IMG/VR virus record: IMGVR_UViG_2706796412_000001
Location: 64,001 to 128,000 of that record
Direction: 5' to 3' (one strand)
Length of the DNA: 64,000 bases
Source of the DNA: Bixzunavirus tonenili
Lineage: Duplodnaviria; Heunggongvirae; Uroviricota; Caudoviricetes
The notes beneath the pieces are model-generated. The model did not search any database and was not told the origin of the DNA. It saw only the letters and a program-made list of their open reading frames with translations. The position numbers and the translations under genes are program-made. This document shows, piece after piece, positions 1 through 64,000 of the stretch (the stretch's first letter is position 1; the number at the start of each line of letters is the position of its first letter).

Positions 1-1
1 C

Positions 2-88
2 GTGGCGAACAAGACGCTCTACGTCGGTGGGTTCTACAACGCCACTGACGCGGTGTACGACGTCACCGCCGTCGGCCAGGAGGCCTGA
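2..88 (+). CDS. 3' end of upstream virion gene (partial)
   Basis: Open frame ...YVGGFYNATDAVYDVTAVGQEA* whose TGA overlaps the ATG at 88. Confidence 0.6.
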   Translation: MANKTLYVGGFYNATDAVYDVTAVGQEA

Positions 89-720
89 TGGCTGTCGTGT
101 TCGACAACGCCAGCACGGTCGGCACCGGCGGCACCTCCATCCCGGCGTTCACCATCGCCAACGATGCGACGGCGGTCGTGGCCTGGATCTCGTGTCAGGT
201 GTCTTCTGGAACCGACCTCAGCGGGATGACGGCCACCATCGGCGGCCAGAGCATGGCCAAGCAGATCTTCTCGCCGACGGAGTCCCTTCAGCTGATCAAC
301 TTGCGTCTGCTCAATCCGCCGACCGGCAGTCAGGGCATTACCCTGACCGGGCTGTCCGGCGCGGCGCGGTACTACGCCGGGATTGCTGCCTCCTACAAGG
401 GGGTCAGGTCGTTCGGGGCCGTCGTCTCAGGCACCGCCAACTCGATTTCGCCCACAGTCAACTGCTCGTCAGAACTGGGCGACATGGTGTCCAACGGCAT
501 CATGTACAGCGGCAGCCTGGAGACCTATAACCAGACGCTCCGGGGCAACAAGAACACTGCCGCCTTCGTCAATCAGGGCGTGCTGCTCGGTGACGCGCCG
601 GGGGCCCCGTCGGTCCAGTTCCAGATGACCATGACCAATTCGGGTCAGTGGATCTGTGCCGCGCTGCCGCTGATCGGCGAGAAGAGTTCGGGCAACTTCT
701 TCCCGCTCATCATGGCCTGA
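88..720 (+). CDS. hypothetical virion/minor structural protein
   Basis: 210 aa ORF, GC3-rich codons, TGATG coupling, S/T/G-rich beta-type composition. Confidence 0.7.
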   Translation: MAVVFDNASTVGTGGTSIPAFTIANDATAVVAWISCQVSSGTDLSGMTATIGGQSMAKQIFSPTESLQLINLRLLNPPTGSQGITLTGLSGAARYYAGIAASYKGVRSFGAVVSGTANSISPTVNCSSELGDMVSNGIMYSGSLETYNQTLRGNKNTAAFVNQGVLLGDAPGAPSVQFQMTMTNSGQWICAALPLIGEKSSGNFFPLIMA

Positions 721-791
721 ACCCTGTGGGAGACGGTCGCAGGCTTCTCAATCAGTGAGGGCAGTAAACCCCCACTAGTGAAGGAGTCAAG

Positions 792-1421
792 GTGACGACA
801 CCTACTGCGCAGCGGAAGTCCCTGCGCGAGCTGCGCGAATCGACCGGCACCCTGTTCGCCAAGAACAACACCCGGAACAAGATCACGTGCAACACCGACA
901 AGATCCGCTTCGAGCTGGAGCCCGCTGGTACGGACGACTCGATTCGCATCGTGCCCAAGGAGTGCCTCAACGAGCCCGGCTTCCAGCGCCTGTGGATGCG
1001 CGGACGCATCTCGATCTCCGACGACGAGGCCATGGAGAACGAGGTCATCCTGCTCATGAGTGGGCAGGTCGAGACCAAGCCCAAGGTCTACTCGACCGAC
1101 AAGGACGGCAACCAGATCGAGGTCGATCCCCAGCTCACCGAGTCGGCAGAGAGCCGCGACATCGTCTTCCGCGAGCACGGCGATCCGGCCCAAGAGCGGG
1201 GTTACGGCATCAAGAGCGACAACGTCTGCATCTGGAGCGGCTGTGGTGCGCCCGTGCTCATCGCTCAGAAATTCCTGGACCAGGGCGAGCCGCCACTGTG
1301 CCAGGACCATTCAGACCGTAAGGGCCAGGTGGCGTCGACGCCGCAGCCCGACGGCACCTGGACCCACCAGGTGATCAGCATGCAGCCGGTGCAGAAGAGC
1401 GATCTTCCCGCCGGGGGCTAA
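792..1421 (+). CDS. hypothetical protein
   Basis: 209 aa, AAGGAG RBS before GTG, Cys/His cluster near C-terminus. Confidence 0.75.
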   Translation: MTTPTAQRKSLRELRESTGTLFAKNNTRNKITCNTDKIRFELEPAGTDDSIRIVPKECLNEPGFQRLWMRGRISISDDEAMENEVILLMSGQVETKPKVYSTDKDGNQIEVDPQLTESAESRDIVFREHGDPAQERGYGIKSDNVCIWSGCGAPVLIAQKFLDQGEPPLCQDHSDRKGQVASTPQPDGTWTHQVISMQPVQKSDLPAGG

Positions 1422-1439
1422 CCAGGAGAAGAGAACATC

Positions 1440-1730
1440 ATGGCAAACGACCTGCCACTCTCGCCGTTCGCGGACTCGGTGTACGCCCGCCCGGGTATGA
1501 CGCACCAGGTCCGTCAGTTCGACCGCAATCCCGGCAAGGGTGAGACCATCCTCACCGCCGTGGCGACGCCGTCGGAACTGGCACTGCAGGCAGAGAACGA
1601 TTCGCTCGATCGCGCCCGCGCGACCGGCGTCGCCGAGCCTCGCAACCCGCGTCCCGAGGTTTACGCGCACCGGGACTACTACAAGGAGCAGATGGAGTCG
1701 ACCTCCATCGATCGCAGCTACGACGGCTGA
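1440..1730 (+). CDS. hypothetical protein
   Basis: 96 aa, AGGAG RBS. Confidence 0.7.
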   Translation: MANDLPLSPFADSVYARPGMTHQVRQFDRNPGKGETILTAVATPSELALQAENDSLDRARATGVAEPRNPRPEVYAHRDYYKEQMESTSIDRSYDG

Positions 1731-1762
1731 GTCAGCTGCACTCCCCATTCCCCCGGCCCCGT

Positions 1763-1783
1763 CCGCCCTCGCTTCGAGGGCGG
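1763..1783 (+). terminator. GC-rich hairpin, possible terminator without U-tract
   Basis: CCGCCCTC-gcttc-GAGGGCGG in intergenic gap. Confidence 0.35.
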
Positions 1784-1819
1784 CGGGGAGCGTCGCTGTG
1801 ACCTGAGCAGGAGGGCGGC

Positions 1820-3430
1820 ATGCCGACCAACTACCCCGATGAATTCGACACATTCATCGAGCCGACCCTGCCCGAAGAGACCACGCTGTCCTCGTCGGGC
1901 ACCGGCAACCGCAACCATGTCGAACACCACCGGGACTTGGGCGACGCCGTCGAGCAGCTGCAGCGCGGAGCCAGCTTCCGCGACCACGACCACAGCGGTG
2001 ATCCTGACGACATCCGCAAGGGCTCCAAGCTCGACCAGGCCAACACCCACGAGAACAGCGACGTCGACACCGCTCTGGGCATGCACCACACCCTCGGCGA
2101 AGGCCCCTTCCAGGCCGCGCCGGGCAATCACACCCATGACTACGCCGGACCCTCGATCATCAACAAGGCGATCGAGATCTGCACCTCCAGCGCGCGCCCG
2201 TCCAACCCGTTCCCCGGCAAGATGATCTGGGAGGTCGACACCAACCGGATGCGCGTGTGGGCACAGTTCCCGGGCGAGCGTCAGGCGGTGCAGGGCCTGT
2301 ACTCGATCGACAAGCTGGAGCGCACCAGCACTGACGACCTCGGACCCACACTGTGGGACCAGTGGTATCAGTTCCCCACCGGCAAGGGCAAGATGGCCAC
2401 CCCCAGCGGCCACTCGGCCAGCTGGATCAGGGCGGGCGCTGACGCCAACCGATGCATCGCGCGCCGGATCTTCCCGGCAGACCGCTACACCCAGAGCACC
2501 GACCAGGTCATCACCTTCACCACCAACGACCACGTCGCCGACTGGACCAACCCGAGCGCGGACAACCCGGCCACCAACGACGCCTACTTCCGGATGTCCG
2601 ACGACGGACAGTCCTACGTTCGGGCGGCGCTGACCTGGTGGAAGGGGTCGACCGGCGCGATCATGCTGACCTACACCACCACCGGCCCGACCGGTGAGGT
2701 CCTGCTCGGCCAGCTTCCGGCTCAGACCAACACGGCCAACATCATGTGGCAGCTGCGCATGGTCGGCAACAAGTTCGAGGTCTACCGGGGCGTGGAGTAC
2801 ATCGGCAGCATCCTCGACAACGAGGGCGTGACCATGCTGCCGTACAAGGGCTGGGGCTTCGGCATGCAGGCCGGTGACGGCGGCTCGCAGCAGTCGCTGC
2901 CCAACGAGATCTCCGAGGTCGGTATCGCCGACGCCACCTACTACACCAGCAACGCGGCATGGCAGCTGCTCACCGCTGGCGACATCCCGCGCGTAGGCCT
3001 CGGCGCCGCACGCGCGCAGCCGATCAACCCCACCGGCACCATGATCGAGTGGACCGAGATCGGCGAGGACAACTTCAACATGTTCAAGCCGGAGCTGCCC
3101 ACCCAGGTGATCATCAAGGAGGCGGGCATCTACCACGTGCACGCCTCGATCGCCTGGGCGACCCAGCTGCGCGGTGACCGCGCGGCCACCATCATCACGG
3201 TCAACGACCAGCCCACACCTCACATGCACTGGGAGTTCGTGCGCGGCAACAACTACGTGCCCGGCTTCGCCCAGACCGTGGACGTCACCGCCTACCTGCG
3301 CCTCAAAGAGGGCGACCGGGTGGGCGTGGCCGCAGCGCACAACGGGCCCGTGCCGCAGTACACCGGGGCCAAGAAGAACGCCGAGATCACCCAGGTGAGC
3401 CGGTTCTTCCTGTGCTTCCAGAGCCCGTAA
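1820..3430 (+). CDS. virion structural/minor tail protein with C-terminal C1q/TNF-like beta domain
   Basis: 536 aa, GGAGG RBS, HxHxxxH repeats at N-terminus, IKEAGIYHVHASIAW-type C-terminal motif. Confidence 0.65.
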   Translation: MPTNYPDEFDTFIEPTLPEETTLSSSGTGNRNHVEHHRDLGDAVEQLQRGASFRDHDHSGDPDDIRKGSKLDQANTHENSDVDTALGMHHTLGEGPFQAAPGNHTHDYAGPSIINKAIEICTSSARPSNPFPGKMIWEVDTNRMRVWAQFPGERQAVQGLYSIDKLERTSTDDLGPTLWDQWYQFPTGKGKMATPSGHSASWIRAGADANRCIARRIFPADRYTQSTDQVITFTTNDHVADWTNPSADNPATNDAYFRMSDDGQSYVRAALTWWKGSTGAIMLTYTTTGPTGEVLLGQLPAQTNTANIMWQLRMVGNKFEVYRGVEYIGSILDNEGVTMLPYKGWGFGMQAGDGGSQQSLPNEISEVGIADATYYTSNAAWQLLTAGDIPRVGLGAARAQPINPTGTMIEWTEIGEDNFNMFKPELPTQVIIKEAGIYHVHASIAWATQLRGDRAATIITVNDQPTPHMHWEFVRGNNYVPGFAQTVDVTAYLRLKEGDRVGVAAAHNGPVPQYTGAKKNAEITQVSRFFLCFQSP

Positions 3431-3440
3431 GGAGCACGAC

Positions 3441-3953
3441 GTGACCACCATGGAGACACTCGGCAGGCACGCTCTCGATCACCCCCGGTTCGACGTCAAC
3501 GGCGGCAGTGATGTGCGGGTGCGGTACTCCAAGAGCGACTGGACCGAGATCGACAGCTGGGCCGTCATCGAGCACACCGACGTCGACAAGCCGGTCGGCG
3601 GGGTGCTGACCGCCTACACCCGCGATCGTCACGAGCGTGTCGGCGAGCTGCGCTACTACTTCATCAGCATCGAGCGCGACGAGATCCAGTTCCAGGACGT
3701 CAATGTCGAGCCGCAGTTCCGCCGCCGCCGCGTGGCCACCGCGCTGCTGCGCAAGCTCAACCTGATCCATCCGACAGCGCGGATCAATCCCGGCACCCGC
3801 ACGTCGGGCGGGGAGGCCTTCTTCCAGCACATCCTGGCCACCGAGAAGGACAAGGTCGCGAGCAACGGCATTCTCAACATTCCGCTGCAGGTCCAGATCC
3901 CGCCAGGGTTCCGGATCGGTGACGCGGCACGAGCAGGCGGGTGGGAGCGATGA
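3441..3953 (+). CDS. GNAT-family acetyltransferase
   Basis: Motif A-like segment VNVEPQFRRRRVATALL; 170 aa; AAGGAG RBS. Confidence 0.7.
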   Translation: MTTMETLGRHALDHPRFDVNGGSDVRVRYSKSDWTEIDSWAVIEHTDVDKPVGGVLTAYTRDRHERVGELRYYFISIERDEIQFQDVNVEPQFRRRRVATALLRKLNLIHPTARINPGTRTSGGEAFFQHILATEKDKVASNGILNIPLQVQIPPGFRIGDAARAGGWER

Positions 3954-4939
3954 CCGAACCGATCAACGGCCCGGAGGTCTACTCGCAGAAGCTGATCAGC
4001 TCGGCCAAGGCCCGCAAGTTCGTCAGCCAGAACAGCCGAGGCTACATCGCCATCAGCATCCAGGACCTCGACAACACCCCCGCCGATCCGGCCTCGCTGA
4101 GCCTCAAGGTGTGGTTCAACGACCTGTCCGGCAACTCGACCGACCCCAAGGGCGAGCTGGTCATCAACGTCGACCTGGACACCGGCATCGTCCGTGATGA
4201 GGTCGGCAAGTACCACTTCGACATCGGCCCGCAGTGGACAGCTCAGCGCGGCCTGCTGCACGCCGAGTGGTCGTACGAGGTCAACGACAAGGACTTCGTC
4301 TTCCAGGACGACATGCAGATCCAGGAGCAGATGCCGTTCTACGACGCCATGCGCGAGGACACCAAGGTCCTCGTCGAGCAGGCCTCGTGGTTCTTTGCTG
4401 ACCTGTTCGACTCGACCACCGGCGGCCCCTGGCTCAACGAGAACTTCCAGGCTCATTTCGACTACAACCGGATCGCGTTCCTGATGCACCAGGGGCTGAT
4501 GAAGCTCAACGTCATCGGCTACCCGGTGACCGCGTACGGAGTCAGTCCGGACAGCGACAAGATCCCGAAGAACTTCACCCAGCTCGCGCTGTGGGCGACC
4601 AAGCTCGAAGCGATCCGGCACCTGATCGTCAGTTACACCGAGCAGCCGAACTTTGCCAACATGAGCACGACCTACACCGACCGACGCGACTATGCCGACC
4701 GGTGGCGCGCGGTGCTGGAAGAGGAGAAGCCCGAGTTCACCCAGGCGGTGAAGATGGCCAAGCGCAGCCTGCTCAGCCTGGGCCGGGGCTCGATCCTGGT
4801 CGGCGGCGGCATCTACTCCGGCGGCGCGCGGGGCTTCTACATGCCCGGCATGTACTCGGCGCAAGCTCGCTCGATGCGGTTCTACCCGGCGGCGCCGAGT
4901 GTCTCGTGGGGCAACATCGCCACCGGGGGCGCCTGGTAA
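3950..4939 (+). CDS. head-to-tail adaptor/neck protein
   Basis: ATGA overlap with previous gene; position upstream of stopper, terminator and sheath genes. Confidence 0.6.
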   Translation: MTEPINGPEVYSQKLISSAKARKFVSQNSRGYIAISIQDLDNTPADPASLSLKVWFNDLSGNSTDPKGELVINVDLDTGIVRDEVGKYHFDIGPQWTAQRGLLHAEWSYEVNDKDFVFQDDMQIQEQMPFYDAMREDTKVLVEQASWFFADLFDSTTGGPWLNENFQAHFDYNRIAFLMHQGLMKLNVIGYPVTAYGVSPDSDKIPKNFTQLALWATKLEAIRHLIVSYTEQPNFANMSTTYTDRRDYADRWRAVLEEEKPEFTQAVKMAKRSLLSLGRGSILVGGGIYSGGARGFYMPGMYSAQARSMRFYPAAPSVSWGNIATGGAW

Positions 4940-5535
4940 TGGCCCGCATCGATCTCTCAGAACCGTACGCCGTCCGGCTGGCCCGCCAGTCCGTACGCGA
5001 CAGTCTCATGTCGCACGGCGAGGAGTGCGTCCTGATCCACCTGTACCACGTGCCCGAGGTCGAGAACACTCAGCCGCGCTGCCCATTCTGCTTCGACGAC
5101 GTCTACAGCCAGAGCGACCAGTACGACTGCCCGCAGTGCTACGGCACCACCTTCGACGGCGGCGTCAGCTTCGCCTATCGGGCGTGGGGGATCTTCGGCG
5201 ACGCGCTGGACAAGGAGACCACCGGCAAGCGCGGTATCTGGCACCCGGTGGAGCGCACCCTGCAGACCGAGCCGTTTCCGGACATGTGGAAGCGCGACTT
5301 CGTGGTGCGCGTCAACGGCTGGACCCCCGATCATCGTCCGATCGACATCGAGGGCATTTACGTCTTCGACGAGGTCAACAACGAGAACATCCGGACCGGC
5401 AACCACTTCGGCCAGGAGCAGCTGCATCCTCTCGGTCAGACCGCTGACCTGAAGAAGGTCTCCGACAAGATGCCGATTTACAACTACCCGATCATCGGGC
5501 GACAGTTCCACCGCTTCGACGGGAGAGAGCGGTGA
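4939..5535 (+). CDS. head-to-tail stopper-like protein
   Basis: TAATG coupling, CxxC...CxxC motif, neck-module position. Confidence 0.55.
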   Translation: MARIDLSEPYAVRLARQSVRDSLMSHGEECVLIHLYHVPEVENTQPRCPFCFDDVYSQSDQYDCPQCYGTTFDGGVSFAYRAWGIFGDALDKETTGKRGIWHPVERTLQTEPFPDMWKRDFVVRVNGWTPDHRPIDIEGIYVFDEVNNENIRTGNHFGQEQLHPLGQTADLKKVSDKMPIYNYPIIGRQFHRFDGRER

Positions 5536-5987
5536 GGGTCGGCGCTCCGATCGAACTCAACCGGGTGATCGCCCGCCGGGCGGTGCAGTATGCCCGCGAG
5601 GACATGCGCGGTCGCGGCTGGGTTTCGACCGGCGCCTTGCAGCCGTACGCCGACACCGGCGCGGTCGGTATCAGCTCGACGATGAAGCATCTGCTCATCC
5701 AGAACAAGGGCTTCGGCCCGTTCGTCATGTGGTGGGTCGAGGGACGAATGGTCCCGATCACCGACAAGCAGACCGGCCAGGTCCGGCGCATCCGAGGCCG
5801 CGAGCCCGGCAAACCCGGCTACGTCTACATCCCGGGCCGGGGCAAGGTCTGGCGCGACCAGAAGTGGCGTCACCCGGGCCTGAAGCCCAAGCGGTTCATG
5901 GAGGCCGCGATCGCCAAGGCCATCAAGGAGTCCCGACGCGACATCCATGATGCGGCCATGACCATTCTGTCGGGAGGCCGACTGTGA
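5532..5987 (+). CDS. neck/tail completion protein (HK97 gp10-like)
   Basis: Basic 151 aa protein with HPGLKPKRFM motif typical of this family. Confidence 0.6.
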   Translation: MRVGAPIELNRVIARRAVQYAREDMRGRGWVSTGALQPYADTGAVGISSTMKHLLIQNKGFGPFVMWWVEGRMVPITDKQTGQVRRIRGREPGKPGYVYIPGRGKVWRDQKWRHPGLKPKRFMEAAIAKAIKESRRDIHDAAMTILSGGRL

Positions 5988-6691
5988 ACCTGGAAGACCG
6001 CGTCACACCGCCGCAGCCCGGCGCCCGGGGCGGAGGCGTGATCGAGACCGTCAAGCGCGCGGTGATGCTGGCGCTGCGTGACGCCATCACCAGCACCACC
6101 CTCAACGGCATGGTCAACGGCTCCGAGGTGAACGTTGACATGGAGTACCCGATGAAGCAGGAGCAGTACCCGGGCATCTGGGTGCAGTTCAGCTTCAGCA
6201 AGCTCCTCAACTCCGGCATCGGCCACGAGCTGCTGCTCAAGACCGTCGAGGGCGATGACATCAACTGGGAGCCGGTACGCGAGCTGCAGTTCGAGGGCCG
6301 GGTGAGCTTGACCATCGTCGCGCTGACCAGTCTGGCGCGCGATCGGCTGGCTGACGGCGTGGTGAGCACCCTGATCTTTGCTCGCCCGCCGGAGTACGTG
6401 CTGACCAAGCCTGACCGCGACACCAAGCAGTACCGGCAGCTCATCGACAAGCTGGCCAAGAATCCATACGTGTCGATGACGCTCAATCACGACGAGGTCA
6501 TCCCCGGTGGCCAGTCCACTCAGGTCGGAGTGCCCTGGGACCCGGACCTGCCGGTCTACGAGGACACCTACAGCTTCGACATCCTCGGTCAGACCAACAT
6601 CATCTATCGCCACGACGGCACCTACACCCTGAGCGCGGTGCGCGACGCAGGCGAGATGGAGGCGCCGCCCTCCCCCTTCGACTGGCAGTAA
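5984..6691 (+). CDS. tail terminator-like protein
   Basis: 235 aa directly upstream of sheath gene; GTGA overlap. Confidence 0.55.
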   Translation: MNLEDRVTPPQPGARGGGVIETVKRAVMLALRDAITSTTLNGMVNGSEVNVDMEYPMKQEQYPGIWVQFSFSKLLNSGIGHELLLKTVEGDDINWEPVRELQFEGRVSLTIVALTSLARDRLADGVVSTLIFARPPEYVLTKPDRDTKQYRQLIDKLAKNPYVSMTLNHDEVIPGGQSTQVGVPWDPDLPVYEDTYSFDILGQTNIIYRHDGTYTLSAVRDAGEMEAPPSPFDWQ

Positions 6692-6802
6692 CGACCCTGT
6701 GAGAAGCCCCGGCGCGTCCAAGAAGAGACAGAGGGCACGAAAGGGACTGACCAGAGATGGCTATCGACACACGCGTCCCACATCAGGAAGGGCGAGCCGG
6801 TA

Positions 6803-8551
6803 ATGGCAATTGACTTCTCGCAGTACCAGACCCCGGGCGTCTACACCGAGTCGGTCGGAGCACCACAGCTGGGCATCCGGTCGTCCGTGCCCACCGCCGT
6901 GGCCATCTTCGGCCTGGCCGTCGGCTACCAGACCTACCGGGAGAGCATCCGGATCAACCCGGACACCGGTGAGACGATCACCACGCAGATCCTGGCCATG
7001 GTCGGCGGGCCGACCGGCGGCAGCTTCACCCTGTCGCTGTCCGGAGAGACCACCAGCAACATCCCGTTCAACGCCACTCAGGGTCAGGTGCAGAGCGCGC
7101 TTCGTGCACTGCCCAATCTGGAGGACGACGAGGTCACCGTCACCGGTGACGCGGGCGGACCGTGGACCGTGGTCATCACCAAGGCGGTGCCCGCGTTCGG
7201 AAAGAACGTTGCCGGGCTGACCGGTGGCGACAGTCCCGACCTCAACATCGCCAGCGAGCAGACCGGCGTGCCCGCCATGAACCGCGCGCTGGCCAAGAGG
7301 GGCATCAAGACCGACACCATCCGCGTGGTCGACCCCAACTCCGGCCAGGTCTACGTGCTCGGCACCGACTACGTCGTCACTCGGGTCAACGCGGGCGAGG
7401 ATGGCGAGGCCAACACCCGAGACGACCTGTACACCATCCAGCGTGTCGTCGACGGTGGCCACATCGATCCCGGCGACATCGTCCAGCTGTCCTACCGATA
7501 CACCGACCCGAACTACCACGAGGTCATCCGGTTCACCGACCCCGACGACATCCGCGACTTCTACGGCGACCCGTTCGACGCGGCGGGCAACATCCAGTCC
7601 GAGATCACCCTGGCGGCCCAGCTGGCCATCACCAACGGGGCCTCGACGATCCTGGCCTGTGCGGTCGATCCGGAGGATCCGGACGCGGTCACCATGGGCG
7701 ACTACCAGAACGCGCTGAACAAGTTCCGCGACGAGGACGAGATCGCCATCATCGTCTCCGGTACCGGTGCCCAGCCGATCCAGGCTCTGGTCCAGCAGCA
7801 CGTCTCGGCCCAGTCGAACAACAAGTACGAGCGTCGAGCGATTCTGGGCATGGACGGATCGGTCACTCCGGTGCCGTCGGCCACCCGCATCGCCAACGCA
7901 CAGTCCATCAAGGACCAGCGCATCGCGCTGATCAGCCCGTCGAGCTTCACCTACTACGCCCCGGAGCTGAACCGCGAGATCGTTCTGGGCGGCCAGTACA
8001 TGGCGGCGGCGGTCGCGGGCAAGTCGGTCTCGGCCATCGCCGCGATGCCACTGACCCGCAAGGTCATTCGGGGCTTCGTCGGTCCGGCAGAGATCCAGCG
8101 TGACGGCGAGAAGGCCCGCGAGTCTTCCGAGGGCCTGATGGTCGTCGAGAAGACCCCGCGCAACCAGGTGCACGTGCGTCACGGCGTGACCACCGATCCG
8201 ACCAGCCTGCACACCCGAGAGTGGAACATCATCGGCCAGCAGGACGTCATGGTCTACCGCATCCGCGACTACCTCGACGCCGACGGCCTGATCGGCATGC
8301 CGATCTACGACACCACGATCGTGCAGGTCAAGGCGTCCGCCGAGGCCGCGCTGGTCTGGCTGGTCGACAACGGCATCATCCGGGGCTACCGCAACCTCAA
8401 GGCTCGGCAGATCGAGCGGCAGCCCGACGTGATCGAGGTTCGCTACGAGTGGCGTCCGGCCTACCCGCTGAACTACATCGTCGTCCGGTACTCGATCGCG
8501 CCGGAGACCGGCGACATCACCTCGACCATCGAAGGCACCACGAGCTTCTGA
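6803..8551 (+). CDS. tail sheath protein
   Basis: 582 aa; C-terminal sheath-like features (VHVRHGVTT, IEVRYEWRPAYPLNYIVVRY); followed by tube-sized gene. Confidence 0.85.
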   Translation: MAIDFSQYQTPGVYTESVGAPQLGIRSSVPTAVAIFGLAVGYQTYRESIRINPDTGETITTQILAMVGGPTGGSFTLSLSGETTSNIPFNATQGQVQSALRALPNLEDDEVTVTGDAGGPWTVVITKAVPAFGKNVAGLTGGDSPDLNIASEQTGVPAMNRALAKRGIKTDTIRVVDPNSGQVYVLGTDYVVTRVNAGEDGEANTRDDLYTIQRVVDGGHIDPGDIVQLSYRYTDPNYHEVIRFTDPDDIRDFYGDPFDAAGNIQSEITLAAQLAITNGASTILACAVDPEDPDAVTMGDYQNALNKFRDEDEIAIIVSGTGAQPIQALVQQHVSAQSNNKYERRAILGMDGSVTPVPSATRIANAQSIKDQRIALISPSSFTYYAPELNREIVLGGQYMAAAVAGKSVSAIAAMPLTRKVIRGFVGPAEIQRDGEKARESSEGLMVVEKTPRNQVHVRHGVTTDPTSLHTREWNIIGQQDVMVYRIRDYLDADGLIGMPIYDTTIVQVKASAEAALVWLVDNGIIRGYRNLKARQIERQPDVIEVRYEWRPAYPLNYIVVRYSIAPETGDITSTIEGTTSF

Positions 8552-8584
8552 GGCTCTCGACACAAGTAAGGAGGTGGCCGTCCC

Positions 8585-9052
8585 ATGGAGAGCAAGACCC
8601 GGATTGGCGGTTCCGGCTTTACCACGATGACCTTCCGGGGCACGCGGTTGGCCTACCTGCAGACCCTGCAGGACACGCCGCCACAGCCGGTGGCTGGCGC
8701 CCAGGTCGTCCAGTCCATCGACGACGAGACGCCCTCGGAGATCGTGACGGCCATGGCGGTCGGCGCGGGCACCCTGCGGCTGACGTTCTACGAGCTGTGG
8801 AACGAGCCGGTCTGGTCGCGTTTGCCGGGCCTGGAGGGCACCAACAACCTGCTGGAGGTCCTCAAGCGTCAGGTGGCGCTCGGCGAGGTCACCTGCCGCA
8901 AGCTGATCAAGAGCCCGTCGGGCATCACGCGTGCCCGCGTCTACCACGGCTGTGTGCTCACCGATATCGACGAGGGCGAGCAGATCAACATCGGCACGAT
9001 GACGCTGCCCAAGACCATCACCATGCAGTACATCAAGACGACCACGGTGTGA
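8585..9052 (+). CDS. tail tube protein
   Basis: 155 aa directly after sheath; strong AAGGAGGT RBS. Confidence 0.75.
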   Translation: MESKTRIGGSGFTTMTFRGTRLAYLQTLQDTPPQPVAGAQVVQSIDDETPSEIVTAMAVGAGTLRLTFYELWNEPVWSRLPGLEGTNNLLEVLKRQVALGEVTCRKLIKSPSGITRARVYHGCVLTDIDEGEQINIGTMTLPKTITMQYIKTTTV

Positions 9053-9054
9053 CC

Positions 9055-9915
9055 ATGTCGATGCCCATTCAGCGACAGAGCGAGTCCTACCACGCGTTCA
9101 CCGACGGCCCCCGCTTCGCCAGGGACCGCGTCCAGCGGGACCTGCCGCCGGGGCTGGCCGGATTGGTCTCGGGCGGTCCCCGGATCTCTGCCGGTCTCAA
9201 CAATCCGCGCGGCATCCGTCATCATGCCGACGCCTACGAGGCGCCGGGCCTGTTCGACAAGCACGGCCCGTACGGGTCCGGCGTCGATAGCTATGGCCAC
9301 GAGGCCGAGCCGGACTTCGATCCCCGTCAGTACGGAGACGATTCTCCGCACGGTCCCGAGCCGCATGTCGACGAACACGGTCACCCGCTGGACGTCGACG
9401 AAGGGTCCTACGTCGAGGACCTGTCGGGACACGGCCATCCTGACGTCGCGGGCTTCGGCTTCGGCGGATACGACGACTACGACCCTCACTCGGTGGAGAA
9501 CCTGCCGCCGGACTACGACGACCAGTTCGGGCCACACATGGCGTCTTTTACCCAGGCCCGTCACCACGAGGCTGACGGGCCTGCTCCGGCGCTGTTCACC
9601 CCGATGCTGTTTCAGCCCGGAGAGCGTCTCGACGCGCGTTCGGAGCTGCTGGGCGGGGAGAAGGCATTCGTCAACGACGAACCCCTCGGCGAGCTGGCCG
9701 AGGGACAGCACTGGGTCACCGGTGCAGCGGTCCAGCCGCAAGTCGTGCCCGGATGGGTCGGGCACGGATATGTCCCAGGGCACCGAGTTGGTCTGCCCTG
9801 GCGGGACACGGTTATTCCAGGCACGGTGACGCACCTGGACGGCCAGCAGGTCGGCATTCGATGGGATGACGGCCAGCACACCACGGAGGAGCCTGCAGAC
9901 CTCCGTCCTCTCTAA
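9055..9915 (+). CDS. hypothetical acidic D/H/P-rich protein with possible C-terminal SH3-like domain
   Basis: 3' part of ORF 8221..9915; start inferred just after tube stop codon. Confidence 0.6.
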   Translation: MSMPIQRQSESYHAFTDGPRFARDRVQRDLPPGLAGLVSGGPRISAGLNNPRGIRHHADAYEAPGLFDKHGPYGSGVDSYGHEAEPDFDPRQYGDDSPHGPEPHVDEHGHPLDVDEGSYVEDLSGHGHPDVAGFGFGGYDDYDPHSVENLPPDYDDQFGPHMASFTQARHHEADGPAPALFTPMLFQPGERLDARSELLGGEKAFVNDEPLGELAEGQHWVTGAAVQPQVVPGWVGHGYVPGHRVGLPWRDTVIPGTVTHLDGQQVGIRWDDGQHTTEEPADLRPL

Positions 9916-9927
9916 GTGAAGGATGAG

Positions 9928-10455
9928 ATGAGTACAAGTAACGCCCCGGCTGACCCCACGATTGATCCTGATCTGAAACCGCCGGAGCCTCGCCGAGTAG
10001 TAGGCGAACTCCTCGAAGAGGTCCCTGAGGAGCATCAGGATCCAGAGGTCACGGAACTGACCGACGAAGAACGGTCGAGCTTCGTGTCGCTACTGACTTG
10101 CGGTCGGCACTCCAAGAAGATCACCGTGATGGGACATAGCGTCGTCATCCACACGCTCAAGACTGGCGACGAGATGCGTGTTGGCCTGTTCACGAAGAAG
10201 TACCTGGAAAGTCAAATGGGCTTCCAGCGCGCATACCAGGTTGCTGTGTGTGCCGCCGGTATCCGCGAGATCCAGGGCCAGCCGCTGTTCCGATCGCTGC
10301 GCGAAGTCACCGACGAGGACGAGATCTTCGACAAGAACGTCGAGGCGGTGATGGAGTTGTATCCCATCGTGGTCACCCAGATCTACCAGGCCATCATGGA
10401 CCTGGAGCGCGAGTACGCACAACTGGCCATCAAACTGGGAAAACTGTCCGGCTAG
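9928..10455 (+). CDS. tail assembly chaperone (short form)
   Basis: Directly upstream of tape measure; ends just after the G GGA AAA slippery site. Confidence 0.85.
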   Translation: MSTSNAPADPTIDPDLKPPEPRRVVGELLEEVPEEHQDPEVTELTDEERSSFVSLLTCGRHSKKITVMGHSVVIHTLKTGDEMRVGLFTKKYLESQMGFQRAYQVAVCAAGIREIQGQPLFRSLREVTDEDEIFDKNVEAVMELYPIVVTQIYQAIMDLEREYAQLAIKLGKLSG

Positions 10456-10826
10456 ACGCCTCGACCGAGTTCGAGATCCGTCTGGCCTACCAGCAAGGAC
10501 TCCTGACTCAGCGCAGTCTGAATCGATATCAACGATTTGCCCTGCGTTACGCCATCCACATGTTCCGGCGAATCGAGCTGCAAGACATCGAGGACACCCT
10601 TCAGCGTCAGACCTGGTACCTGGAGCCCACCCGCTACCGCGATCTCTTCCTGGCCGGAGCCTTCGAGCCTGAGCCTCTCACGGTGGCCGGGAGGGATATG
10701 GAAGAGGTAGTAGACGACATCGACGAGGTGGACGCGTACTTCGCCAAGCTGGAAGGCACTCAGTCGATGAGTGGATCTCAGTTGTTTGCCGCGTTGGGTG
10801 AACCTGACGAAGAGGGCTGGATATGA
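9928..10826 (+). CDS. tail assembly chaperone, -1 frameshifted long form
   Basis: GGGAAAA at 10437-10443; -1 frame open to 10826 (GKTVRLDASTEFEIRL...). Confidence 0.8.
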
Positions 10827-13069
10827 GCACCCCGGGTGGCTTCGAGTACACCGACGACTCGGTCGTCGCGCGGCTCGCGTTCGATATTCCGGCGCAGGCT
10901 CTGACCGACATCACTCAGCTCACCAAGGCGATGAGCGCCATGGCCACCGAGCAGGAGGCCATCGCCCGCACCACCGGCACCTGGCTGGACTACCTCAACC
11001 AGGTCCCGGTCATCGCCGAGCGGGCCAACCAGTCCATGCGCGAGACCATCACCACGATGGAGCGGATGGCCTACATCCAGAACGAGATGGGTGGCGGCCT
11101 GGGCAATGTCGGCGCGACGCCGACGGCAGGCCCGCAAGGCGCATACTCGACGGCGGCGCCTTCGGGGTACGTCAACCCGTTCGCCGGTCAGTTCTTCGGC
11201 ATGGGCGCGATCCCGCAGGACGTCGCGGCAGTGCAGCAGCAGCTGTCTGGTATCGCCTCCCAGGACCCTCGGCTCTACGCCAACATGATGGCCGCACGCG
11301 GTCAGGCGGTGAATCCGGCTCTGCTCGGCATGATGGGTGGAGCGGTGGCCGGATTCACCGGCCAGGGCGGTGTCGGCGACACCGGTGGCGGCATGGGGTA
11401 TGGCAACGCCGCACCGGGCTCCATGAGCACGCAGGCGACTCAGGCCGCGCGCGACTCGGCAGCACCGCCGGACCCGACCCAGAGTGGCGCCACAACGCGC
11501 TCAGAGCCGCAGAACATCCCTGCTGAACCGCATCCGGACGCCCCGCCGTGGCAGCGCGCGGTGATGGGTACCGTCAGCGCCGCCCAGCAGATCGTCAACG
11601 AGACCCAAGGCGCGACCGGACGCGGCGGCAACAACCTTCTCGGTCTGGCGTCGGCAGGTCTGGGCGCGGCAGGCAAGTTCGCCTCGAATCACCCCAATGC
11701 TCTTGGCGGATTCGGCGGTCGGCTGGGCACCGTGGCCAAGGGTGCCGGACTGCTCGGCGCCGGGGCGTGGGCCTTCAACAAGGCGCAGGACGTCGGCGAG
11801 ACGATCCAGAAGTACGAGCAGCTGGGCAACGTCCAGGGTGGTGACTGGGGCACCGGCATCAAGTACGAGGCTCAGGCCCGCATGCTGGCCCTGAACCCGT
11901 TCATCACTACCCAACAGGCGCGTCAGGCCATGCAGATGGCCTTGTCCGAGGGTTTCCAGGGCGGTGAGTACGACACCGTCATGGACTACATGCTCAACAA
12001 CTTCAAGGACATGGGCGTACAGTTCGCGACCTCGATGGACTACGCCAAGCAGGCCATCTATTCCGGTGAGGATGTCGGCGCCGCGACATCGATGTCCGCC
12101 GACCTGATGCAGGCCATGAAACGACTGTCCGCCGAGGGAGGCCAGTCGTTCCCCGACCGGGTGCAGACCGGCCTGGAGATGTCCAGCAGCCTGATGTCGC
12201 AAGGATTCAGCGCCGAGTCGGCCTATCGAGCAGTGCTGGGCGCGCAGGAAGGCTACGCCGATAACAAGGTCCTGCGCGACTCGATGGGTCAGCTCATTCC
12301 CCAGGCCACCGGTAGTCCACAGCTGATGACTATGGTGGCCAACCGGATGGGCGTTACCGGTCTGCTGCCAGGAGCTTTGGAGGCAGGCCTCGACGAGGCT
12401 GGATTCGACGGAGACGAGCTGCTGCTGGAGGCGGCCAAAGAGATTGCCCATCTGGTCTCGGGTTACCCCAACAAGCTCAACCGAATTGCTGCCTTCCGCG
12501 AGCTGATGGCCCAGAACGGCGTGCAGATGGACTGGCGTCAGGCCAAGGCCCTTTACGAAGAGGCCACCGGTGAGGGTCCGTCTCCGGTCGAGCGGGCCAA
12601 CGAGCGAGTGGCCAATTCCAACCAGGAGGGCCGGTCGTTCGTCGACCAGGCCGGTGACTTCCTCAGCAACCTGGCCAGGCCGTTCACCACCGGTCTGATG
12701 GGCGGTCTCACCAAGGCCGTCGAGGGCAAGTGGGACGAGGTCTGGCCGACCATCACCGAGAACCAGTACTCCACACCTCACCAGGCGGACAAGGACCACC
12801 AGCGCGACGCGTTCGCGCGTGCGGGCCGGGCGCCCGCCGAACTGCCGCAGACCGCCGAGCAGGCTGACACCCAGGCGCAGACGGTGCGCACCGAAGGTCA
12901 GGTCTCTGGCGAGGTGCGGATCACCGTGGACCAGGCTGGTCGCGTCTCGGCGCCGCAGTCCATTCAGCTCACCGGCCAGCAGAAGAGCGCGTACGCCGGG
13001 TACGGGTCTTCCCAGCTCAACAACCCTCCGCCGGGTGACCACAACGCCAGCACCGGATGGGGTGGCTGA
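10823..13069 (+). CDS. tape measure protein
   Basis: 748 aa, A/G/Q/M-rich and helical, follows the frameshifted chaperone. Confidence 0.85.
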   Translation: MSTPGGFEYTDDSVVARLAFDIPAQALTDITQLTKAMSAMATEQEAIARTTGTWLDYLNQVPVIAERANQSMRETITTMERMAYIQNEMGGGLGNVGATPTAGPQGAYSTAAPSGYVNPFAGQFFGMGAIPQDVAAVQQQLSGIASQDPRLYANMMAARGQAVNPALLGMMGGAVAGFTGQGGVGDTGGGMGYGNAAPGSMSTQATQAARDSAAPPDPTQSGATTRSEPQNIPAEPHPDAPPWQRAVMGTVSAAQQIVNETQGATGRGGNNLLGLASAGLGAAGKFASNHPNALGGFGGRLGTVAKGAGLLGAGAWAFNKAQDVGETIQKYEQLGNVQGGDWGTGIKYEAQARMLALNPFITTQQARQAMQMALSEGFQGGEYDTVMDYMLNNFKDMGVQFATSMDYAKQAIYSGEDVGAATSMSADLMQAMKRLSAEGGQSFPDRVQTGLEMSSSLMSQGFSAESAYRAVLGAQEGYADNKVLRDSMGQLIPQATGSPQLMTMVANRMGVTGLLPGALEAGLDEAGFDGDELLLEAAKEIAHLVSGYPNKLNRIAAFRELMAQNGVQMDWRQAKALYEEATGEGPSPVERANERVANSNQEGRSFVDQAGDFLSNLARPFTTGLMGGLTKAVEGKWDEVWPTITENQYSTPHQADKDHQRDAFARAGRAPAELPQTAEQADTQAQTVRTEGQVSGEVRITVDQAGRVSAPQSIQLTGQQKSAYAGYGSSQLNNPPPGDHNASTGWGG

Positions 13070-13746
13070 TGCCCAGCAACTTCCACTTTCCGCAGCAGAG
13101 CATCCCGCTGGCCAAGGGCGAGCGCGGCATCGCCACGCTGCATCATCCCGACATCGGCTCGCTGCGCTTTCGCACCAATCCCAAGGAATTCAACTGGAGC
13201 TACACGCTCAACAAGCGGATCGACCAGACCTACGGCGGGCGCGTGATCCAGCTGCTGGGCGTCAAGATCGACAACTTCACCATCAAGGCCGACGCCGGTG
13301 GCGGGCGCTGGGAGTACATGCACAAGGTCAACAAGTACCTGCGCGACGTCATGGTGGTGCAGCGCAACGGGGTACCGGTGACCTTCGAGTACACCACGCG
13401 TGGATGGAAGCTCAAGGGCTACGTCTCGACGATCCCCTTCCAGGACTCCCTCGAAGAGGTCCTGCGTGAGTACGTCATCCAGATGAAGGTGCAGGAGGAC
13501 ATCTCCGGCGTGATGAGCAAGAACACGCTGGACGCCGCGCTGCGCGAACTCAAGGACGGCGTCGGCTTCAAGCGCAGCAAGTACAACGATCCGCTCATCG
13601 GCGGCAACCGTCCCACCGACTCCGAAGAGGGCATCGGTGGCCTCAACGAGATCGCCGACATCGTGGGTCAGGTTGGCGACATTCTCAATCAGTTCGGGCA
13701 GAACCTCGACTTTCTGCCCAACGGTATTCCTGGACTCAGCAGGTAA
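13069..13746 (+). CDS. tail tube initiator/minor tail protein
   Basis: TGATG coupling to TMP; FRTNPKEFNWSY motif resembles tube-initiator proteins. Confidence 0.55.
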   Translation: MPSNFHFPQQSIPLAKGERGIATLHHPDIGSLRFRTNPKEFNWSYTLNKRIDQTYGGRVIQLLGVKIDNFTIKADAGGGRWEYMHKVNKYLRDVMVVQRNGVPVTFEYTTRGWKLKGYVSTIPFQDSLEEVLREYVIQMKVQEDISGVMSKNTLDAALRELKDGVGFKRSKYNDPLIGGNRPTDSEEGIGGLNEIADIVGQVGDILNQFGQNLDFLPNGIPGLSR

Positions 13747-13761
13747 CGGAAGGAGCGCGAG

Positions 13762-13932
13762 ATGGCCGATTACGCGAGCGACTGCCCGATCAGTCGTCCG
13801 GTGGACCCTGGCTGGACCTCGGACTGGGATCTGGGCGGCATGCAGTGGTCGTTCGACTACGGCATGTTCTACAAGCCGTCGCCGGACGAACTTCTTCCGC
13901 TGCGCAAGCCGTCGCCACGCGTCGGAGACTGA
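13762..13932 (+). CDS. small hypothetical protein (56 aa, not in ORF track)
   Basis: AAGGAG RBS; MADYASDCPISRPVDPGW...RVGD* fills the gap between two tail genes. Confidence 0.6.
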   Translation: MADYASDCPISRPVDPGWTSDWDLGGMQWSFDYGMFYKPSPDELLPLRKPSPRVGD

Positions 13933-13935
13933 CTC

Positions 13936-14526
13936 ATGTCCAAGCTGCTGATCAAGGGTCACCGCGCGTTCGAGTTCAAGCTCAACGTGACCCAGTTCCG
14001 GTCTCCGCTGACGGCGTCGATCTCGTCTGCGCAGACCCGGACCATGATGCAGCACTTTCCGATCCGCGCCGGACAGCCCGACATCAACTTCACCGTGCAG
14101 TTCTCCAGCACGGACGCCAAACACGAGTTCTCCAACTTCGTGCGCGACCACCAGCTGTTCGCCCAGGAACACGGGTACGACGGGCGGGTCACCCTCTGGT
14201 GGCCCGAGCGCGACATCATCAACTGGACCGGATTCATCACCGACTACCAGGTGGTCGAGAAGTGGGACGTCTTCGCCCCTTCGGTGACGTTCGGTGTCGC
14301 TCTGGTCGACTCGCTGCTCAGCGAGTTCTCCAAGCTCTCGTCGTTCGGCGCCCACTGGAAGTCGATATGGGGACCGCAGATCCCGGCCTATCAGGGGCCT
14401 GACTCCATGGCTCCGGACAACCAGTTGCGTCCGCCGTCGCCGCCGTCATCGTCCATCCCCGGCAGGTCGGATCCGTCCGGCCCCAATCCGCCCCGCACGT
14501 ACGGCGGCGGAGGAGGTACGTTCTGA
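13936..14526 (+). CDS. baseplate/minor tail protein
   Basis: 196 aa, TGATG-coupled to next gene. Confidence 0.6.
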   Translation: MSKLLIKGHRAFEFKLNVTQFRSPLTASISSAQTRTMMQHFPIRAGQPDINFTVQFSSTDAKHEFSNFVRDHQLFAQEHGYDGRVTLWWPERDIINWTGFITDYQVVEKWDVFAPSVTFGVALVDSLLSEFSKLSSFGAHWKSIWGPQIPAYQGPDSMAPDNQLRPPSPPSSSIPGRSDPSGPNPPRTYGGGGGTF

Positions 14527-17372
14527 TGACCATCCCCGGCATGGGCAACATGCCTCGTCCCGTCACCGAGGCGACCGAAGACTACGGCTCGTTCATCCCG
14601 GCCTCAGTCCTGGCCGACGAAGAGGCCGGGGTCATCAATGTCAGCCCGAAGGACCCGCCACCGGCCAAGACCCTGGTCTACTCGCCCGACGTACGCATCC
14701 TCATCGCGCGCGGCAACAAGCAGTACGACGTCTCCAAGGACATCGTCGCGTGGTCTTGTCGCCGGGTGGAGAACTCGGTCAGCTCGATCGTCTTCCGGCT
14801 GGCCAACGAGAACCTGCGGTACAACCAGCTCTTCGAGCGGATGGACCGCGTGACGATGTACCTCAAGCGTGTCGAATGGGTGCAGGTCTTTTCCGGCTAC
14901 CTCGATCGGGTGCCGCATGTCCAGATCTATCCGGGCACGGTCAACTTCCGGGCCAGCTGCACCCTCAAGCGGTTGCTGCACACCTGGTGGGACCCGGGCC
15001 TGACCAATGCTCAAGGCATCTTCGACCAGGCCGGACTCAACCTGCTGGAGAGTGCTGGCGGCGAGAAGATGGCCGACATGGGCCTGGGGTCGCTGCTGCG
15101 GCGACTGCTCGTCGAGGTCGGCGGCTGGGACACCAAGAACGTCCATATCCAGCGGTTCCCGATGGGCTACTACACCTTCATGGAGACCCAGCTCCGCAAG
15201 CTGGAGCCGGGCAATCAGAAGGCTACCCACGAGTTCAAGCGGCTGCTGCTGGGCGACGACACTTCTGCCGGTGTGGGCGCGGCGGCAGGCCGCGCGCTCG
15301 GTGTCACCCGAGGCGGTTACGTCCGGACGGCCCCGGAACGCATGATCGAGGTCATCCGCGCTGTCGACGAGATGGGCATGGGGCCGGACAATCGTGACCT
15401 GGCCGTCGCCCAAGGACTGGGCACTGCCTCCCAGGGCGGCAAGGACGACAAGGACCAGCCTGCCTGGCAGTCGCACCAGGAGATCGGCAAGAACTGGACC
15501 GAGGCCGCGTTGAAGAACGACGCGGCAGTGCACTGCTTCATGACCATCATGGTCGAGTCCAACTGGATCATGTACGCCAACAACGCGGTGCCCGAGTCGC
15601 TGAACTTTCCGCACGACGCCATCGGGTCCGATCACGACTCGATCGGCCTGTTTCAGCAGCGCCCGTCGTGGGGCACGGTGGCCCAGCGGATGAATCCGCG
15701 CGAGTCGGCAGGCATGTTCCTCAAGGAGCTGGCCAAGCTGGACTGGCGCAACATGGACCGGGGCGCGGCATGCCAGGCGGTGCAGCGGTCGGCCTTCCCG
15801 GGCCGTTACGCCGCGCAAGAGCAGGCCGCCGTCGAGATGGTGCGCGCGATCCGGTCCGGCACCGGTACCGGGATGGGCACCGGCGGACAGGCCAATGGCA
15901 TCCCGGGACTGAATCTGGGCGGCAGCCCGATCGGCAGCCTGCCGTCGGTGGTGACCGCCGGAGCCCCGGGGGCGACCGGGCTCCCCTCGGTGCCGACCAC
16001 CAACGGCACGCCGTCGGCCAGCGCAATCGGTGAAGTGATCGGCATGCCCAAGTTCAACACCGCTGGAGCACTCTCGTTCGCACGCGCTCAGATCGGCAAG
16101 CCCTACGTCTGGGGCGCGACCGGACCGGCCAGCTACGACTGCTCAGGACTGATGCTCGCGGCCTACCGATCGATCGGCATCGAGATCGGGCGCACCACCT
16201 ACGACGAGGTGGCCACCTGTACCACGATCTCGCCGACCAACCTGGTGCCGGGCGATCTGGTCCAGCCGCACGACGGCCACGTGGTGATGTGGACCGGCAA
16301 CGGCACCGTGGTGCATGCTCCGCAGACCGGCGACGTCGTCAAGGAGGTGCCGGTCTACTTCGACGTCACCAGCGCCAAGTGCCTGCACGTGCCCGGCACC
16401 GAGTACGGCGGCGCCCCGTTCGCCCCGTTCGACCCGACCAAGGCCTTCAGCGGCGCCGGGGCGGCTCCGGGCACCGTGGCCCCGGGTCTGGGCGGTGGCA
16501 CCGCGCAGGTTGGCGCCAGCGAGCCGATCGCCCGCAACCTGTTCACCTACCAGTTCCAGGCCGGGCGATTCCAGAACTTCATCTCGGATCTGTACGGAGG
16601 CTCTTCGGGTGGTCGAGAGAAGGCGTTCATCAATGACGAGCCGTTGATCCAGACGGTGGTGACCTTCGCCAAGGCGGGCTTGCGCAACTTCCAGAGCGCG
16701 CCCAACGGCGATTTCGTGGCCTACTACCCGGACTACTTCGGCCTCGACGGCAAGGGTGCCGTGATGAACATCGAGGACGTCGAGATGAAGAACGTCCAGA
16801 TCGACCTCAACGACGACGCCATGGCCACTCACGTCTACGTCGCGGGTTCCGCGCTGCCCAACGGCGGCGGGGCGGGCAATCCGTTGGGCTGGCTCAACTC
16901 CAAGGGTGTGGCCACTGTCGAGAACGAATGGCTGTTCCAACGGCTGGTCGCCGCCGCGCCGCGCGTCAAGGGAGAGCGCCGGACCTCCGGCGCCGACCTC
17001 ATGCGCCGGTTCGGTGTCCGTCCTCTGGTCCAGTCGATGTCGAGCATCCAGCAGGGCCCGATGGAGTTCCTCTGCGCGGTCCAGCTCTTCATGACCAAGT
17101 GGGCCGAACAGTACTCCACCCAGGTCGAGACCACCTTCATGCCCGAGGTGTTCCCCGGCATGCGGCTGAACCTGGTCGGACACAACTTGCAGGTCTACGT
17201 CACCGAGGTGGTGCATTCGGGCGACTGGGAGAACGGCTTCACCACCCAGATGACCATCATGGCCCCGTCGACACCGTCGATCGTCAAGCTGGCCAGCGAG
17301 ATCAGCCGGGCCGTCGAGCAGGAGCGGATGGATCAGGCCGACCTCGACACCAACGCTTCTGTGGTGATGTGA
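14526..17372 (+). CDS. baseplate hub with lysozyme-like and NlpC/P60 peptidoglycan hydrolase domains
   Basis: MVES...HDSIGLFQQRPSWG lysozyme-like motif; GKPYVWGATGPASYDCSGL...HV NlpC/P60 motif. Confidence 0.85.
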   Translation: MTIPGMGNMPRPVTEATEDYGSFIPASVLADEEAGVINVSPKDPPPAKTLVYSPDVRILIARGNKQYDVSKDIVAWSCRRVENSVSSIVFRLANENLRYNQLFERMDRVTMYLKRVEWVQVFSGYLDRVPHVQIYPGTVNFRASCTLKRLLHTWWDPGLTNAQGIFDQAGLNLLESAGGEKMADMGLGSLLRRLLVEVGGWDTKNVHIQRFPMGYYTFMETQLRKLEPGNQKATHEFKRLLLGDDTSAGVGAAAGRALGVTRGGYVRTAPERMIEVIRAVDEMGMGPDNRDLAVAQGLGTASQGGKDDKDQPAWQSHQEIGKNWTEAALKNDAAVHCFMTIMVESNWIMYANNAVPESLNFPHDAIGSDHDSIGLFQQRPSWGTVAQRMNPRESAGMFLKELAKLDWRNMDRGAACQAVQRSAFPGRYAAQEQAAVEMVRAIRSGTGTGMGTGGQANGIPGLNLGGSPIGSLPSVVTAGAPGATGLPSVPTTNGTPSASAIGEVIGMPKFNTAGALSFARAQIGKPYVWGATGPASYDCSGLMLAAYRSIGIEIGRTTYDEVATCTTISPTNLVPGDLVQPHDGHVVMWTGNGTVVHAPQTGDVVKEVPVYFDVTSAKCLHVPGTEYGGAPFAPFDPTKAFSGAGAAPGTVAPGLGGGTAQVGASEPIARNLFTYQFQAGRFQNFISDLYGGSSGGREKAFINDEPLIQTVVTFAKAGLRNFQSAPNGDFVAYYPDYFGLDGKGAVMNIEDVEMKNVQIDLNDDAMATHVYVAGSALPNGGGAGNPLGWLNSKGVATVENEWLFQRLVAAAPRVKGERRTSGADLMRRFGVRPLVQSMSSIQQGPMEFLCAVQLFMTKWAEQYSTQVETTFMPEVFPGMRLNLVGHNLQVYVTEVVHSGDWENGFTTQMTIMAPSTPSIVKLASEISRAVEQERMDQADLDTNASVVM

Positions 17373-18838
17373 TGACGATTGAGGGTTACGTCCGCAATGC
17401 CGGAGCCACCCAGCGCGAACCCGCCGTGGTGCACGCGCTGGATCTTCCCACCCGCACGGCCACCGTTCTGCTGCGCAGCGGCTACACGGTGCGGGTCAAC
17501 TGCGCCTACGCCGTGGGCGATGCCATCATCACTCCGGCCATCGGCGAGCAGTGGTACGTCGAGCGGTTTGACATGGAGTGGCGGCTGGCCGGACGCATCC
17601 CCTTCAACGATCCCACTCAGAACATCGAGCCCGAGGCGGGTCAGGTCTCGCTAGGGTCGGCCAGTGGTCCCCTGGAGCTGAATGGCGTCGAGATCCGGGT
17701 CAACGGCATGTTCCGGCTCGGCATGACCTTCTTCCGCCCCGACGCCACCGGCAAGCTGCAATACTCGCAGGACGGGGTGACCTGGGTCCCCGTCGTCCCC
17801 CCGGCGGGCCCAGGCGCTCCGGCCTCCACCGACGAGGTTCCTGAAGGCGCGACCAACAAGTACTACACCGACGAACGTGCCGCTGCGGCAGCTCCGGTAA
17901 AGACCGTGGCCACCAGGACCGGTCATATCGTTCTCACCAAGGACGACGTCGGCCTGAGCAACGTCGACAACACCTCCGACAACGCCAAGCCGATCAGTTC
18001 GGCGACAGCCAGCGCGTTGGCACTCAAGGCCGATCTGGTCTCGGGCAAGGTCCCGGCCTCGCAGCTGCCGATCCCTCCGGTGGCCGAGTATCCCGACATG
18101 TCCTCGTTCCCGGCGCCGGGCGTGGCAGGAACGCTGTACATCGCTGCCGACACCGGAAACCTCTACCGCTGGGACTCGGTGGCAGCGAACTTCGAGCTGA
18201 TCGTCTCGGCTACCGGTGGCGGTGCGGCCAGCACCGACGAGTTGCCTGAAGGCAGCACCAACCTCTACTACACCGGATCCCGGGTCACCGCCTTGATCCA
18301 GTCGATGTTCGGCAGCGCAGCAGGCGAGGTCACCGAGGGCAATGATCCCCGGCTGTCGGACACGCGCACCCCCACCGACGACACGGTGACTACTCCCAAG
18401 ATCGTCGACCGCGCGGTGACCACCGACAAGATCGACGACGAGGCGGTCACCATGGACAAGCTTGCCGAAGACGTTCAGCTGGCACTCGACGAGTCGGCCT
18501 ACGACGTGAGCTATCCGCAGACCCTCGGCCAGCGCGCGGTCGGCTACGGCCAGAACACCATCGGGGTCAAACTGCAGCGGCCAGTGACCTTCAGCAAGAT
18601 CACCTACCGGTGCGGCACGGCGGACGGCGGCGGCACGGCCACCTTCGAGCTGCACCGCAACGGGGTTGCGGTCCCCGGCACCCAGGCCACCATAAGCGCG
18701 GCCAGCCAGGTGGAAGGAACCACCGTCACCGGCGAGTGGCCGTTTGCTGAAGGTGACATTCTCAAGGTCTACACCTCGTTGCTGGGAACAGCACCCATCG
18801 GAGTGGGACTGGTTGCAGATCTGAAGGGCAAGTCGTAA
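17372..18838 (+). CDS. baseplate spike/tail fibre-like protein
   Basis: TGATG coupling; DVGLSNVDNTSD..KPIS fibre repeat; two STDE.PEG.TN.YYT repeats. Confidence 0.65.
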   Translation: MTIEGYVRNAGATQREPAVVHALDLPTRTATVLLRSGYTVRVNCAYAVGDAIITPAIGEQWYVERFDMEWRLAGRIPFNDPTQNIEPEAGQVSLGSASGPLELNGVEIRVNGMFRLGMTFFRPDATGKLQYSQDGVTWVPVVPPAGPGAPASTDEVPEGATNKYYTDERAAAAAPVKTVATRTGHIVLTKDDVGLSNVDNTSDNAKPISSATASALALKADLVSGKVPASQLPIPPVAEYPDMSSFPAPGVAGTLYIAADTGNLYRWDSVAANFELIVSATGGGAASTDELPEGSTNLYYTGSRVTALIQSMFGSAAGEVTEGNDPRLSDTRTPTDDTVTTPKIVDRAVTTDKIDDEAVTMDKLAEDVQLALDESAYDVSYPQTLGQRAVGYGQNTIGVKLQRPVTFSKITYRCGTADGGGTATFELHRNGVAVPGTQATISAASQVEGTTVTGEWPFAEGDILKVYTSLLGTAPIGVGLVADLKGKS

Positions 18839-19593
18839 TGCCCCTGATCCTGCCTGTAGGAGGCCTTGAGCCTCTGATCGTCGTCCAGACCGAGGTCTTT
18901 GACGAGCCATTGCCACCAGGACGCATCGGTGTTGAGATTGTGCTTGCTGGACGAGGTGGAAACAGCGGTGCGGGCGGTTCTGTCAGCAACGAGAACCAGA
19001 ACTGCCCAGGCGGCGGCGGTGGCGGCGGTGGCGCGCGCGTCAACCTCTTCTTCATCCCGATCGAGCTGCTTGGCCCCACCTGGACCCTCACCGCAGGATC
19101 CGGCTCCTCGCGATTCGCCCGATTCATCTCTGGCGACGTCGTGATCTCTGCCGGATGGGGCGGCAATGGTGGCAACGGCGGCGGCAACAACGGCCCGCCC
19201 GGACTGGGCGGAGACGGCGGCACGGTCAGCGCCGAGGGCATCCCGTTCACCATCCCCTCCGGCACGCTCGTTGCCGGACGACCGGGCGGACGCGGCGGCA
19301 TGGCGGGCAACAACGCCGGTGTGGCCGGTGGCAGTTCGACTCTCGGGGCCGGGCCGGGCGGCGGCGGCGGCGGTGGCTCGCGGTCTTCCAGCGGCACGCA
19401 CGGCTCCGGCGGGGCGGGCGGCACCACGACCGGCGGCAACCCGCCCAACCTCCTCAAGAACGGCGCCAAGGGTGGCAGCGGCACCGCCAGTGGCAACAAT
19501 GCCACCGGTGGCCGGGGCGGTTGCGGTGGTGGCTACACCACGGCGACCACGAGCACTCCTGGCGGCGCCTACATCTATGCGAAGTGGGTGTAG
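18838..19593 (+). CDS. glycine-rich minor tail protein
   Basis: GGGGGG/GGNGG repeats; TAATG coupling. Confidence 0.7.
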   Translation: MPLILPVGGLEPLIVVQTEVFDEPLPPGRIGVEIVLAGRGGNSGAGGSVSNENQNCPGGGGGGGGARVNLFFIPIELLGPTWTLTAGSGSSRFARFISGDVVISAGWGGNGGNGGGNNGPPGLGGDGGTVSAEGIPFTIPSGTLVAGRPGGRGGMAGNNAGVAGGSSTLGAGPGGGGGGGSRSSSGTHGSGGAGGTTTGGNPPNLLKNGAKGGSGTASGNNATGGRGGCGGGYTTATTSTPGGAYIYAKWV

Positions 19594-19627
19594 CCCGACG
19601 AGGCACAAGAATCTGTGAGGAGGACAG

Positions 19628-20044
19628 ATGAGCTACTCCCTTGCGCTCGAAGATGGAGACCTGGTGCAGCGTGGTTCGCAGCTGGCCATTGTCCAGGGTC
19701 GGGACAAGCTGGAGCAGGACATCAACCTGTGGCTGCTGGAGCGTTGGGGCAGCGACAGGTTCCACCTGAACATGGGCAGCATCCTGCAGGAGTTCATCGG
19801 TGGCATCGCAGAACCGTCGACTCGGGCCGAGGTGCATGCCGAGGTCTTCCGCGTCCTGCAGAACTACCAGGCGCTTCAGCTGCGTCGATTCCGCGAAGAC
19901 CCTCAGTCCCTGAGCGCCAGCGAGTTGCTGGTGTCGGTCGACGAGATCACCACCCAGATGACCTACGACACGGTCAGAGTGACCATCAAGTTGCGCAACG
20001 GGGTCAATCAGTCGTCGACCATCTCGGTCCTGCAGAGCACCTAG
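19628..20044 (+). CDS. baseplate wedge protein (gp25-like)
   Basis: 138 aa directly before baseplate J; LLERWGSDRFH..GS.L motif. Confidence 0.75.
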   Translation: MSYSLALEDGDLVQRGSQLAIVQGRDKLEQDINLWLLERWGSDRFHLNMGSILQEFIGGIAEPSTRAEVHAEVFRVLQNYQALQLRRFREDPQSLSASELLVSVDEITTQMTYDTVRVTIKLRNGVNQSSTISVLQST

Positions 20045-20057
20045 TAAGGAGCCCCAG

Positions 20058-21797
20058 TTGAAGACCCCTGACCAAGTGTCCAAGGAGATCCTGGCAAAGC
20101 TGGCCGTCACCGCGCCCGGCTTGAGCCTGGAATTGGGGACTCCAGAACGCAAGATCGTCGACGCTGTCGCCGAGTCGATCTCCGAGGCCTACATCGACCA
20201 GTACCTGGTCGGGTCGCTTCTCGACATCGAGTCCAAGACCGGGCTGGAACTGGAGCAGTTCGTCGGCATCTTTGGCTTTGGACGCCTGCAGGGTCGAAAG
20301 GCCAACGGTGTTGTCCGGGTCGAGTTGAGCACGGCAAACGCTCAAGATGTCTCTATCCCGCTCGGCAGCCAGTTCTACACTCGGCAGAGCCTGCCGGGGT
20401 CGGCGAGCCCTCTGTACTTCACTTCCACTCAGGCCATCGTCATCCCGGCAGGAAGCTATCAGGCTGACGTCCCGGTCGAGTGCGTGGAAGTCGGCACTTC
20501 GGGCAACGTCCCTCCGGACTCGATCGTCTTTGTCGGTGAGGTTCTGAGCGCGTCGTCGGTGACCAACCTGCAGGCATTTACCGGTGGTATCGACGCCGAG
20601 ACCGACGCCGAGTTGCGCCAGCGGTTCAAGGACACGTTCATGCGCAACATCGCCGGAACTGAGGACTGGTACCTCGGTCTGGCCTACCAGAACAAGAACG
20701 TCTCCAAGGCCGCGTGCTTCGGGCCCATTCGCAAGTACGCCACCCAGGTCGCGGTGCCCAACGTCAGCGTGAACCTGCCGGTGACCGCCGACGTCAAGTA
20801 CGCCTGGCCCAAGGGTGAGACCGTCTTCAAGAACCTCGGCCAGGCTGACGAGGTCTTCTATCGGCCCTACAGCGACTACACCTTCACGCCCGGGTCCAGT
20901 CCGCAGCTGACCCGGGTGACCGACGGCCAGATGGTGGTCGGCGACATCATCGACGTCGAGTTCGAGTACACCACCAAGTCCAGCCGGAACGACCCGCTCA
21001 ACGGCATCACCAACAAGGTCGATCTGTTCGTCAACGGTGCCGACCCCTACACGATCACCGAGCGGACCGTGCTGACCTCACAGACCCTGTCGGCGGTCAC
21101 CTCCGACGAGCTGTACACCGGCAACTTCGCGCGGGTCGGATCCACCGGCACCCCGTCGGCCACCAACCGCTTCATGAGGCTGAGCAGCGTGCCGGTCCTG
21201 CAGTTCCCCTCGACCATCACCGTCGGCACCACTCAGTACCAGCTGGGTACGCACTACCACCTTCTGCGCGGCACCACCCTGCTGGCCGGATCGGTGCGCG
21301 AGGTGGCAGGCCTGGAATGGACCCCGTCCGGCCCGGCCAACGGCACCGCGCTGACCCTGTCCTACGTCTACAACCGGGTGCCCGAGGTCCTCAACGCGAT
21401 GGTCAAGGCGGGCAAGCAGATCACCACCGACGTGCTGGTGCATCAGGCCAGCTACCAGTACCTGCGGGTGTACCTGTCGGTGGAGTTCGATCGAGGCTAC
21501 GTGGTCAGCCAGGTCACCAACGCCATCAACGACCGGCTGCGTCAGTACTTCGCTGGCCTGCCGTTCGGCGCCTGGATCGAGATCTCCGACCTGACCCTGG
21601 CCACCCATCAGGTGCTCGGTGTGGACAACGTCTACCTGACGACCAGTGTCGAGGACGCGACCAACTACGGCATCAAGATCTATGGCAACAGCGCCGACCC
21701 GACGCCGTCGGTGGTGCAGACCGGTGATTTCAAACTGACCGACAATCAGCTTCCGGTGTTTCTGGAGGCTGTGATCCTGAGGAAAGCGAACCGATGA
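20058..21797 (+). CDS. baseplate J protein
   Basis: TNLQAFTGGIDAETDAELRQR motif typical of baseplate J. Confidence 0.85.
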   Translation: MKTPDQVSKEILAKLAVTAPGLSLELGTPERKIVDAVAESISEAYIDQYLVGSLLDIESKTGLELEQFVGIFGFGRLQGRKANGVVRVELSTANAQDVSIPLGSQFYTRQSLPGSASPLYFTSTQAIVIPAGSYQADVPVECVEVGTSGNVPPDSIVFVGEVLSASSVTNLQAFTGGIDAETDAELRQRFKDTFMRNIAGTEDWYLGLAYQNKNVSKAACFGPIRKYATQVAVPNVSVNLPVTADVKYAWPKGETVFKNLGQADEVFYRPYSDYTFTPGSSPQLTRVTDGQMVVGDIIDVEFEYTTKSSRNDPLNGITNKVDLFVNGADPYTITERTVLTSQTLSAVTSDELYTGNFARVGSTGTPSATNRFMRLSSVPVLQFPSTITVGTTQYQLGTHYHLLRGTTLLAGSVREVAGLEWTPSGPANGTALTLSYVYNRVPEVLNAMVKAGKQITTDVLVHQASYQYLRVYLSVEFDRGYVVSQVTNAINDRLRQYFAGLPFGAWIEISDLTLATHQVLGVDNVYLTTSVEDATNYGIKIYGNSADPTPSVVQTGDFKLTDNQLPVFLEAVILRKANR

Positions 21798-22174
21798 CCG
21801 AGTCAACTCCCGCACCCAAGAAGCGTGCTCCACGCAAGAAGGCCTCTCCGGCGGTCAAGCCGGAGGTCACCGAGACCCCGGAGCCACACGCGGTCTCCAA
21901 GGCCGACGCGGATAACCTCGTCAACCCTGACAGGGTGCTGACCAACGAGCACCGGATCTTTCCGGCGGCTGACGACAAGGCGCTCATCGAGCCGCCGCTG
22001 ATCGCCGAGCAGCGCGTCACCTACGCGCCGGACCCGACCACCATCCCCGAGGTCCCCGATCATGTGGCCACCGGCTGGGGGTGCTCGTGCGGCTGGGAGC
22101 CCAATTTCGGTCACGCGTTGGGCCCGGGCATCCAGCAGCTGCGTCACATCGAGCGAGAGCATCAGGCGAAGTGA
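21794..22174 (+). CDS. hypothetical protein
   Basis: 126 aa, ATGA overlap, C-terminal WGCSCGW...H..H motif. Confidence 0.65.
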   Translation: MTESTPAPKKRAPRKKASPAVKPEVTETPEPHAVSKADADNLVNPDRVLTNEHRIFPAADDKALIEPPLIAEQRVTYAPDPTTIPEVPDHVATGWGCSCGWEPNFGHALGPGIQQLRHIEREHQAK

Positions 22175-22326
22175 AGACGCACCTGCTGGTCGTGCTGGTC
22201 GAGGCGCAAGACCGGGCCCAGGCCGAGGAACGGTTGGGCAGGTGTCTGGACGACTACAACGCTCGCGATGACCGCGACGGTCAGATCACCTTGTTCCGAA
22301 AGGAGGGTCCGCCATGGACGCCATGA
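22171..22326 (+). CDS. small hypothetical protein
   Basis: GTGA overlap; VKTHLLVVLVEAQD... Confidence 0.45.
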   Translation: MKTHLLVVLVEAQDRAQAEERLGRCLDDYNARDDRDGQITLFRKEGPPWTP

Positions 22327-22457
22327 AGCGGCTCTTCATTCCCTCGCCGGTGGTGGCCACCTACACCGCGCTCGGCATCGCGCTGGCCGCATTCGGCATC
22401 GGGGTGACCGCGCTGGCCATCGCGCTGCTGCTGCTGTGCGGGTCGGGGGTGAACTGA
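22314..22457 (+). CDS. small membrane protein (47 aa, not in ORF track)
   Basis: AAGGAGG RBS; MDAMKRLFIPSPVVATYTALGIALAAFGIGVTALAIALLLLCGSGVN. Confidence 0.6.
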   Translation: MDAMKRLFIPSPVVATYTALGIALAAFGIGVTALAIALLLLCGSGVN

Positions 22458-22458
22458 C

Positions 22459-23814
22459 ATGGCGTCGCTTGATCCGTTCCCGCTGATGCCTTCGAAGTCC
22501 ACCGAACTGCGGCTGGACCACTTCGACCGCGACGTCTACAAGGCCGACCCCTCGACCATCCTGTACAAGTTCGTCGACGCGTTGTGCGGTGACGCCGGGG
22601 CCGGGTCGCTGAAGAAGGAGATCTTCATCCAGCGGCTTTCGGGCGCGCTGACCGGCATCTACGGGTCGGACCTCGACTACATCTTCGGCAACGTGCACTT
22701 CCTGAGCCGGTCGCCGTCGGAAAGCTATCCGTACAACCCGATGACCGACATGCTGACCTCCGACCAGTGGGACGAGGTCAAGGTCAAGGACTCCTGGTAC
22801 CGGACCCGCATCCGCGAGTTCTTCGCCGCCTGCTCTGCCGGAGGCACCATCGACGGCATTCGCATGGCCGTGCACGCCGCCTGCTCGGTCGACTGCGAGA
22901 TCATGGAGAACTGGCGCTACATCGACGACTTCGGCCTGGGGGCCAACGTCGGGCGCGCGCCGGTGTCCGCGCGCAACGAGGTGACCATCAGGCCGCACAA
23001 GACCGAGCTGGACCCCAAGGAACGCCGCCTGCTGCGCGACATGCTCGACAAGATCGTGCCGCAGGACACCGTCGTCACCATCGACGAGAACGGGCTCAAC
23101 GTCAGTGCCCCGGTCGCGGTGCGCGCGGTCGCGGCAGACTCCACCTACTACCAGGTGGAGAAGGTGGTCTCCGGCACCCCGGTACTCGACGCGCTGCCCG
23201 ATCCGGAGTTTCTGGCCATCGATCTGGATCCCACCGAGAAGTGGCTGTTCTCCAAGTCGCCCGAGCTGGCCCCCTACGCCCAGTTCAACATCTCCAGCGA
23301 GTACGGCTACTACTACCTCGCCTCCGGTGGCACTCGTAGTCCGATCGACTCGGTGGCCTACGAACGGCTGGTGGAGGGGTCCGACCCGCCACGCTTCGTT
23401 CCGGAGCACCCCTTCGAGTGGTTCGAGACCACCGGCCAGTTCACCGCGTGGACCGAGTACGAGAAGGCCGACAGTCCGGACAACTACCCGGGCGGCAAGT
23501 TCGGCATCCATCCGGACGCGGCTCCGGCGCTCAACCCTGACCACTCGCCGTATCAGTTCCCCTACGCCAGCCAGCAGGCCTACGTGGTCAAGCGCAAGGC
23601 CGAGGTGATCGCGCTGGGCGGCATTGCCGACGACGAGCGCTACCGGCTGCCGGTCGAACGCGTCGCCGTCTCCAAGCGGACCTACACCGCCGATCTGGCA
23701 ATCGCCTATTCGGCACCATCGCGGGATTCCACGGTGACCAGTAGCTGGACGGCCCGCAAGCCGCGCCAGACCGTGGGTGAGATCCGCGATCCCGGCAGCT
23801 TCGTCCGGGCCTGA
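22459..23814 (+). CDS. baseplate wedge protein (gpI-like N-terminus)
   Basis: 451 aa after baseplate J; GGTIDGIRMAV segment. Confidence 0.55.
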   Translation: MASLDPFPLMPSKSTELRLDHFDRDVYKADPSTILYKFVDALCGDAGAGSLKKEIFIQRLSGALTGIYGSDLDYIFGNVHFLSRSPSESYPYNPMTDMLTSDQWDEVKVKDSWYRTRIREFFAACSAGGTIDGIRMAVHAACSVDCEIMENWRYIDDFGLGANVGRAPVSARNEVTIRPHKTELDPKERRLLRDMLDKIVPQDTVVTIDENGLNVSAPVAVRAVAADSTYYQVEKVVSGTPVLDALPDPEFLAIDLDPTEKWLFSKSPELAPYAQFNISSEYGYYYLASGGTRSPIDSVAYERLVEGSDPPRFVPEHPFEWFETTGQFTAWTEYEKADSPDNYPGGKFGIHPDAAPALNPDHSPYQFPYASQQAYVVKRKAEVIALGGIADDERYRLPVERVAVSKRTYTADLAIAYSAPSRDSTVTSSWTARKPRQTVGEIRDPGSFVRA

Positions 23815-23833
23815 CAGAGGAGCTAGGGGCCAA

Positions 23834-26800
23834 GTGGCAACCACGACCAACGAGACCACGTTCTACTACGACTACAACTACCCGCTGAAGCTGGTCGACC
23901 TCATCCTGGGGCTGATCAACAACCGCAACGACCCGTCCAACCCGGCGCAGACGGTCGATCCGGCCAGCCGCGAGTGGTTCAGCCAGCCGCGCACCTACGA
24001 CGAGGGCGGCACCGAGGTCATCACCGCGACCTTCAAGCTGCCGCTGTCGATCTCCGAGCTGTCCATGGAGGTCCTGCGCATGCCCTGCGTGGTCGAGGCG
24101 TGGTACCAGGACCGGTCCAACAACTGGCGCCAGGTGCTCGACATGCAGCGCGTGCCGGTGCGGGTCAATGTGAGCCGGTCCGACGTCAAGAGCTACTTCA
24201 CCTTCAGCACCAAGGTGTACCCGATCGTCGCCAAGAAGCTCCAGATCCGGCTCACCCGGGCCCGCGACCTCACCCTTGCCGACACCCCGTACCCGGTCGG
24301 CTTGCGCAACACCCTGATCCGCCGCAACGTCTACGAGCGCGCCCAGGGCCAGCAGTACTTCGAGGAAGAGCAGGACGTCCTCGGCAACGTCATCAGCAAG
24401 TACATCAAGGACTGGGACGCCTCACGGGCCGTCGACGACGACCCGTACACCTTCTGGCGCAGCGCGGCGATGCCCGATCCGGAAGCGGTGGCCAGCCTGT
24501 ACCTCGACATCCGAGGCGACGAGGGCCAGCCCAAGAGCATCGACAAGATCTACCTGGATCCGGTCTACACCGGCCAGCACCTCAACCTCTACTACTCGTC
24601 GGACAACACCGTCGGCACCCGTCGGCTCAACCCGATCACCGTCGCGCCCAGCGAGGACTTCAACACCGACTGGCGGATCTCGCGAGGCCGCTGGGACATC
24701 TCTGACGGTCTGGCCGAGTCCTACTACCGGTGGCCGATGGCGCTGGGCCCGCAACTGGGCCAGGACGCCTGGCTCGGCGTGGAATGGTCGCCGGACTTCA
24801 ATCCGACCGACGGCCCGCCCAACAATCCGATCCTGTTCGAGGCGATGGACGCCGCAGGTCCGGCCTTCAAGCCGTCACTGAGCTACGACGTCGGCGCCGG
24901 AGAGTTCGTGCTGGAGTTCACCGACGGCACCAACGTCCACACCTTCAACGCGCCGCTGACCCAGGTGTTCGTCCCGTTCGACCCGCTGCGCATCGTCGTC
25001 GGCTGGCGCTACGACCCGGACACGGTGTTCATCAGCGTGCGTGACCGCACCGGCACCGAGGTCGCTCATCTGGAACAGCCCACCGTCTTGCCGCAGCTGA
25101 TCAGCTTCGACGGCCAGTGCCAGATGTACCGATTCCGAGGCCTGGTCACCGCGATGGTGCTCAAGCTGGAGGACTACCGCAACACCTCCGACGCCTTCAC
25201 GCGATCGCCGGTCTACTACGTCGACCCCGATCCGGTCATTCCCGACTCCAACGGTGTGGTCCCCTCGACCACGCTGGACAACGCGGTCTATGCCTACGCC
25301 GCGACCACCCAGGAGCACGGGTCCGGCGGCACCGACGACTCCTGGTTCGAGAACAAGGAGTGGACGCCGATCTGGCGCAACTACCTGGCCGAAAAGGGCG
25401 TTCTCTTTCTGCCGCAAGCGATTTCGGCAAAGTACCTCAAGCTGGAGTTCACCAACCTCACCGAGGAGCCGTACCCGATCTACGAGTCCGAGACCGAGGT
25501 CCGGTACAAGGTCTTCCCGCTGTCGGTGTCGCAGATGAGCTGGAAGGGCACCCGGCGCTACACCGGTCAGGGCAACTACCTGGGCCTGGGCACCTTCATC
25601 TCGACCAACGGCGTGCGCAGCGTCAACTGGCTGTCCTCGGCGTCGGTGGCCGAGGCGATCGACGCGCTGTGGGGCACCCACACCCCACCGGTCTCGATCA
25701 ACACCGGCCCGAGCTACATCACCGACACCCTGCCCAACACCAGCACCGAGCTGGTGCAGAGTTCCAAGCGCATCGAGGCCGGATCGAGCTACGTCTACCG
25801 GCGTGAGGTCCTGCAGCCCTACATCCTGGCCGAGGACGCCTACGTCACCACGATCAAGGCCGAAGGCCTGCAGCAGTTGGCCTACTTCACCGACGTGCCA
25901 TGGAACGACATCGAGCAGGCCAACCCCGGGGCGGTCACCCACGTCAAGTCGACCGGCGCGCTGCCGATCCGGGGTACCGACTGGTGGATCTACCCTGGCC
26001 AGCAGCTACGCATTCCGGCGTCGGTGATGACCAAGCTGACCGACACCTCCACGGTGACCGAGCGAAAGCGCACCACCGAGACCCGCGTGCGGTTCACCAC
26101 GACCAGCGTGCACCGCTACGAGTACAAGACCCTCAAGCGGGACGCGGCGGTCGCCTACTTCGCGGGCGTGCGCGAGGTCGTGCCGATGACCTCGACGTTC
26201 ATCGCGGGCGAGGACAAGCCGTACTTCGACTTCCCGCACTACGACGTCGACCAGTTCGTCACCAGCTTCACCCGACAGCTGGAGAGCGGGCCCACCACCA
26301 CCCGGCGGCGGCTCTACCCGATTCCCAACCGGCTGTTCGAGCGCAACCTGATGAACTGGGTGACCGACAACACCGACGCCTGGAGTTGGGACGGCACCAC
26401 CGGGCGCTGGCTGCGCGGCACCGCCAAGTGCACCCTCGACGGGCTGGGCCACTACCTCCTGTCGTCGCGGCTGTCGGTGGAGCCGGGCGAGACGCTCAAC
26501 GCGTCGGTCTCGGTGAAGTGGGCCGACCTGGAAGGGCTGGACGCCGACGACGTGGCGATCCGCTGGGGCATCCGCTACTACGACGCTGCCAGCGAGTTCC
26601 TGCAGGACGACTACCTCGACGACATCTCCTACACGGACTGGACCGCCCACCTCGAAGAGGACTGGATCGATCTGGACGGGGTCTCCACGGTGCCCGAGGG
26701 TGCCGCGTGGTTCCGAGTCCTGCTGGAGGTCACCAACCAGGCCACCGGCGGCGCCGTCTGGTTCGAGAGCGTCAAGATCGAGAGCGCCGACACCACTACG

Positions 26801-27622
26801 GCCACGGTGTTCAAGAGCCTGGAGACACAGTCCTCGTTCACCAAGGTTGCCGTCGACTTCCGCGACTCGGGCCTGTGGCGCGGCGACAGCATGTGGGCCG
26901 ACATCAACCCGGACAGCGAGTCGATCGACGACACCAAGCTGGCCTACTACACCCGGACGATTCCGGAGAGCATCCCCGGAGGTTTCTGGGGCGACACGAC
27001 GAAGGCGTGGGGTGGTGACAATGTCGAGTGGGGATCTCCGTTCGCAGTGGTCAGCGTTACGGTCGATGGCAATCGCCGTTATCAAGGTAAGCGGGTGCTT
27101 CGTTTCCGCCGTGCTGCAGGGGCTGGGGAAGCGGGCATCAAGGTCAAGCAGTGGACACACTTTGTGCCGCTCGGCCTCTTCCGGATTGGAGCTGTTTTCT
27201 ACAAACCGCTCGCGAACGACAACCAGATCACGGTCCGCCTGCGTCGCCTGTCCGACGGCGTCATCGTGTACGAGGAGACGGTAGAAGCACCCTCGGGCCG
27301 GTGGCACGAGTTCAAGACCAAGTTCGTCGAGATCCCGGACGGCACCCAGCAGGAGTACGAGGTCATGCTCACCCTGGAGGGCGATGACGAGGACGAGCTG
27401 TACCTGGCCGATCTCTACACCGAGATCGCCAACGTGCGCTACTTCGTCCGACTCGGCGGATCCGGCGGCTTCCTGCACGAGGTCACCGATCTGCGCTACG
27501 CCGACGGGCGGGCGGTCGTCACGACCTCCACGCCGGTCAACCAGCTCAGCGTCCAGGCTGCCATCCTGTCCCCCGAAGCCTATGCGTACGGGTGCCGGAT
27601 CCAGCCGTTCTACCTGAAGTGA
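23834..27622 (+). CDS. large minor tail/baseplate protein with carbohydrate-binding-like domains
   Basis: About 1260 aa, last gene of tail operon; PEGAAWFRVLLE...GAVWFESVKI CBM-like segment. Confidence 0.7.
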   Translation: MATTTNETTFYYDYNYPLKLVDLILGLINNRNDPSNPAQTVDPASREWFSQPRTYDEGGTEVITATFKLPLSISELSMEVLRMPCVVEAWYQDRSNNWRQVLDMQRVPVRVNVSRSDVKSYFTFSTKVYPIVAKKLQIRLTRARDLTLADTPYPVGLRNTLIRRNVYERAQGQQYFEEEQDVLGNVISKYIKDWDASRAVDDDPYTFWRSAAMPDPEAVASLYLDIRGDEGQPKSIDKIYLDPVYTGQHLNLYYSSDNTVGTRRLNPITVAPSEDFNTDWRISRGRWDISDGLAESYYRWPMALGPQLGQDAWLGVEWSPDFNPTDGPPNNPILFEAMDAAGPAFKPSLSYDVGAGEFVLEFTDGTNVHTFNAPLTQVFVPFDPLRIVVGWRYDPDTVFISVRDRTGTEVAHLEQPTVLPQLISFDGQCQMYRFRGLVTAMVLKLEDYRNTSDAFTRSPVYYVDPDPVIPDSNGVVPSTTLDNAVYAYAATTQEHGSGGTDDSWFENKEWTPIWRNYLAEKGVLFLPQAISAKYLKLEFTNLTEEPYPIYESETEVRYKVFPLSVSQMSWKGTRRYTGQGNYLGLGTFISTNGVRSVNWLSSASVAEAIDALWGTHTPPVSINTGPSYITDTLPNTSTELVQSSKRIEAGSSYVYRREVLQPYILAEDAYVTTIKAEGLQQLAYFTDVPWNDIEQANPGAVTHVKSTGALPIRGTDWWIYPGQQLRIPASVMTKLTDTSTVTERKRTTETRVRFTTTSVHRYEYKTLKRDAAVAYFAGVREVVPMTSTFIAGEDKPYFDFPHYDVDQFVTSFTRQLESGPTTTRRRLYPIPNRLFERNLMNWVTDNTDAWSWDGTTGRWLRGTAKCTLDGLGHYLLSSRLSVEPGETLNASVSVKWADLEGLDADDVAIRWGIRYYDAASEFLQDDYLDDISYTDWTAHLEEDWIDLDGVSTVPEGAAWFRVLLEVTNQATGGAVWFESVKIESADTTTATVFKSLETQSSFTKVAVDFRDSGLWRGDSMWADINPDSESIDDTKLAYYTRTIPESIPGGFWGDTTKAWGGDNVEWGSPFAVVSVTVDGNRRYQGKRVLRFRRAAGAGEAGIKVKQWTHFVPLGLFRIGAVFYKPLANDNQITVRLRRLSDGVIVYEETVEAPSGRWHEFKTKFVEIPDGTQQEYEVMLTLEGDDEDELYLADLYTEIANVRYFVRLGGSGGFLHEVTDLRYADGRAVVTTSTPVNQLSVQAAILSPEAYAYGCRIQPFYLK

Positions 27623-27949
27623 TCAGTCGATGTAGACGACCAGCAGGTCGCCACCGTAGCCGACACCCCAGCACCGCTTGGCCTCGCCCCAGCTGGTGGT
27701 GATGGCGGGCGTGCAGTGCATCCGGTAGACCTTGCCGGTGGCCGGGCTGTAGGCCACCGGGTCCCAGCCGGGCTGGTTGTAGAAGGCCTGAAAGACGTTG
27801 TCGGCAAAGCCGCAGCTGGTGTTGGCGGTGACCACCGCGCTGAGTCCGGATGGGCAGTTGGTCATGTATTCGGCAGATGCCGGTGCGGCGCCGAATAGGC
27901 CCAGGGTGAGCCCGGCGGCCAGGACGCCGCCGGTGACGAGCTTCTTCAT
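27623..27949 (-). CDS. secreted Cys-containing protein
   Basis: Signal peptide ending in APASA; TSC.FA..V...SP.TGK.Y.M.C pattern. Confidence 0.7.
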   Translation of the reverse strand: MKKLVTGGVLAAGLTLGLFGAAPASAEYMTNCPSGLSAVVTANTSCGFADNVFQAFYNQPGWDPVAYSPATGKVYRMHCTPAITTSWGEAKRCWGVGYGGDLLVVYID

Positions 27950-27979
27950 GGATCTCCCTTGGTGTGGGTGGGTGGTGAC

Positions 27980-28351
27980 CTAGATGTCCAGGTCGTGGAT
28001 CAAGGACCGCTTGTAGTCCTCGTCCGGGTCGTAGGGCTCATCCAGTTCGGCGAGCCGATCCTCCTCGGTGACCGCCGCATCCAGTTCGGCGTCAGAGTCA
28101 ACGTGCCGGTGTGACCGGGCATTGGTGGCCACGATGACGACCTCACCGCCTTCGCCAAGAACCCGGAAGCCGTTGGTGCCGATGCGCTCGACGGTGGTGG
28201 ACTCCGACTGCAGCGTCCCGTCAGCCAGACGACGCTCGTGGATCTCGGTGGCCCCGGTGCTTCCGGTGGCCCTGGCGGTGGTCATCGCGGCGAAAGCTCG
28301 GTCGATGACGGCCTGGTCGGCGATCAGATTCTCGATGGCGTGCTTGGACAT
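27980..28351 (-). CDS. hypothetical protein
   Basis: 123 aa, AAGGAG RBS with CA-rich leader. Confidence 0.7.
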   Translation of the reverse strand: MSKHAIENLIADQAVIDRAFAAMTTARATGSTGATEIHERRLADGTLQSESTTVERIGTNGFRVLGEGGEVVIVATNARSHRHVDSDAELDAAVTEEDRLAELDEPYDPDEDYKRSLIHDLDI

Positions 28352-28391
28352 TTCGGGCTCCTTGTGTGAGTGTGTGGTGGTGATGCACCCA

Positions 28392-28485
28392 CTATAACTC
28401 CTCTGTAGGGTAGGTTATTTCTGACCGCTATGTGATGACGATCACATAACACCCAGGAATGGATCGTCCTATAGTGCTGTTGTAC
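28392..28485. promoter_or_regulatory. divergent promoter region with two CTRYAG-N5-YTRYAS sites and a CRP-like box
   Basis: TATAGT -10 on minus strand (28391-28396); TGTGA-N6-TCACA at 28431-28446; CTATAG-N5-TTGTAC at 28469-28485. Confidence 0.6.
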
Positions 28486-28528
28486 GGAGTGTTCGACACT
28501 CACTCACCACCACACAGGAGCAGGAACA

Positions 28529-28999
28529 ATGGCCCTCACCTACGCCCGCGACAACATCCGTTACTCCCGCACCGCCATTGATCAAGCCGTCGCCGAAGGC
28601 TTCGCCAAGGTCTTCGAGACCGCCAAGGGCACCTTCTACGTCCTCAAGACCGACCAGGGCTCGTTCAAGGTCACCCCGGAGATGATCGATGAGGACGGCC
28701 TGTCTCCCGAGGAGCAGGCTGAGGAAGAGGCCTTTCATCAGGTCTACCTGGCCGAACAGGGCTACGAGCGTTACCTGGAGACCCGCTACGCCGACGCTAT
28801 CGCTGAGGAGGAGCGCCAGGAGCGCCTGAACGGCGCCCGGGACTACTGGGAGGAGAAGGGCGAGGCCGAGCCCACCGTCGACGAGGTCGACGAGATGGCT
28901 CGCGAGGAGCGCGATCGCGCCGAGGACTGGGAGGACACCGAGGCCTCGATCATTCGCGCCGAGAACGCGCTGCTGGGCCGGTTCGGCGTCCACTTCTGA
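28529..28999 (+). CDS. hypothetical acidic protein
   Basis: 156 aa, CA-rich leader plus AGGAG. Confidence 0.75.
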   Translation: MALTYARDNIRYSRTAIDQAVAEGFAKVFETAKGTFYVLKTDQGSFKVTPEMIDEDGLSPEEQAEEEAFHQVYLAEQGYERYLETRYADAIAEEERQERLNGARDYWEEKGEAEPTVDEVDEMAREERDRAEDWEDTEASIIRAENALLGRFGVHF

Positions 29000-29056
29000 T
29001 CCACCCCGGCGGGATCCACACGGGCCCCGCCTTCACTCACTCACGCAGGAGTCATC

Positions 29057-29221
29057 ATGAAGATCAGCATCAACTTCGCCATCGAGATCGATCCCGAGGA
29101 CTGGATGGACGCCTACGGCATCGCCAGGTCCCAGGTCCGCGCCGACGTCAAGGAGCACGCCAAGCACCTGGTTCAGCAGGCCTTCTCCGGCGCGGGCATC
29201 TCCGCTGAGCTGGTGAAATAA
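29057..29221 (+). CDS. small hypothetical protein (54 aa)
   Basis: CA-rich leader plus AGGAG; MKISINFAIEIDPEDW... Confidence 0.65.
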   Translation: MKISINFAIEIDPEDWMDAYGIARSQVRADVKEHAKHLVQQAFSGAGISAELVK

Positions 29222-29226
29222 AACCT

Positions 29227-29245
29227 CATACCGCTGTGTTATACA
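29227..29245 (+). promoter_or_regulatory. extended -10 promoter/operator motif
   Basis: CATACCGCTGTGTTATACA; 16/17 identical to 41670-41686. Confidence 0.6.
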
Positions 29246-29281
29246 TGCTGTAAGCGATACACACTCACACAGGAGAGAATC

Positions 29282-29425
29282 ATGAACGCCACCGCCAACC
29301 TCGACCGCGTCCGCGCCGATCAGGAGCGTCGCCGCTCCGGCGCCGCGACCAAGGTCCAGGGCGCCAAGCTCAAGGCCAAGCACAACCGCTCGGTCGCCAA
29401 GCGTCAGTGGAAGAAGGAGTTCTGA
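29282..29425 (+). CDS. small basic protein (47 aa)
   Basis: CA-rich leader plus AGGAG; MNATANLDRVRADQERRRSG... Confidence 0.65.
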   Translation: MNATANLDRVRADQERRRSGAATKVQGAKLKAKHNRSVAKRQWKKEF

Positions 29426-29754
29426 TGAAGGTCCGGATCTCCCGCCGCGTCATCGGACACCTGGAAGGGTCCGATGCGTGGCAGTCCGGCCAGCGTGTCG
29501 TCGAGAGAGGCTTCGAGCGCCAGTCCACCGCTGACATGATGGAGGCGATCAAGGACGCGCCCCGGCGCAAGGACGGCAGTGTCACCGTCGACCTGGATGA
29601 CGAGCAGCGCGCGGCGCTCTATGAGTACGCCGACGTCATGGCGATTGCCGCCGCCGACAATGTCACCGCGCCCGGGGACCCGTATGGCGACAATGACGCC
29701 CTGGCCGATCTCAACGCCGCTCGGGCCCTGATGCGACAGCTGAAGGAAGGATGA
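29425..29754 (+). CDS. hypothetical protein
   Basis: TGATG coupling; 109 aa. Confidence 0.7.
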   Translation: MKVRISRRVIGHLEGSDAWQSGQRVVERGFERQSTADMMEAIKDAPRRKDGSVTVDLDDEQRAALYEYADVMAIAAADNVTAPGDPYGDNDALADLNAARALMRQLKEG

Positions 29755-29760
29755 GTCTGA

Positions 29761-29955
29761 ATGATGAAGTCAGCTGAGGAGTTGCGTCCCGGTGATGTCC
29801 TACCCGACGGTTCGGTGGTTCGACGTGCATGGGTGGCAACCAATCCCCGGTTTGTCATGATCGAACTAGAGGGTGACAGCGTCCGCACCTCATACCGATA
29901 CGCCAAGTACAACGTGAAACCACGAGGAGACCTGATGCGGCAGTTGAAGGAATGA
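29761..29955 (+). CDS. small hypothetical protein
   Basis: 64 aa; SAEELRPGDVL motif; shares LMRQLKE C-terminus with upstream gene. Confidence 0.55.
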   Translation: MMKSAEELRPGDVLPDGSVVRRAWVATNPRFVMIELEGDSVRTSYRYAKYNVKPRGDLMRQLKE

Positions 29956-29960
29956 AAAGC

Positions 29961-29979
29961 CATATAGCAGTGTTATAGT
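29961..29979 (+). promoter_or_regulatory. extended -10 promoter/operator motif
   Basis: CATATAGCAGTGTTATAGT (TGn-TATAGT). Confidence 0.6.
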
Positions 29980-30016
29980 CAGTACACACCACCACCCACT
30001 CACCCAGGAGGACCCA

Positions 30017-30262
30017 ATGTCCACACTCACTCTCCCCGCCACCATCAACGAGACCTCGTTCGCGGTCGCCTACACCGACGCCACCGCGCTGGTGCTCGAC
30101 GCGGTCGCACTGACCGGCTCTGCCCGCAAGGAGAAGCTGGCTCAGGCGCGCGGTCGCTTGCAGGCCGCGCTGACCCTCACCGGCCTGCCCGAGGAGACCG
30201 TGTTGGCCAAGCAGCTGATCGCCACGCTGAACTACTACGCGCAGCAGGGCCTCGATGTCTGA
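30017..30262 (+). CDS. hypothetical protein
   Basis: 81 aa, AGGAGG RBS with CA-rich leader. Confidence 0.7.
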   Translation: MSTLTLPATINETSFAVAYTDATALVLDAVALTGSARKEKLAQARGRLQAALTLTGLPEETVLAKQLIATLNYYAQQGLDV

Positions 30263-30473
30263 CCTGCGCACCCGCGTCCTGGACGATCGTCAGCATGGCC
30301 GAGGCCTCTGGCGGTCGGACTGGACCGGAGTGCTCTACCGCCATCACGAACACAGCTGGCAGATGTTCTTCGAGGGCCGCTGGCAGCAGTGCGTGAACGA
30401 AAGGTCCACCGCCCGCTACTACCTCTACGGCACCAACGGCGAGACGTTCATCCGAGTAGGGGAGGTCCTGTGA
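30255..30473 (+). CDS. hypothetical protein
   Basis: 72 aa, overlaps both neighbours. Confidence 0.6.
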   Translation: MSDLRTRVLDDRQHGRGLWRSDWTGVLYRHHEHSWQMFFEGRWQQCVNERSTARYYLYGTNGETFIRVGEVL

Positions 30474-30658
30474 TCGACCCGTCCGACATCATCACCTTGT
30501 GTGCCCACTGCGGCTATGCCATCCAGTCCCGGCGCTACCACTGGATCGGCGACGAGACCGGCGAGCCCTGTAGCGACACGGCCTGGGACCACTTCGCCCG
30601 TAATATGTTCACCGCTCACGTGGCCACGCCCAAGCTGTCGTTCCGGGAGGCACGATGA
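30470..30658 (+). CDS. hypothetical Cys/His protein
   Basis: GGAGG RBS, GTGA overlap; MIDPSDIITLCAHCG... Confidence 0.6.
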   Translation: MIDPSDIITLCAHCGYAIQSRRYHWIGDETGEPCSDTAWDHFARNMFTAHVATPKLSFREAR

Positions 30659-30882
30659 TCGATCCGTCCGACATCTGGGTGGGCCGGTACGTGCGCCTCG
30701 CGCCGCGCGGTCGCGGAAGGGTCTACGAGGTGGTCGAAGTCAGGGTGTCGCCAGACGGTCAGTGGTTTCGGGTCGCGGCCACAGCGCGGCACCGGCAGGC
30801 GGCGAAGCGTGTACCTGATGCGTTGCGCTGGTACGCAGCCGACGAGCTGTTCCCCATGGGGAAGGCGAGGGCGCCGCGATGA
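30655..30882 (+). CDS. hypothetical protein
   Basis: GGAGG RBS; MIDPSDIWVGRYV... Confidence 0.6.
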   Translation: MIDPSDIWVGRYVRLAPRGRGRVYEVVEVRVSPDGQWFRVAATARHRQAAKRVPDALRWYAADELFPMGKARAPR

Positions 30883-31079
30883 CCCAGCGATACGCCTCTG
30901 AGACCGCGTGCAGTCGCATGGCGGCAGGAACTTGTCCCGAGTGCGGCCAGGCGCCGGAACGACACCTCGCGTCGACCGCCTTCTGGCTCCCACGTCATTG
31001 CGACCTGACGCCAGCCGGGGTGACTGACCGCATTACAGCATTCAGGGAAGATCATACGGAGACGGAGGGCCAGCCGTGA
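30879..31079 (+). CDS. hypothetical Zn-finger-like protein
   Basis: CPECG...H...C motif; ATGA overlap. Confidence 0.55.
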   Translation: MTQRYASETACSRMAAGTCPECGQAPERHLASTAFWLPRHCDLTPAGVTDRITAFREDHTETEGQP

Positions 31080-31528
31080 GCCCCGGATGGGTCCTGCTGG
31101 GCTTGGGGCAGCTCACGGTGACCTTCTGGGGCACCTGGTGGCTCATTCACCCCAACCACGCCCATGAGCGGCAGCTGGTGCTCTCTCGGCTGACCTTGCG
31201 GCGCAATCGTGTCGAGCGTCCGGCCAAGCGGTCGCGCGCCAAACGGAAGGCTCCGGGCATGGACGCCCTGTACACGGGCATCGGCATCTCCGCGATGCTG
31301 GACATGCCGGGCATCCGGGCCGACACCAGGGAGGCCGGACGTTTCCGGACCTCGATCAACGGACGGGCCCTCTACGAGGAGGCGCGCAAGCCCAAAAGTA
31401 AGAGTCGGTCACCATTCCTCACCATCGATTCCCGAGCCTTCCCCGAGACGGTGTGTGCCCACTGCAAGACACCGATGAGGGGCCAATTGGTGAGGGGCCA
31501 ATTGGTGTGGACGACGGCCAATTGGTGA
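31076..31528 (+). CDS. hypothetical membrane-anchored protein
   Basis: Hydrophobic N-terminus; CAHC near C-terminus. Confidence 0.55.
   Translation: MSPGWVLLGLGQLTVTFWGTWWLIHPNHAHERQLVLSRLTLRRNRVERPAKRSRAKRKAPGMDALYTGIGISAMLDMPGIRADTREAGRFRTSINGRALYEEARKPKSKSRSPFLTIDSRAFPETVCAHCKTPMRGQLVRGQLVWTTANW
31481..31527. repeat. three direct copies of GGCCAATTGGTG (palindromic CCAATTGG core)
   Basis: Copies at 31481, 31496 and 31516. Confidence 0.85.
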
Positions 31529-31561
31529 GGAGCCATACGATCTACCACCCGAAATAATCGT

Positions 31562-31589
31562 TTGCCGCATCGCGACAGTCTGATACGCT
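31562..31589 (+). promoter_or_regulatory. SigA-type promoter for first tRNA block
   Basis: TTGCCG-16-(TGa)TACGCT. Confidence 0.55.
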
Positions 31590-31596
31590 TGCTTTC

Positions 31597-31714
31597 GTGT
31601 TCAAGAGTTCCGGCATCGGTCGACCCGAAAGCCCGCGATGGCGATATCAGCCGTCGCTGGGTCGGTAGCTCACACCTTCCTCCGCGCTCTGCTGATATCG
31701 CGCCTCCGACACCA
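31597..31714 (+). ncRNA. putative structured leader ncRNA
   Basis: 11-bp perfect stem GCGATATCAGC/GCTGATATCGC, paired termini, ends ACCA next to tRNA-Pro. Confidence 0.4.
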
Positions 31715-31788
31715 CGGGGTGTAGTTCAGTTTGGAAGAGCGCTTGGTTTGGGACCAAGATGTCGCAGGTTCGAATCCTGTCACCCCGA
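31715..31788 (+). tRNA. tRNA-Pro(TGG)
   Basis: Cloverleaf; CTTGG-TT TGG GA-CCAAG. Confidence 0.95.
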
Positions 31789-31805
31789 CTCAGCGACTTC
31801 CCCGT

Positions 31806-31881
31806 TGGGGTGAAGCCGATCCGGAAGGCAGCGGTCTCCAAAGCCGTCTCATAGCGGGTTCGAATCCCGTCACCCCTGCCA
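31806..31881 (+). tRNA. tRNA-Trp(CCA)
   Basis: Cloverleaf; GCGGT-CT CCA AA-GCCGT; CCA encoded; 1:72 U-U mismatch. Confidence 0.85.
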
Positions 31882-31882
31882 A

Positions 31883-31968
31883 GCCGCACATGCCCAACTG
31901 GTGTTGGGAGCAGACTGTAAATCTGTGGCCCTAGGGACGGTGAGGTTCGATTCCTCAGTGCGGTACCA
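31883..31968 (+). tRNA. tRNA-Tyr(GTA)
   Basis: Long variable arm; GCAGA-CT GTA AA-TCTGT; CCA encoded. Confidence 0.95.
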
Positions 31969-31977
31969 CGTGTTAAT

Positions 31978-31994
31978 CTGTAGCTCGACTACAG
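31978..31994. promoter_or_regulatory. perfect palindromic operator-like site CTGTAG-N5-CTACAG
   Basis: Exact palindrome matching the recurring motif. Confidence 0.55.
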
Positions 31995-32136
31995 GGCAAC
32001 ACGGAGAGTGACCTCATGTTTCACTACTGCTCCAGCTGCGGAAGCTCGGCTCTGGCCAATCACCAGAGCACTTGCCGCACTTTCAGGTATGACATAACCC
32101 GGGCACAGGGCCCGGGTCCGCCTGGAAGACCCGACC

Positions 32137-32577
32137 ATGAGCAGAACAGACAAGACCAAGCCCCTGCACGTCAAGCTCGCCCACGGCGATCTGGCCTGGC
32201 AGGAAGTTCACGACCACACTGACGGCCCTTGTGACCTCCCCAGGCCACGAGATCTCGACAGCTACGGCTGGACGTCGTCGTCCGGGCGTCGGTGTTACCG
32301 CACCTTCGTCTACACCGGTACGCACATCTGCTGCTGCAGCCTGTGCCACGGCGACGGAGGTTGGGATCTCCGTCCTGGCAAGCGTCAGCGCATTGAGAGC
32401 AAGCGCGTCGTGCGCGACTGGGAGGACGAGTCCGGTCACTGGTGTGGCCGACCGGCCTGCCAGGAGTGTCTGGACACCTACCTTGCCTACGAGTACGAGA
32501 ACGATGATGTCGTCGAGAACAGGTTGCTGATGGCACAGCCTGAAGCGGTTCAGTACCTCGGCGTCAGCAAACTTTGA
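32137..32577 (+). CDS. hypothetical Cys/His-rich protein
   Basis: 146 aa; HxxGxC, CCCxxC and CxxPACxxC motifs. Confidence 0.6.
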   Translation: MSRTDKTKPLHVKLAHGDLAWQEVHDHTDGPCDLPRPRDLDSYGWTSSSGRRCYRTFVYTGTHICCCSLCHGDGGWDLRPGKRQRIESKRVVRDWEDESGHWCGRPACQECLDTYLAYEYENDDVVENRLLMAQPEAVQYLGVSKL

Positions 32578-32586
32578 GATTGGTTC

Positions 32587-32616
32587 TTGACAGGGTCTAG
32601 CAACCTGTCCTACCGT
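32587..32616 (+). promoter_or_regulatory. strong SigA-type promoter
   Basis: TTGACA-18-TACCGT upstream of Pth2-like gene and main RNA array; GACAGG/CCTGTC inverted repeat overlaps it. Confidence 0.75.
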
Positions 32617-32628
32617 GAAGGCATGTAG

Positions 32629-33003
32629 GTGACAAACCCTCAAGCCCCCGACAAGTTCTACATCGCTGTCCGGGGTGATCTCCCGCCCGGTCTCCAGCTG
32701 GCCCAGAGCGTTCACGCCATGGCCGAGTTCTGGGACCAGCATCCCACTTTCGCCCGCAGCTGGCGGCATCGTTCCAACTTCCTGGTCGTGGTCTCCGTGC
32801 CCGACGAGGAGGCTCTGCTCGCGCTGGCCAGTGAGGCCGCGATCGGCAAGGGGCTGTGCACCACGCTGGTCTGCGAGCCGGATCTGGGCGACGAACATAC
32901 CGCGCTGGCCATCCAACCTGGACCAGCTGCCGCAGCTCTGTGCGCGTCGTTCAAGCTGGCGCTGCGCAATGCGGTAGACATGGATCGGGAGGTCGTGGGG
33001 TAA
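32629..33003 (+). CDS. peptidyl-tRNA hydrolase 2-like protein (Pth2/PTRHD1 fold)
   Basis: YIAVRGDL...AQSVHA...LVVVSVPDEEAL...EPDLG...TALAI signature. Confidence 0.8.
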   Translation: MTNPQAPDKFYIAVRGDLPPGLQLAQSVHAMAEFWDQHPTFARSWRHRSNFLVVVSVPDEEALLALASEAAIGKGLCTTLVCEPDLGDEHTALAIQPGPAAAALCASFKLALRNAVDMDREVVG

Positions 33004-33012
33004 CCAAGACAA

Positions 33013-33089
33013 GCCGGAGACCAGGACGGACCTGAGCCAAGCTCGGTCGCCGGTCGGTCAGGAGGTATCGAGCCCTCCCTCCGGCACCA
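33013..33089 (+). ncRNA. non-canonical tRNA-like RNA (possible Leu-CAA, reduced D arm)
   Basis: Perfect acceptor GCCGGAG/CTCCGGC plus ACCA; T-like arm GGAGG/CCTCC with 8-nt loop. Confidence 0.55.
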
Positions 33090-33090
33090 G

Positions 33091-33160
33091 GTCCCGCAGC
33101 AGGAAAACAGATCATGCTGATTCAGCTGCTCACGAGGCTCGTGACCTCGGCGGGACACCA
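33091..33160 (+). ncRNA. non-canonical tRNA-like RNA (D-armless)
   Basis: Perfect acceptor GTCCCGC/GCGGGAC plus ACCA; T-like arm CGAGG-CTCGTGA-CCTCG. Confidence 0.55.
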
Positions 33161-33161
33161 A

Positions 33162-33219
33162 GGGAGAGGCAGGCGTGCCAATGTCGACCAGGGTGGTTCG
33201 AATCCACCCTCTCCCACCA
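33162..33219 (+). ncRNA. 58-nt D-armless mini-tRNA
   Basis: Acceptor GGGAGAG/CTCTCCC plus ACCA; canonical T arm GGTGG-TTCGAAT-CCACC. Confidence 0.65.
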
Positions 33220-33286
33220 GCCCGGTGACATGGGGAACAGGGTTTCGCGCGAATCCTGTAGGAGGTTCGAGTCCTTCCCCGGGGCA
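33220..33286 (+). ncRNA. non-canonical tRNA-like RNA with extended anticodon stem
   Basis: T arm GGAGG-TTCGAGT-CCTTC; CAGGGTT/AATCCTG stem; bulged acceptor. Confidence 0.45.
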
Positions 33287-33313
33287 AACTGGACATCTCG
33301 GTGTCCAGCAAAC

Positions 33314-33384
33314 GCACCATTTGCTCAATGGCAGAGCGGCGGCTTCTAACCCCGTGAGTGCCGGTTCGATTCCGGCATGGTGCA
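33314..33384 (+). tRNA. probable amber-suppressor tRNA (CTA)
   Basis: Acceptor GCACCAT/ATGGTGC; loop TT CTA AC with 4-bp stem and C.C at 31:39; canonical D and T arms. Confidence 0.7.
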
Positions 33385-33535
33385 CAACGAGCAAGGAATA
33401 AATCCCTTGCGCTTTGCTGTGGACGCATCTACTCTGGTCAAGTCAGTTCAGCTACGGATGAGCAGACCAGGCGCCACGATTGGGCCACAGAACTTCGACA
33501 ATTCCATCGCCCAGAGCACCATCTCTGGGCCGCGT

Positions 33536-33609
33536 AGCGGTGTAGAGCAGCTAGGTAGCTCGCCGGGCTCATAACCCGGAGGACGCGTGTTCGAATCACG
33601 CCACCGCCA
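33536..33609 (+). tRNA. tRNA-fMet(CAT), initiator type
   Basis: 1:72 mismatch (A.C); three G-C pairs in anticodon stem. Confidence 0.9.
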
Positions 33610-33618
33610 CGATGCCAA

Positions 33619-33669
33619 GGCCGACGAGTAGTTCGGTTATCGCTGGTTCGATTCCTGTCGCTCCGGCCA
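33619..33669 (+). pseudogene. tRNA remnant (acceptor plus T arm)
   Basis: GGCCG/CGGCC ends and GGTTCGATTCC; no normal D or anticodon arm. Confidence 0.35.
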
Positions 33670-33823
33670 CAAACCCGGAGCGTTTCCCCAACGTTGGTAG
33701 GGGAGACCGGACCTCACATCATGTCTTGGCACCCAAGTATCCCCGGTCTGGTCATCCGGCGGGCGCGCGGTCATTAGGGTCATCCTCCTGAACGCCGGGC
33801 GTGGAACAAAATGACCACTCAGT

Positions 33824-33894
33824 GCGCCTTTGGCGGAATGGCTACGTGCTCGGCTGCAACCCGAGTTATCCCGGTTCGACTCCGGGAGGGCGCT
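33824..33894 (+). tRNA. tRNA-Cys(GCA)
   Basis: CTCGG-CT GCA AC-CCGAG; U73. Confidence 0.95.
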
Positions 33895-33899
33895 CGCAT

Positions 33900-33973
33900 G
33901 GTCCGTTGGAGTAGATGGATATCTCGCCACCCTCTCAAGGTGGAGATCACGGGTTCAAGTCCCGTACGGACTG
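33900..33973 (+). tRNA. tRNA-Glu(CTC)
   Basis: CCACC-CT CTC AA-GGTGG. Confidence 0.95.
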
Positions 33974-33975
33974 CT

Positions 33976-34047
33976 GTGGCCGTAGTTCAGCGGTAGAACA
34001 CCGGGTTGTGATCCCGGACGCCGTCGGTTCGAATCCGACCGGTCACC
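33976..34047 (+). tRNA. tRNA-His(GTG)
   Basis: CCGGG-TT GTG AT-CCCGG; C73; position -1 is T. Confidence 0.95.
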
Positions 34048-34051
34048 CAGT

Positions 34052-34205
34052 GGGCCAGGGTCCTGTGAGTACCTGTATTGAGGCGCTCCCGCCGCCAAGA
34101 AGCCCACAAGCGGGAAATCCCGACCGTCACGTGACCCCTGCGTGGCGGCTCTGCGTAAGCCACCACCTCAGTCCTGCGCGCGGGACGGGGAGGGTACAGG
34201 GGCCC
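34052..34205 (+). ncRNA. putative 154-nt structured ncRNA between tRNA-His and tRNA-Ala
   Basis: Long bulged closing stem plus several internal hairpins. Confidence 0.45.
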
Positions 34206-34207
34206 TC

Positions 34208-34280
34208 GGGCCTATAGCTCATCTGGTAGAGCGCCTGCCTTGCAAGCAGGAGGCGGCAGGTTCAAGTCCTGTTAGGTCCA
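34208..34280 (+). tRNA. tRNA-Ala(TGC)
   Basis: G3:U70; CCTGC-CT TGC AA-GCAGG. Confidence 0.95.
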
Positions 34281-34390
34281 CGCTAAAGTGGTGTAGTTCC
34301 AGATCTTCGCCTGACGAAAACCGGTGCGACGGCACTCAATCCGGTCAACCGAGGGGTTTGACGAAGGTCAGGTCTTCGTCGGTCACCCGT

Positions 34391-34468
34391 GCCGGGATGG
34401 TCGTCGAGGGCAAGCACACCGGGCTCATAACCCGGAGGCGGGAGGGCTGGGAGGTCTCCCCTGCGGCT
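34391..34468 (+). ncRNA. degenerate tRNA-like element carrying an exact copy of the fMet anticodon arm
   Basis: CCGGGCTCATAACCCGGAGG at 34419-34438 identical to 33563-33582; no TTC loop. Confidence 0.5.
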
Positions 34469-34470
34469 CT

Positions 34471-34542
34471 GCCGTCATAGCTCAGTTGGTAGAGCACTGG
34501 CCTGAAAACCCAGTGGCCGAGGTTCGATTCCTCGTGTCGGCA
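34471..34542 (+). tRNA. tRNA-Phe(GAA)
   Basis: Loop CT GAA AA; canonical D and T arms. Confidence 0.92.
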
Positions 34543-34625
34543 CGCTGGCGCCTGGCAGTGCGGGTCGCAGCCCCGGATAAGCCGCTGTCAGGCCCGGTAA
34601 CCCCTGGGAGGGATCTCAGGGAACT

Positions 34626-34698
34626 GTCCGTTTAGCTCAGCTGGAAGAGCGCTCGGTCCACACCCGAGAGGCCGCAGGTTCGATCCCTGCAATGGACA
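34626..34698 (+). tRNA. tRNA-Val(CAC)
   Basis: CTCGG-TC CAC AC-CCGAG (C33). Confidence 0.92.
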
Positions 34699-34700
34699 CG

Positions 34701-34775
34701 CTGTAAGGCCGAATGACGTCGATTATCTGCTCCATTGTTGCAGGCCGAGGGTTCGATTCCCAGGCTATTTACGGG
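34701..34775 (+). pseudogene. degenerate tRNA-like element
   Basis: Weak acceptor CTGTAAG/TTTACGG; GGGTTCGATTCCC T loop; irregular anticodon arm. Confidence 0.35.
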
Positions 34776-34820
34776 ACTGGCTGTCCTATCGGTGTCTCCA
34801 CCATGTCTTGCAGTACACAT

Positions 34821-34892
34821 GCCTTCGTAGCTCAGTGGTAGAGCTGCCGCCTCTTAAGCGGTAGGTCGTTGGTTCGAATCCAGCCGGGGGCA
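34821..34892 (+). tRNA. tRNA-Lys(CTT)
   Basis: GCCGC-CT CTT AA-GCGGT. Confidence 0.95.
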
Positions 34893-34896
34893 CTTT

Positions 34897-34971
34897 GGTC
34901 GGGTGGTCTGTTGGCAGGCCGGTCGGGTTTTCACCCCGGCGTCATCGCGGGTTCGATTCCCGTCCCGACTG
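34897..34971 (+). tRNA. tRNA-Glu(TTC)
   Basis: TCGGG-TT TTC AC-CCCGG. Confidence 0.9.
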
Positions 34972-35101
34972 CTCTGGGTTTACCACCCGGCTGATGTGCA
35001 CGTCGGCCAAACGGTACACGGGCCTCGGGGGTGTCCTGCCGAGGCGCTGCGGGCACACCGGAACACAACGCTCTCCCGCGCCGGTCACAGGGCACCACAA
35101 C

Positions 35102-35173
35102 GCGGGTGTGGCCGAATGGCTCAGGCACCAGACTTCCACTCTGGCTAAGCAGGTTCGATTCCTGTCATCCGCT
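35102..35173 (+). tRNA. tRNA-Gly(TCC)
   Basis: CCAGA-CT TCC AC-TCTGG. Confidence 0.95.
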
Positions 35174-35233
35174 CGTCATGGTCCTGATGACGGACCAGCA
35201 CCGTGGGGACAGGTGCAGAAGAGTCCCCCATTT

Positions 35234-35306
35234 GCTGCTGTAGCTCACCTGGCAGAGCGTCGGCGTCGTATCCCGAAGGCATCCGGTTCGAGTCCGGACA
35301 GCAGCT
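35234..35306 (+). tRNA. tRNA-Thr(CGT)
   Basis: Loop GT CGT AT; canonical D and T arms. Confidence 0.88.
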
Positions 35307-35315
35307 CAGACGTCT

Positions 35316-35388
35316 GCCCTTGTAGCTCAGTGGTAGAGCACCGACCTTGTAAGTCGGGTTGTCCCGGGTTCGATTCCTGGTTGGGGCC
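35316..35388 (+). tRNA. tRNA-Thr(TGT)
   Basis: CCGAC-CT TGT AA-GTCGG; weak inner acceptor pairs. Confidence 0.88.
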
Positions 35389-35448
35389 CGGCAGGAGGTG
35401 TCCACTCTATGGACTTAATGGGCCTGTGGCTTCGCCTCCTTCCTCAAT

Positions 35449-35520
35449 GCTGATTTAGCTCAGTGGTAGAGCGCCGACTTGGTATGTCGGAGGCCCCGGG
35501 TTCGATCCCCGGATTCAGCT
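35449..35520 (+). tRNA. tRNA-Thr(GGT)
   Basis: CCGAC-TT GGT AT-GTCGG. Confidence 0.93.
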
Positions 35521-35590
35521 CGTTGTACCTGTCACCTCCTTCAGGAGGGTCTCGAATCTGTAGAGACCCGAACCTGAAGAGGGGCATGTC

Positions 35591-36667
35591 ATGGCCGCAC
35601 TTTCACAGCTCGACCGCGAGTTCGTCGACAACGTGGTGTCCGAGGAGATGGCCGCCACCAAGCAGCCGGGCATGATGCTGAAGATCACCGGCCCCGCCGG
35701 GGACTACGAGCTGACCCGAGGTCTGCGTACCGTGGCGCCGGACAAGCCGATGAGCTTCGACGCGAAGTTCCGCGCGGCCAGCGTCACCAAGACACTCACC
35801 GCCATGGCGATTCTCCGCGAGGTCGACAAGGGCAAGATCAGTCTTGACGACGTCGTCGACAAGTACGTCGCCCAGATTCCCAACGGCAGGCAGTTGACCG
35901 TCAAGCAGGTCCTCATGATGCGATCGGGTCTGGCCGAGTATCAGACCGACATCATCATCGCGCTGACCTTCCTGGCATTCCCCACCTGGCCCACATTCAG
36001 CCCGGAGGGGGCCATGCAGGCCGTTCGGCGCAACAAGGCCGTCTTCAAGCCCGGCGCCCAGTACATGTACTGCGGGTCCAACTACCACCTGCTGGCCCTG
36101 ATCCTGGAGAAGGTCAACGGTGGCAAGGACTGGAAGCGCATCCTGATGGACGACCTGGTCAAGCCGCTGGGCATGACTTCCACCTCGTTCCCCGACGGCG
36201 CGACCATTCCGCAGCCCGAGGTCAAGGGGTACACCACCGGCGTCTTCAAGAAGTGGTCGGAGAACGGCAAGGTCAACGCAAACTTCCACGGTCCTGCCGG
36301 AGGCATGGTCACCACCATGGGTGACATGCACAAGTGGGCCACCGCGATGCGAGACGGGGTGTTTCTCAAGCCCGAGACCCGCCAGCTGCAACACAGCCTG
36401 TTCTCGTCGGTGCCCTGGACCGACGAGGGGCCTACAGCCTTCGGTTACGGCATGGGTCTGCTGAGCTTCGGCAAGTGGTTCGGTCACGACGGATGGATTC
36501 CAGGCTACGGAACGGTCGCGATGTACGAGCCAGTCTCCGGAGCGGTGTTCACCGGTGTGGAGAACATGAAGACGCCGAACCTGAAGATGCTGTCTCGTGT
36601 CTTCGTGCGGGTGGCTGGCCATCTCTATCCCGGATCCATGGACACGCCCACCTACTCTCTGGGATAA
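35591..36667 (+). CDS. serine hydrolase, beta-lactamase/DD-peptidase fold
   Basis: SxxK (ASVTK), catalytic Tyr in YCGSNY, GHDG; 358 aa with no signal peptide. Confidence 0.85.
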   Translation: MAALSQLDREFVDNVVSEEMAATKQPGMMLKITGPAGDYELTRGLRTVAPDKPMSFDAKFRAASVTKTLTAMAILREVDKGKISLDDVVDKYVAQIPNGRQLTVKQVLMMRSGLAEYQTDIIIALTFLAFPTWPTFSPEGAMQAVRRNKAVFKPGAQYMYCGSNYHLLALILEKVNGGKDWKRILMDDLVKPLGMTSTSFPDGATIPQPEVKGYTTGVFKKWSENGKVNANFHGPAGGMVTTMGDMHKWATAMRDGVFLKPETRQLQHSLFSSVPWTDEGPTAFGYGMGLLSFGKWFGHDGWIPGYGTVAMYEPVSGAVFTGVENMKTPNLKMLSRVFVRVAGHLYPGSMDTPTYSLG

Positions 36668-36674
36668 TGGCGAC

Positions 36675-36833
36675 ATGGCCAACAAGCGCGCCCAGCCCGG
36701 AGACCCCGGTCAGGCTGGAAAACTCGACCCTCGCGGGCCGAACAAGTTCGAGCCGACAACCAAGGCTCGTGGCCCGGCCAAGCCGGGCGAGCCGGGCGGA
36801 GATCACTCTCTGCCGGGCGACAACAAGAAGTGA
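36675..36833 (+). CDS. small G/P/K-rich protein (52 aa)
   Basis: MANKRAQPGDPGQAGKLDPRGPNKFEP...; fills gap before tRNA-Gly. Confidence 0.4.
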   Translation: MANKRAQPGDPGQAGKLDPRGPNKFEPTTKARGPAKPGEPGGDHSLPGDNKK

Positions 36834-36843
36834 AAGCTTCGAT

Positions 36844-36916
36844 GCGAAGGTAGCTCAGCTGGTAGAGCGCCACCTTGCCAAGGTGGAGGTCGCGGGATCG
36901 TAACCCGTTCTTCGCT
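36844..36916 (+). tRNA. tRNA-Gly(GCC)
   Basis: CCACC-TT GCC AA-GGTGG; atypical T loop ATCGTAA. Confidence 0.9.
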
Positions 36917-36920
36917 CTCT

Positions 36921-36995
36921 GGCCCTGTGGAGCAGCTAGGAGTGCTCGCCACCCTGTCACGGTGGAGGTCGACGGTTCAAATCCGTTCAGGGTCG
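36921..36995 (+). tRNA. tRNA-Asp(GTC)
   Basis: CCACC-CT GTC AC-GGTGG; G73. Confidence 0.95.
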
Positions 36996-36998
36996 CAA

Positions 36999-37077
36999 TG
37001 CAGAAGAGATTCGGGGACCGAACTCGACTCACTCCACGGGCGCCCGGGGTGATGTAGCTCAAGGAGAGCCTTCTGTA
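36999..37077 (+). ncRNA. circularly permuted tRNA mimic (YrlA/Y-RNA-like topology)
   Basis: 8-bp closing stem enclosing a 5-bp/7-nt arm, a hairpin and TAGCTC-AAGGA-GAGC D arm, in that order. Confidence 0.45.
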
Positions 37078-37082
37078 GCTAT

Positions 37083-37154
37083 GCCTCACTAGCTCATTGG
37101 TAGAGCCGCTCGCTCATAACGTGCAGGTACCTGGTTCGATTCCAGGGTGAGGTA
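37083..37154 (+). tRNA. tRNA-Met/Ile2(CAT), elongator type
   Basis: Loop CT CAT AA; paired 1:72. Confidence 0.9.
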
Positions 37155-37159
37155 CGCAA

Positions 37160-37236
37160 GCCTGTTAGCGGACTGGTCGTCCGATCCAAGCTGATAACTT
37201 GGCGTAAGCGGTGTTCGATTCACCGAGCAGGTACCA
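37160..37236 (+). tRNA. tRNA-Ile(GAT)
   Basis: CCAAG-CT GAT AA-CTTGG; CCA encoded. Confidence 0.92.
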
Positions 37237-37297
37237 TCCAGCAGCGAGCGGGAGTGCACCCCGTGTTCGGCGAACCGTGGGGATGGATGCCCACACT

Positions 37298-37369
37298 GCC
37301 TCTATGGTCCAACGGAGATGACGCCGGTCTACGGAACCGGAGATGCGTGTTCGACTCGCGCTAGGGGCA
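37298..37369 (+). tRNA. tRNA-Arg(ACG)
   Basis: CCGGT-CT ACG GA-ACCGG. Confidence 0.95.
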
Positions 37370-37412
37370 CAAAGGGAGAGGAATATAAATCCTGGCTTGC
37401 CTCTCCCCTCAC

Positions 37413-37484
37413 GTCCGTGTAGCTCAGGGGTAGAGCGCCTGCTCGACACGCAGGAGGACCGAGGTTCGAAACCTCGCATGGACA
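37413..37484 (+). tRNA. tRNA-Val(GAC)
   Basis: CCTGC-TC GAC AC-GCAGG (C33). Confidence 0.92.
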
Positions 37485-37578
37485 CGGGGCATTGGTCTCC
37501 TCACCCTCGTCATGGGAGACCCGGTAGGGAGCGTCCCCAAAGGCCGTCGGCGCAAGCCGGGAAACGGGCTCCCACACT

Positions 37579-37648
37579 GTCCTCGCCAGCGGATCTGGCA
37601 CGAGGTTTCCGAAGCCACGTTGTGCAAGTTCAACTCTTGCCGGGGACG
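37579..37648 (+). tRNA. atypical tRNA-Arg(CCG) with shortened D region
   Basis: Acceptor GTCCTCG/CGGGGAC; loop TT CCG AA; T arm GCAAG-TTCAACT-CTTGC. Confidence 0.5.
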
Positions 37649-37656
37649 CGTCATCT

Positions 37657-37729
37657 GCCTCTGTAGCTCAACGGACAGAGCAACGCGGTCCTAACGCGGT
37701 GGCTGGAGGTTCGAATCCTCTCGGAGGCA
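37657..37729 (+). tRNA. tRNA-Arg(CCT)
   Basis: Loop GT CCT AA; canonical D and T arms. Confidence 0.92.
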
Positions 37730-37743
37730 CGCGGTACCCAGAA

Positions 37744-38176
37744 GGGCCTGACAGGTTTCGACTGGTCGATGGACAACTGAACAGCGGGCGAGTGTTGGCC
37801 GCACTTCTACTCTGAGTGAACGCGGCAACTGATAAACGCAACCGACACGGATGCAACGGTGACCGACGCCGAGATCGAGGCCTTCTTCGCTGAAGAGGCT
37901 GCCGCTCTCGTCTGAGGGAACCAGCTTGGCTCAGCGTGCTGCTGTGCAGCGGCCAGGCTTCATCTCTAACAGCAGCGAACGGACATGAGGGAGCGCAAAC
38001 CCTCGTCCCAAACATCATGAATGCGTCGCACGGGCTCCAGCGTCAGGGGCCAGAGGTGGGAAACGGTGTGAAACTCCTGTCCTGGGGATCACCGACCGAT
38101 ACGCCAAACCAGGACTACGCCCGTAGAACGCAGTGAGAAAGACACCAGGACGGGGGTTCGATTCCCCCCAGGTCCA
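37744..38176 (+). ncRNA. ssrA: tmRNA; tag reading frame 37838-37915 ATDTDATVTDAEIEAFFAEEAAALV*
   Basis: GGGCCTG/CAGGTCC-A acceptor with G3:U70, 5' GACAGGTTTCGAC, 3' GGGGGTTCGATTCCCCC T arm, resume codon after ATAAAC. Confidence 0.93.
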
Positions 38177-38270
38177 CGTTTGGTCGACCTTGCGGTGACG
38201 ACCAGGGTTAGCGCCGGTAGGCGAGGATTGGCGGCGGACATTTCCACATGACCCTGGTGACCAGACACCT

Positions 38271-38345
38271 TGGGGTATGGTGGCAATCTGGCAGTCCCGC
38301 CGGACTTTGACTCCGGAGGTGCAGGTTCGAGTCCTGCTACCCCAT
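38271..38345 (+). tRNA. tRNA-Gln(TTG)
   Basis: U1:A72; CCGGA-CT TTG AC-TCCGG. Confidence 0.92.
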
Positions 38346-38349
38346 CGAC

Positions 38350-38425
38350 GCCCTTGTAGCTCAGTGGACAGAGCGGCGAGCTTCTACCTCGCGGGCCGGG
38401 AGTTCGAATCTCTCCAGGGGCACCA
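38350..38425 (+). tRNA. tRNA-Arg(TCT)
   Basis: GCGAG-CT TCT AC-CTCGC; A20; CCA encoded. Confidence 0.95.
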
Positions 38426-38426
38426 C

Positions 38427-38499
38427 GGGCCTATAGCTGAGACGGATTAGCACCGAGCTTTTAACTCGGGGAGGTCGGATCGTTACCGGACTGGGCCCA
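38427..38499 (+). tRNA. tRNA-Lys(TTT)
   Basis: CCGAG-CT TTT AA-CTCGG; atypical T arm ATCGTTA. Confidence 0.82.
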
Positions 38500-38563
38500 C
38501 GTGAAAAGTGGTCTGTCCACGCATGCGGCACCAGCGATCACCCGATGACCTGGAGCGAGCACG

Positions 38564-38941
38564 TCAGCCAGCCGAGGACGGGGTGCGAGCAGCAGCCCTG
38601 AGGGTGTTGGCCAGCTTCTGCAGCAGGTACTGCTGCTGGCGCGCGTAGCGGTTGGCACAGCAGTACCAGGGCTGGCCACCGGCGCAGGCACACGGCATCG
38701 GCTCGTGGTTGTCCTTGACGCAGTCATGTCCCCGGTGGTAGCTCTCGTGATAGCCGCAGGTGCACACGTCGGAGTCCTCGACACTGGGCTCGTGCGGGTG
38801 ATTGGGGCGCGGCCAATTCCACAGTTCCATGCCGCAGTCCGGGCATAGGTTCGGCTGACGCGGGTAGAGGATCGCGTCGTTGGTGCTCAAGACGACGTTC
38901 TTCTTGCGCCAGGCCACTGGATCTGGATCAGAGCTGGTCAT
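38564..38941 (-). CDS. Cys/His-rich hypothetical protein
   Basis: CPDCG, CTCGYH and CAC motifs; ATGA overlap. Confidence 0.6.
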   Translation of the reverse strand: MTSSDPDPVAWRKKNVVLSTNDAILYPRQPNLCPDCGMELWNWPRPNHPHEPSVEDSDVCTCGYHESYHRGHDCVKDNHEPMPCACAGGQPWYCCANRYARQQQYLLQKLANTLRAAARTPSSAG

Positions 38942-39414
38942 CCCTCACCGGCCATGAGCTTGGCGTAGTCGAAGCGCTTGCCGAGCGCGTCGCGGATACC
39001 GGCCTGGCCCTCGGAGGAGTCCAGCCCCAGCAGCTCGCCGTCGTAGACCTTGGCGTACTTGGGCACCGTGGCCTTCTCCAGCAGGTAGTCGCGGCCCAGG
39101 TCGGTGATCCGCCATTCGCCACCCCTGCCACCGTCCTCACGGCTGTCGCGGCCCTGAATCAGGCCCCACCACTGCAACTGGGCGGCTTCGTGCGTCATGG
39201 TCCACAGCAAGCGGGTTTTCGTCCACGTCTGGCCGACGGCCCGCCACTGGTTGATCAGGGCCCGGGCCATGCCGGAGTTGATCGAGCGCCGGTAGACCTG
39301 GGCGCGCTGGCCGCACACCGGACACTTCACCCCGCCGTTCTCGGCGCCCTGGATGACGAACTCGCGGCCCTCCCGGATGGTCTGATCGGCGGTGGGCGGA
39401 AAGATGCTCTTCAT
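38938..39414 (-). CDS. winged-helix-like DNA-binding protein
   Basis: Start inferred at MKSIFPP...; CPVCG; LQWWGLI...GEWRITDLGRDYL. Confidence 0.6.
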   Translation of the reverse strand: MKSIFPPTADQTIREGREFVIQGAENGGVKCPVCGQRAQVYRRSINSGMARALINQWRAVGQTWTKTRLLWTMTHEAAQLQWWGLIQGRDSREDGGRGGEWRITDLGRDYLLEKATVPKYAKVYDGELLGLDSSEGQAGIRDALGKRFDYAKLMAGEG

Positions 39415-39478
39415 CGCGACAGCAGTTCGTCGTCGGCGCGCAGTGTGCCGGTGATGCCTTCCCAGGGTTGCGGGTACA

Positions 39479-39745
39479 TCACGGATTCTCTTCGTTGAAC
39501 TCGCGCCACGCCTCGTCCATCGGCATCCCGGCCAGCATAGTGACCACAAGTACGTCTTCGAGGTGTTCGGCTTTCTTCTGGCACCCCGGGCAGTACGCCG
39601 GTCCGTCCTGAAAGGCGAGAACGGTGCCCAGAAGCGCGCCCTGGATGCATGCCCCGCACAGGTTCCTGCTATGGCAGAGATCATGGGTGGCCATGTTGAA
39701 CAGGGCCTCCTCGGGGCACTGTCCGTCCGGCGATTCACACTTCAT
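39479..39745 (-). CDS. Cys-rich hypothetical protein
   Basis: MKCESPDGQC...LCGAC...CPGC; TGATG-coupled to helicase. Confidence 0.6.
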   Translation of the reverse strand: MKCESPDGQCPEEALFNMATHDLCHSRNLCGACIQGALLGTVLAFQDGPAYCPGCQKKAEHLEDVLVVTMLAGMPMDEAWREFNEENP

Positions 39746-41613
39746 CAGTCCTCCAGTCCGATCAGCCAGTCGATGTTGTTGCTCTCCTCGGCGGTCATCT
39801 CGGCGGTCGTCAGTTCCTCGCGGGTGCCCTGGACCGCCTCGGCGAGCTGGCGCCGGTGCTCGCAGACCTGCCAGATCCGGTTCTCCACCTTCGACTCCTC
39901 GGTGATCATCACGTAGGCCGTCAGGCCGTCGAGGTGGCTGTCGGCGCGGTCGATGCGCGCGTTGCGCTGGGTGAGGTCGTCGTAGCTGTAGAGCGGGTCG
40001 GTGTTGATCACGTAGCGGGCCTCCTGCATGTTGAGCCCGTGGCTTCCGGCGTCGGAGGTCAGGAAGCACGTGAGGTCCGGGTCGGCCTTGAAACGGTCCT
40101 GCGCGGCCTGGGACTCCCGGGCGGTCTGGCCGGTGCCGTAGTGGAGCACGTAGGGCACCTTGAGGTGGTGCCGCAGCGGCAGGATGCCCATCGAGGTCCA
40201 GTGACAGAAGACGATCGCCTTGTCCTGGGACTCCCGGATCGACTCCAGCCGGTCGTTGAGCATCTCGATCTTGGCCGAGAACTTGGCCTGGCACAGCTCG
40301 GGGTGCTCGGCCCAGATCTGGGCGGCGATGTCGTTGGTCGAGAACTGCAGCGCTGCCGGGTTGATCGAGGCCACTCGCATGGCCAGGTAGTGCGGGGCCC
40401 GGCTCTGCCCGAGGTCGCGGGCGATCTTGGCGTCGGCCAGGATCAGGTCGTAGATCGCGGCCAGCTCGTCGGTCATCGGCACCCACTCTGGGATGCACTC
40501 GATGCCCTTGAACTGCTCACGGATGCCCGGGTCGGTCTTGCGCACCGCCATGGTCCGGTCGCCGACGCGGTGGCGGACCTCGTGCAGGGCGTCGAGGTCC
40601 CAGTCGTACCTGGTGATGGAGAACCGTCCGCCGGACTTGGTCACGATCGGGATGGTGGTGACCTTCTCGGCGTAGCGGCTGACGAAGTCCTCCTTGGTGC
40701 CCAGCGGGTTGGACTTCGGGTGACCGTCGAGGCTGAAGACGTCTCGGAAGCGCAGCGGCGAGCCGCCGACCACGGTGGCGCTCATCGGCCAGATGGTGGC
40801 CGTGCAGGTTCGCACGAGCTTGTCCAGGGCCTTGCGGGCCTGGTTGGCGCCAGACTCGGCGATCACCTTGTGGCACTCGTCGAGAACGAACAGGACCCGC
40901 TTGCCGCGCACCATCTCTTCGAGCGCGTCGAAGTCCACCCGCAGCTTCTCGTAGTTCATCACGTAGACCTTGATGTGGCCGTCGGCCACGTAGCGCTTGC
41001 GGCGCTCGGCAGGCTTGGGATGGTCGTTGATGTAGGAGTTCAGACCGGCGGTGTGGTGGAAGTTGCGCACCAGGCCGATCTTGAGCTTGCTCAGGGTGCA
41101 GGCGATCACGACGTCGATCAGCCCCTCGTCGAAGAGCGCCTTGGCCCCGGCGGCGGCGCAGAAGCTCTTGCCCGCGCCCGCCGACCAGTTCAGGAAGTAG
41201 AACCGCTCCTCGTTGGTGGTGCCGGTGCGGGCCCGCTCCAGAGCCTGGTTGAGGCAGAAGCTCTGGAACTTGCGCAGGTCGTAACCGAAGATCTGCAGCG
41301 GCTCGCTCCACCGGCGGTGGTCTTCGAGGATCTTGGCCGTCGAGGGTCCGGCCAACGGGATGAAGTCGTCTTCAAGCAGCAGCTCAACGAACTGGTCGAG
41401 CAGGTGCAGGCCGTTGAGGATCAGGTGACGACTCAGCCAGTCGTGATAGGTCGTGTAGAACGCCGTGCGTGCTCGTGTGTCGACCGGCTCGACCTGCAGA
41501 TATCCCGGATATTCCGGGTGATCGGCAAAGATGACGATCCGGGCGGGACTGACGCCGTGCTGGATGAGATCGAGCGCGGCAGCCTCGACGTCCTCCGTGT
41601 GTCCGAAGGGCAT
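39745..41613 (-). CDS. SF2 (SNF2-like) DNA helicase
   Basis: WSAGAGKS (motif I), LDECH (II), SAT (III), TSDAGSHGLNMQ (V), QRNARIDR (VI). Confidence 0.88.
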   Translation of the reverse strand: MPFGHTEDVEAAALDLIQHGVSPARIVIFADHPEYPGYLQVEPVDTRARTAFYTTYHDWLSRHLILNGLHLLDQFVELLLEDDFIPLAGPSTAKILEDHRRWSEPLQIFGYDLRKFQSFCLNQALERARTGTTNEERFYFLNWSAGAGKSFCAAAGAKALFDEGLIDVVIACTLSKLKIGLVRNFHHTAGLNSYINDHPKPAERRKRYVADGHIKVYVMNYEKLRVDFDALEEMVRGKRVLFVLDECHKVIAESGANQARKALDKLVRTCTATIWPMSATVVGGSPLRFRDVFSLDGHPKSNPLGTKEDFVSRYAEKVTTIPIVTKSGGRFSITRYDWDLDALHEVRHRVGDRTMAVRKTDPGIREQFKGIECIPEWVPMTDELAAIYDLILADAKIARDLGQSRAPHYLAMRVASINPAALQFSTNDIAAQIWAEHPELCQAKFSAKIEMLNDRLESIRESQDKAIVFCHWTSMGILPLRHHLKVPYVLHYGTGQTARESQAAQDRFKADPDLTCFLTSDAGSHGLNMQEARYVINTDPLYSYDDLTQRNARIDRADSHLDGLTAYVMITEESKVENRIWQVCEHRRQLAEAVQGTREELTTAEMTAEESNNIDWLIGLED

Positions 41614-41623
41614 GGAGATCAGT

Positions 41624-41688
41624 CTACAGGTGAGCTATAGATCACACGCAATTCTTGGGAATGAATATCCATACCGCTCTGTTATAGT
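41624..41688. promoter_or_regulatory. divergent promoter region with two operator-motif copies
   Basis: CTACAG-N5-CTATAG (41624-41640); ATACCG-N5-TTATAG with TGn-TATAGT (41671-41688). Confidence 0.6.
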
Positions 41689-41728
41689 GGGTGCAGGACA
41701 CCCTATCACTCACTCAAGGAGATCCACA

Positions 41729-42028
41729 ATGACCACCTACATCCCCTCCATCGCCGTCAATCGTGACCTCCGCGACGCTGTTGCCAAGGGCGAGGCGACC
41801 GACGAGCAGGTCCGCTACGCCCGCGCCCTGATCGAGGTTCACGCGGTCGACGTCTCCCCCTACTATGGCAGTCGCCAGAAGGATGTGCGCTTCGCCCTCG
41901 ACGTCGCTGCCCACCTGATCGCCTCCGGCAAGTTCGTCACCACCCACCAGGTTCGCTCCCTCTACCCTGTCGGGGGCCTGACCTACGACCTGATCCGCGA
42001 TCTGATCGCCGAAGTCAAGGAGGCCTGA
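41729..42028 (+). CDS. hypothetical protein
   Basis: CA-rich leader plus AAGGAG; 99 aa. Confidence 0.75.
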   Translation: MTTYIPSIAVNRDLRDAVAKGEATDEQVRYARALIEVHAVDVSPYYGSRQKDVRFALDVAAHLIASGKFVTTHQVRSLYPVGGLTYDLIRDLIAEVKEA

Positions 42029-42033
42029 GGGTC

Positions 42034-42264
42034 ATGAGCACCACACACGCCCACAAGTACAGCATCGCCGACGAGCTTCACCAGGTCGCCGCCGACAACG
42101 GCTGGCGCGCGACCAACGTGCACGGCGGCACGGTGTACACCCGCGATGGCCACGTGCTGCGTGTCGACACCCGCGTGCTGACGCTCAATTTCGACGGCGA
42201 GACGGTGCGCCGGGAAGGGTTCGCCAGCCTGGCCCACCATGCCGTTGCCATCCTGAACGACTAG
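42034..42264 (+). CDS. hypothetical protein
   Basis: 76 aa, GAGG RBS. Confidence 0.65.
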   Translation: MSTTHAHKYSIADELHQVAADNGWRATNVHGGTVYTRDGHVLRVDTRVLTLNFDGETVRREGFASLAHHAVAILND

Positions 42265-42295
42265 GCACACTTGACCGAATTACACGCGTGAGAGT

Positions 42296-42347
42296 AAAAA
42301 GAAACGGAGCCCCCAGGCTGGCAGGCCTAAATCGGGGGCTCCGTTTT
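42296..42347. terminator. bidirectional intrinsic terminator
   Basis: 13-bp stem AAACGGAGCCCCC/GGGGGCTCCGTTT flanked by A and T tracts. Confidence 0.7.
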
Positions 42348-42698
42348 GACAAACTATGGCTGGTTTCGATACTACCGATTGTGGTGGTGCCGGGTCCAGC
42401 CCCTAGATGTAGGAGATGCTGCCCGGCGTTTTCTGGGAGAGTCCGCCTAATCAACCTCCCCGGGTATTCCGACCTGAACCCGCAGGTCAGCGAGCTACAA
42501 AGGCCACGAAGCTCGTAATCGCCTTCCCGTGCGTCCAAGTGGACGTGCGGCGCTCGGTCGTTGCTGTGTGCCTTTTCACAGTCCCTCGGCCCGCCGCCGC
42601 ACCGTGTGCTTGTGGGAGGGGGGTTTGGGGGGAGGGGCACATTTGTGCCCATATCCAAATCCCCCGACTATAGGCCCATCAGTGGGACACTAGACCCT

Positions 42699-43124
42699 GT
42701 GAGAGTCAAGAACGAGGACCTGTGGACCCAGGAACTGTCCCTGATGGAGCGCGACGAGCGTACCCGCAAATTTCGTGACTTCCTGCTGAAATGGGGCGAG
42801 CTGGCCGAGGAGGGCATAAAAGCCCTGCCTGAGGAGGGCGCCCACGCCGGGCCCTTCTTCTACGCCGAGGCAGTCAGCAAAGCTCTACCGGTTGCCGAGC
42901 AAACAATGGGCGGCTACCTCTCGGTCGAATGGATCGGGCAGATGCTGCTCTACTTCACCCAGCACGCGGTCTGGGGCGAGGACATGTACGAGGGGTTGCC
43001 GCTGATCGTGCAGCGGCTGGTCGAACAAGCGGCGGCGGTCGCTATCGCCCAGATGAACGAAGAGGCCGAGCGTGACTCAGCCGACTCCCAGACCGGGGGT
43101 GCTAATATCCCTGTAGACGAATAA
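42699..43124 (+). CDS. hypothetical protein
   Basis: 3' part of ORF 42561..43124 with normal codon bias; start uncertain. Confidence 0.55.
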   Translation: MRVKNEDLWTQELSLMERDERTRKFRDFLLKWGELAEEGIKALPEEGAHAGPFFYAEAVSKALPVAEQTMGGYLSVEWIGQMLLYFTQHAVWGEDMYEGLPLIVQRLVEQAAAVAIAQMNEEAERDSADSQTGGANIPVDE

Positions 43125-43170
43125 CAATCGTCCGACCTGCACCAACACACTCACACAGGAGGTCCGCCTG

Positions 43171-43377
43171 GTGGACACACCCATGCAGACACGAGGCCGC
43201 AAGGCCTTTTCCGACGTCACGATCAACGTCGCCACCGACATGCTGGCCAAGACCACCAGCCGGTCGGATCTCACGACGGAAGAGATCGCCATGATCCTTG
43301 GCACCGTCAAAGTCCTCCGCGCGCTGGCCAGACAGGTCAGCAAGCGGGAAGCGTCCTACGGAAAGAAGAACACCTGA
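43171..43377 (+). CDS. small hypothetical protein
   Basis: CA-rich leader plus AGGAGG; 68 aa. Confidence 0.7.
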   Translation: MDTPMQTRGRKAFSDVTINVATDMLAKTTSRSDLTTEEIAMILGTVKVLRALARQVSKREASYGKKNT

Positions 43378-43556
43378 TGGCCCACATCAACGATCTGCAG
43401 ACGGCGCGCGAGGCGGCAGAAGCTGTCGTCAACGACTATGACCGCGCTGAGCTGTTTGCCAAGATCGCCTACGCCTCGGCGCTGACCGACATCGCCGCTG
43501 CCGTGGAGGTCATCTCGCGGGAGTTCAGGAACAACAAAAGGCGGGTCTCGCGATGA
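43377..43556 (+). CDS. small hypothetical protein (59 aa)
   Basis: TGATG coupling; MAHINDLQTAREAAE... Confidence 0.65.
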   Translation: MAHINDLQTAREAAEAVVNDYDRAELFAKIAYASALTDIAAAVEVISREFRNNKRRVSR

Positions 43557-43879
43557 CCGAGCTGCCGCTGGACAAGATCGTCATCGACTGCGGGAGCGGC
43601 GGGGTCTGCACTCCGCAGCCGTGGACCGATCCGGTCACCGTGATCCAGGGCCCGTGGTGGGAGTCCATCTGGGCCATGTTCATCGGCGCCGTCCTCCTGC
43701 TGGCCGTCATCATCGCGGTGGCCGTTGTGCGCTGGCGGCGCCATGACCGGCTGCAGCGCGAGCGCGAGGCCGAGGAGGTCACCAAACGCCGGGAGATCGA
43801 GACCCCGCGCACCTCCTGCCCGACCTGCGGGACCACGGTCACCGTCGGCACCTCGAAGAAGAAGGAAGGCTCGTGGTAA
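43553..43879 (+). CDS. membrane protein
   Basis: One TM segment, then a coiled coil and CPTCG. Confidence 0.7.
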   Translation: MTELPLDKIVIDCGSGGVCTPQPWTDPVTVIQGPWWESIWAMFIGAVLLLAVIIAVAVVRWRRHDRLQREREAEEVTKRREIETPRTSCPTCGTTVTVGTSKKKEGSW

Positions 43880-44073
43880 TGACCTGGTATCTCGTCGTGC
43901 GAGCCCTGTGCATCTTCGCCTTTGTCATGGGGGTGATATTTCTGATCGTTGCGGGATGTTGCGCCGGAGACGGCGTCCCTCGAAGGGCATGGCCCTTTCT
44001 GGGCGCCTCTGTTCTTCTCGGTCTGGTCGGCTGCTTGCTGGTCGGTGTGGGATGGGGGCCGGAGCACCCGTGA
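43879..44073 (+). CDS. small two-TM membrane protein
   Basis: TAATG coupling; two hydrophobic segments. Confidence 0.6.
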   Translation: MTWYLVVRALCIFAFVMGVIFLIVAGCCAGDGVPRRAWPFLGASVLLGLVGCLLVGVGWGPEHP

Positions 44074-44327
44074 GCGAACCTGCGAAGATCATCGCCTTCG
44101 AGATCGAGGCCCGTCTCGACGTCACCCTGCGCGTGGGCGAGAGCGACTTCTACAAGCCCGGCGCGTCCGGACGGCTGCGGTTCAACAAGCTGCCCGACGA
44201 GCAGGGCATCAAGGACGCCTACGCCTATCTGCTGTTCAACGTGATCGATCCGCAGATCGAGGGTGCTCTGGAGAAGGTCAACGAGCGGCTGGAGATTCAG
44301 CGGCGCAAGGAGGCCGGTAGCGGCTGA
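44070..44327 (+). CDS. hypothetical protein
   Basis: GTGA overlap; 85 aa. Confidence 0.65.
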   Translation: MSEPAKIIAFEIEARLDVTLRVGESDFYKPGASGRLRFNKLPDEQGIKDAYAYLLFNVIDPQIEGALEKVNERLEIQRRKEAGSG

Positions 44328-44444
44328 TTGTGGATCCAATGATCCAGGACACAAGGTCTATATCTGGCCTGAGGGAAGTTTTCATGATTCTTGTCAGTTA
44401 CTATAGGTAGACTCAGGGCACACCCACTCACTAGAGGAGCACGC

Positions 44445-45200
44445 ATGGCAGACAACACCACCCTGATCGAGCGCGACGTCCAGTCCTACCTGGACAAGGT
44501 GGGCGGCGATTACGTCGCGGCCTACAACGAGATCGTGGCCGAAGAGGAGCGCAAGGCGCTGGCCAGGCGCCCGCCCAACAACGCGGCGATCAGGCGTGCG
44601 GCCTACGCCAAGGCGGTCAAGAACCTCGACCGTAAGGAGCTGGCGGCGATGAACCGCACGCTCAAGAACTTCTTGCCGCTGGCCAAGAAGAATGCCGGGG
44701 TCACCGCGCAGACCGGTGTGCTGACCATGGCCGAGGCCGAGGACCTCATGATCGAGGTGCTGGAGGTCAAGCGGCTCAAGGAGATCGTGACCAGCCGCTA
44801 CGAGGAGATCCGCAAGCGGGTCTTCAACTCGATCACCGAAAGCTTCGCCGAGCAGGGCGAGGAGTTCCCGGAGTACGTGGCCGGGCACATCGACATCCCC
44901 AAGCTGGGGTTGAAGTTCACCCGTGAGGGTGGATCCCGCAAGGATCCGGAACTGGATGAGGACACCCTGCGTGAACTCGTCGGTGCCGAGGTCTGGAACA
45001 AGGTGACCAAGGTAGAGGTCATCCCCGCGCAAGAGGTACGCACGGTCGACATGGACCTGTACCTGGCAGCCGCTCGGAAGATGCCCGAGTTGCTGGAAAA
45101 GCTCCGTCAAGCGTTGAAGGTGGGTGAGTTCCGCCCGGTCTCGTTCCACCAGCGCCCGATGACGCCTGAGGAGCTGGAGGCATACGTTGACAAGGAGTAA
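44445..45200 (+). CDS. hypothetical protein
   Basis: CA-rich leader plus GAGGAG; 251 aa. Confidence 0.75.
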   Translation: MADNTTLIERDVQSYLDKVGGDYVAAYNEIVAEEERKALARRPPNNAAIRRAAYAKAVKNLDRKELAAMNRTLKNFLPLAKKNAGVTAQTGVLTMAEAEDLMIEVLEVKRLKEIVTSRYEEIRKRVFNSITESFAEQGEEFPEYVAGHIDIPKLGLKFTREGGSRKDPELDEDTLRELVGAEVWNKVTKVEVIPAQEVRTVDMDLYLAAARKMPELLEKLRQALKVGEFRPVSFHQRPMTPEELEAYVDKE

Positions 45201-45203
45201 GCC

Positions 45204-45851
45204 ATGGCCCCGCCGGTCGATCATGAAGTAGACGCGTCCGGCCAGGAACAGGAAGAGCCTCTCCGCGATCATGCGGAGGGGCATCCTGTCTTTGCCGAAC
45301 TTGACGAGATGGCCGAGGCCAAGCTCTCTGACGAGGAGCTGGAGGTGCGGCGGCAGGAGATCGCCGCGCTCGACAGGGCCTCCGACGCCGAGCTGATGGC
45401 GATGGCCGGAGTGGAGCCGGTGGTCTCGACCACCGAGGCTGCCGAGTACTTCGATCGGACCAGCCAGTGGATCTACTGGGGACTCAAGCCTGACGAGAAG
45501 ACCGGGGAGCACATCTTCACCTGGCCGGACGGCTCGCCGATCGTCCCCGAGCGCATCGGTGACCCCGAGACCGGACACCGTCGATTCACCATGCCGATCC
45601 TGCGGGCCATCCTGCAGTCGTGCTACCGGCGCGGCAACATCGATCCCGATGAGCTGCGCACCATCATGCGCCGCATCCGCTACACCGAGCTGGGAGTGGA
45701 GTGGCGGGCCCGGGAGGGCTGGAAATACGTCTACCTCGGGCGTAACCGGCACAAGTGGGTCCGGCCTGAAGAGGCCTTCTACGACAAGCGCACCAAGACC
45801 TGGCGGCTGCGCAAACACACCTCGGCGCCCAAGAGAGACGAGGACGAATGA
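45204..45851 (+). CDS. HTH DNA-binding protein
   Basis: VSTTEAAEYFDRTSQWIYW is a MerR/Xis-like HTH. Confidence 0.6.
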   Translation: MAPPVDHEVDASGQEQEEPLRDHAEGHPVFAELDEMAEAKLSDEELEVRRQEIAALDRASDAELMAMAGVEPVVSTTEAAEYFDRTSQWIYWGLKPDEKTGEHIFTWPDGSPIVPERIGDPETGHRRFTMPILRAILQSCYRRGNIDPDELRTIMRRIRYTELGVEWRAREGWKYVYLGRNRHKWVRPEEAFYDKRTKTWRLRKHTSAPKRDEDE

Positions 45852-46594
45852 CTTTGACCCGCGACCCTCGGTACGAACGCCAGCGGGACTACCTGGAGAA
45901 GGTTGTTCGGTACCACTCCCGCACGACGGTGCAGGGCGCCTGCGACGCGTGTGGGCAGACGGCACCCTGTGCCATCCTGACCGAGGCGAAAGAGTCCCTG
46001 GTCTTGCTGTCAACGCCGCCGTTCTACTGGCAGCGCGAACACCTGCCCTACGGCATCACCGACGGCCACCAGATGCCGCAGCGTGACCTGATCGAGGCGC
46101 TGATGATCGCTTACGGCGAGCCTCCCGGGGACGTGCGTCGATTGGGTGAGGAAGCCGAACAGATCTGGCGTGCCCAGCGGGTCCAGAAGGATGGATGGAC
46201 CCCGCGCGAGTGGGTCGAGCTGCTCTCGACGCTGTCCTACAAGCCGGGATGGCACTGTCAGATCATCGTCGATCATCTCGATCTCGGTGCACAGCTGGCC
46301 ATCGAGTTCGACACCGTTGTCGAGATTTCCTCGGAGGAGGGCAAGCTCCGGCAGAAGCTCTCCTCCAAGGTCGCCGTCCACGAGTGGATCAACACCGACA
46401 AGCGGGCGATGCACGTGGTGCAATCCGCACTGCGCACCATGGAAGACAAGATCCACCAGACCTGGTTGCGTCGCGACGGTCTCAGTTTCGAGCAGTGGGA
46501 GGAAGCACATGCTGATCAAGGCCGCGCTGTGCGGGACACACGGGACCGGAAAGACGACGCTGGTCGAGAAGGTCAAGACGTGGGCGAAAGCTGA
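45848..46594 (+). CDS. hypothetical protein
   Basis: ATGA overlap; CDACG motif; overlaps next gene by 86 bp. Confidence 0.6.
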   Translation: MTLTRDPRYERQRDYLEKVVRYHSRTTVQGACDACGQTAPCAILTEAKESLVLLSTPPFYWQREHLPYGITDGHQMPQRDLIEALMIAYGEPPGDVRRLGEEAEQIWRAQRVQKDGWTPREWVELLSTLSYKPGWHCQIIVDHLDLGAQLAIEFDTVVEISSEEGKLRQKLSSKVAVHEWINTDKRAMHVVQSALRTMEDKIHQTWLRRDGLSFEQWEEAHADQGRAVRDTRDRKDDAGREGQDVGES

Positions 46595-47189
46595 GGGCTG
46601 GGACGTCGGCGTCACGCTGTCGCCGACTCGTCACGTCAAGGCCATGGGGGCCGAGTACGGCATGGCCAACAACATGGACGGCGACTGGCAGTTCCAGTTC
46701 CAGGTGATCGCCGAGACCCGGTTGCGCCAATGGGAGGCCGAGCACCAGCTGAAGTTGTCTGCCGCGCCGAACAAGCTGCTGTTGGCCGATCGCTGCGCCA
46801 TCGATCCGGTCTGCTACACCACCGACCTGGTCAAGCGGGCCAGAGCCGCGCGTCTGGGCAGGCCGTTGATCGCCTTCACCGACCGCGACTACACCTTCCT
46901 GCAGTTGGTCCGCGACATGGGCCAGGATCTGGCAACGCGTGATGTCAAGGAGTTCTGGGACATCGTCGCGCTCAAGCCGCCGCATCCGGACCACCTGGTC
47001 GGCGATGCCGATAGACTTGACGACCGGCAGTACCAGGCCGATGTCGACAAGATCGCTCGCAAGGTCTACGGCGAGATCGTCGCGGCCACCGAGGTGAACA
47101 GCATCGTGCTCGATCCTGACCGCGACGTCGCTGCCGAGGAACTGTGGGAGGTCATTCGGGATGAGTCCGCTCGAAGACGCGCTGCGTAA
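46509..47189 (+). CDS. P-loop nucleoside monophosphate kinase-like protein (AAA_28/dNMP kinase)
   Basis: LCGTHGTGKTT Walker A; LLADRCAID motif. Confidence 0.75.
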   Translation: MLIKAALCGTHGTGKTTLVEKVKTWAKAEGWDVGVTLSPTRHVKAMGAEYGMANNMDGDWQFQFQVIAETRLRQWEAEHQLKLSAAPNKLLLADRCAIDPVCYTTDLVKRARAARLGRPLIAFTDRDYTFLQLVRDMGQDLATRDVKEFWDIVALKPPHPDHLVGDADRLDDRQYQADVDKIARKVYGEIVAATEVNSIVLDPDRDVAAEELWEVIRDESARRRAA

Positions 47190-48204
47190 GGCCATCGACG
47201 AGGCCATCGAACCGCTGCTGACCGACCACCGCAAGGTCATCGCCGGGGCTGTCGACAGCCCGGTCGCGGTGCAGCGTGCCGACCTGCACTACGTCTTCGA
47301 CCAGTACAACACTCAGCTGCTGGACTTCACCGCGCTGCAGGCGCCGATCGGCCACAGTCATCCATGGGTGGTCAAGGCGATTCGTGAGCACCTGAACTAC
47401 TACGTGCGCACCGGCCCGCCCGCCAGCCACGCGGCCCGCTGGCCGGTCGAGTACGCCCGCAAGTTGCTCGACAGCCTGGAGCATCCCGACGTCGACAATC
47501 TGCGGGTGCTCTACACCGAGGGGGAGAGTGACGCCACCAGCACGATGGTGACGACCTTCACCAAGTGGGCGATGGTTCGTCTGGTGAGTTCCCGCAATCG
47601 ACTGGTCGATCCGGACAAGGTCCGTGCCGAGGTCGACCGGGCCCGCGAGCAGGGGATGACCATCGTCGCCAACGAGACTGTCACGGGATTCGGTCGGCTG
47701 GGCCGGGTCTGGGGCCATCAGGCTTACGGCTTCACTCCGGACGTGGTCATCTTCGGCGGTCCGGCGGGCGGAGGCCTGTCTCTCGGTGGACTCATCGGGC
47801 CCGCCGACAAGCTTGCCGACGTCTCCACCGCCCCGATGGCCGGAGCACCGCTGGCCTGCGCCACCGGGGCGGCCACCCTCGACGCGCTCAACTCCGAACT
47901 GCTGGAGCATGTGCGCGAGGCCGGGGCCGTCTTCGGCGACCGGCTACGTGGCGTGGTCGACCGGTTCGGTGACTACCTGGAGGACACCGCTGGCGTCGGC
48001 CTGTACCACATCCTGGACTTCCGATCGCCCGGACTCGCTGAAAGTTTCGGAGCTGCGACGCGTCAACACGGGCTTTTGACGGCTTCCCCAGTAGGCTCCA
48101 CCGTAGTGGTCACACCGACACTCATTGCCAGCGAGCGAGAGCTGCAGCGAGGAGTCGATTTGATCGCCAAGACCTTGGAAGGGTGGCGTACTGCCGACTT
48201 GTGA
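47161..48204 (+). CDS. class III aminotransferase-fold protein lacking catalytic Lys
   Basis: LLDFTAL...IGHSHP; ANETVTGFGRLG; PDVVIFGGPAGGGL (K to G). Confidence 0.8.
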   Translation: MSPLEDALRKAIDEAIEPLLTDHRKVIAGAVDSPVAVQRADLHYVFDQYNTQLLDFTALQAPIGHSHPWVVKAIREHLNYYVRTGPPASHAARWPVEYARKLLDSLEHPDVDNLRVLYTEGESDATSTMVTTFTKWAMVRLVSSRNRLVDPDKVRAEVDRAREQGMTIVANETVTGFGRLGRVWGHQAYGFTPDVVIFGGPAGGGLSLGGLIGPADKLADVSTAPMAGAPLACATGAATLDALNSELLEHVREAGAVFGDRLRGVVDRFGDYLEDTAGVGLYHILDFRSPGLAESFGAATRQHGLLTASPVGSTVVVTPTLIASERELQRGVDLIAKTLEGWRTADL

Positions 48205-48247
48205 CAGGGTCTGCCAACGTGAAATGCGGGAGGAGGCACACGAAGAG

Positions 48248-48682
48248 ATGACAGCACTTGCGCATCCGTTGGCAGAGGAACCATACATGCCCCGTCCAGG
48301 CGACATTGACATCGGCCTGAAGAACGACCAGATCATGCAGCGGTACCTGGTGCGCCGCATTCACCGCGAGGTCGAGTTCACGATCAAGGAGTTTGACGGC
48401 GACACCGTCACCGGGTTCATCACCGGCTTCGACGACAAGTGCATCCAGATGTCGACCACTCCGCGTCATGATGCTGACGAGCCGACGTCGGTGCTGATCT
48501 TCTGGCCGATCCGCAAGATCACCGAGACCGGACGCCGAATCGACGCGCTGGAGCACGAGCACCGGACCAAGATCCGTAGCTATAGTCATGCTCTGCGAGC
48601 GCAGTGCGAGAACTACCTCAATGGCAACCGCCGCGTCGGGACCACTCCACGACGGCTGGTCCCCGCCGAAGACGCCGACTGA
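48248..48682 (+). CDS. hypothetical protein (possible Sm/Hfq-like fold)
   Basis: AGGAGG RBS; GDTVTGFITGFDDKCI segment. Confidence 0.55.
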   Translation: MTALAHPLAEEPYMPRPGDIDIGLKNDQIMQRYLVRRIHREVEFTIKEFDGDTVTGFITGFDDKCIQMSTTPRHDADEPTSVLIFWPIRKITETGRRIDALEHEHRTKIRSYSHALRAQCENYLNGNRRVGTTPRRLVPAEDAD

Positions 48683-48753
48683 CTTCGCATAAAAAGTCGA
48701 CGTTGTAGGGTATGATGGCCCTACAGAATCATTCACACAGGAGCACACACGTT

Positions 48754-49140
48754 ATGCCGTTTGCCGATCCTGATCCGATCGAAGAGGACATGGGTATCCG
48801 CTGCCAGGAGATGAGTCCCGAGCAGCTGGTCACCTACATCAAGACCTACCACGGCGCGTTCGGCCTGCATCTGCCGGTCGAGGGCGTCAAGGAGCGTGCG
48901 GTGTTTCGGGGCCTGCAGAAGACCTACGGCCCGGACAAGGCCGGGCAGATCGTCAAGTGGGTCTTCTACAAGCACAAGGGCAAGTTCCGGGGCCAGACGG
49001 TCGGCTACTTCGAGTTCATCAAGGCCCGCAAGTGGTTCACCGACCTCATGCTCATGGAGTCCACCGAGGAGCTGGCCAGGCAGGCCAAGAGGATCGCCCC
49101 GCGTCAGACCGTGGGGGCCAAGAGATTGTCAGATCTCTGA
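48754..49140 (+). CDS. hypothetical protein upstream of DnaC/DnaB
   Basis: CA-rich leader plus AGGAG; 128 aa. Confidence 0.7.
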   Translation: MPFADPDPIEEDMGIRCQEMSPEQLVTYIKTYHGAFGLHLPVEGVKERAVFRGLQKTYGPDKAGQIVKWVFYKHKGKFRGQTVGYFEFIKARKWFTDLMLMESTEELARQAKRIAPRQTVGAKRLSDL

Positions 49141-49517
49141 TGCCGGGCCGACTGCCGGTAGACGGATACTGCCCGGCCTGCGGACGAAAGTCGCTCGGGG
49201 TCAGGACTTCAGCCATCCGGGAGGGTTCGGAACTCCGATGCTTCTATCCGGATTGCCCCGACCCCGAGGTTGTCGCCAAGCTGCTTTCCGACCCGGAGAT
49301 CCACCACGTTCTGGAGGTCAAGGAGGGTGGCCGCTGGACCCTGCAGCACCCGCTGCGCGAGCGCATCGAAGGCGGGCTGTTCGACTGCCCGCTGGCGGCG
49401 GTGATCACCCGGCAGTTTGCTTGTTTCAACCATTCGTTCGAGCCGGGCCGGTATCGATTTAAGTCGCAGCATGTCCGGAACTACCGGCTTGGGCCGTGGG
49501 AGAGCGAGAAGCTGTGA
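49140..49517 (+). CDS. Zn-finger hypothetical protein
   Basis: TGATG coupling; GYCPACG...C..PDCPDP...WTLQHPLRER. Confidence 0.65.
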   Translation: MPGRLPVDGYCPACGRKSLGVRTSAIREGSELRCFYPDCPDPEVVAKLLSDPEIHHVLEVKEGGRWTLQHPLRERIEGGLFDCPLAAVITRQFACFNHSFEPGRYRFKSQHVRNYRLGPWESEKL

Positions 49518-49939
49518 GGAGTCCCAAGGTCATCGGCGACCCGGCCCGTCCGTACATGCTGCGCTGGCACATCCTGAAGTGGCGCAACCTGCCCCGAATC
49601 TATGTCCACAAGTTCCTGCGCTCCGACGATGATCGCGCCCCGCACAATCACCCCTGGTGGTTCATCAGCATCCTGCTGTGGGGCAAGTACGTCGAACACC
49701 GCTGGATCGACGGGGTGCAGCAGACCCGCTTGCGCCGCGCCCCCTCGATCGCCTTCCGCCCGATCAGCACTCGGCACCGCGTTGAGCTGGTCGAGGGGTG
49801 GTACGACTTCAACTCCCGGTACGGCATCCGTCCGGCCTGGACCTTGATCATCACCGGCAGGGACGTGCGCGGTTGGGGCTTCTGGTGCCCGCACGAGCGC
49901 TTCGTGCCCTCGCACGAGTTCCGGGGGTGCGGCGAGTGA
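49514..49939 (+). CDS. cupin-like protein
   Basis: DDDRAPHNHPWWFISILLWGKYVE...HRV metal-binding cupin pattern. Confidence 0.65.
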   Translation: MRSPKVIGDPARPYMLRWHILKWRNLPRIYVHKFLRSDDDRAPHNHPWWFISILLWGKYVEHRWIDGVQQTRLRRAPSIAFRPISTRHRVELVEGWYDFNSRYGIRPAWTLIITGRDVRGWGFWCPHERFVPSHEFRGCGE

Positions 49940-50718
49940 AGCTGCGCGTTCTGAGCGACGACGACTACCAGCGGGTGTGCCGCAGCGAGCCGAATTACTC
50001 CAAGCCTGCCACCGACTGGTGCCCGACCTGCAATGGGCGCGGGACCTACATCGCGCGCGGCGGCGCCGAGATCGCCTGCGACTGCCCGACTCAGCACCGG
50101 CTGGGCAAGAACTACCTGGCGGCAGGCATCGGGGCGACCTACATGCGGCTGGACTGGGGCGACTACCACGGGCCCAAGAGCATCCTGCAGGGCGTGGAGA
50201 AGTACCTCGACCGGCACGAGGCCTTCCTGCAGCGCGGCATGGGCCTGTACTTCTCCGGCACCTTCGGCACCGGCAAGACGATGATTGCCAACCTGGTGCT
50301 CAAGGAGCTGATCAAGCGCGGCCAGACCTGCTTTGCCACCACCTTCGCCCAGACCATCGAGATGTACACCTCGACCTGGCGCGACAAGGACGAGAAGGCG
50401 TGGTTTCAGCGTAAGTTCCTCGACAGCCAGTTTCTGCTGCTCGACGACGTCGGCAAGGAGTTGCGTGGGACTCGGTTGGCGCTGGCCGAGACGACCTTCG
50501 ACGCCATCCTGCGCGAGCGGGTGACCCACGGGCGTCCGACCCTGATCACCACCAATCTGGCCGCTGATGAGCTGCACGAGGGTTACGGCGGGGCCATTCT
50601 CAGCCTGATCCGGGAGAAGAGCCTGGAGGAGGTCTTCGAGGGCGAGGACTTCCGGCCCCGGGCCAACGACCGCGAGCTTGACGAGATCATGAAGGGTTGG
50701 GTCAGGCCAATTGTCTGA
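49936..50718 (+). CDS. dnaC: DnaC-like helicase loader
   Basis: CPTCNG..CDC; GTFGTGKT; LLLDDVGKE; TLITTNL. Confidence 0.88.
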   Translation: MKLRVLSDDDYQRVCRSEPNYSKPATDWCPTCNGRGTYIARGGAEIACDCPTQHRLGKNYLAAGIGATYMRLDWGDYHGPKSILQGVEKYLDRHEAFLQRGMGLYFSGTFGTGKTMIANLVLKELIKRGQTCFATTFAQTIEMYTSTWRDKDEKAWFQRKFLDSQFLLLDDVGKELRGTRLALAETTFDAILRERVTHGRPTLITTNLAADELHEGYGGAILSLIREKSLEEVFEGEDFRPRANDRELDEIMKGWVRPIV

Positions 50719-51976
50719 TGTGGAGATCCAGCTGCTGTCGCGAATGACCGAGCTGGCCGAGATCAAGCGCGTCTTCGACAACGGCATCAAGCCTGACGTC
50801 TTCGAGGACCCGATGAACCAGGTCGTGTTCGTCTTCATGATGGACTACTGGCTGACTTCGCAGATGCAGGCCGCCCCGACCTTCCAGGTGGTCGAGACCG
50901 AGTATCCGCTGATCACCCTGGACCGCGAGGTCGACGTCGAGACCCAGTGGTGCTGCGACTGGCTGCGCAAGCGGTTCGCTCGCAACAAGGTCCAGCACAT
51001 CGCCCGCGAGGCGGCCAAGGCCATGGACCGCGATCCTTACGAGGCGCTCGGGCTGATGTGGCAGCAGGCCTACGAGGCGACCGAGACCGTCCGGCCCGCT
51101 ACCACCTTCAGCGACATGGCCACCAACAAGGCCGAGCGTCGTCAGCGTTACGCCCGCGACCGGGAGAACGCGCTGGCCATGGGAATGGGGTTCGGCCTCG
51201 ACGAGCTTGACGAGCACACCCGGGGCATCCGGCCCGGCGAGCTGGCCGCGATTGCCGCCTACACCAAGGTGGGTAAGTCCTGGATGCTGGCCAAGGCCTA
51301 CTGCGAGGCGCTTCGGCGGGGCGCCCGTCCGGTGATGTTCACCCTGGAGATGGACCGCAAAGAGATGGAGGACCGCATCGACTGCATGTTCTCCGGGGTC
51401 AGCTTCAACAAGTTCATGCGCCGCGAACTCGACTTCGACGAGATGGCCCAGCTCACCGCCGCTCAAGACCTGTTGGAACGCACCGCCGTGGCCCCGCTGG
51501 TCCGGCCTCAGCGTGGCGACCGCACGGTCAAGACGATGTTCACTCAGGCTCGTCAGCTCGGCGCCGACTTCGTGCTCATCGATCAGCTGTCCTGGGTCGA
51601 CGCCGAGAAGAACTACTCCGGCGACTCGGCCCTGCGGATGAAGCACGGCGAGTTGGCCTACGACATCAAGGAGGAGGCCAGCCGGTCCATCGTCGGCGAG
51701 CTGCCGACCTTCCTGGCCATCCAGCTCAACCGTGCGGTGATGAACAACGACGGTCGCGGCGCCCTGAACAACTTCGCCAACAGCTCCATGATCGAGCAGA
51801 CCGTCGACATCGCTCTGGGTCTGTGGCAGAACCAAGACATGCGCAACTCGAACATGATGGGTCTGGACATCATGGGCAGCCGTCGCGGCGACCGCAAGAG
51901 CTGGCTGCTCAACTGGCACCTGACCGAGCGGACCGAGATCCGGGTCCTGGAGGAATACACCGAGGCGCCGTCATGA
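50711..51976 (+). CDS. dnaB: DnaB-like replicative helicase
   Basis: AYTKVGKS Walker A; FTLEM; VLIDQL; AIQLNR. Confidence 0.88.
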   Translation: MSDVEIQLLSRMTELAEIKRVFDNGIKPDVFEDPMNQVVFVFMMDYWLTSQMQAAPTFQVVETEYPLITLDREVDVETQWCCDWLRKRFARNKVQHIAREAAKAMDRDPYEALGLMWQQAYEATETVRPATTFSDMATNKAERRQRYARDRENALAMGMGFGLDELDEHTRGIRPGELAAIAAYTKVGKSWMLAKAYCEALRRGARPVMFTLEMDRKEMEDRIDCMFSGVSFNKFMRRELDFDEMAQLTAAQDLLERTAVAPLVRPQRGDRTVKTMFTQARQLGADFVLIDQLSWVDAEKNYSGDSALRMKHGELAYDIKEEASRSIVGELPTFLAIQLNRAVMNNDGRGALNNFANSSMIEQTVDIALGLWQNQDMRNSNMMGLDIMGSRRGDRKSWLLNWHLTERTEIRVLEEYTEAPS

Positions 51977-53046
51977 AGCGTGGTTTTGGCTTCATCCAGG
52001 AGCGCATGGTCTACGACGACTACCTGCGCCGCCTCAACGTGCGCGCGGTTCTGGACCACTACGGGGTGGAGAACGATCGCGAGGAGTCCGGCAGGGACGG
52101 CACCACCGAGATCATCCACAGCTGCCTGCTGGACCGCGTCGAGCGTCATCACAACAACGGTGACGCCAATCCCTCGGCGTCGGCCAATGTCGACCGCAAG
52201 AAGTACGTCTGCTGGGCTTACTGGGGCGGCGACATGTTCGACTTCATCGCCAAGATGGAAGACGAGGAGGATTTCCATGGCATCCTGCCCATCGTCCGGG
52301 ACTTTCTGGAAGGCAGCACCGTCGACCAGGAGGCGTTCCTGGTCGAACTCGATCGGCTGTTCACTGCTGCCCCTCGGGGACAGGGCAATGCCGACCTACC
52401 TTCCTATGCTTCCGCGATCCTCAAGCCCTGGCAGTTCATTCACCCCTACCTGGCCGAGCGAGGTATCGATCCCGACACTGCGAAACGCCTGCGTCTTGGA
52501 TGGCGCGAGGACCTTAATCGGATCACAATTCCGGTTTTCTGGGGCGGTGAGCTGGTTGGCTGGCAGGCGCGAGCTGTTCCCGATCGTCCTGGACTGTGGC
52601 CTGGCACCTGGGGTGGTGGTTTCCCGAAGTACAAGTCCAGCCCCGGATTTCCTAAGTCTTCAGTGTTCTATGTCCCAGACGGAGAAGGGCGACTGGACCG
52701 TGTCGGTCGAGAAGTTGTGGTGGTCGAATCCCCCTTTTCGGTCATCAAGGCCACTGCTCTCGGGGTATCTCGTCCCGTCGTGGCGACTTTCGGAGCCAAG
52801 GTAAGCCAGCATCAGATCAACATGCTGGCCGGGTTCGACCATGTCACTGTCTGGGCTGATGACGACGACGCGGGCCGGTTCATGGAGCGCAAGCTGGTCC
52901 GGGGTCTGGCCGATCGAACTTCGGTTTCTGTCGTGACACCCGACCACAAGATGGACATGGGCGACTACGACGCGGCAGACTTGGTGGAGGAGAAGATCGA
53001 GCAGGCCACACCGGCCATGCTCAAGATGATCGAGTGGAAGATGTGA
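51973..53046 (+). CDS. dnaG: DNA primase
   Basis: Zn-binding N-terminus; VVVESPFS and WADDDDAG TOPRIM motifs. Confidence 0.85.
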   Translation: MKRGFGFIQERMVYDDYLRRLNVRAVLDHYGVENDREESGRDGTTEIIHSCLLDRVERHHNNGDANPSASANVDRKKYVCWAYWGGDMFDFIAKMEDEEDFHGILPIVRDFLEGSTVDQEAFLVELDRLFTAAPRGQGNADLPSYASAILKPWQFIHPYLAERGIDPDTAKRLRLGWREDLNRITIPVFWGGELVGWQARAVPDRPGLWPGTWGGGFPKYKSSPGFPKSSVFYVPDGEGRLDRVGREVVVVESPFSVIKATALGVSRPVVATFGAKVSQHQINMLAGFDHVTVWADDDDAGRFMERKLVRGLADRTSVSVVTPDHKMDMGDYDAADLVEEKIEQATPAMLKMIEWKM

Positions 53047-53049
53047 GCC

Positions 53050-53289
53050 ATGGGCAACAACCGACCCACGACGCGGACCTTGCCGACCGGCGAGAAGGCC
53101 ACACATCACCCCGACGGTCGCGTGGTGCTCAAGCCCAAGAACTCCCTTGCTGATGCCCTCTCGGGCCAGCTGGACGCCCAACAGGAGGCCTCCCAGGCGC
53201 TCACCGAAGCGCTGGTGCAGACCGCCGTCATCAAGAGAGAGGCCCAAGCCGATGGCAACCCTGTCCCTGAGGACAAGCGCGTCTTCTGA
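53050..53289 (+). CDS. small hypothetical protein
   Basis: 79 aa directly after primase. Confidence 0.6.
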   Translation: MGNNRPTTRTLPTGEKATHHPDGRVVLKPKNSLADALSGQLDAQQEASQALTEALVQTAVIKREAQADGNPVPEDKRVF

Positions 53290-54040
53290 CGACTCAGGCC
53301 TCTTCGACAGCCGGAAGGCTCCGGGCTCCCGTGGCATCGGATACCCCTCGTGCAATACCGAGCTGGCGCTCATTCCGCCCAACACCGCCGACCCGCACGG
53401 GTATTACGCCGAGATCGGCGTCGATCCCTGGGCGACGATGGAAGAGATTCGATTCAGGGTTCGGCACCTCTACCGGACTTACCACCCGGACACGGGCATA
53501 GAACCCGACGTGGACAAGCTCAACCGGGTGCGCAATATCGCCTCGGTGCTGCTGGATCCGCTGTCCCGGGACAAGTACAACCGGACTCCCAAAGGCATGC
53601 GTCTGATGGACGCGGTCTATGCTGCCGAGCTGAGCAAGCTCGACGATCTGCAAACCCTCGACGAGGTCAAGCTTCAGCGGGTCCTCAAGCCGGTCAAGGC
53701 CAATCCGTACGGCGCCCACAACCCTGGTGCGCGCTACGACTACTTCGCCATCAACACCCATCGCGATCCCTGGCGTGCGGACGGCCTCAAGGCTCAGCTG
53801 TGGTACCACTTTCTGATCGAGGCTGCTCCCCTGGTCAACTACCGCCGGGTCATCAAGGTCCTCATGACCGATGGGTCTGCCGAGTATCACCACGACGCCT
53901 GCATGATGGTGATCCCGCGATCCTGGGAGCCTTCGCAATCGCTGGCCTACTCGCTGTTTACCCACGTCGCAGGCTTTATGCCGGGTCGCAATGATCCAAT
54001 GACACGCTTGTCATTCATTCGCCCTAATATTCCCGCCTGA
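53252..54040 (+). CDS. J-domain (DnaJ-like) protein
   Basis: YYAEIGV...EEIRFRVRHLYRTYHPD...VLLDPLSRDKYN; intact HPD. Confidence 0.8.
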   Translation: MATLSLRTSASSDDSGLFDSRKAPGSRGIGYPSCNTELALIPPNTADPHGYYAEIGVDPWATMEEIRFRVRHLYRTYHPDTGIEPDVDKLNRVRNIASVLLDPLSRDKYNRTPKGMRLMDAVYAAELSKLDDLQTLDEVKLQRVLKPVKANPYGAHNPGARYDYFAINTHRDPWRADGLKAQLWYHFLIEAAPLVNYRRVIKVLMTDGSAEYHHDACMMVIPRSWEPSQSLAYSLFTHVAGFMPGRNDPMTRLSFIRPNIPA

Positions 54041-54042
54041 TG

Positions 54043-54081
54043 GTGTAGTGTCCCTATAGAAGGACTAAAGCCCTTCTGTAG
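54043..54081. promoter_or_regulatory. four-half-site operator array with 11-bp period upstream of SSB
   Basis: GTGTAG-5-CTATAG-5-CTAAAG-5-CTGTAG. Confidence 0.55.
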
Positions 54082-54125
54082 CAAGACAATCCACAGCAGG
54101 AAAATACGGGAAGAAACAGATACAC

Positions 54126-55094
54126 ATGGCAACTGGTTTTGGCGCGATGCAGCGTGCCGTCACGAACGCGAACACCCCCAAGAACTTCGGCGCCCGGCTG
54201 GACTACTTCAGCCTCAAGGACGGCGAGTCGATCATCGTCCGCTTCCTCACCGACCCCGACGACATCATCACCTGCGATGTGTATCAGTACGTCAAGGACA
54301 ACAAGGGCAAGGTCGCCAGCTTCGTCTGCGCCCCCAGCCTGCATGCCGAGGACCCGGAGTGGAAGGGCAAGGACTGGGTCCAGCTCTACGGCGGCATGAC
54401 CGAGGACTACAAGACCAAGGATCTGGTTCCGGCCAAGGCCAAGGAGCGCACCATGGCCATCGTCGTCGAGCGCGAAGAGGTCGCGCTGGAGACCCCGCCC
54501 GGCGAGCGCCCTCGGTTCAAGTACCAGGACAAGCTGATCAAGGTCGAGCACGAAGACAAGACCTACGATGGCCGCCGGTTCATCCTCATCCAGGAGCCTG
54601 CCAAGACCTTCTGGGGCCAGCCGGTTGGCTACGCCGGGGAGTACGGCACCCTGTGCGACCGCGACTACAAGATCACCCGGCAGGGCACCGGCCTGGCCAC
54701 CACCTACATCGTCACCCCCAAGGGCGAGGACCCCGACTGGCGGATGGACGGTTCCAGCTACCGGGCCCTGCACGCGCGCTACGGCTACGGCACCGGCAAG
54801 GACATGGACGGCAACGAGCTGAAGCCCGACAGTCCCGATCGGTTCCTCTACTGCCCGACCACGTTGTGGGAGTGGGCGGTCAGCAACGCTTCCGAAGACC
54901 GCGCCCGCGCGCTGCTGGGGTCGCCGCGCGAAGAGGCCGCAGCCCGCCGCGACGCCGGATCCGACAAGCCCAAGGACAACCCCTGGGGCGGCGGGGCCGA
55001 CGAGGCCAACACGGGTCCGGCCACTCCGGCAGCGGCACCGAGCAGCGGCGACATCTCCTCGCTGCGCGCCCGACTGGAGTCCTACTCCTCCTAG
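54126..55094 (+). CDS. single-stranded DNA-binding protein (gp32-like)
   Basis: YFSLKDGESIIVRFL...DRDYKITRQGTGLATTY pattern; position before polymerase. Confidence 0.7.
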   Translation: MATGFGAMQRAVTNANTPKNFGARLDYFSLKDGESIIVRFLTDPDDIITCDVYQYVKDNKGKVASFVCAPSLHAEDPEWKGKDWVQLYGGMTEDYKTKDLVPAKAKERTMAIVVEREEVALETPPGERPRFKYQDKLIKVEHEDKTYDGRRFILIQEPAKTFWGQPVGYAGEYGTLCDRDYKITRQGTGLATTYIVTPKGEDPDWRMDGSSYRALHARYGYGTGKDMDGNELKPDSPDRFLYCPTTLWEWAVSNASEDRARALLGSPREEAAARRDAGSDKPKDNPWGGGADEANTGPATPAAAPSSGDISSLRARLESYSS

Positions 55095-55299
55095 AGATCC
55101 TCCAACCCTGGTAGGTGGCAGCGGAGCTTCGGCCCCACCACCGACACCCCATCAGGGACCCCGGGCCTGCGGGCATCGGGTACGAGGCCGACTCCCGGCG
55201 CAATGGGGATGGCGCCGGGGGTGCGGTGGGTGCTGGACATCCATGAGCGGGCTTCCAGCACCTTCCACACCACTCACTCACCCATCGAGGAGATCGCAA

Positions 55300-58200
55300 T
55301 TGAGCAGCGGTAAGGCAGCGCTACACAACCATTCGGAGACGTCGATCCTCGACGGACGGTCCCGGCCCGAGGAGATGGCCGCGCGGGCCAAGGACTGCGG
55401 CGACGAGTCGGTTGCCATCACCGACCACGACGACGTCGGTGGACACTTCCGATTCCAGAAGGCCTGTCAGGATGCGGGCGTCAAGCCGATCCTGGGCGCC
55501 GAGCAGCGATGGATGCACAACATCGCCGACAGTCGAGACCGCAAGACCGGCGGGTCGGACTCCAGCCATATCGTGCTGCTGGCCGAGAACAACACCGGAC
55601 TGCGCAACCTGTGGGCCCTGTCCTCGCTGGCCTATGAGCCCGAGCAGTTCTACAAGAAGCCGCAGCTGGAACCGCGCCTGCTGCGCGCGCACCGCGAGGG
55701 CCTGTGGGCTTCTGACGGCTGCATGCTGACCCGCTTCGCCGAATACGTGGTCAACGACCAGGACGACCTGGCTCGCCAGGAGTGGGCGGTTCTGCTCAAC
55801 ATCTTCGGCGACCACTTCTACTCCGAGTTGCACACCTGGCAGTTCATCGACCCGATCTCGCCCGAGCAACAGGCGCTCAACGCCAAGATGACCAAGATCA
55901 ACCAGGCTAAGGTCCGCTTCGCCAAGGAGATGGGCGTGCCGCTGGTGGTGGTCAACGATGCGCATTACGCCTACGAGCGGCAGTGGAAAGAGCATCGCGC
56001 GATCTGGGACATGTCCACCGGGTCCTGGAAGAAAGACCAGGTCGAGGAGCGCGGCCACGCTGCCGACTGGATGATGAACGCCGACGAGATCCGGCACTAC
56101 ATGGGCCTGCACGGGGTGGGCGCCAGTGTGATCGAGGAGGCGATGAAGAACAGCGGCTGGATCGCTGAGCAGTGCAACGCCGAGATCAACGGCACCCTGC
56201 TGGCGATGCCTCGGCTGTACGCCACCGACGCTGAAGACGCTGCCGCGTTCCGCCGGTCGATCGAGGAGGGCTTCAAGAAGTTCGTCGTCGACAAGGGCCT
56301 GCCCGAGTCGGTCTACCGTGAGCGGCTGGAGTACGAGGCCAAGCTCATCATCGACAAGAACATGGCGGGCTACTTCAACGTGGTGGCCGATTACGTGCTG
56401 GCCGCCCGCAACGGCACCTACCACCAGGCCATCACCGGTGACCCCAAGCCCAAGCCGTGCCTGTGCGGGCCGGGCCGTGGATCCGCCGGAGGCTCGCTGG
56501 TCACCTACGTCATGGGCATCACCTCGATCGATCCGATCAAGTACGACCTGATGTTCGAGCGCTTCATCAACCCGGATCGCCCCGACTTTCCCGACATCGA
56601 CGTCGACTTCCAGAAGTCGAAGAAGAGCCTGGTCAAGCAGTACCTGGGCAAGCGGTACGGCGAGGACAACGTGGTCTCGATCGGCACCCGCACCCATTCA
56701 CGGCCCCGGCAGATGCTGCAGGATCTCTGCCGTGCCGAAGGCATCCCGTTCAAAGAGATGAAGCAGATGATCGACCTCGTCGAGCAGGTCGACCAGATCG
56801 CGCCCTTCGAGGAGGGCATGGAGCTTCCCGAGGACGAAGAGCCGCCCACCTGGGACGAGGTGCTCCAGGAGATCGGTGGCGACCTGGCTCCCTACGCCAA
56901 GAAGTACCCCGAGCTGTTCGACAAGATGGGCAAGATGGTGAACATGGTGCGCGGCGTCGGCGTGCACCCGGCGGGCGTACTCGTCAACACCGACCCCGTC
57001 TTTCCCGGCCTGATCCCGACCCGGCGCAAGGGTGGCGTCGACGTCCGGGCCACCCAGTTCGACATGTACGAGATCGAGACCCTCGGCGGGGTCAAGGACG
57101 ACCTGCTGGCCAACAAGGGTCTCGATGTTCTCGACATTGCCCGAGACCTGATCTACGAACGTCACGGTGTCTGGATCGACTACGACGGCTTCGGCTTCGG
57201 CGTCCCGGAGGACTGCCCGCCGGACAAGGTCATCGCGCTCAACGACGACAAGTACCTGAGCGATCCGGCCATCTACGAGCAGATCGATCGAGGCCAGACC
57301 GCAGGCCTGTTCCAGGTGAACACTCCGGCGGGCACCAAGCTGGCCATGCGGTTCAAGCCGCGTTCGGTCGTCGACATGGCCGACCTCGCCTCGATCAACC
57401 GACCGGGCGTCACCCGGGTGCCGGGCCTGCTCGACAAGTACATCGAGCGTCGCCACGGGCGTGACCCGGTCACCTACGATCACCCGCTGATGGAGTCCAT
57501 CACCGGCCCCTCCAGCTCGATGAACACCTACGGCATCTTGGTCTACCAGGAACAGCTGATCCGCACCGCCAAGGAGCTGGCCGGGTTCACTCCGGGCGAG
57601 GCCGAGCGTCTGCGCAAGGGCATCGGCAAGAAGAAGATGGAGATCATCAACGAGCTGGAGCCCAAGTTCCTCGACGGGTGCATGGCCAATCCAGAGTTCG
57701 TCCGGCTCGGCGGGACTCGTAAGGTGGCCGATCGGATCTGGCAATCGCTGAAGGCCGCCGGTGCCTACGCCTTCAACAAGAGCCATGGTGTTGGTTACGC
57801 GCTGCAGCCCTGCCAAGAGGCCTGGGTCAAGCACTACTACTTCGACGAGTTCATCACCGGCTGCCTGGTGGTGCACACCGACAAGACCATCCGGTTCTTG
57901 CGCGAGTGCCGCCAGCGCAAGCGACCGGTGCTTCCGCCGGACGTCAACCAGTCCGGCGCCGGGTTCACCCTGACCGACGAGGGCATCCGGTTTGGCCTGA
58001 CCGATATCTCTGGCATTGGCGATGCGGCCATGCCCGACATCCTGGCCAAGCGACCGTTCAAGGACCTCGACGACTTTCTGACCCGAGCTTCCAAGGGTGG
58101 CGGCGCGAAGAAGGGTGTGGTCGACGCGCTGATCAAGGTGGGCGCCTTCGACTTCACCGGTGAGCATCGTCAGGTGATGCTGGAGAAGGTCTACCGGCAT

Positions 58201-58701
58201 CGTCGCGGCCTGTCGGCGCCGGTGAAGTGGGCCAAGATGACTCTGGACGAGCAGGTGGCTGAGATTGCCGACAAGCGCCGGATCAAGCCCGAGGACTACC
58301 CGATCTACGACTTCGACGACCCGCAGGTCATCCACGACCTGGAGGTCGAGATGCTCGGCACCTTCGTCAGCCATGACCCGATGGCCAAGTACGCCAGGAT
58401 GATCGAGGGCGTGTGCATCCGGCATCCGATGGACTACGACGACTACGAGGTCGGCGCTCAGTTCGTCGTCGGCGGCAAGCTCGTCAAGGCCCGGACTCAC
58501 CAGCAGAAGAACGGCAAGCAGATGGCCTTTCTGGCCGTGCACTGGAACGAGGAGGACTTCGAGATTCTCGCGTTCGCCGACGCCTGGGCCCGCTGCCGAC
58601 CGCTGCTCAAGATCGGCTCACCGGTGGCCTGTCAGGTGATCAAGCTCAGAGGCGGCGCCGCGTCGCTGAGCACGGTGGAACGACTCGACACGATCGTCTG
58701 A
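55300..58701 (+). CDS. dnaE: DNA polymerase III alpha subunit
   Basis: PHP (LHNHSETS, AITDH), GRGSAGGSLV, FPDIDVDF, YAFNKSH, OB fold; TTG start after GAGGAG; no intein seen. Confidence 0.95.
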   Translation: MSSGKAALHNHSETSILDGRSRPEEMAARAKDCGDESVAITDHDDVGGHFRFQKACQDAGVKPILGAEQRWMHNIADSRDRKTGGSDSSHIVLLAENNTGLRNLWALSSLAYEPEQFYKKPQLEPRLLRAHREGLWASDGCMLTRFAEYVVNDQDDLARQEWAVLLNIFGDHFYSELHTWQFIDPISPEQQALNAKMTKINQAKVRFAKEMGVPLVVVNDAHYAYERQWKEHRAIWDMSTGSWKKDQVEERGHAADWMMNADEIRHYMGLHGVGASVIEEAMKNSGWIAEQCNAEINGTLLAMPRLYATDAEDAAAFRRSIEEGFKKFVVDKGLPESVYRERLEYEAKLIIDKNMAGYFNVVADYVLAARNGTYHQAITGDPKPKPCLCGPGRGSAGGSLVTYVMGITSIDPIKYDLMFERFINPDRPDFPDIDVDFQKSKKSLVKQYLGKRYGEDNVVSIGTRTHSRPRQMLQDLCRAEGIPFKEMKQMIDLVEQVDQIAPFEEGMELPEDEEPPTWDEVLQEIGGDLAPYAKKYPELFDKMGKMVNMVRGVGVHPAGVLVNTDPVFPGLIPTRRKGGVDVRATQFDMYEIETLGGVKDDLLANKGLDVLDIARDLIYERHGVWIDYDGFGFGVPEDCPPDKVIALNDDKYLSDPAIYEQIDRGQTAGLFQVNTPAGTKLAMRFKPRSVVDMADLASINRPGVTRVPGLLDKYIERRHGRDPVTYDHPLMESITGPSSSMNTYGILVYQEQLIRTAKELAGFTPGEAERLRKGIGKKKMEIINELEPKFLDGCMANPEFVRLGGTRKVADRIWQSLKAAGAYAFNKSHGVGYALQPCQEAWVKHYYFDEFITGCLVVHTDKTIRFLRECRQRKRPVLPPDVNQSGAGFTLTDEGIRFGLTDISGIGDAAMPDILAKRPFKDLDDFLTRASKGGGAKKGVVDALIKVGAFDFTGEHRQVMLEKVYRHRRGLSAPVKWAKMTLDEQVAEIADKRRIKPEDYPIYDFDDPQVIHDLEVEMLGTFVSHDPMAKYARMIEGVCIRHPMDYDDYEVGAQFVVGGKLVKARTHQQKNGKQMAFLAVHWNEEDFEILAFADAWARCRPLLKIGSPVACQVIKLRGGAASLSTVERLDTIV

Positions 58702-58710
58702 AGGGCAACC

Positions 58711-59067
58711 ATGAGCAAGGAACTGGTCCTCTCGGTGACACTGGCCGACTGTGTCGTCGAGACCAAGCGCGGACATGGTAAGGGCGGACAGAACCGGAAT
58801 ACCAGGGACACTGCCGTGCGCATTGTGCACCCGCCATCCGGCGCCGTCGGCGAGAGCCAGGAGGAGCGCAGCCAGCTCCAGAACAAGAAGACCGCGTTCC
58901 GCCGGATGGCCGAGTCGCCCAAGTTTCAGCTGTGGCTCAAGCGGCAGGTGGCCAACGACGACCTGATCAAGGCGCAGGTCGAGCGGGAGATGTGGCCGGT
59001 CAACCTCAAGACCGAGGTCCAAGAAGACGGCAAGTGGGTCGAGAAGACGGATAGGGAACTGACGTGA
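58711..59067 (+). CDS. stand-alone peptide release factor domain protein (RF-1/ArfB-like)
   Basis: GKGGQNRNTRDTAVRIVHPPSG...ERSQLQNK; intact GGQ. Confidence 0.9.
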   Translation: MSKELVLSVTLADCVVETKRGHGKGGQNRNTRDTAVRIVHPPSGAVGESQEERSQLQNKKTAFRRMAESPKFQLWLKRQVANDDLIKAQVEREMWPVNLKTEVQEDGKWVEKTDRELT

Positions 59068-60152
59068 CGAACAACCTGCAGCTGGCCAAGCTGCTCAGCG
59101 ACGTCCAGAACAAGTACGGCGAGAATGCCGTGATGATGGCCAAGGACATGGTCACCTACCCACCGGTGCGCTCGGGCACCCTGGCCCTGGACTTCGCCAT
59201 CGGCGTCGGCGGGCTGCCCAGTGACCGGGTCATCGAGATCGGCGGCACCGAGGGCACCGGCAAGACCACGCTCTCCCTGCTGGCCATGCAGCAGTTTTTG
59301 CTGGCCCAGCCCGACCGGTTCGCCCTGGTGCTGGATCTGGAGCACAAGATGACCAAGGACTGGGCCGTCCAGCTGGTCGGTGAGGAGCTGTGGGACGAGC
59401 GGGTCGTCTACGCCCAGCCTGATCATGTCGAGCAGGCCACCAACATGTACTCCGACCTCGTCGGGTCCGGCCAGATCTGCTTTGCCCTGTTCGACTCGAT
59501 CGGCGGCGCGGCGGTACGTGCGGGCATCGAGAAGGAGGCCGAAAAGGTCCAGGTGGGTGGCAATGCCAACGCCATCACCAAGTTCGCCCGGTTGGCGTCG
59601 AACTTCTCGGCCAAGTACCGGTGCCTGACCGTGGGCACCAACCAGGAGCGCGTCGACATGGAAGGCTTCCGCCGGTACATGACGCCCGGCGGCAACGGCT
59701 GGAAACACGCCTGCATCCTGCGTATCCGGCTGAAGGCCTCCACCCAGGACAAGGTCGAGACTGTGGTCAACGGCGAGAAGATGGTGGTGGGCCGCAAGAT
59801 CCACGCCCAGATCGTCAAGAACCAGCTCGCCGCCCCGGGCCGCTCGGCCTGGTGGTGGATGTATCACGTCCCCACCGAGGAGTACGGCTTCGGCATCGAC
59901 ACCCTCGACGAGATCGTTCGGCTGGCCATCTTGACCGGCGTCATCAAGCAGCGGGTGAGCTACTACGACCACCCGGCGCTGGAGAACGGCACCGTCAAGG
60001 GCATGACCAGCTTGGCCAAGGCAATCGGCGAGGACGAGGGGCTACGCAACACGATCGTCAGCGAGACCCTCGCGGTGCTCAAGACCGACTCCAGCCTGCT
60101 GGCCGAGGTCGCACCGCTCGACGACACCGTGCCGCAAGAGATGGAGGACTGA
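59064..60152 (+). CDS. recA: RecA-like recombinase
   Basis: SGTLALDFAIGVGGLP; GTEGTGKTT; FDSIG; TPGGNG. Confidence 0.93.
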   Translation: MTNNLQLAKLLSDVQNKYGENAVMMAKDMVTYPPVRSGTLALDFAIGVGGLPSDRVIEIGGTEGTGKTTLSLLAMQQFLLAQPDRFALVLDLEHKMTKDWAVQLVGEELWDERVVYAQPDHVEQATNMYSDLVGSGQICFALFDSIGGAAVRAGIEKEAEKVQVGGNANAITKFARLASNFSAKYRCLTVGTNQERVDMEGFRRYMTPGGNGWKHACILRIRLKASTQDKVETVVNGEKMVVGRKIHAQIVKNQLAAPGRSAWWWMYHVPTEEYGFGIDTLDEIVRLAILTGVIKQRVSYYDHPALENGTVKGMTSLAKAIGEDEGLRNTIVSETLAVLKTDSSLLAEVAPLDDTVPQEMED

Positions 60153-60532
60153 TGAAGCTGCGCACCTGGGACTACTGGGAGGCCGAGGTCAACGCCGACC
60201 TCAACCTCTCGCCGACGGTCGGTTCCGGCTCCAAGGCCCACGACCCCGGCGACGGCACCGACCGGCGCCACCACCACGAGACCGACTATGCGATCCAGGC
60301 CGACGCCAAGTTCACCGAGCGGTCCGGCTTCAGCCTCAACGGCAAGCTGCTGGGGCAGTGGATCGACCGGGCCCTGGCCCAGGGCAAGCGGTTCGTCCTG
60401 CCGGTGCGGATCTGGTCGCCGACGGCCAACGCGCCCCTGGACCTGGCCGTGGTGCCCTACCAGGACTACCTGGCTCTGGTGGAGGCCTTCCGGACGCTGG
60501 AGGAGCACGAGCGAGAGGGACGCATCCTGTGA
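60152..60532 (+). CDS. PD-(D/E)XK nuclease/Holliday junction resolvase-like protein
   Basis: VGSGS...PGDG...QADAK pattern. Confidence 0.65.
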   Translation: MKLRTWDYWEAEVNADLNLSPTVGSGSKAHDPGDGTDRRHHHETDYAIQADAKFTERSGFSLNGKLLGQWIDRALAQGKRFVLPVRIWSPTANAPLDLAVVPYQDYLALVEAFRTLEEHEREGRIL

Positions 60533-60705
60533 GGGTCTACGTCACCATCGAACGGATGGCGTGTGAGTATGACGAGGTCAAAGAGGTCTTCGTCAACGAG
60601 CAGGATGCCAAGAACTGGGTGGCCCAGCACAGGGCTGACGATCAGCGGGAGTTCATGTCCTACGACTACGTCCCCCGCGAGCTGAGGACGGCCTGGCGTG
60701 GGTAA
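60529..60705 (+). CDS. small hypothetical protein (58 aa)
   Basis: GTGA overlap; RVYVTIER...EVFVNEQDA. Confidence 0.55.
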   Translation: MRVYVTIERMACEYDEVKEVFVNEQDAKNWVAQHRADDQREFMSYDYVPRELRTAWRG

Positions 60706-61468
60706 GGAGGGCCGTAAGAGCATCTTTCGCAGTCTCGCCGAGCGTGATCTGCTGATCCCGTACTTCAGGAATGCGCTGCTCAGTCAGGAGTGGCCGGACG
60801 AGTATGTGATCAAGGTCGACTCGAGTCCCTACTACGGCAAGGGTGACGGTTACTTCCATCCGTCCACCCACGCGCTCATGCCCGCCCGGCAGCTCTACTA
60901 CCACTTTCATCCCGAAACCCGGGACAAGATCGTCCAGGAGGACCGGACGATCACCCAGGAGATGACGCTGACGATGGGCAGCGCGATCCATGCGGTGGTG
61001 CAGACCCAGTTCCAGATGGCCCGTCTGATCAAGGGACCCGATGACTGCGAGGTCGAGTATGTCGACCGGACTCATCACGTCCGGGGCCGGGTGGACTTCA
61101 TCGTCCATCACCCCAACGGTCAGGTGATCCCCGTCGAACTGAAGACCCAGAACAGCCGGTCGTTCGACTTCCAGGACACCATCAAGCCGATCTGGGACGC
61201 GCAGCTGTCGCTGGGTCTACACGGCACCGGTCACCCGATGGGCATCTTGCTGGTGGTCGAGTCCGGCTACCCGTTCCGGATGCGGGAGTACCGGGTGCCG
61301 CGCAATGACGCGCTGCTCACCCAGATCTTCCAGAAGTTCGACTACGTGCGCGAGTGCATCGCGCTGAACAAGGTGCCCGAGTACTGCTGCATGCCACAGT
61401 CGAAGGAGATGGACGCGTGCCCGGCCCGATATCAGTGTTGGCTCAAGGACAAGGTGGAGGCCAACTGA
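60698..61468 (+). CDS. Cas4-family PD-(D/E)XK exonuclease
   Basis: GSAIH; RGRVDF; VELKT; QL; C-terminal CC...C...C. Confidence 0.8.
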   Translation: MGKEGRKSIFRSLAERDLLIPYFRNALLSQEWPDEYVIKVDSSPYYGKGDGYFHPSTHALMPARQLYYHFHPETRDKIVQEDRTITQEMTLTMGSAIHAVVQTQFQMARLIKGPDDCEVEYVDRTHHVRGRVDFIVHHPNGQVIPVELKTQNSRSFDFQDTIKPIWDAQLSLGLHGTGHPMGILLVVESGYPFRMREYRVPRNDALLTQIFQKFDYVRECIALNKVPEYCCMPQSKEMDACPARYQCWLKDKVEAN

Positions 61469-61920
61469 TGGAGATCGATTTCTTCGTGTCAGGCATTGCA
61501 GCGCCGCAGGGGTCCAAGAACTCCTACCCGATCCGTAACAAGGCCGGGGACGTCGTCGGCGTCAACACCGTCGAGCAGAACAGCAAGACGCTGCGCCCTT
61601 GGAGGGCCGACGTCAAGCTGTTCGCCCAGAAGGCCATGCAGGAGCGCGGACAGCAGATCTGCGACGGCGCGATCTACCTCTACTGCGACTTCGTCATGAA
61701 GCGCCCGTCCGGCACCCCCAAGACCCGCAAGACACCGCCTGCGGTCAAGAAGCCCGACCTGGACAAGCTGATTCGCGCGATCGGCGACGCCCTCAAGGGC
61801 ACCGTGTACACCGAGGACAGCCGGGTTGTGGAGATCCGGGCAACCAAGCGCATCGCCGAGATCGGCGAGACGCCAGGAGTTTTCATCCATGTAGGAGCAG
61901 TCGATGACCGAGTTGCGTGA
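61468..61920 (+). CDS. rusA: RusA-like Holliday junction resolvase
   Basis: G.AAPQGSK; KPDLDKLIRAIGDALKG...EDSRVV. Confidence 0.88.
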   Translation: MEIDFFVSGIAAPQGSKNSYPIRNKAGDVVGVNTVEQNSKTLRPWRADVKLFAQKAMQERGQQICDGAIYLYCDFVMKRPSGTPKTRKTPPAVKKPDLDKLIRAIGDALKGTVYTEDSRVVEIRATKRIAEIGETPGVFIHVGAVDDRVA

Positions 61921-62623
61921 TGGCGATCTGGCTTCTGCGGTGGCCGCGAAGTTGCAGCAAGATCACCTCAAAGAGATCGAGGCCTCCGGCGAGCCGTTTG
62001 TTGACGCCGAGTCTCCGATGATTCGTTCGGCGCGCAAGTCCATCTTCACCAAGATCGATTTCAGGTGGCGGGCAAGCGATGAGGCCGATCTGGCGCACAT
62101 CCGTTCCGGGGCCGAAGCCATGTTCGCCCCGATGTACGCCGAGTTGAAGAAGATCATCGACGACTTCTACGCCCAGATGCGAATCGCCGAGATAAATCCC
62201 GACACGGGGCAACGATTGCTCGATGCTCAGCGTAGAGTTATCTGGCAGCGGGACAAAGACGGAAAAATCATCGAAGATCTCAGCCAGATCACCGGACAAG
62301 ACATCGAAAAGACACTTCTGGACATCGCCAGACTCAAGAGTGACGTAGCGCCCCGGGTTCATAACCTCCTCGCTGAGGCGGTCTTTGCCCGACACATCGC
62401 AGACGACTCGTACCAGGATCACTACGCCGAACTTGTCGAAGGCACGATCGGCGACCGCAACGCACACGCCTCTCTCAAGTCGAGGGAGGACAAGTACCAC
62501 GCCTTCTTCCGCTGGTATCTGTGGGGCCAGGCCGACGCCTTTCTCAAGGAGGTCAGGGAGTTCACCAGGCTGCTGGAGCGCATTCGTTACTGGAGGATTG
62601 ACGACAATGGGAGGGCTTCCTAG
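61904..62623 (+). CDS. hypothetical protein
   Basis: 239 aa with normal coding pattern. Confidence 0.7.
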   Translation: MTELRDGDLASAVAAKLQQDHLKEIEASGEPFVDAESPMIRSARKSIFTKIDFRWRASDEADLAHIRSGAEAMFAPMYAELKKIIDDFYAQMRIAEINPDTGQRLLDAQRRVIWQRDKDGKIIEDLSQITGQDIEKTLLDIARLKSDVAPRVHNLLAEAVFARHIADDSYQDHYAELVEGTIGDRNAHASLKSREDKYHAFFRWYLWGQADAFLKEVREFTRLLERIRYWRIDDNGRAS

Positions 62624-63473
62624 CCACGACCCAGCCAAGGACGGTCCGTACAAGACCTCCAAGCGTCGACGGCAGATCATGAAGCGCATCTACCAGTACA
62701 TGGAGGAGTGGCGCGCTCAGCAAGAAGACAACGGCATGGAGCCGTTCCTCACCACCGTCGACGGAGAGGTGGTCTACTACTACGACCTCATGGTCGGAAT
62801 TGACACGCTTCCTCCACGTCAGCGGCAGGCGTTTGAGCTAATCTGTCTGCAGAGTTATCCGGAGAGCAAAGCTTGCGAGATCATGCTCCCCAACTCGCAA
62901 TGGTCCGCCATTGTTCAGCAGTACAGTTATGACGGTCTCATTAAGATGATCGCGGCCTATGACGCGGTCCAGGACGGCACATGGGACCCCCAGGCCGCAC
63001 GGAAGAGGCGGCGCTCACCCACGAGGAAGAAGAGGGATGTGACCACGGTGGAGAATCCGGAAGTTCCGGACGACAGTGTTGAACAGCCCGCGACGGCCCC
63101 ACAGTCGGGGCCCCGCCATTGGGACTGGACAACTTGGTCCGAGGATCATGAGTCCTTGGCCAATTACATCACCAGGCACGGAGTCGACATCTCGCCCGCT
63201 CAGGTCAAGGCAGTGTCCTTCCTGCGCAAGGCTTGGTACGAGGACCCCGAGCAGGTCGAAGAACGCAAGCGCCGCCGCGAGGAGCGCAAGCGTGAGCGCG
63301 AGAAGTTCGCAAACGAGACTCCGGAACAGCGCAAGGCCCGCCACCTGGCTGCTCGGAAACTCAAGAGTGCTCAGTTGGCTGAGCAGCGGTACAAAGAGCT
63401 TCAGGACGAGGTCAGGAGTCTGCGCGAGCAGGCAGGCCTTGATCCCGAGACCGGCGAACCCGTTGCCCAGTAG
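62607..63473 (+). CDS. sigma-70 region 4-like HTH protein
   Basis: LPPRQRQAFELICLQSYPESKACEIM. Confidence 0.6.
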   Translation: MGGLPSHDPAKDGPYKTSKRRRQIMKRIYQYMEEWRAQQEDNGMEPFLTTVDGEVVYYYDLMVGIDTLPPRQRQAFELICLQSYPESKACEIMLPNSQWSAIVQQYSYDGLIKMIAAYDAVQDGTWDPQAARKRRRSPTRKKRDVTTVENPEVPDDSVEQPATAPQSGPRHWDWTTWSEDHESLANYITRHGVDISPAQVKAVSFLRKAWYEDPEQVEERKRRREERKREREKFANETPEQRKARHLAARKLKSAQLAEQRYKELQDEVRSLREQAGLDPETGEPVAQ

Positions 63474-63524
63474 TCAGTCGTCACTCGCCACAAGTCGGCA
63501 TCATGACGCGAGAAGAGCGTTTCG

Positions 63525-63839
63525 ATGTCTGTGCTGGACGATTCCGGCCTTACGGCCAGTCTGGAGAAGCGATCCCTTCTGGGAGGCCTGTATAGCGGGG
63601 TGAAGACCGATCTCGAAGAGTTGGCCGATGCCCTCTTGCGCGAAGGTCGGCGTGGAGTGACCGCTCTGTCGGAGAAGAAGGACTATCTCACCAATGAGCA
63701 GCTGGCCCTGCGTCAGCAGCGGGAGGTCCTCAACGACAACGGCTTTCCGGACCCTTCCATCCGCCAGGGTTTGTACCGTCGGTCCTATAACATGAATGTG
63801 GGCAAGAGGCCCTGCAGGAGATCTACAGAGGAGTGGTAG
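63525..63839 (+). CDS. hypothetical protein
   Basis: 104 aa, coiled-coil-like. Confidence 0.55.
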   Translation: MSVLDDSGLTASLEKRSLLGGLYSGVKTDLEELADALLREGRRGVTALSEKKDYLTNEQLALRQQREVLNDNGFPDPSIRQGLYRRSYNMNVGKRPCRRSTEEW

Positions 63840-63842
63840 TCG

Positions 63843-64000
63843 ATGACAGCCCCGCCTAACGCACGACGAGTACGGGGTGTCAGCCGACAGCAGGTGGAAG
63901 CCGACGTCAGTCGCGAGGTCGCGGTCATCCGCAACGAGTACGAGCCTCAGCTGAACAACAATCGGTGCCGCATCTGTCAGCATCCGGACAGCCGAACACG
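63843..64000 (+). CDS. hypothetical protein (partial, runs off window)
   Basis: GAGGAG RBS; RCRICQHPDSR motif. Confidence 0.6.
   Translation, partial: MTAPPNARRVRGVSRQQVEADVSREVAVIRNEYEPQLNNNRCRICQHPDSRT

What the first reader, a model, noticed from the sequence alone, without database searches (positions are those of the whole stretch)
31562..38499. Translation takeover and rescue island: about 27 tRNAs, tmRNA, Pth2-like protein, suppressor tRNA and structured spacers
Seen: two SigA-type promoters drive about 7 kb that is nearly all RNA genes, and almost every spacer over 50 nt folds into a cloverleaf-like, multi-hairpin or pseudoknotted element. A GGQ release-factor homologue lies at 58711. 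Known: large tRNA sets plus tmRNA are reported for Bxz1-like phages and are thought to counter host tRNA-cleaving defences. Inference: the spacer RNAs are an unrecognised second layer of this system, and tmRNA, Pth2 and the GGQ protein together cover three routes for clearing stalled ribosomes or peptidyl-tRNA.
Basis: partly seen in the sequence, partly recalled or inferred. Interest (0 to 1): 0.7.

Follow-up and report, generated by a model that had tools for sequence, protein, structure and literature searches.

The report
Phage tRNA island hides Y-RNA genes
This is the already well-known tRNA, tmRNA and Pth2 island of Bxz1-type mycobacteriophages; most of its spacers are unconserved filler, but a few hold unannotated small RNA genes, chiefly two Y RNA-like RNAs that go with the phage's own Ro60 protein.

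Summary
The window comes from a subcluster C1 (Bixzunavirus, Bxz1-like) mycobacteriophage. The inventory is confirmed: 27 tRNAs, a tmRNA, a Pth2-family gene, a CUA-anticodon tRNA and a stand-alone GGQ/RF-1 protein at 58711. All of these are already annotated in relatives.

Two claims are overstated. "Nearly all RNA genes" is wrong: 35% of the region is known RNA genes and about 30% is protein-coding. "Almost every spacer is structured" is also wrong. As a class, spacers are the least conserved sequence in the island. Several have no match in any other phage record. One encodes a 52-aa protein.

Five spacers do hold real tRNA-derived RNAs:
- 33613-33731 is a Y RNA-like (YrlA-topology) gene. It is conserved from C1 to the C2 phages and to metagenomic phage contigs, with 37 of 40 pairs covarying. 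It was found only in records that encode Ro60, except one 14%-complete fragment.
- 34701-34813 is a divergent paralogue of it.
- 33013-33286 is a tandem block of non-decoding, CCA-ending tRNA-like RNAs with compensatory changes.
- 34391-34469 and 37579-37649 are degenerate tRNA copies.

This genome encodes Ro60 about 36 kb downstream. This scan has noted Ro60 with Y-like RNAs in tRNA arrays on other DNA before. Nothing here ties the spacers to tRNase defence.

The parts
31715..31968 (+). tRNA-Pro(tgg), tRNA-Trp(cca) and tRNA-Tyr(gta)
   Evidence: ARAGORN; model R1
32137..32577 (+). 146-aa ORF with no family match; a cassette shared only with Cane17 among the 8 relatives
32629..33003 (+). Pth2-family peptidyl-tRNA hydrolase-like protein (124 aa)
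   Evidence: PF01981 31.4 bits, over the cut-off; phrog_1866; below the NCBIfam equivalog cut-offs
33013..33286 (+). Tandem block of 3-4 non-decoding tRNA-like RNAs. Elements 1-3 have a 7-bp acceptor stem, a T-arm, discriminator A and encoded CCA, and lie 0-1 nt apart. Element 4 is absent from most relatives.
   Evidence: R1 hits of 10.4-19 bits against a null maximum of 9.9; 99.7% of cells paired, 3 double-sided changes, none in slid controls; CCA encoded in 3 of 3 against 4 of 27 tRNAs; alignment A3
33314..33385 (+). tRNA with anticodon CUA (amber-suppressor-like; ARAGORN's 'Pyl' label rests on the anticodon alone)
   Evidence: annotated as 'tRNA suppressor (cta)' in relatives
33536..33610 (+). 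tRNA-Met(cat), copy 1
33613..33731 (+). Y RNA-like gene Yl-1 with YrlA topology: closing helix, G-N-C-G-A bulge, UCGGUUAUCG block, T-arm, closed acceptor-like hairpin, D-like hairpin
   Evidence: z -3.57 and the same fold in Phabba; Rfam YrlA end-to-end but 20 bits; R2 finds homologues in 9 diverse loci; 37 of 40 pairs covary; co-occurs with TROVE/Ro60
33824..34281 (+). tRNA-Cys, Glu(ctc), His and Ala, with the unconstrained His-Ala spacer 34049-34207
   Evidence: spacer z +0.37; 0 compensatory and 10 broken pairs
34391..34469 (+). Degenerate tRNA-Met-like element with an intact CAU anticodon arm but poor acceptor, D and T arms
   Evidence: R1 26.2 bits; 26-nt match to the relatives' tRNA-Met1 gene, which is 97-100% identical to the window's; present in every C1 relative scanned with R1
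34471..34699 (+). tRNA-Phe, an 82-nt insertion unmatched elsewhere (34544-34625, two hairpins), and tRNA-Val(cac)
   Evidence: no match to the insertion in any phage record
34701..34813 (+). Y RNA-like paralogue Yl-2, sharing the frame AAGGCCGA / UCGNUUAUC / CAUGUCUUG with Yl-1. It carries an exact GNCGAANG motif (GCCGAAUG) and a T-arm with a UUCGAUU loop.
   Evidence: R2 17.7 bits, E 0.003, full length; 16-17 bits in relatives; all variable pairs stay paired; deleted in Pinkcreek
34821..35521 (+). tRNA-Lys(ctt), Glu(ttc), Gly(tcc), Thr(cgt), Thr(tgt) and Thr(ggt), with variable or unmatched spacers
35522..35590 (+). Strong 23-bp imperfect hairpin covering the ribosome-binding region of the next gene
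   Evidence: z -4.4 to -4.7; 96-99% conserved in C1; no compensatory change
35591..36667 (+). 358-aa beta-lactamase-fold protein, annotated in relatives as a minor tail protein with lysin activity
   Evidence: PF00144 E 2e-54; phrog_382
36675..36833 (+). Conserved 52-aa protein gene lying inside a supposed spacer
   Evidence: phrog_3706 E 1e-37; annotated as a CDS in relatives
36844..37485 (+). tRNA-Gly(gcc), Asp, Met(cat) copy 2, Ile, Arg(acg) and Val(gac), with largely unmatched spacers at 36997-37082 and 37237-37297
37579..37649 (+). Uncalled non-canonical tRNA-Arg(CCG)-like gene
   Evidence: Alignment with Pinkcreek tRNA-Arg(ccg) and a Phabba tRNA-Arg shows a compensated T-stem; R1 20.9 bits; annotated 'pseudo tRNA-Arg-ccg' in ET08
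37657..37730 (+). tRNA-Arg(cct)
37744..38179 (+). tmRNA
   Evidence: RF00023 75 bits against 47; ARAGORN tag peptide
38271..38500 (+). tRNA-Gln(ttg), Arg(tct) and Lys(ttt)
58711..59067 (+). Stand-alone GGQ (RF-1 domain) protein of 118 aa, between the DnaE-like and RecA-like genes
   Evidence: PF00472 61 bits; phrog_3122; translation shows GGQ

Best explanation
The region is the known translation island of Bxz1-type (subcluster C1) mycobacteriophages. It holds 27 canonical tRNAs, a tmRNA and a Pth2-family gene, interrupted by a tail-lysin gene and small ORFs.

Its spacers are a mixture, not one system:
(1) Two spacers are genes for Y RNA-like RNAs, at 33613-33731 and 34701-34813. Each has a closing stem with a CGA(A) bulge plus a rearranged tRNA-like domain. 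By inference they bind the phage's own Ro60/TROVE protein, encoded about 36 kb downstream. By analogy with the bacterial and Thermus-phage Ro60, Y RNA and PNPase particles, they would steer host exonucleases in handling structured or damaged RNA.
(2) One spacer (33013-33286) holds tandem non-decoding tRNA-like RNAs that keep the acceptor stem, T-arm and CCA.
(3) Two spacers hold degenerate tRNA copies.
(4) The rest are a small protein gene, simple hairpins and unconserved mosaic filler. This filler comes from gain and loss of tRNA cassettes and homing endonucleases.

By inference, the tRNA-like ends let host RNase P and RNase Z cut all of these RNAs out of the same long precursor as the tRNAs.

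Shown here: the gene families, the structures, the covariation, the co-occurrence with Ro60 and the lack of conservation elsewhere. Inferred: Ro60 binding, processing and physiological role.
For: Identity of the island: 95-97% identity to Cane17, Bxz1, Breeniome and others, with 136 records covering at least 80% of it. Matching annotations in relatives.

Yl-1: same multi-branch fold in C1 and C2, with z -3.57 and -2.70. Rfam YrlA aligns end to end in the order T-arm, closed hairpin, D-arm. The core motif is present in 10 viral contigs, and each copy folds alike on its own. Model R2, built from C1 sequence alone, recovers the copies at E 5e-17 to 4e-3 and hits only this locus in the 64-kb window. 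91.2% of cells are paired against 39-47% in slid controls. 37 of 40 pairs change on both sides. The covariation score is 0.56 against 0.04-0.09, and no shuffle of 500 reaches it.

Link to Ro60: TROVE is present in the window's own genome at 165 bits, in 5 of 5 metagenomic contigs and in both C2 genomes.

Yl-2.

Tandem block.

Filler.

Published basis: Chen et al. 2014 (PMC4201824) reported YrlA RNAs in mycobacteriophages. A phage Ro60 binds Yrl RNAs and host PNPase (PMC12135203).
Against: Yl-1 scores only 20 bits on Rfam YrlA against a gathering score of 69. It lies about 36 kb from Ro60, whereas published YrlAs lie within 4 kb. No RNA-seq could be obtained, so expression, ends and processing are unproven.

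The covariation alignment was fitted to the model.

Yl-2 is weakly scored and is absent from the viable phage Pinkcreek.

For the tandem block, the three double-sided changes rest on one split between two allele groups.

The co-occurrence sample is small, and no background rate of TROVE in phages was measured.
Confidence: 0.75

Rival explanations
1. One reading: the spacer RNAs as a whole form a second, anti-defence layer that counters host tRNA-cleaving toxins, alongside the tRNA set.
For: Spacers fold somewhat better than the genome background, with mean z -1.67 against -0.42. Several contain tRNA-like elements that could act as decoys.
Against: As a class, spacers are less conserved than third codon positions of the two large embedded genes. 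Four are wholly or largely without a match in any other phage record. None except Yl-1 is shared with the C2 phages. Most show broken rather than compensated pairs. Sense and antisense strands fold equally well. Viable relatives lack or replace many spacers. No tRNase link was found.
Confidence: 0.08
2. Everything between the tRNAs, including 33613-33731 and the tandem block, is decaying debris of dead tRNA genes with no function of its own.
For: tRNA arrays gain and lose genes, and relatives carry extra or missing tRNAs at these sites. 34391-34469 looks like a decayed tRNA-Met copy. ET08's annotators marked several as pseudo-tRNAs.
Against: Debris would not keep 37 of 40 pairs through changes on both sides across unrelated phages. 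It would not track Ro60. It would not compensate every changed stem column in the tandem block.
Confidence: 0.07
3. The tRNA-like and Y-like elements are real RNAs that act without Ro60. They might serve as RNase P/Z 'punctuation' that separates the Pth2 and lysin mRNAs from the tRNAs, or as mimics that soak up tRNA-binding host factors.
For: The tandem elements keep exactly the parts RNase P and RNase Z recognise (acceptor stem, T-arm, CCA). The block starts 10 nt after the Pth2 stop codon. Yl-1 lies 36 kb from Ro60.
Against: Punctuation does not explain the conserved closing helix, the CGA bulge and the UCGGUUAUCG block of Yl-1. It also does not explain the strict co-occurrence with TROVE.
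Confidence: 0.15

Closest known systems
tRNA/tmRNA island of Bxz1-like (subcluster C1, Bixzunavirus) mycobacteriophages
   Same: Same gene order and 95-97% nucleotide identity. The tmRNA tag is identical. Relatives annotate the same Pth2 gene, the CUA tRNA and the tail-lysin gene (PMC1475703; PMC4131195).
   Different: This phage has spacers and insertions found in no other phage record: 34544-34625, 35390-35448, 36997-37068 and 37258-37297.
YrlA-type bacterial and phage Y RNAs with Ro60/Rsr (Rfam RF02553; Chen et al. 2014, PMC4201824; Thermus phage phiLo Ro60 with Yrl1/Yrl2, PMC12135203)
   Same: A 5'-3' closing stem flanks a bulge with a CGA(A) motif. The tRNA-like domain runs in the order T-arm, closed acceptor-like hairpin, D-arm. 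A TROVE/Ro60 gene is present in the same genome, on the same strand.
   Different: The score is far below Rfam's gathering score (20 against 69). The element lies inside the tRNA array about 36 kb from Ro60, not within 4 kb. It has an extra conserved UCGGUUAUCG block. Chen et al. discarded hits that overlapped tandem tRNAs or lay more than 4 kb from Ro60, so this copy would not have been reported.
Phage T4 stable RNAs species 1 and 2 (rnaC, rnaD) in the T4 tRNA cluster (recalled from memory, not checked here)
   Same: Small stable RNAs of unknown function that are encoded among phage tRNA genes and processed with them.
   Different: No sequence or structure comparison was made, and T4 has no Ro60.
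ArfB / PrfH stand-alone GGQ rescue factors
   Same: The 118-aa protein has an RF-1 domain with a GGQ motif.
   Different: It is below both equivalog cut-offs (22.8 against 100, and 53.5 against 166). Its C-terminal part is acidic rather than the basic tail of ArfB.

Membership tests
Bixzunavirus (C1) tRNA/tmRNA island | Synteny and high nucleotide identity with Bxz1-type genomes | tested here: met
   136 records cover at least 80% of the region at 94-97% identity; matching feature tables
tmRNA (RF00023) | Score over Rfam's gathering score, plus a tag reading frame | tested here: met
   75 bits against 47; ARAGORN tag peptide
tmRNA (RF00023) | Phage-encoded SmpB partner | tested here: not met
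   No PF01668 match in the complete 160,985-bp genome; a host SmpB would be needed
Pth2 (PF01981) | Pfam gathering score | tested here: met
   31.4 bits against 23, covering profile positions 2-103 of 115
Pth2 (PF01981) | NCBIfam equivalog score (true Pth2 orthologue) | tested here: not met
   19.2 against 126, and 18.4 against 82; catalytic residues were not examined
RF-1 / GGQ domain (PF00472) | Domain score and GGQ motif | tested here: met
   61 bits against 35; GGQ is visible in the translation
ArfB | Equivalog score and a basic C-terminal tail | tested here: not met
   22.8 against 100; the C-terminal 40 residues are rich in Glu and Asp
YrlA Y RNA (RF02553) | Rfam gathering score | tested here: not met
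   20 bits against 69 for 33612-33735. The accepted-type copy beside Ro60 in this genome also falls short at 31.4 bits.
YrlA Y RNA (RF02553) | Closing 5'-3' stem enclosing a T-arm, a closed acceptor-like hairpin and a D-arm, supported by covariation | tested here: met
   End-to-end alignment to the model; 37 of 40 pairs covary and 91% of cells are paired
YrlA Y RNA (RF02553) | GNCGAAN(0-1)G / CGAA motif in the bulge | tested here: inconclusive
   Exact in Yl-2 (GCCGAAUG) and in Phabba's Yl-1 (GUCGAAUG). Window Yl-1 has GCCGAC, matching GNCGA only.
YrlA Y RNA (RF02553) | Ro60/TROVE gene in the same genome | tested here: met
   G000:134155-135183, 165 bits; 7 further element-bearing records also have TROVE
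YrlA Y RNA (RF02553) | Location within 4 kb of Ro60 (criterion of Chen et al. 2014) | tested here: not met
   The element is at genome position 97613-97731 and Ro60 at 134155, about 36 kb away on the same strand
YrlA Y RNA (RF02553) | Physical binding to Ro60 | not testable with these tools
   Needs a pull-down or gel-shift assay
Amber suppressor tRNA | 7-nt anticodon loop with U33, CUA and A37 in a cloverleaf over the tRNA thresholds | tested here: met
   ARAGORN; Rfam tRNA 57.9 bits; R1 72.8 bits
Amber suppressor tRNA | Read-through of UAG in vivo, and the charged amino acid | not testable with these tools
   TAG ends 23 of 132 crude gene calls, so it is an ordinary stop codon here

The most novel reading that the evidence does not exclude
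The Y RNA-like genes and the tandem CCA-ending tRNA-like RNAs form one Ro60-centred RNA-surveillance module that is deliberately embedded in the tRNA operon. It would be co-transcribed and co-processed with the phage tRNAs. Its role would be to triage, protect or recycle tRNAs, or to decoy host enzymes that act on tRNA ends, during infection of mycobacteria rich in tRNA-targeting toxins.
Probability: 0.15. Interest if true: 0.75.

Novelty: new member of a known kind. Interest (0 to 1): 0.45.

Why it matters
The island itself is textbook for Bxz1-type phages. What is useful is a corrected map. About 650 nt that public records treat as empty spacer turn out to be RNA genes. None of the eight fully tabulated relatives annotates the Y-like or tandem elements.

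The Y RNA-like gene behind tRNA-Met1 is conserved across two phage genera and in uncultured phages. It travels with Ro60. It would have been missed by the published survey, which reported only candidates within 4 kb of Ro60.

M. smegmatis phages are easy to engineer. This gives a tractable system for asking what a viral Ro60-Y RNA particle does, and why its RNAs sit among tRNA genes. The result also warns against reading structure into every GC-rich spacer.

Tried and rejected
- The search for related loci with Pth2 returned only one dereplicated relative.
- MAFFT could not align the variable hairpins of the Y-like homologues, so a covariance-model alignment was used instead.
- Supplementary tables of Chen et al. 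2014 are not held and the 2020 review is not held. I could not see which ET08 locus they reported.
- The 'permuted tRNA mimic' at 36999-37077 is rejected. It gets no hit from Rfam YrlA at E up to 5, from R1 or from R2. Its z is -1.5. Positions 36997-37068, which make up most of it, match no other phage record.
- The 'multi-branched RNA' at 34052-34205 is rejected: z +0.37, with 0 compensated and 10 broken pairs.
- The 'structured leader' at 31597-31714 is rejected: z -1.08, with 2 broken pairs.
- Other Rfam YrlA hits in the island (31736-31853, 33912-34030, 35274-35344, 37613-37692, 38320-38374) span two adjacent tRNAs. Chen et al. describe exactly this dimer artefact.
- RtcB, a frequent neighbour of bacterial Rsr, is absent from the genome.
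- Pseudoknots were not tested.

Full report
IDENTITY. The 7-kb region matches subcluster C1 (Bixzunavirus, Bxz1-like) mycobacteriophages at 94-97% identity. In 136 phage records one match covers at least 80% of it. The annotated records of Cane17, Breeniome, Bigswole, Pinkcreek, Wally, ET08, Catera and Yassified show the same order of tRNAs, the 'peptidyl tRNA hydrolase', the CUA tRNA, the tail-lysin gene and the tmRNA with the identical tag. The tRNA and tmRNA content of Bxz1-type phages is published (PMC1475703, PMC4131195). The island as such is already known.

THE OBSERVATION. ARAGORN finds 26 tRNAs and the tmRNA. Rfam and relaxed ARAGORN add tRNA-Lys(ttt) at 38427-38500, giving the '27' of the finding. 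Pth2 passes Pfam's cut-off but not NCBIfam's equivalog cut-offs. The protein at 58711-59067 is a stand-alone RF-1/GGQ domain. It fails the ArfB and PrfH cut-offs and has an acidic C-terminal part.

The region is not 'nearly all RNA genes'. Known RNA genes cover 35% of it. Three ORFs cover 27%, including a 358-aa beta-lactamase-fold tail protein. The supposed spacer 36668-36843 encodes a conserved 52-aa protein.

The phage has no SmpB and no RtcB. TAG ends about 17% of crude gene calls.

Promoters could not be verified. The single consensus match, at 36639-36668, is what chance would give. The first 71 nt of the leader (31562-31632), which hold the proposed promoter at 31562, have no match in five of eight relatives.

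ARE THE SPACERS STRUCTURED? Nine of 20 spacers of 42 nt or more have MFE z below -2, with a mean of -1.67. The antisense strand gives -1.45. Random length-matched pieces of the window give -0.42, with 15% below -2. So there is only a modest, strand-symmetric excess. The strongest folds are plain long hairpins.

ARE THEY CONSERVED? Across eight C1 relatives, spacers are the least conserved class.

| Class | Identity where aligned |
|---|---|
| Spacers (83% alignable) | 90.3% |
| tRNAs | 93.0% |
| Third codon positions of the two large genes, Pth2 and CDS358 | 93.5-95.7% |
| tmRNA | 98.7% |

Relatives carry HNH endonucleases, extra tRNAs or small ORFs at spacer positions. Pinkcreek lacks six tRNAs together with their spacers. 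In searches of 50,697 phage records, matches stop exactly at tRNA boundaries. Four stretches therefore have no homologue anywhere: 34544-34625, 35390-35448, 36997-37068 and 37258-37297. Outside C1, essentially only the tRNA genes match; the one exception is taken up below. For most spacers conserved within C1, substitutions break predicted pairs at least as often as they preserve them. The His-Ala spacer, for example, has 0 compensated and 10 broken pairs.

tRNA-DERIVED ELEMENTS. I built a covariance model from the window's own tRNAs (R1) and ran it without filters. It finds eight plus-strand hits of 10 bits or more inside spacers. In 14.6 kb of tRNA-free sequence, both strands searched, nothing reaches 10 bits.
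- 37579-37649 is a non-canonical tRNA-Arg(CCG). It is homologous to annotated genes in Pinkcreek and Phabba and has a fully compensated T-stem. ET08 already lists it as a pseudo-tRNA.
- 34391-34469 is a degenerate tRNA-Met copy with an intact CAU anticodon arm.
- 33013-33286 is a head-to-tail run of three to four elements. They keep a 7-bp acceptor stem, a T-arm, discriminator A and encoded CCA, but have no usable anticodon arm.

Encoded CCA occurs in 3 of 3 of the tandem elements against 4 of 27 true tRNAs. Among eight phages, 99.7% of stem cells pair, against 40-56% in slid controls. All eight variable stem columns sit in pairs that stay paired (three double-sided changes and one U-A/U-G/C-G series), and only one cell in the whole block is unpaired (Catera, column 160). 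The interior of element 2, by contrast, is completely replaced between the two allele groups. This argues for selection on the acceptor and T-arm pairing. It rests largely on a single split between two allele groups.

A Y RNA-LIKE GENE. The only spacer sequence shared with the C2 phage Phabba is a 29-nt block just after tRNA-Met1. The roughly 120-nt elements around it fold into the same closed multi-branch shape in both phages, with z -3.57 and -2.70. One of their hairpins has completely different stem sequences in the two phages.

Rfam's YrlA model aligns to 33612-33735 from end to end in the order T-arm, closed acceptor-like hairpin, D-arm. The score is only 20 bits against a cut-off of 69. 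The copy beside Ro60 in this same genome reaches only 31 bits.

The genome encodes a TROVE/Ro60 protein at 134155-135183. The core motif TCGGTTATCGNNGGTTCRATTCC occurs in ten viral contigs. Nine of these carry the whole element. Each copy folds alike on its own, and the closing helices all differ in sequence.

A second model built from C1 sequence alone (R2) recovers all copies at E 5e-17 to 4e-3. It finds only this locus in the whole window. On its alignment, 91.2% of cells pair, against 39-47% in slid controls. 37 of 40 pairs change on both sides. The covariation score is 0.56 against 0.04-0.09, and no shuffle of 500 reaches it. The alignment is model-fitted, which inflates such counts. The independent folds agree with it.

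TROVE is present in 5 of 5 metagenomic contigs that carry the element, even in fragments estimated at 27-46% complete. It is also present in both complete C2 genomes. It is missing only from a 14%-complete fragment and from L019, which carries only an isolated T-arm. Several of these contigs hold tandem arrays with further YrlA hits beside the element.

A SECOND COPY. Spacer 34701-34813 shares the frame AAGGCCGA / UCGNUUAUC / CAUGUCUUG with Yl-1. It carries an exact GNCGAANG motif. It scores 17.7 bits over the full length of R2 and 16-17 bits in relatives. All of its variable pairs stay paired. It is absent from Pinkcreek, so it is dispensable for growth.

COMPARISON WITH WHAT IS KNOWN. Chen et al. 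2014 (PMC4201824) found YrlA RNAs in 22 phages, including ET08. They reported only best hits within 4 kb of Ro60 and discarded anything overlapping tandem tRNA genes. A copy in the tRNA island would therefore not have been listed. A phage Ro60 has been shown to bind two Yrl RNAs and host PNPase (PMC12135203). None of the eight relatives' feature tables annotates anything at the Yl-1, Yl-2 or tandem-block positions. Earlier notes of this scan describe Ro60-like proteins with Y-like RNAs in the tRNA arrays of other phages. The theme is therefore not new to the scan.

VERDICT. The island is known and most spacers are mosaic filler. Five spacers do hold tRNA-derived RNAs. Two of these are new, divergent members of the Y RNA family, linked by co-occurrence to the phage's Ro60. 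Function, expression and any role against tRNA-cleaving toxins remain untested.

Noticed in passing
outside the window: own genome G000 133820-135183 (locus L015): A Ro60/TROVE gene (562-aa frame, 165 bits) is preceded by a YrlA hit (L015:1166-1244, 31 bits) and a second R2 hit (L015:1306-1377, 20 bits). tRNA-Gln(ctg) and tRNA-Asn(gtt) lie about 3 kb upstream, at 131096-131253.
   Followed up: partly
window 31806-31968, 34208-34281, 36921-36996: The tRNA genes themselves are swapped as cassettes among phages that are otherwise about 95% identical. Against some relatives, Trp is only 66% identical, Tyr 57-58%, Ala 72% and Asp 74%.
   Followed up: partly
window 35522-35590: This is the strongest fold in the island (z about -4.5). 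It is a 23-bp hairpin whose 3' arm covers the GAGGGG ribosome-binding region just before the start of the tail-lysin gene. It may be a translational control or a processing site.
   Followed up: partly
window 34544-34625: An 82-nt insertion lies between tRNA-Phe and tRNA-Val, which are 5 nt apart in most relatives. It forms two near-perfect hairpins and has no match in any of 50,697 phage records.
   Followed up: partly
window 36639-36668: This is the only sigma-70 consensus match in the island (TGGACA, 18 nt, GATAAT with an extended TG). It lies at the end of the tail-lysin gene, ahead of the second tRNA block.
   Followed up: no
window 58701-59067: The GGQ gene starts 10 nt after the stop of a 1152-aa DnaE-like polymerase gene. 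Its end overlaps the start of a RecA-like gene by 4 nt. It therefore sits in a replication and recombination operon, not with the translation island.
   Followed up: no
L022:13038-13459, L017:9140-9567, L023:6118-6527: Metagenomic phage contigs carry tandem arrays of two to three Y RNA-like elements of this type. Each of these contigs also encodes TROVE.
   Followed up: partly
L008 (ET08) 466-903: ET08 has a 438-nt insertion between tRNA-Pro and tRNA-Trp, where the window has 16 nt.
   Followed up: no
L009 (Catera) 1696-1767 and L006 (Wally) 1695-1768: In Catera and Wally the tRNA at the suppressor position is a different allele, only 61% identical. Catera annotates it as tRNA-Arg(tct) and Wally as tRNA-Other(cta).
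   Followed up: no

Follow-up and report, generated by a model that had tools for sequence, protein, structure and literature searches.

Conserved anticodon-less tRNA mimics between a Pth2-like gene and an amber-suppressor tRNA in the tRNA array of a Bxz1-like mycobacteriophage

The sequence analysed, referred to as the window, is a 64 kb stretch (64,000 nt) taken from a virus record of 160,985 bp, of which it covers positions 64001-128000. It shares 88-99% identity with about 200 mycobacteriophages of subcluster C1 (genus Bixzunavirus, Bxz1-like). A tRNA array was located at 31715-38499 using ARAGORN and Rfam and comprises 26-27 canonical tRNAs and one tmRNA. CCA is encoded by only about 5 of the 27 canonical tRNAs, compared with all three of the tRNA mimics (e1-e3) that are described here. 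No Leu or Ser tRNA was detected by ARAGORN in the window. An earlier note on this DNA had stated the same, which is true within the window and does not extend to the whole genome, as canonical Ser(gct) and Leu(cag, gag, caa) tRNAs are present elsewhere, at 35875-36494 of the genome. The genome is otherwise of standard-code appearance, most long frames ending in TGA.

Within the array, a Pth2-like gene is followed on the same strand by four tRNA-like elements (e1-e4), a spacer hairpin and an amber-suppressor tRNA (Table 1). The Pth2-like product matched Pfam PF01981 (PTH2) with 31.4 bits (cut-off 23; E 2.5e-7; profile positions 2-103 of 115), and by this profile match the gene is assigned to the PTH2 family; in GenBank relatives it is annotated as peptidyl tRNA hydrolase. 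Directly upstream of the annotated GTG start the window reads GGC ATG TAG GTG ACA, with ATG at 32623, TAG at 32626 and GTG at 32629. Element e1 begins 9 nt past the Pth2 stop codon. The suppressor tRNA is annotated in relatives as suppressor or as tRNA-Pyl(cta), and the spacer in front of it has a counterpart in contigs L016-L020, where a matching GCAAA...CCAGCAAA spacer lies at the equivalent place.

Table 1. Features in and around the Pth2-like locus, numbered from the first base of the window.
Feature	Position	Strand	Description
Putative SigA-type promoter	32587-32616	+	-35 TTGACA 32587-32592, 18-nt spacer, -10 TACCGT 32611-32616
ATG-TAG 'amber gate'	32623-32628	+	In frame, directly before the annotated GTG start
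Pth2-like gene	32629-33003	+	124 aa from GTG, stop codon included; from the ORF list
e1	33013-33089	+	77-nt tRNA mimic; 7-bp acceptor, 12-bp central arm with triloop, T arm, ACCA
e2	33091-33160	+	70-nt tRNA mimic; 7-bp acceptor, 5-bp plus 3-bp central arm, T arm, ACCA
e3	33162-33219	+	58-nt tRNA mimic; 7-bp acceptor, short hairpin, 12-nt linker, canonical T arm, ACCA
e4	33220-33286	+	Degenerate fourth mimic; 6-bp acceptor with bulged T, 7-8-bp central arm, no CCA
Spacer hairpin TGGACA...TGTCCA	33287-33313	+	CAAAC motifs on both sides; precedes the suppressor tRNA
Amber-suppressor tRNA (CUA)	33314-33385	+	ARAGORN; Rfam tRNA model 57.9 bits
Terminator-like hairpin and T-rich tail	33391-33410	+	Possible end of the unit of Pth2, mimics and suppressor
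tmRNA	37744-38177		434 nt, inside the same tRNA array

The TTGACA promoter that the earlier note had placed at 32587 was borne out in part. The -35 sequence is present and the putative promoter is nearly invariant across 15 C1 phages, but a consensus promoter scan called no promoter at this site, because the -10 hexamer reads TACCGT. The hexamer ends six bases before the ATG at 32623, which would fit a leaderless transcript. Terminator-like sites in the region are not more numerous than expected by chance; the site behind the suppressor tRNA is suggestive by its position. Together, the gated Pth2-like gene, the mimics and the suppressor tRNA look like one small operon.

Elements e1-e3 have a common layout, a three-way junction formed by the acceptor stem, a single sealed central arm and the T arm. 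In a strict scan, all three showed an acceptor stem of 7 perfect pairs next to a T-like stem of 5 bp, together with discriminator A and an encoded CCA. Gaps of 1 nt each separate e1 from e2 and e2 from e3. The perfect acceptors, T-like arms, ACCA ends and 1-nt gaps reported in the earlier note were thereby confirmed from the sequence and the scan. In e1, the acceptor pairs GCCGGAG with CTCCGGC and the T stem pairs GGAGG with CCTCC around an 8-nt loop; the 12 bp of the central arm are interrupted by small bulges and capped by a triloop. The acceptor of e2 is GTCCCGC/GCGGGAC and its T stem CGAGG/CCTCG, with a non-canonical 7-nt T loop (CTCGTGA); in its central arm, an internal loop lies between a 5-bp stem and a 3-bp stem, the latter capped by a 6-nt loop. 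Element e3 has the acceptor GGGAGAG/CTCTCCC and the T stem GGTGG/CCACC with the loop TTCGAAT; the part in between is a 3-4-bp hairpin with tetraloop, followed by the 12-nt linker. All three end in 3' ACCA. Element e4 is weaker, as the earlier note had implied: in addition to the bulged acceptor, its T stem contains one G-U pair, and its 3' end reads GCAA and not CCA. In e1-e3, one closed arm takes the place of both the D and the anticodon arm, so that they have no anticodon. The T stem is preceded by a GGUCA-type motif that resembles the variable loop of a tRNA, and the elements therefore descend from tRNAs.

The strict scan of both strands of the 64 kb returned six sites, namely tRNA-Tyr, tRNA-Arg(tct), e1, e2, e3 and one site at 62431. 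In dinucleotide shuffles of the whole window, the same scan returned a mean of 0.74 sites and a maximum of 3. A chance origin of e1-e3 was rejected on these shuffle results. The site at 62431 fits the background and is likely a chance site.

Variation among the close relatives was considered separately from that in distant ones. Across 15 C1 phages, spacers are as conserved as tRNAs (pi about 0.01, region about 99% identical), and conservation of e3 and e4 within C1 is therefore uninformative on selection. Element e3 was found in all of the about 200 C1 records at 98-100% identity, and e4 is missing from about 113 of 200. Where e4 is absent, e3 lacks the encoded CCA and is followed by CG instead. 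Two alleles of e2 occur among C1 phages, each fully paired; the 3' end of e2 is CCG in Ronan, Rizal, Alice and FrayBell, and in DrPhinkDaddy e2 is a recombinant between the two alleles and contains two mismatches. The notion that acceptor stem and CCA are always kept thus applies to e1-e3 of this phage, but was too strong as a general statement, given the CCG ends and the mismatched recombinant of e2 and the CCA loss of e3. The T loop of e1 has 8 nt in the allele of the window versus the canonical 7-nt TTCGAGA in the Bxz1-type allele.

Contigs of metagenomic origin were fetched via the Pth2 protein (Pth2 33-88% identical); a search of IMG/VR with the Pth2 protein of the window gave a single relative. 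Orthologues of e1 were present in contigs L021 and L032 despite only 54-55% identity of their Pth2. Four distinct e1 sequences (window, Gabriel, L021 and L032) were aligned with MAFFT, without fitting to the structure. For the 24 proposed pairs, 96 of 96 cells of this alignment were paired, and 7 pairs had changed on both sides (3 of the 7 acceptor pairs and 4 pairs of the arm) with no pair broken. The covariation score was reached by 0 of 500 shuffles, and slid controls yielded at most one two-sided change. The letters of the triloop are CAA in the window and CCA, CUG and CCA in the orthologues. The e2 alignment comprised 6 sequences, with homologues from phage ScoobyDoobyDoo and contigs L023 and L027 in addition to the C1 alleles. 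Its acceptor was 100% paired with 2 compensatory pairs, and one compensatory pair each was found in the T stem, the outer 5-bp central stem and the inner 3-bp central stem. The compensatory changes in acceptor and T stems that the earlier note had asked for across related phages were therefore found, in the acceptor of e1 and in both stems of e2. The non-circular covariation tests are these two alignments of 4 and 6 sequences. A covariance model built from e1 (R1) scored the L021 and L032 orthologues with 97-99 bits. On the window itself it gave 28.6 bits for e3 and 19.6 bits for e4, and 33 bits were obtained for the intact e4 copy of ScoobyDoobyDoo.

Related elements recur behind other Pth2 homologues, in many unrelated phage contigs. 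Loci whose Pth2 is 53-78% identical still have the elements between Pth2 and Sup(CUA), and in contigs at 73-78% Pth2 identity this block is preceded by Pro-Trp-Tyr and followed by Met and Cys. Two kinds of RNA lie between Pth2 and suppressor in the relatives: bare hairpins, their 11-13-bp helix closed by a 7-8-nt loop and followed by ACCA, and elements with acceptor and T arm plus one sealed arm. Some arms carry UUCG-type caps, and in some relatives the arm is missing altogether. L018 encodes a 35-nt hairpin with a 12-bp helix and the loop TTCGAAT, which amounts to a textbook acceptor/T minihelix. Behind its own Pth2, the C2 phage ScoobyDoobyDoo carries a 13-bp hairpin with ACCA, an intact e4 (ending in GCCA), e2 and the suppressor. 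Strict non-tRNA elements numbered 40 in 44.9 kb downstream of Pth2 homologues versus 1.2 in shuffled sequence, a 34-fold excess, and the same scan away from these regions found 16 in 187.6 kb. As this survey selects by pairing, it demonstrates enrichment and not covariation. Model R1 matched 51-63-nt versions behind Pth2 in many loci with E between 1e-6 and 1e-3. Some Pth2-suppressor loci have only 12-49 nt from gene to tRNA, into which a mimic would not fit, so that the mimics are accessory and not obligatory.

The amber gate recurs as well. An in-frame TAG lies just upstream of Pth2 in 42 of 67 homologous loci, and a suppressor tRNA was found on the same strand within 1 kb downstream of Pth2 in half of the loci with enough sequence (40 of 80). 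The type of the early stop matched the suppressor anticodon in every locus that carries both a start-proximal stop and a suppressor tRNA (35/35: 32 TAG-CUA, 2 TAA-UUA and 1 TGA-UCA). Strict mimics were present in 18 of 41 gated loci versus 4 of 24 ungated loci. Since Pth2 begins with ATG-TAG-GTG and an amber suppressor follows the mimics, all three parts are regarded as one conserved module.

Several alternative explanations were weighed. The earlier note had folded e1 as a D-reduced tRNA-Leu(CAA), and e1-e3 might accordingly be chargeable, decoding non-canonical tRNAs that supply isoacceptors which the array lacks. GenBank annotators called the e1 orthologue tRNA-Arg(tcg) in Gabriel and Koguma (and e3 'tRNA-OTHER' in Ronan), relaxed ARAGORN forces anticodons onto some elements, and A73 together with an intact acceptor stem permits charging of minihelices by some synthetases. 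With default settings, however, none of e1-e4 was called by ARAGORN. The relaxed run proposed in the earlier note, extended to mitochondrial mode, was of little help, its calls on e1-e4 being inconsistent and mostly on the opposite strand. The Rfam tRNA model (RF00005) had no match within 33013-33286 at E up to 10, and the full Rfam search at the same threshold returned only noise on e1-e4 (tRNA-Sec 18 bits, sR19 15 bits, YrlA 14.8 bits). A 7-nt anticodon loop on a 5-bp stem with U33 is absent from e1-e4, which makes decoding by them unlikely. The central arm is closed by a triloop in e1, by a 6-nt loop on 3 bp in e2 and by a tetraloop in e3. The CAA read as an anticodon is the triloop of the 12-bp arm and varies among orthologues, some relatives have UUCG caps or no arm at all, and the genome already encodes a canonical tRNA-Leu(CAA) besides its other Leu and Ser tRNAs. 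Decoding is thus very improbable as the function of these elements. Their use as decoys for anticodon-cutting tRNases, one form of the tRNase decoy role suggested in the earlier note, was rejected as unlikely, because there would be no anticodon loop to cut. The features that e1-e3 do have in common with canonical tRNAs are those of the end: 7-bp acceptor, T arm next to it, discriminator and CCA.

It is also conceivable that the elements do not act in trans but serve the operon in cis, in processing or insulation, and are functionless once cut out. By offering RNase P a tRNA-shaped handle, they would set where the Pth2 mRNA ends and where the suppressor tRNA begins, or they might cap the mRNA 3' end as a viral tRNA-like structure does. 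Their placement agrees with this: in most loci the first element begins 5-50 nt past the Pth2 stop codon, the last one usually ends 1-2 nt ahead of the suppressor tRNA, and in L084 the unit of mimic plus suppressor is duplicated as a pair. An encoded RCCA is moreover established to enhance cleavage by bacterial RNase P. One element would suffice for such a role, though, and the loci hold two to four of differing types; the central arms of e1 and e2 covary, which is unnecessary for a mere RNase P handle; many Pth2-suppressor loci have no element; and canonical tRNAs of the same array are processed without such helpers. An exclusively cis-acting role is therefore considered unlikely. Less probable still is that e1-e3 are decaying tRNA pseudogenes, internally deleted relics carried along in a young, highly similar phage lineage. 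Signs of decay do occur, including e4, which is degenerate here and missing from about every second C1 phage, the T-loop insertion in e1 allele A, the e2 copies without CCA or with mismatches in some lineages, C1 spacers conserved as well as the tRNAs, and the GGUCA motif as a mark of tRNA descent. For e4 of this phage, the pseudogene reading may well be true. It does not account for the odd core of e1, which is kept at 54-55% Pth2 identity with 3 acceptor pairs and 4 arm pairs compensated and none broken, nor for the full pairing of both e2 alleles, nor for the sealed-arm design, which recurs independently in dozens of loci and far above shuffles.

From the compensatory changes in relatives, e1-e3 are concluded to be selected tRNA look-alikes, and the sequence evidence identifies them as conserved, structured, anticodon-less tRNA mimics under selection. 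This agrees with the earlier proposal of selected acceptor-T mimics as opposed to random decay, to which the compensated acceptor pairs of e1 and e2 and the recurrence behind Pth2 homologues both point. The reading preferred here is that e1-e3 are small non-decoding tRNA-mimic genes in the module which act at the acceptor end, with e4 as a decaying copy; its probability is estimated at about 0.6. The TTGACA/TACCGT promoter would drive transcription of Pth2, mimics and suppressor into a leaderless mRNA-RNA precursor. Each element would be freed by an RNase P cut at the 5' end of its acceptor stem; as the spacers measure 0-1 nt, cleavage at one element would also give the preceding RNA a 3' end at CCA or directly beside it. 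Bacterial RNase P is known to cleave minihelix-type substrates. Pth2 would be translated only after the suppressor has read the UAG at codon 2. The released RNAs would work through their CCA-bearing acceptor end, which is the least certain step, as ligands, substrates or competitors of the Pth2-like hydrolase or, alternatively, as sponges for host enzymes or toxins acting on tRNA 3' ends. They would not serve as ribosomal adaptors.

The conserved adjacency and genetic linkage favour a putative link of the mimics to the Pth2-like protein or a role as CCA-end decoys. It is tentatively suggested that the suppressor-gated Pth2 has the mimics as its dedicated RNA partners in an undescribed phage system acting on tRNA 3' ends, a possibility that we rate below even odds. 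In one version, CCA-ended sponges would absorb host defence toxins that modify or extend acceptor ends, candidates being MenT/AbiEii-type nucleotidyltransferases, toxSAS pyrophosphokinases and TacT-type acetyltransferases, and Pth2 would clear blocked ends. In the other version, charged mimics would be anticodon-free peptide acceptors whose products are hydrolysed by Pth2. Such a partnership is directly testable, M. smegmatis being the host and natural variants being available among about 200 sequenced isolates.

Literature searches returned no published account of phage tRNA mimics that lack an anticodon, nor of a link between Pth2 and suppressor. Among the closest known structures are synthetic acceptor/T-psi-C minihelices, which are in vitro substrates of RNase P, the CCA-adding enzyme, several aminoacyl-tRNA synthetases and EF-Tu. 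As in the mimics, their acceptor of 7 bp is stacked on a T stem of 5 bp with a T-type loop, and they end in a discriminator and CCA, which is exactly what L018 encodes; in e1-e3, the same 7 + 5 bp and ACCA are found with one extra arm between acceptor and T stem. Minihelices are laboratory constructs, whereas the phage elements are natural operon genes kept by selection, most of them with an 11-bp helix and 8-nt loop or an extra sealed arm, and lacking G3:U70 or another obvious minihelix identity set.

The stable RNAs species 1 and 2 of phage T4 (rnaC and rnaD) are small, non-decoding and encoded inside the T4 tRNA gene cluster. They resemble the mimics, by description, as non-decoding small RNAs among phage tRNA genes that are matured with the tRNAs, but are longer, and we know of no link between them and Pth2 or a suppressor tRNA. 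Among eukaryotic viruses, tRNA-like RNAs include the vtRNAs of murid gammaherpesvirus 68 and the 3' tRNA-like structures of plant viruses, and a cellular example is mascRNA. These are likewise tRNA-shaped, cut by tRNA-processing enzymes, CCA-ended and non-decoding, but belong to other hosts and processing machineries and have kept a cloverleaf or a pseudoknotted acceptor; to our knowledge, none is tied to a suppressor-gated hydrolase gene. Stop-codon-recoded phages (crAss-like, Lak) also carry suppressor tRNAs, reportedly described by Borges and colleagues in 2022, and are similar in that a phage tRNA(CUA) lies beside translation-related genes. In contrast to the recoded phages, the genome studied here otherwise looks standard-code, and its suppressor is paired with one gene bearing an early matching stop. 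We are not aware of a counterpart of the mimics in descriptions of recoded phages.

The tRNA-like domain of tmRNA also combines acceptor stem, T arm and CCA in the absence of an anticodon, and a tmRNA gene lies in the same array. The mimics differ from it by having neither mRNA-like part nor pseudoknots and by their length (58-77 nt versus 434 nt). The tmRNA identity pair G3:U70 is absent, pair 3:70 being C:G in e1 and e2 and G:C in e3, and since the elements abut each other, there is no space for a tmRNA-like tag frame. YrlA (RF02553) is a tRNA-like bacterial Y RNA found in mycobacteriophage ET08 adjoining Ro60 (Chen et al. 2014, PMC4201824). Like the mimics it is a tRNA-derived mimic with a T arm, recognised by tRNA enzymes and present in the same phage group; unlike them it has a permuted tRNA domain and a helix that binds Ro60, and it lacks a free acceptor end with CCA. 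The YrlA model had no match on e1-e3, and its stray 14.8-bit match spans e4 and the suppressor tRNA. Ro60 is located at 134155-135183 of the genome with its own YrlA-like hit, the pair spanning 133820-135183, about 37 kb from the mimics. With Ro60 far away and no match to the YrlA model, a Y RNA reading was rejected.

Phage tRNA arrays are usually read as supplements of ordinary tRNAs for codon usage or anti-defence. A cultured and tractable group (Bxz1-like phages of M. smegmatis, about 200 genomes) carries, in addition, unannotated RNA genes in which the acceptor end is all that is preserved of a tRNA. Annotation pipelines miss these mimics or mislabel them, as with tRNA-Arg for e1 and tRNA-OTHER for e3, and the annotated GTG start of Pth2 conceals the ATG-TAG gate. 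The mimics share a small operon with a hydrolase gene that is proposed to be translatable only via the operon's own suppressor tRNA. If they act on or with enzymes of tRNA 3' ends, they would represent a new class of viral small RNA and would also provide a handle on the purpose of the widespread phage pair of Pth2 and suppressor tRNA.

The Pth2-like gene was found to be preceded in frame by an ATG-TAG directly 5' of its annotated GTG. GenBank annotations of the gene begin at this GTG and overlook the ATG-TAG. At 35 of 35 homologous loci, the early stop (TAG, TAA or TGA) was of the type read by the anticodon of the suppressor tRNA nearby. Judged from this agreement and the in-frame ATG-TAG, translation of Pth2 appears to be gated by the suppressor tRNA of its own operon. 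The terminator-like hairpin with its T-rich tail immediately 3' of the suppressor tRNA suggests that Pth2, the tRNA mimics and the suppressor form a separate transcription unit within the larger tRNA island. Features are compiled in the table below.

Features of the tRNA-mimic locus, other sites of the phage and related loci
Feature	Position	Remark
ATG-TAG	window 32623-32631	including GTG
Terminator-like hairpin, T-rich tail	window 33391-33410	
Weak YrlA-like match	window 33612-33735	20 bits, E 0.2; 3' of tRNA-Met
Strict-scan site, non-tRNA	window 62431-62499	far from array
tRNA-Ser(gct), three tRNA-Leu (cag, gag, caa), tRNA-Gln(ctg), tRNA-Asn(gtt)	genome C1:35875-36494 and 131096-131253	outside window
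Ro60 (TROVE) gene, YrlA-like match (31 bits) just upstream	genome C1:133820-135183	outside window
tRNA-like RNA, ~105-108 nt	L023:3511-3620, L024:3444-3550, L025:790-897, L064:285-390, L016 about 1312-1420	metagenomic relatives
HNH endonuclease gene	L012 (Nappy) 163-555, L013 (Alice) 1-316	beside/over tRNA-Trp, upstream of Pth2
Divergent CUA tRNA allele	L006 (Rizal) 1049-1123, L014 (FrayBell) 1568-1641	

The Ser, Leu, Gln and Asn tRNAs are canonical and distant from the main array, the three tRNA-Leu genes being short (74-76 nt). In C2-like relatives, the Ser and Leu tRNA set lies directly upstream of Pth2. Apart from the array mimics, a single non-tRNA site in the window passed the strict test for acceptor stem, T stem and ACCA, with a chance expectation of 0.74 per window, i.e. 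about one site.

The longer tRNA-like RNA lies amid the minihelices (ACCA-ended acceptor/T-arm hairpins) of five relatives and combines a 7-bp acceptor, a D-arm-like hairpin and a T arm with a long conserved insert (GCCGAG..GAGCGCTCA..GGAGCAG). It received no ARAGORN call in these relatives, and the window lacks it. The core of the weak YrlA-like match (GCCAAGGCCGA..GGTTATC.CTGGTTC.A.TCC) also follows tRNA-Met in metagenomic contigs L017 and L018, and the RNA may be a further conserved tRNA-derived RNA. On contig L021, Ro60 lies only ~2 kb upstream of the unit of Pth2, mimic e1 and suppressor.

About half of the C1 phages (Bxz1-like mycobacteriophages) carry a very different CUA tRNA allele, annotated in Rizal as 'pseudo tRNA Sup CTA', in which both acceptor and D arm differ and which co-occurs with absence of mimic e4. 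The HNH insertion at tRNA-Trp is present in some C1 phages, and homing genes of this type could drive the mosaic of e1, e2 and suppressor alleles among them.
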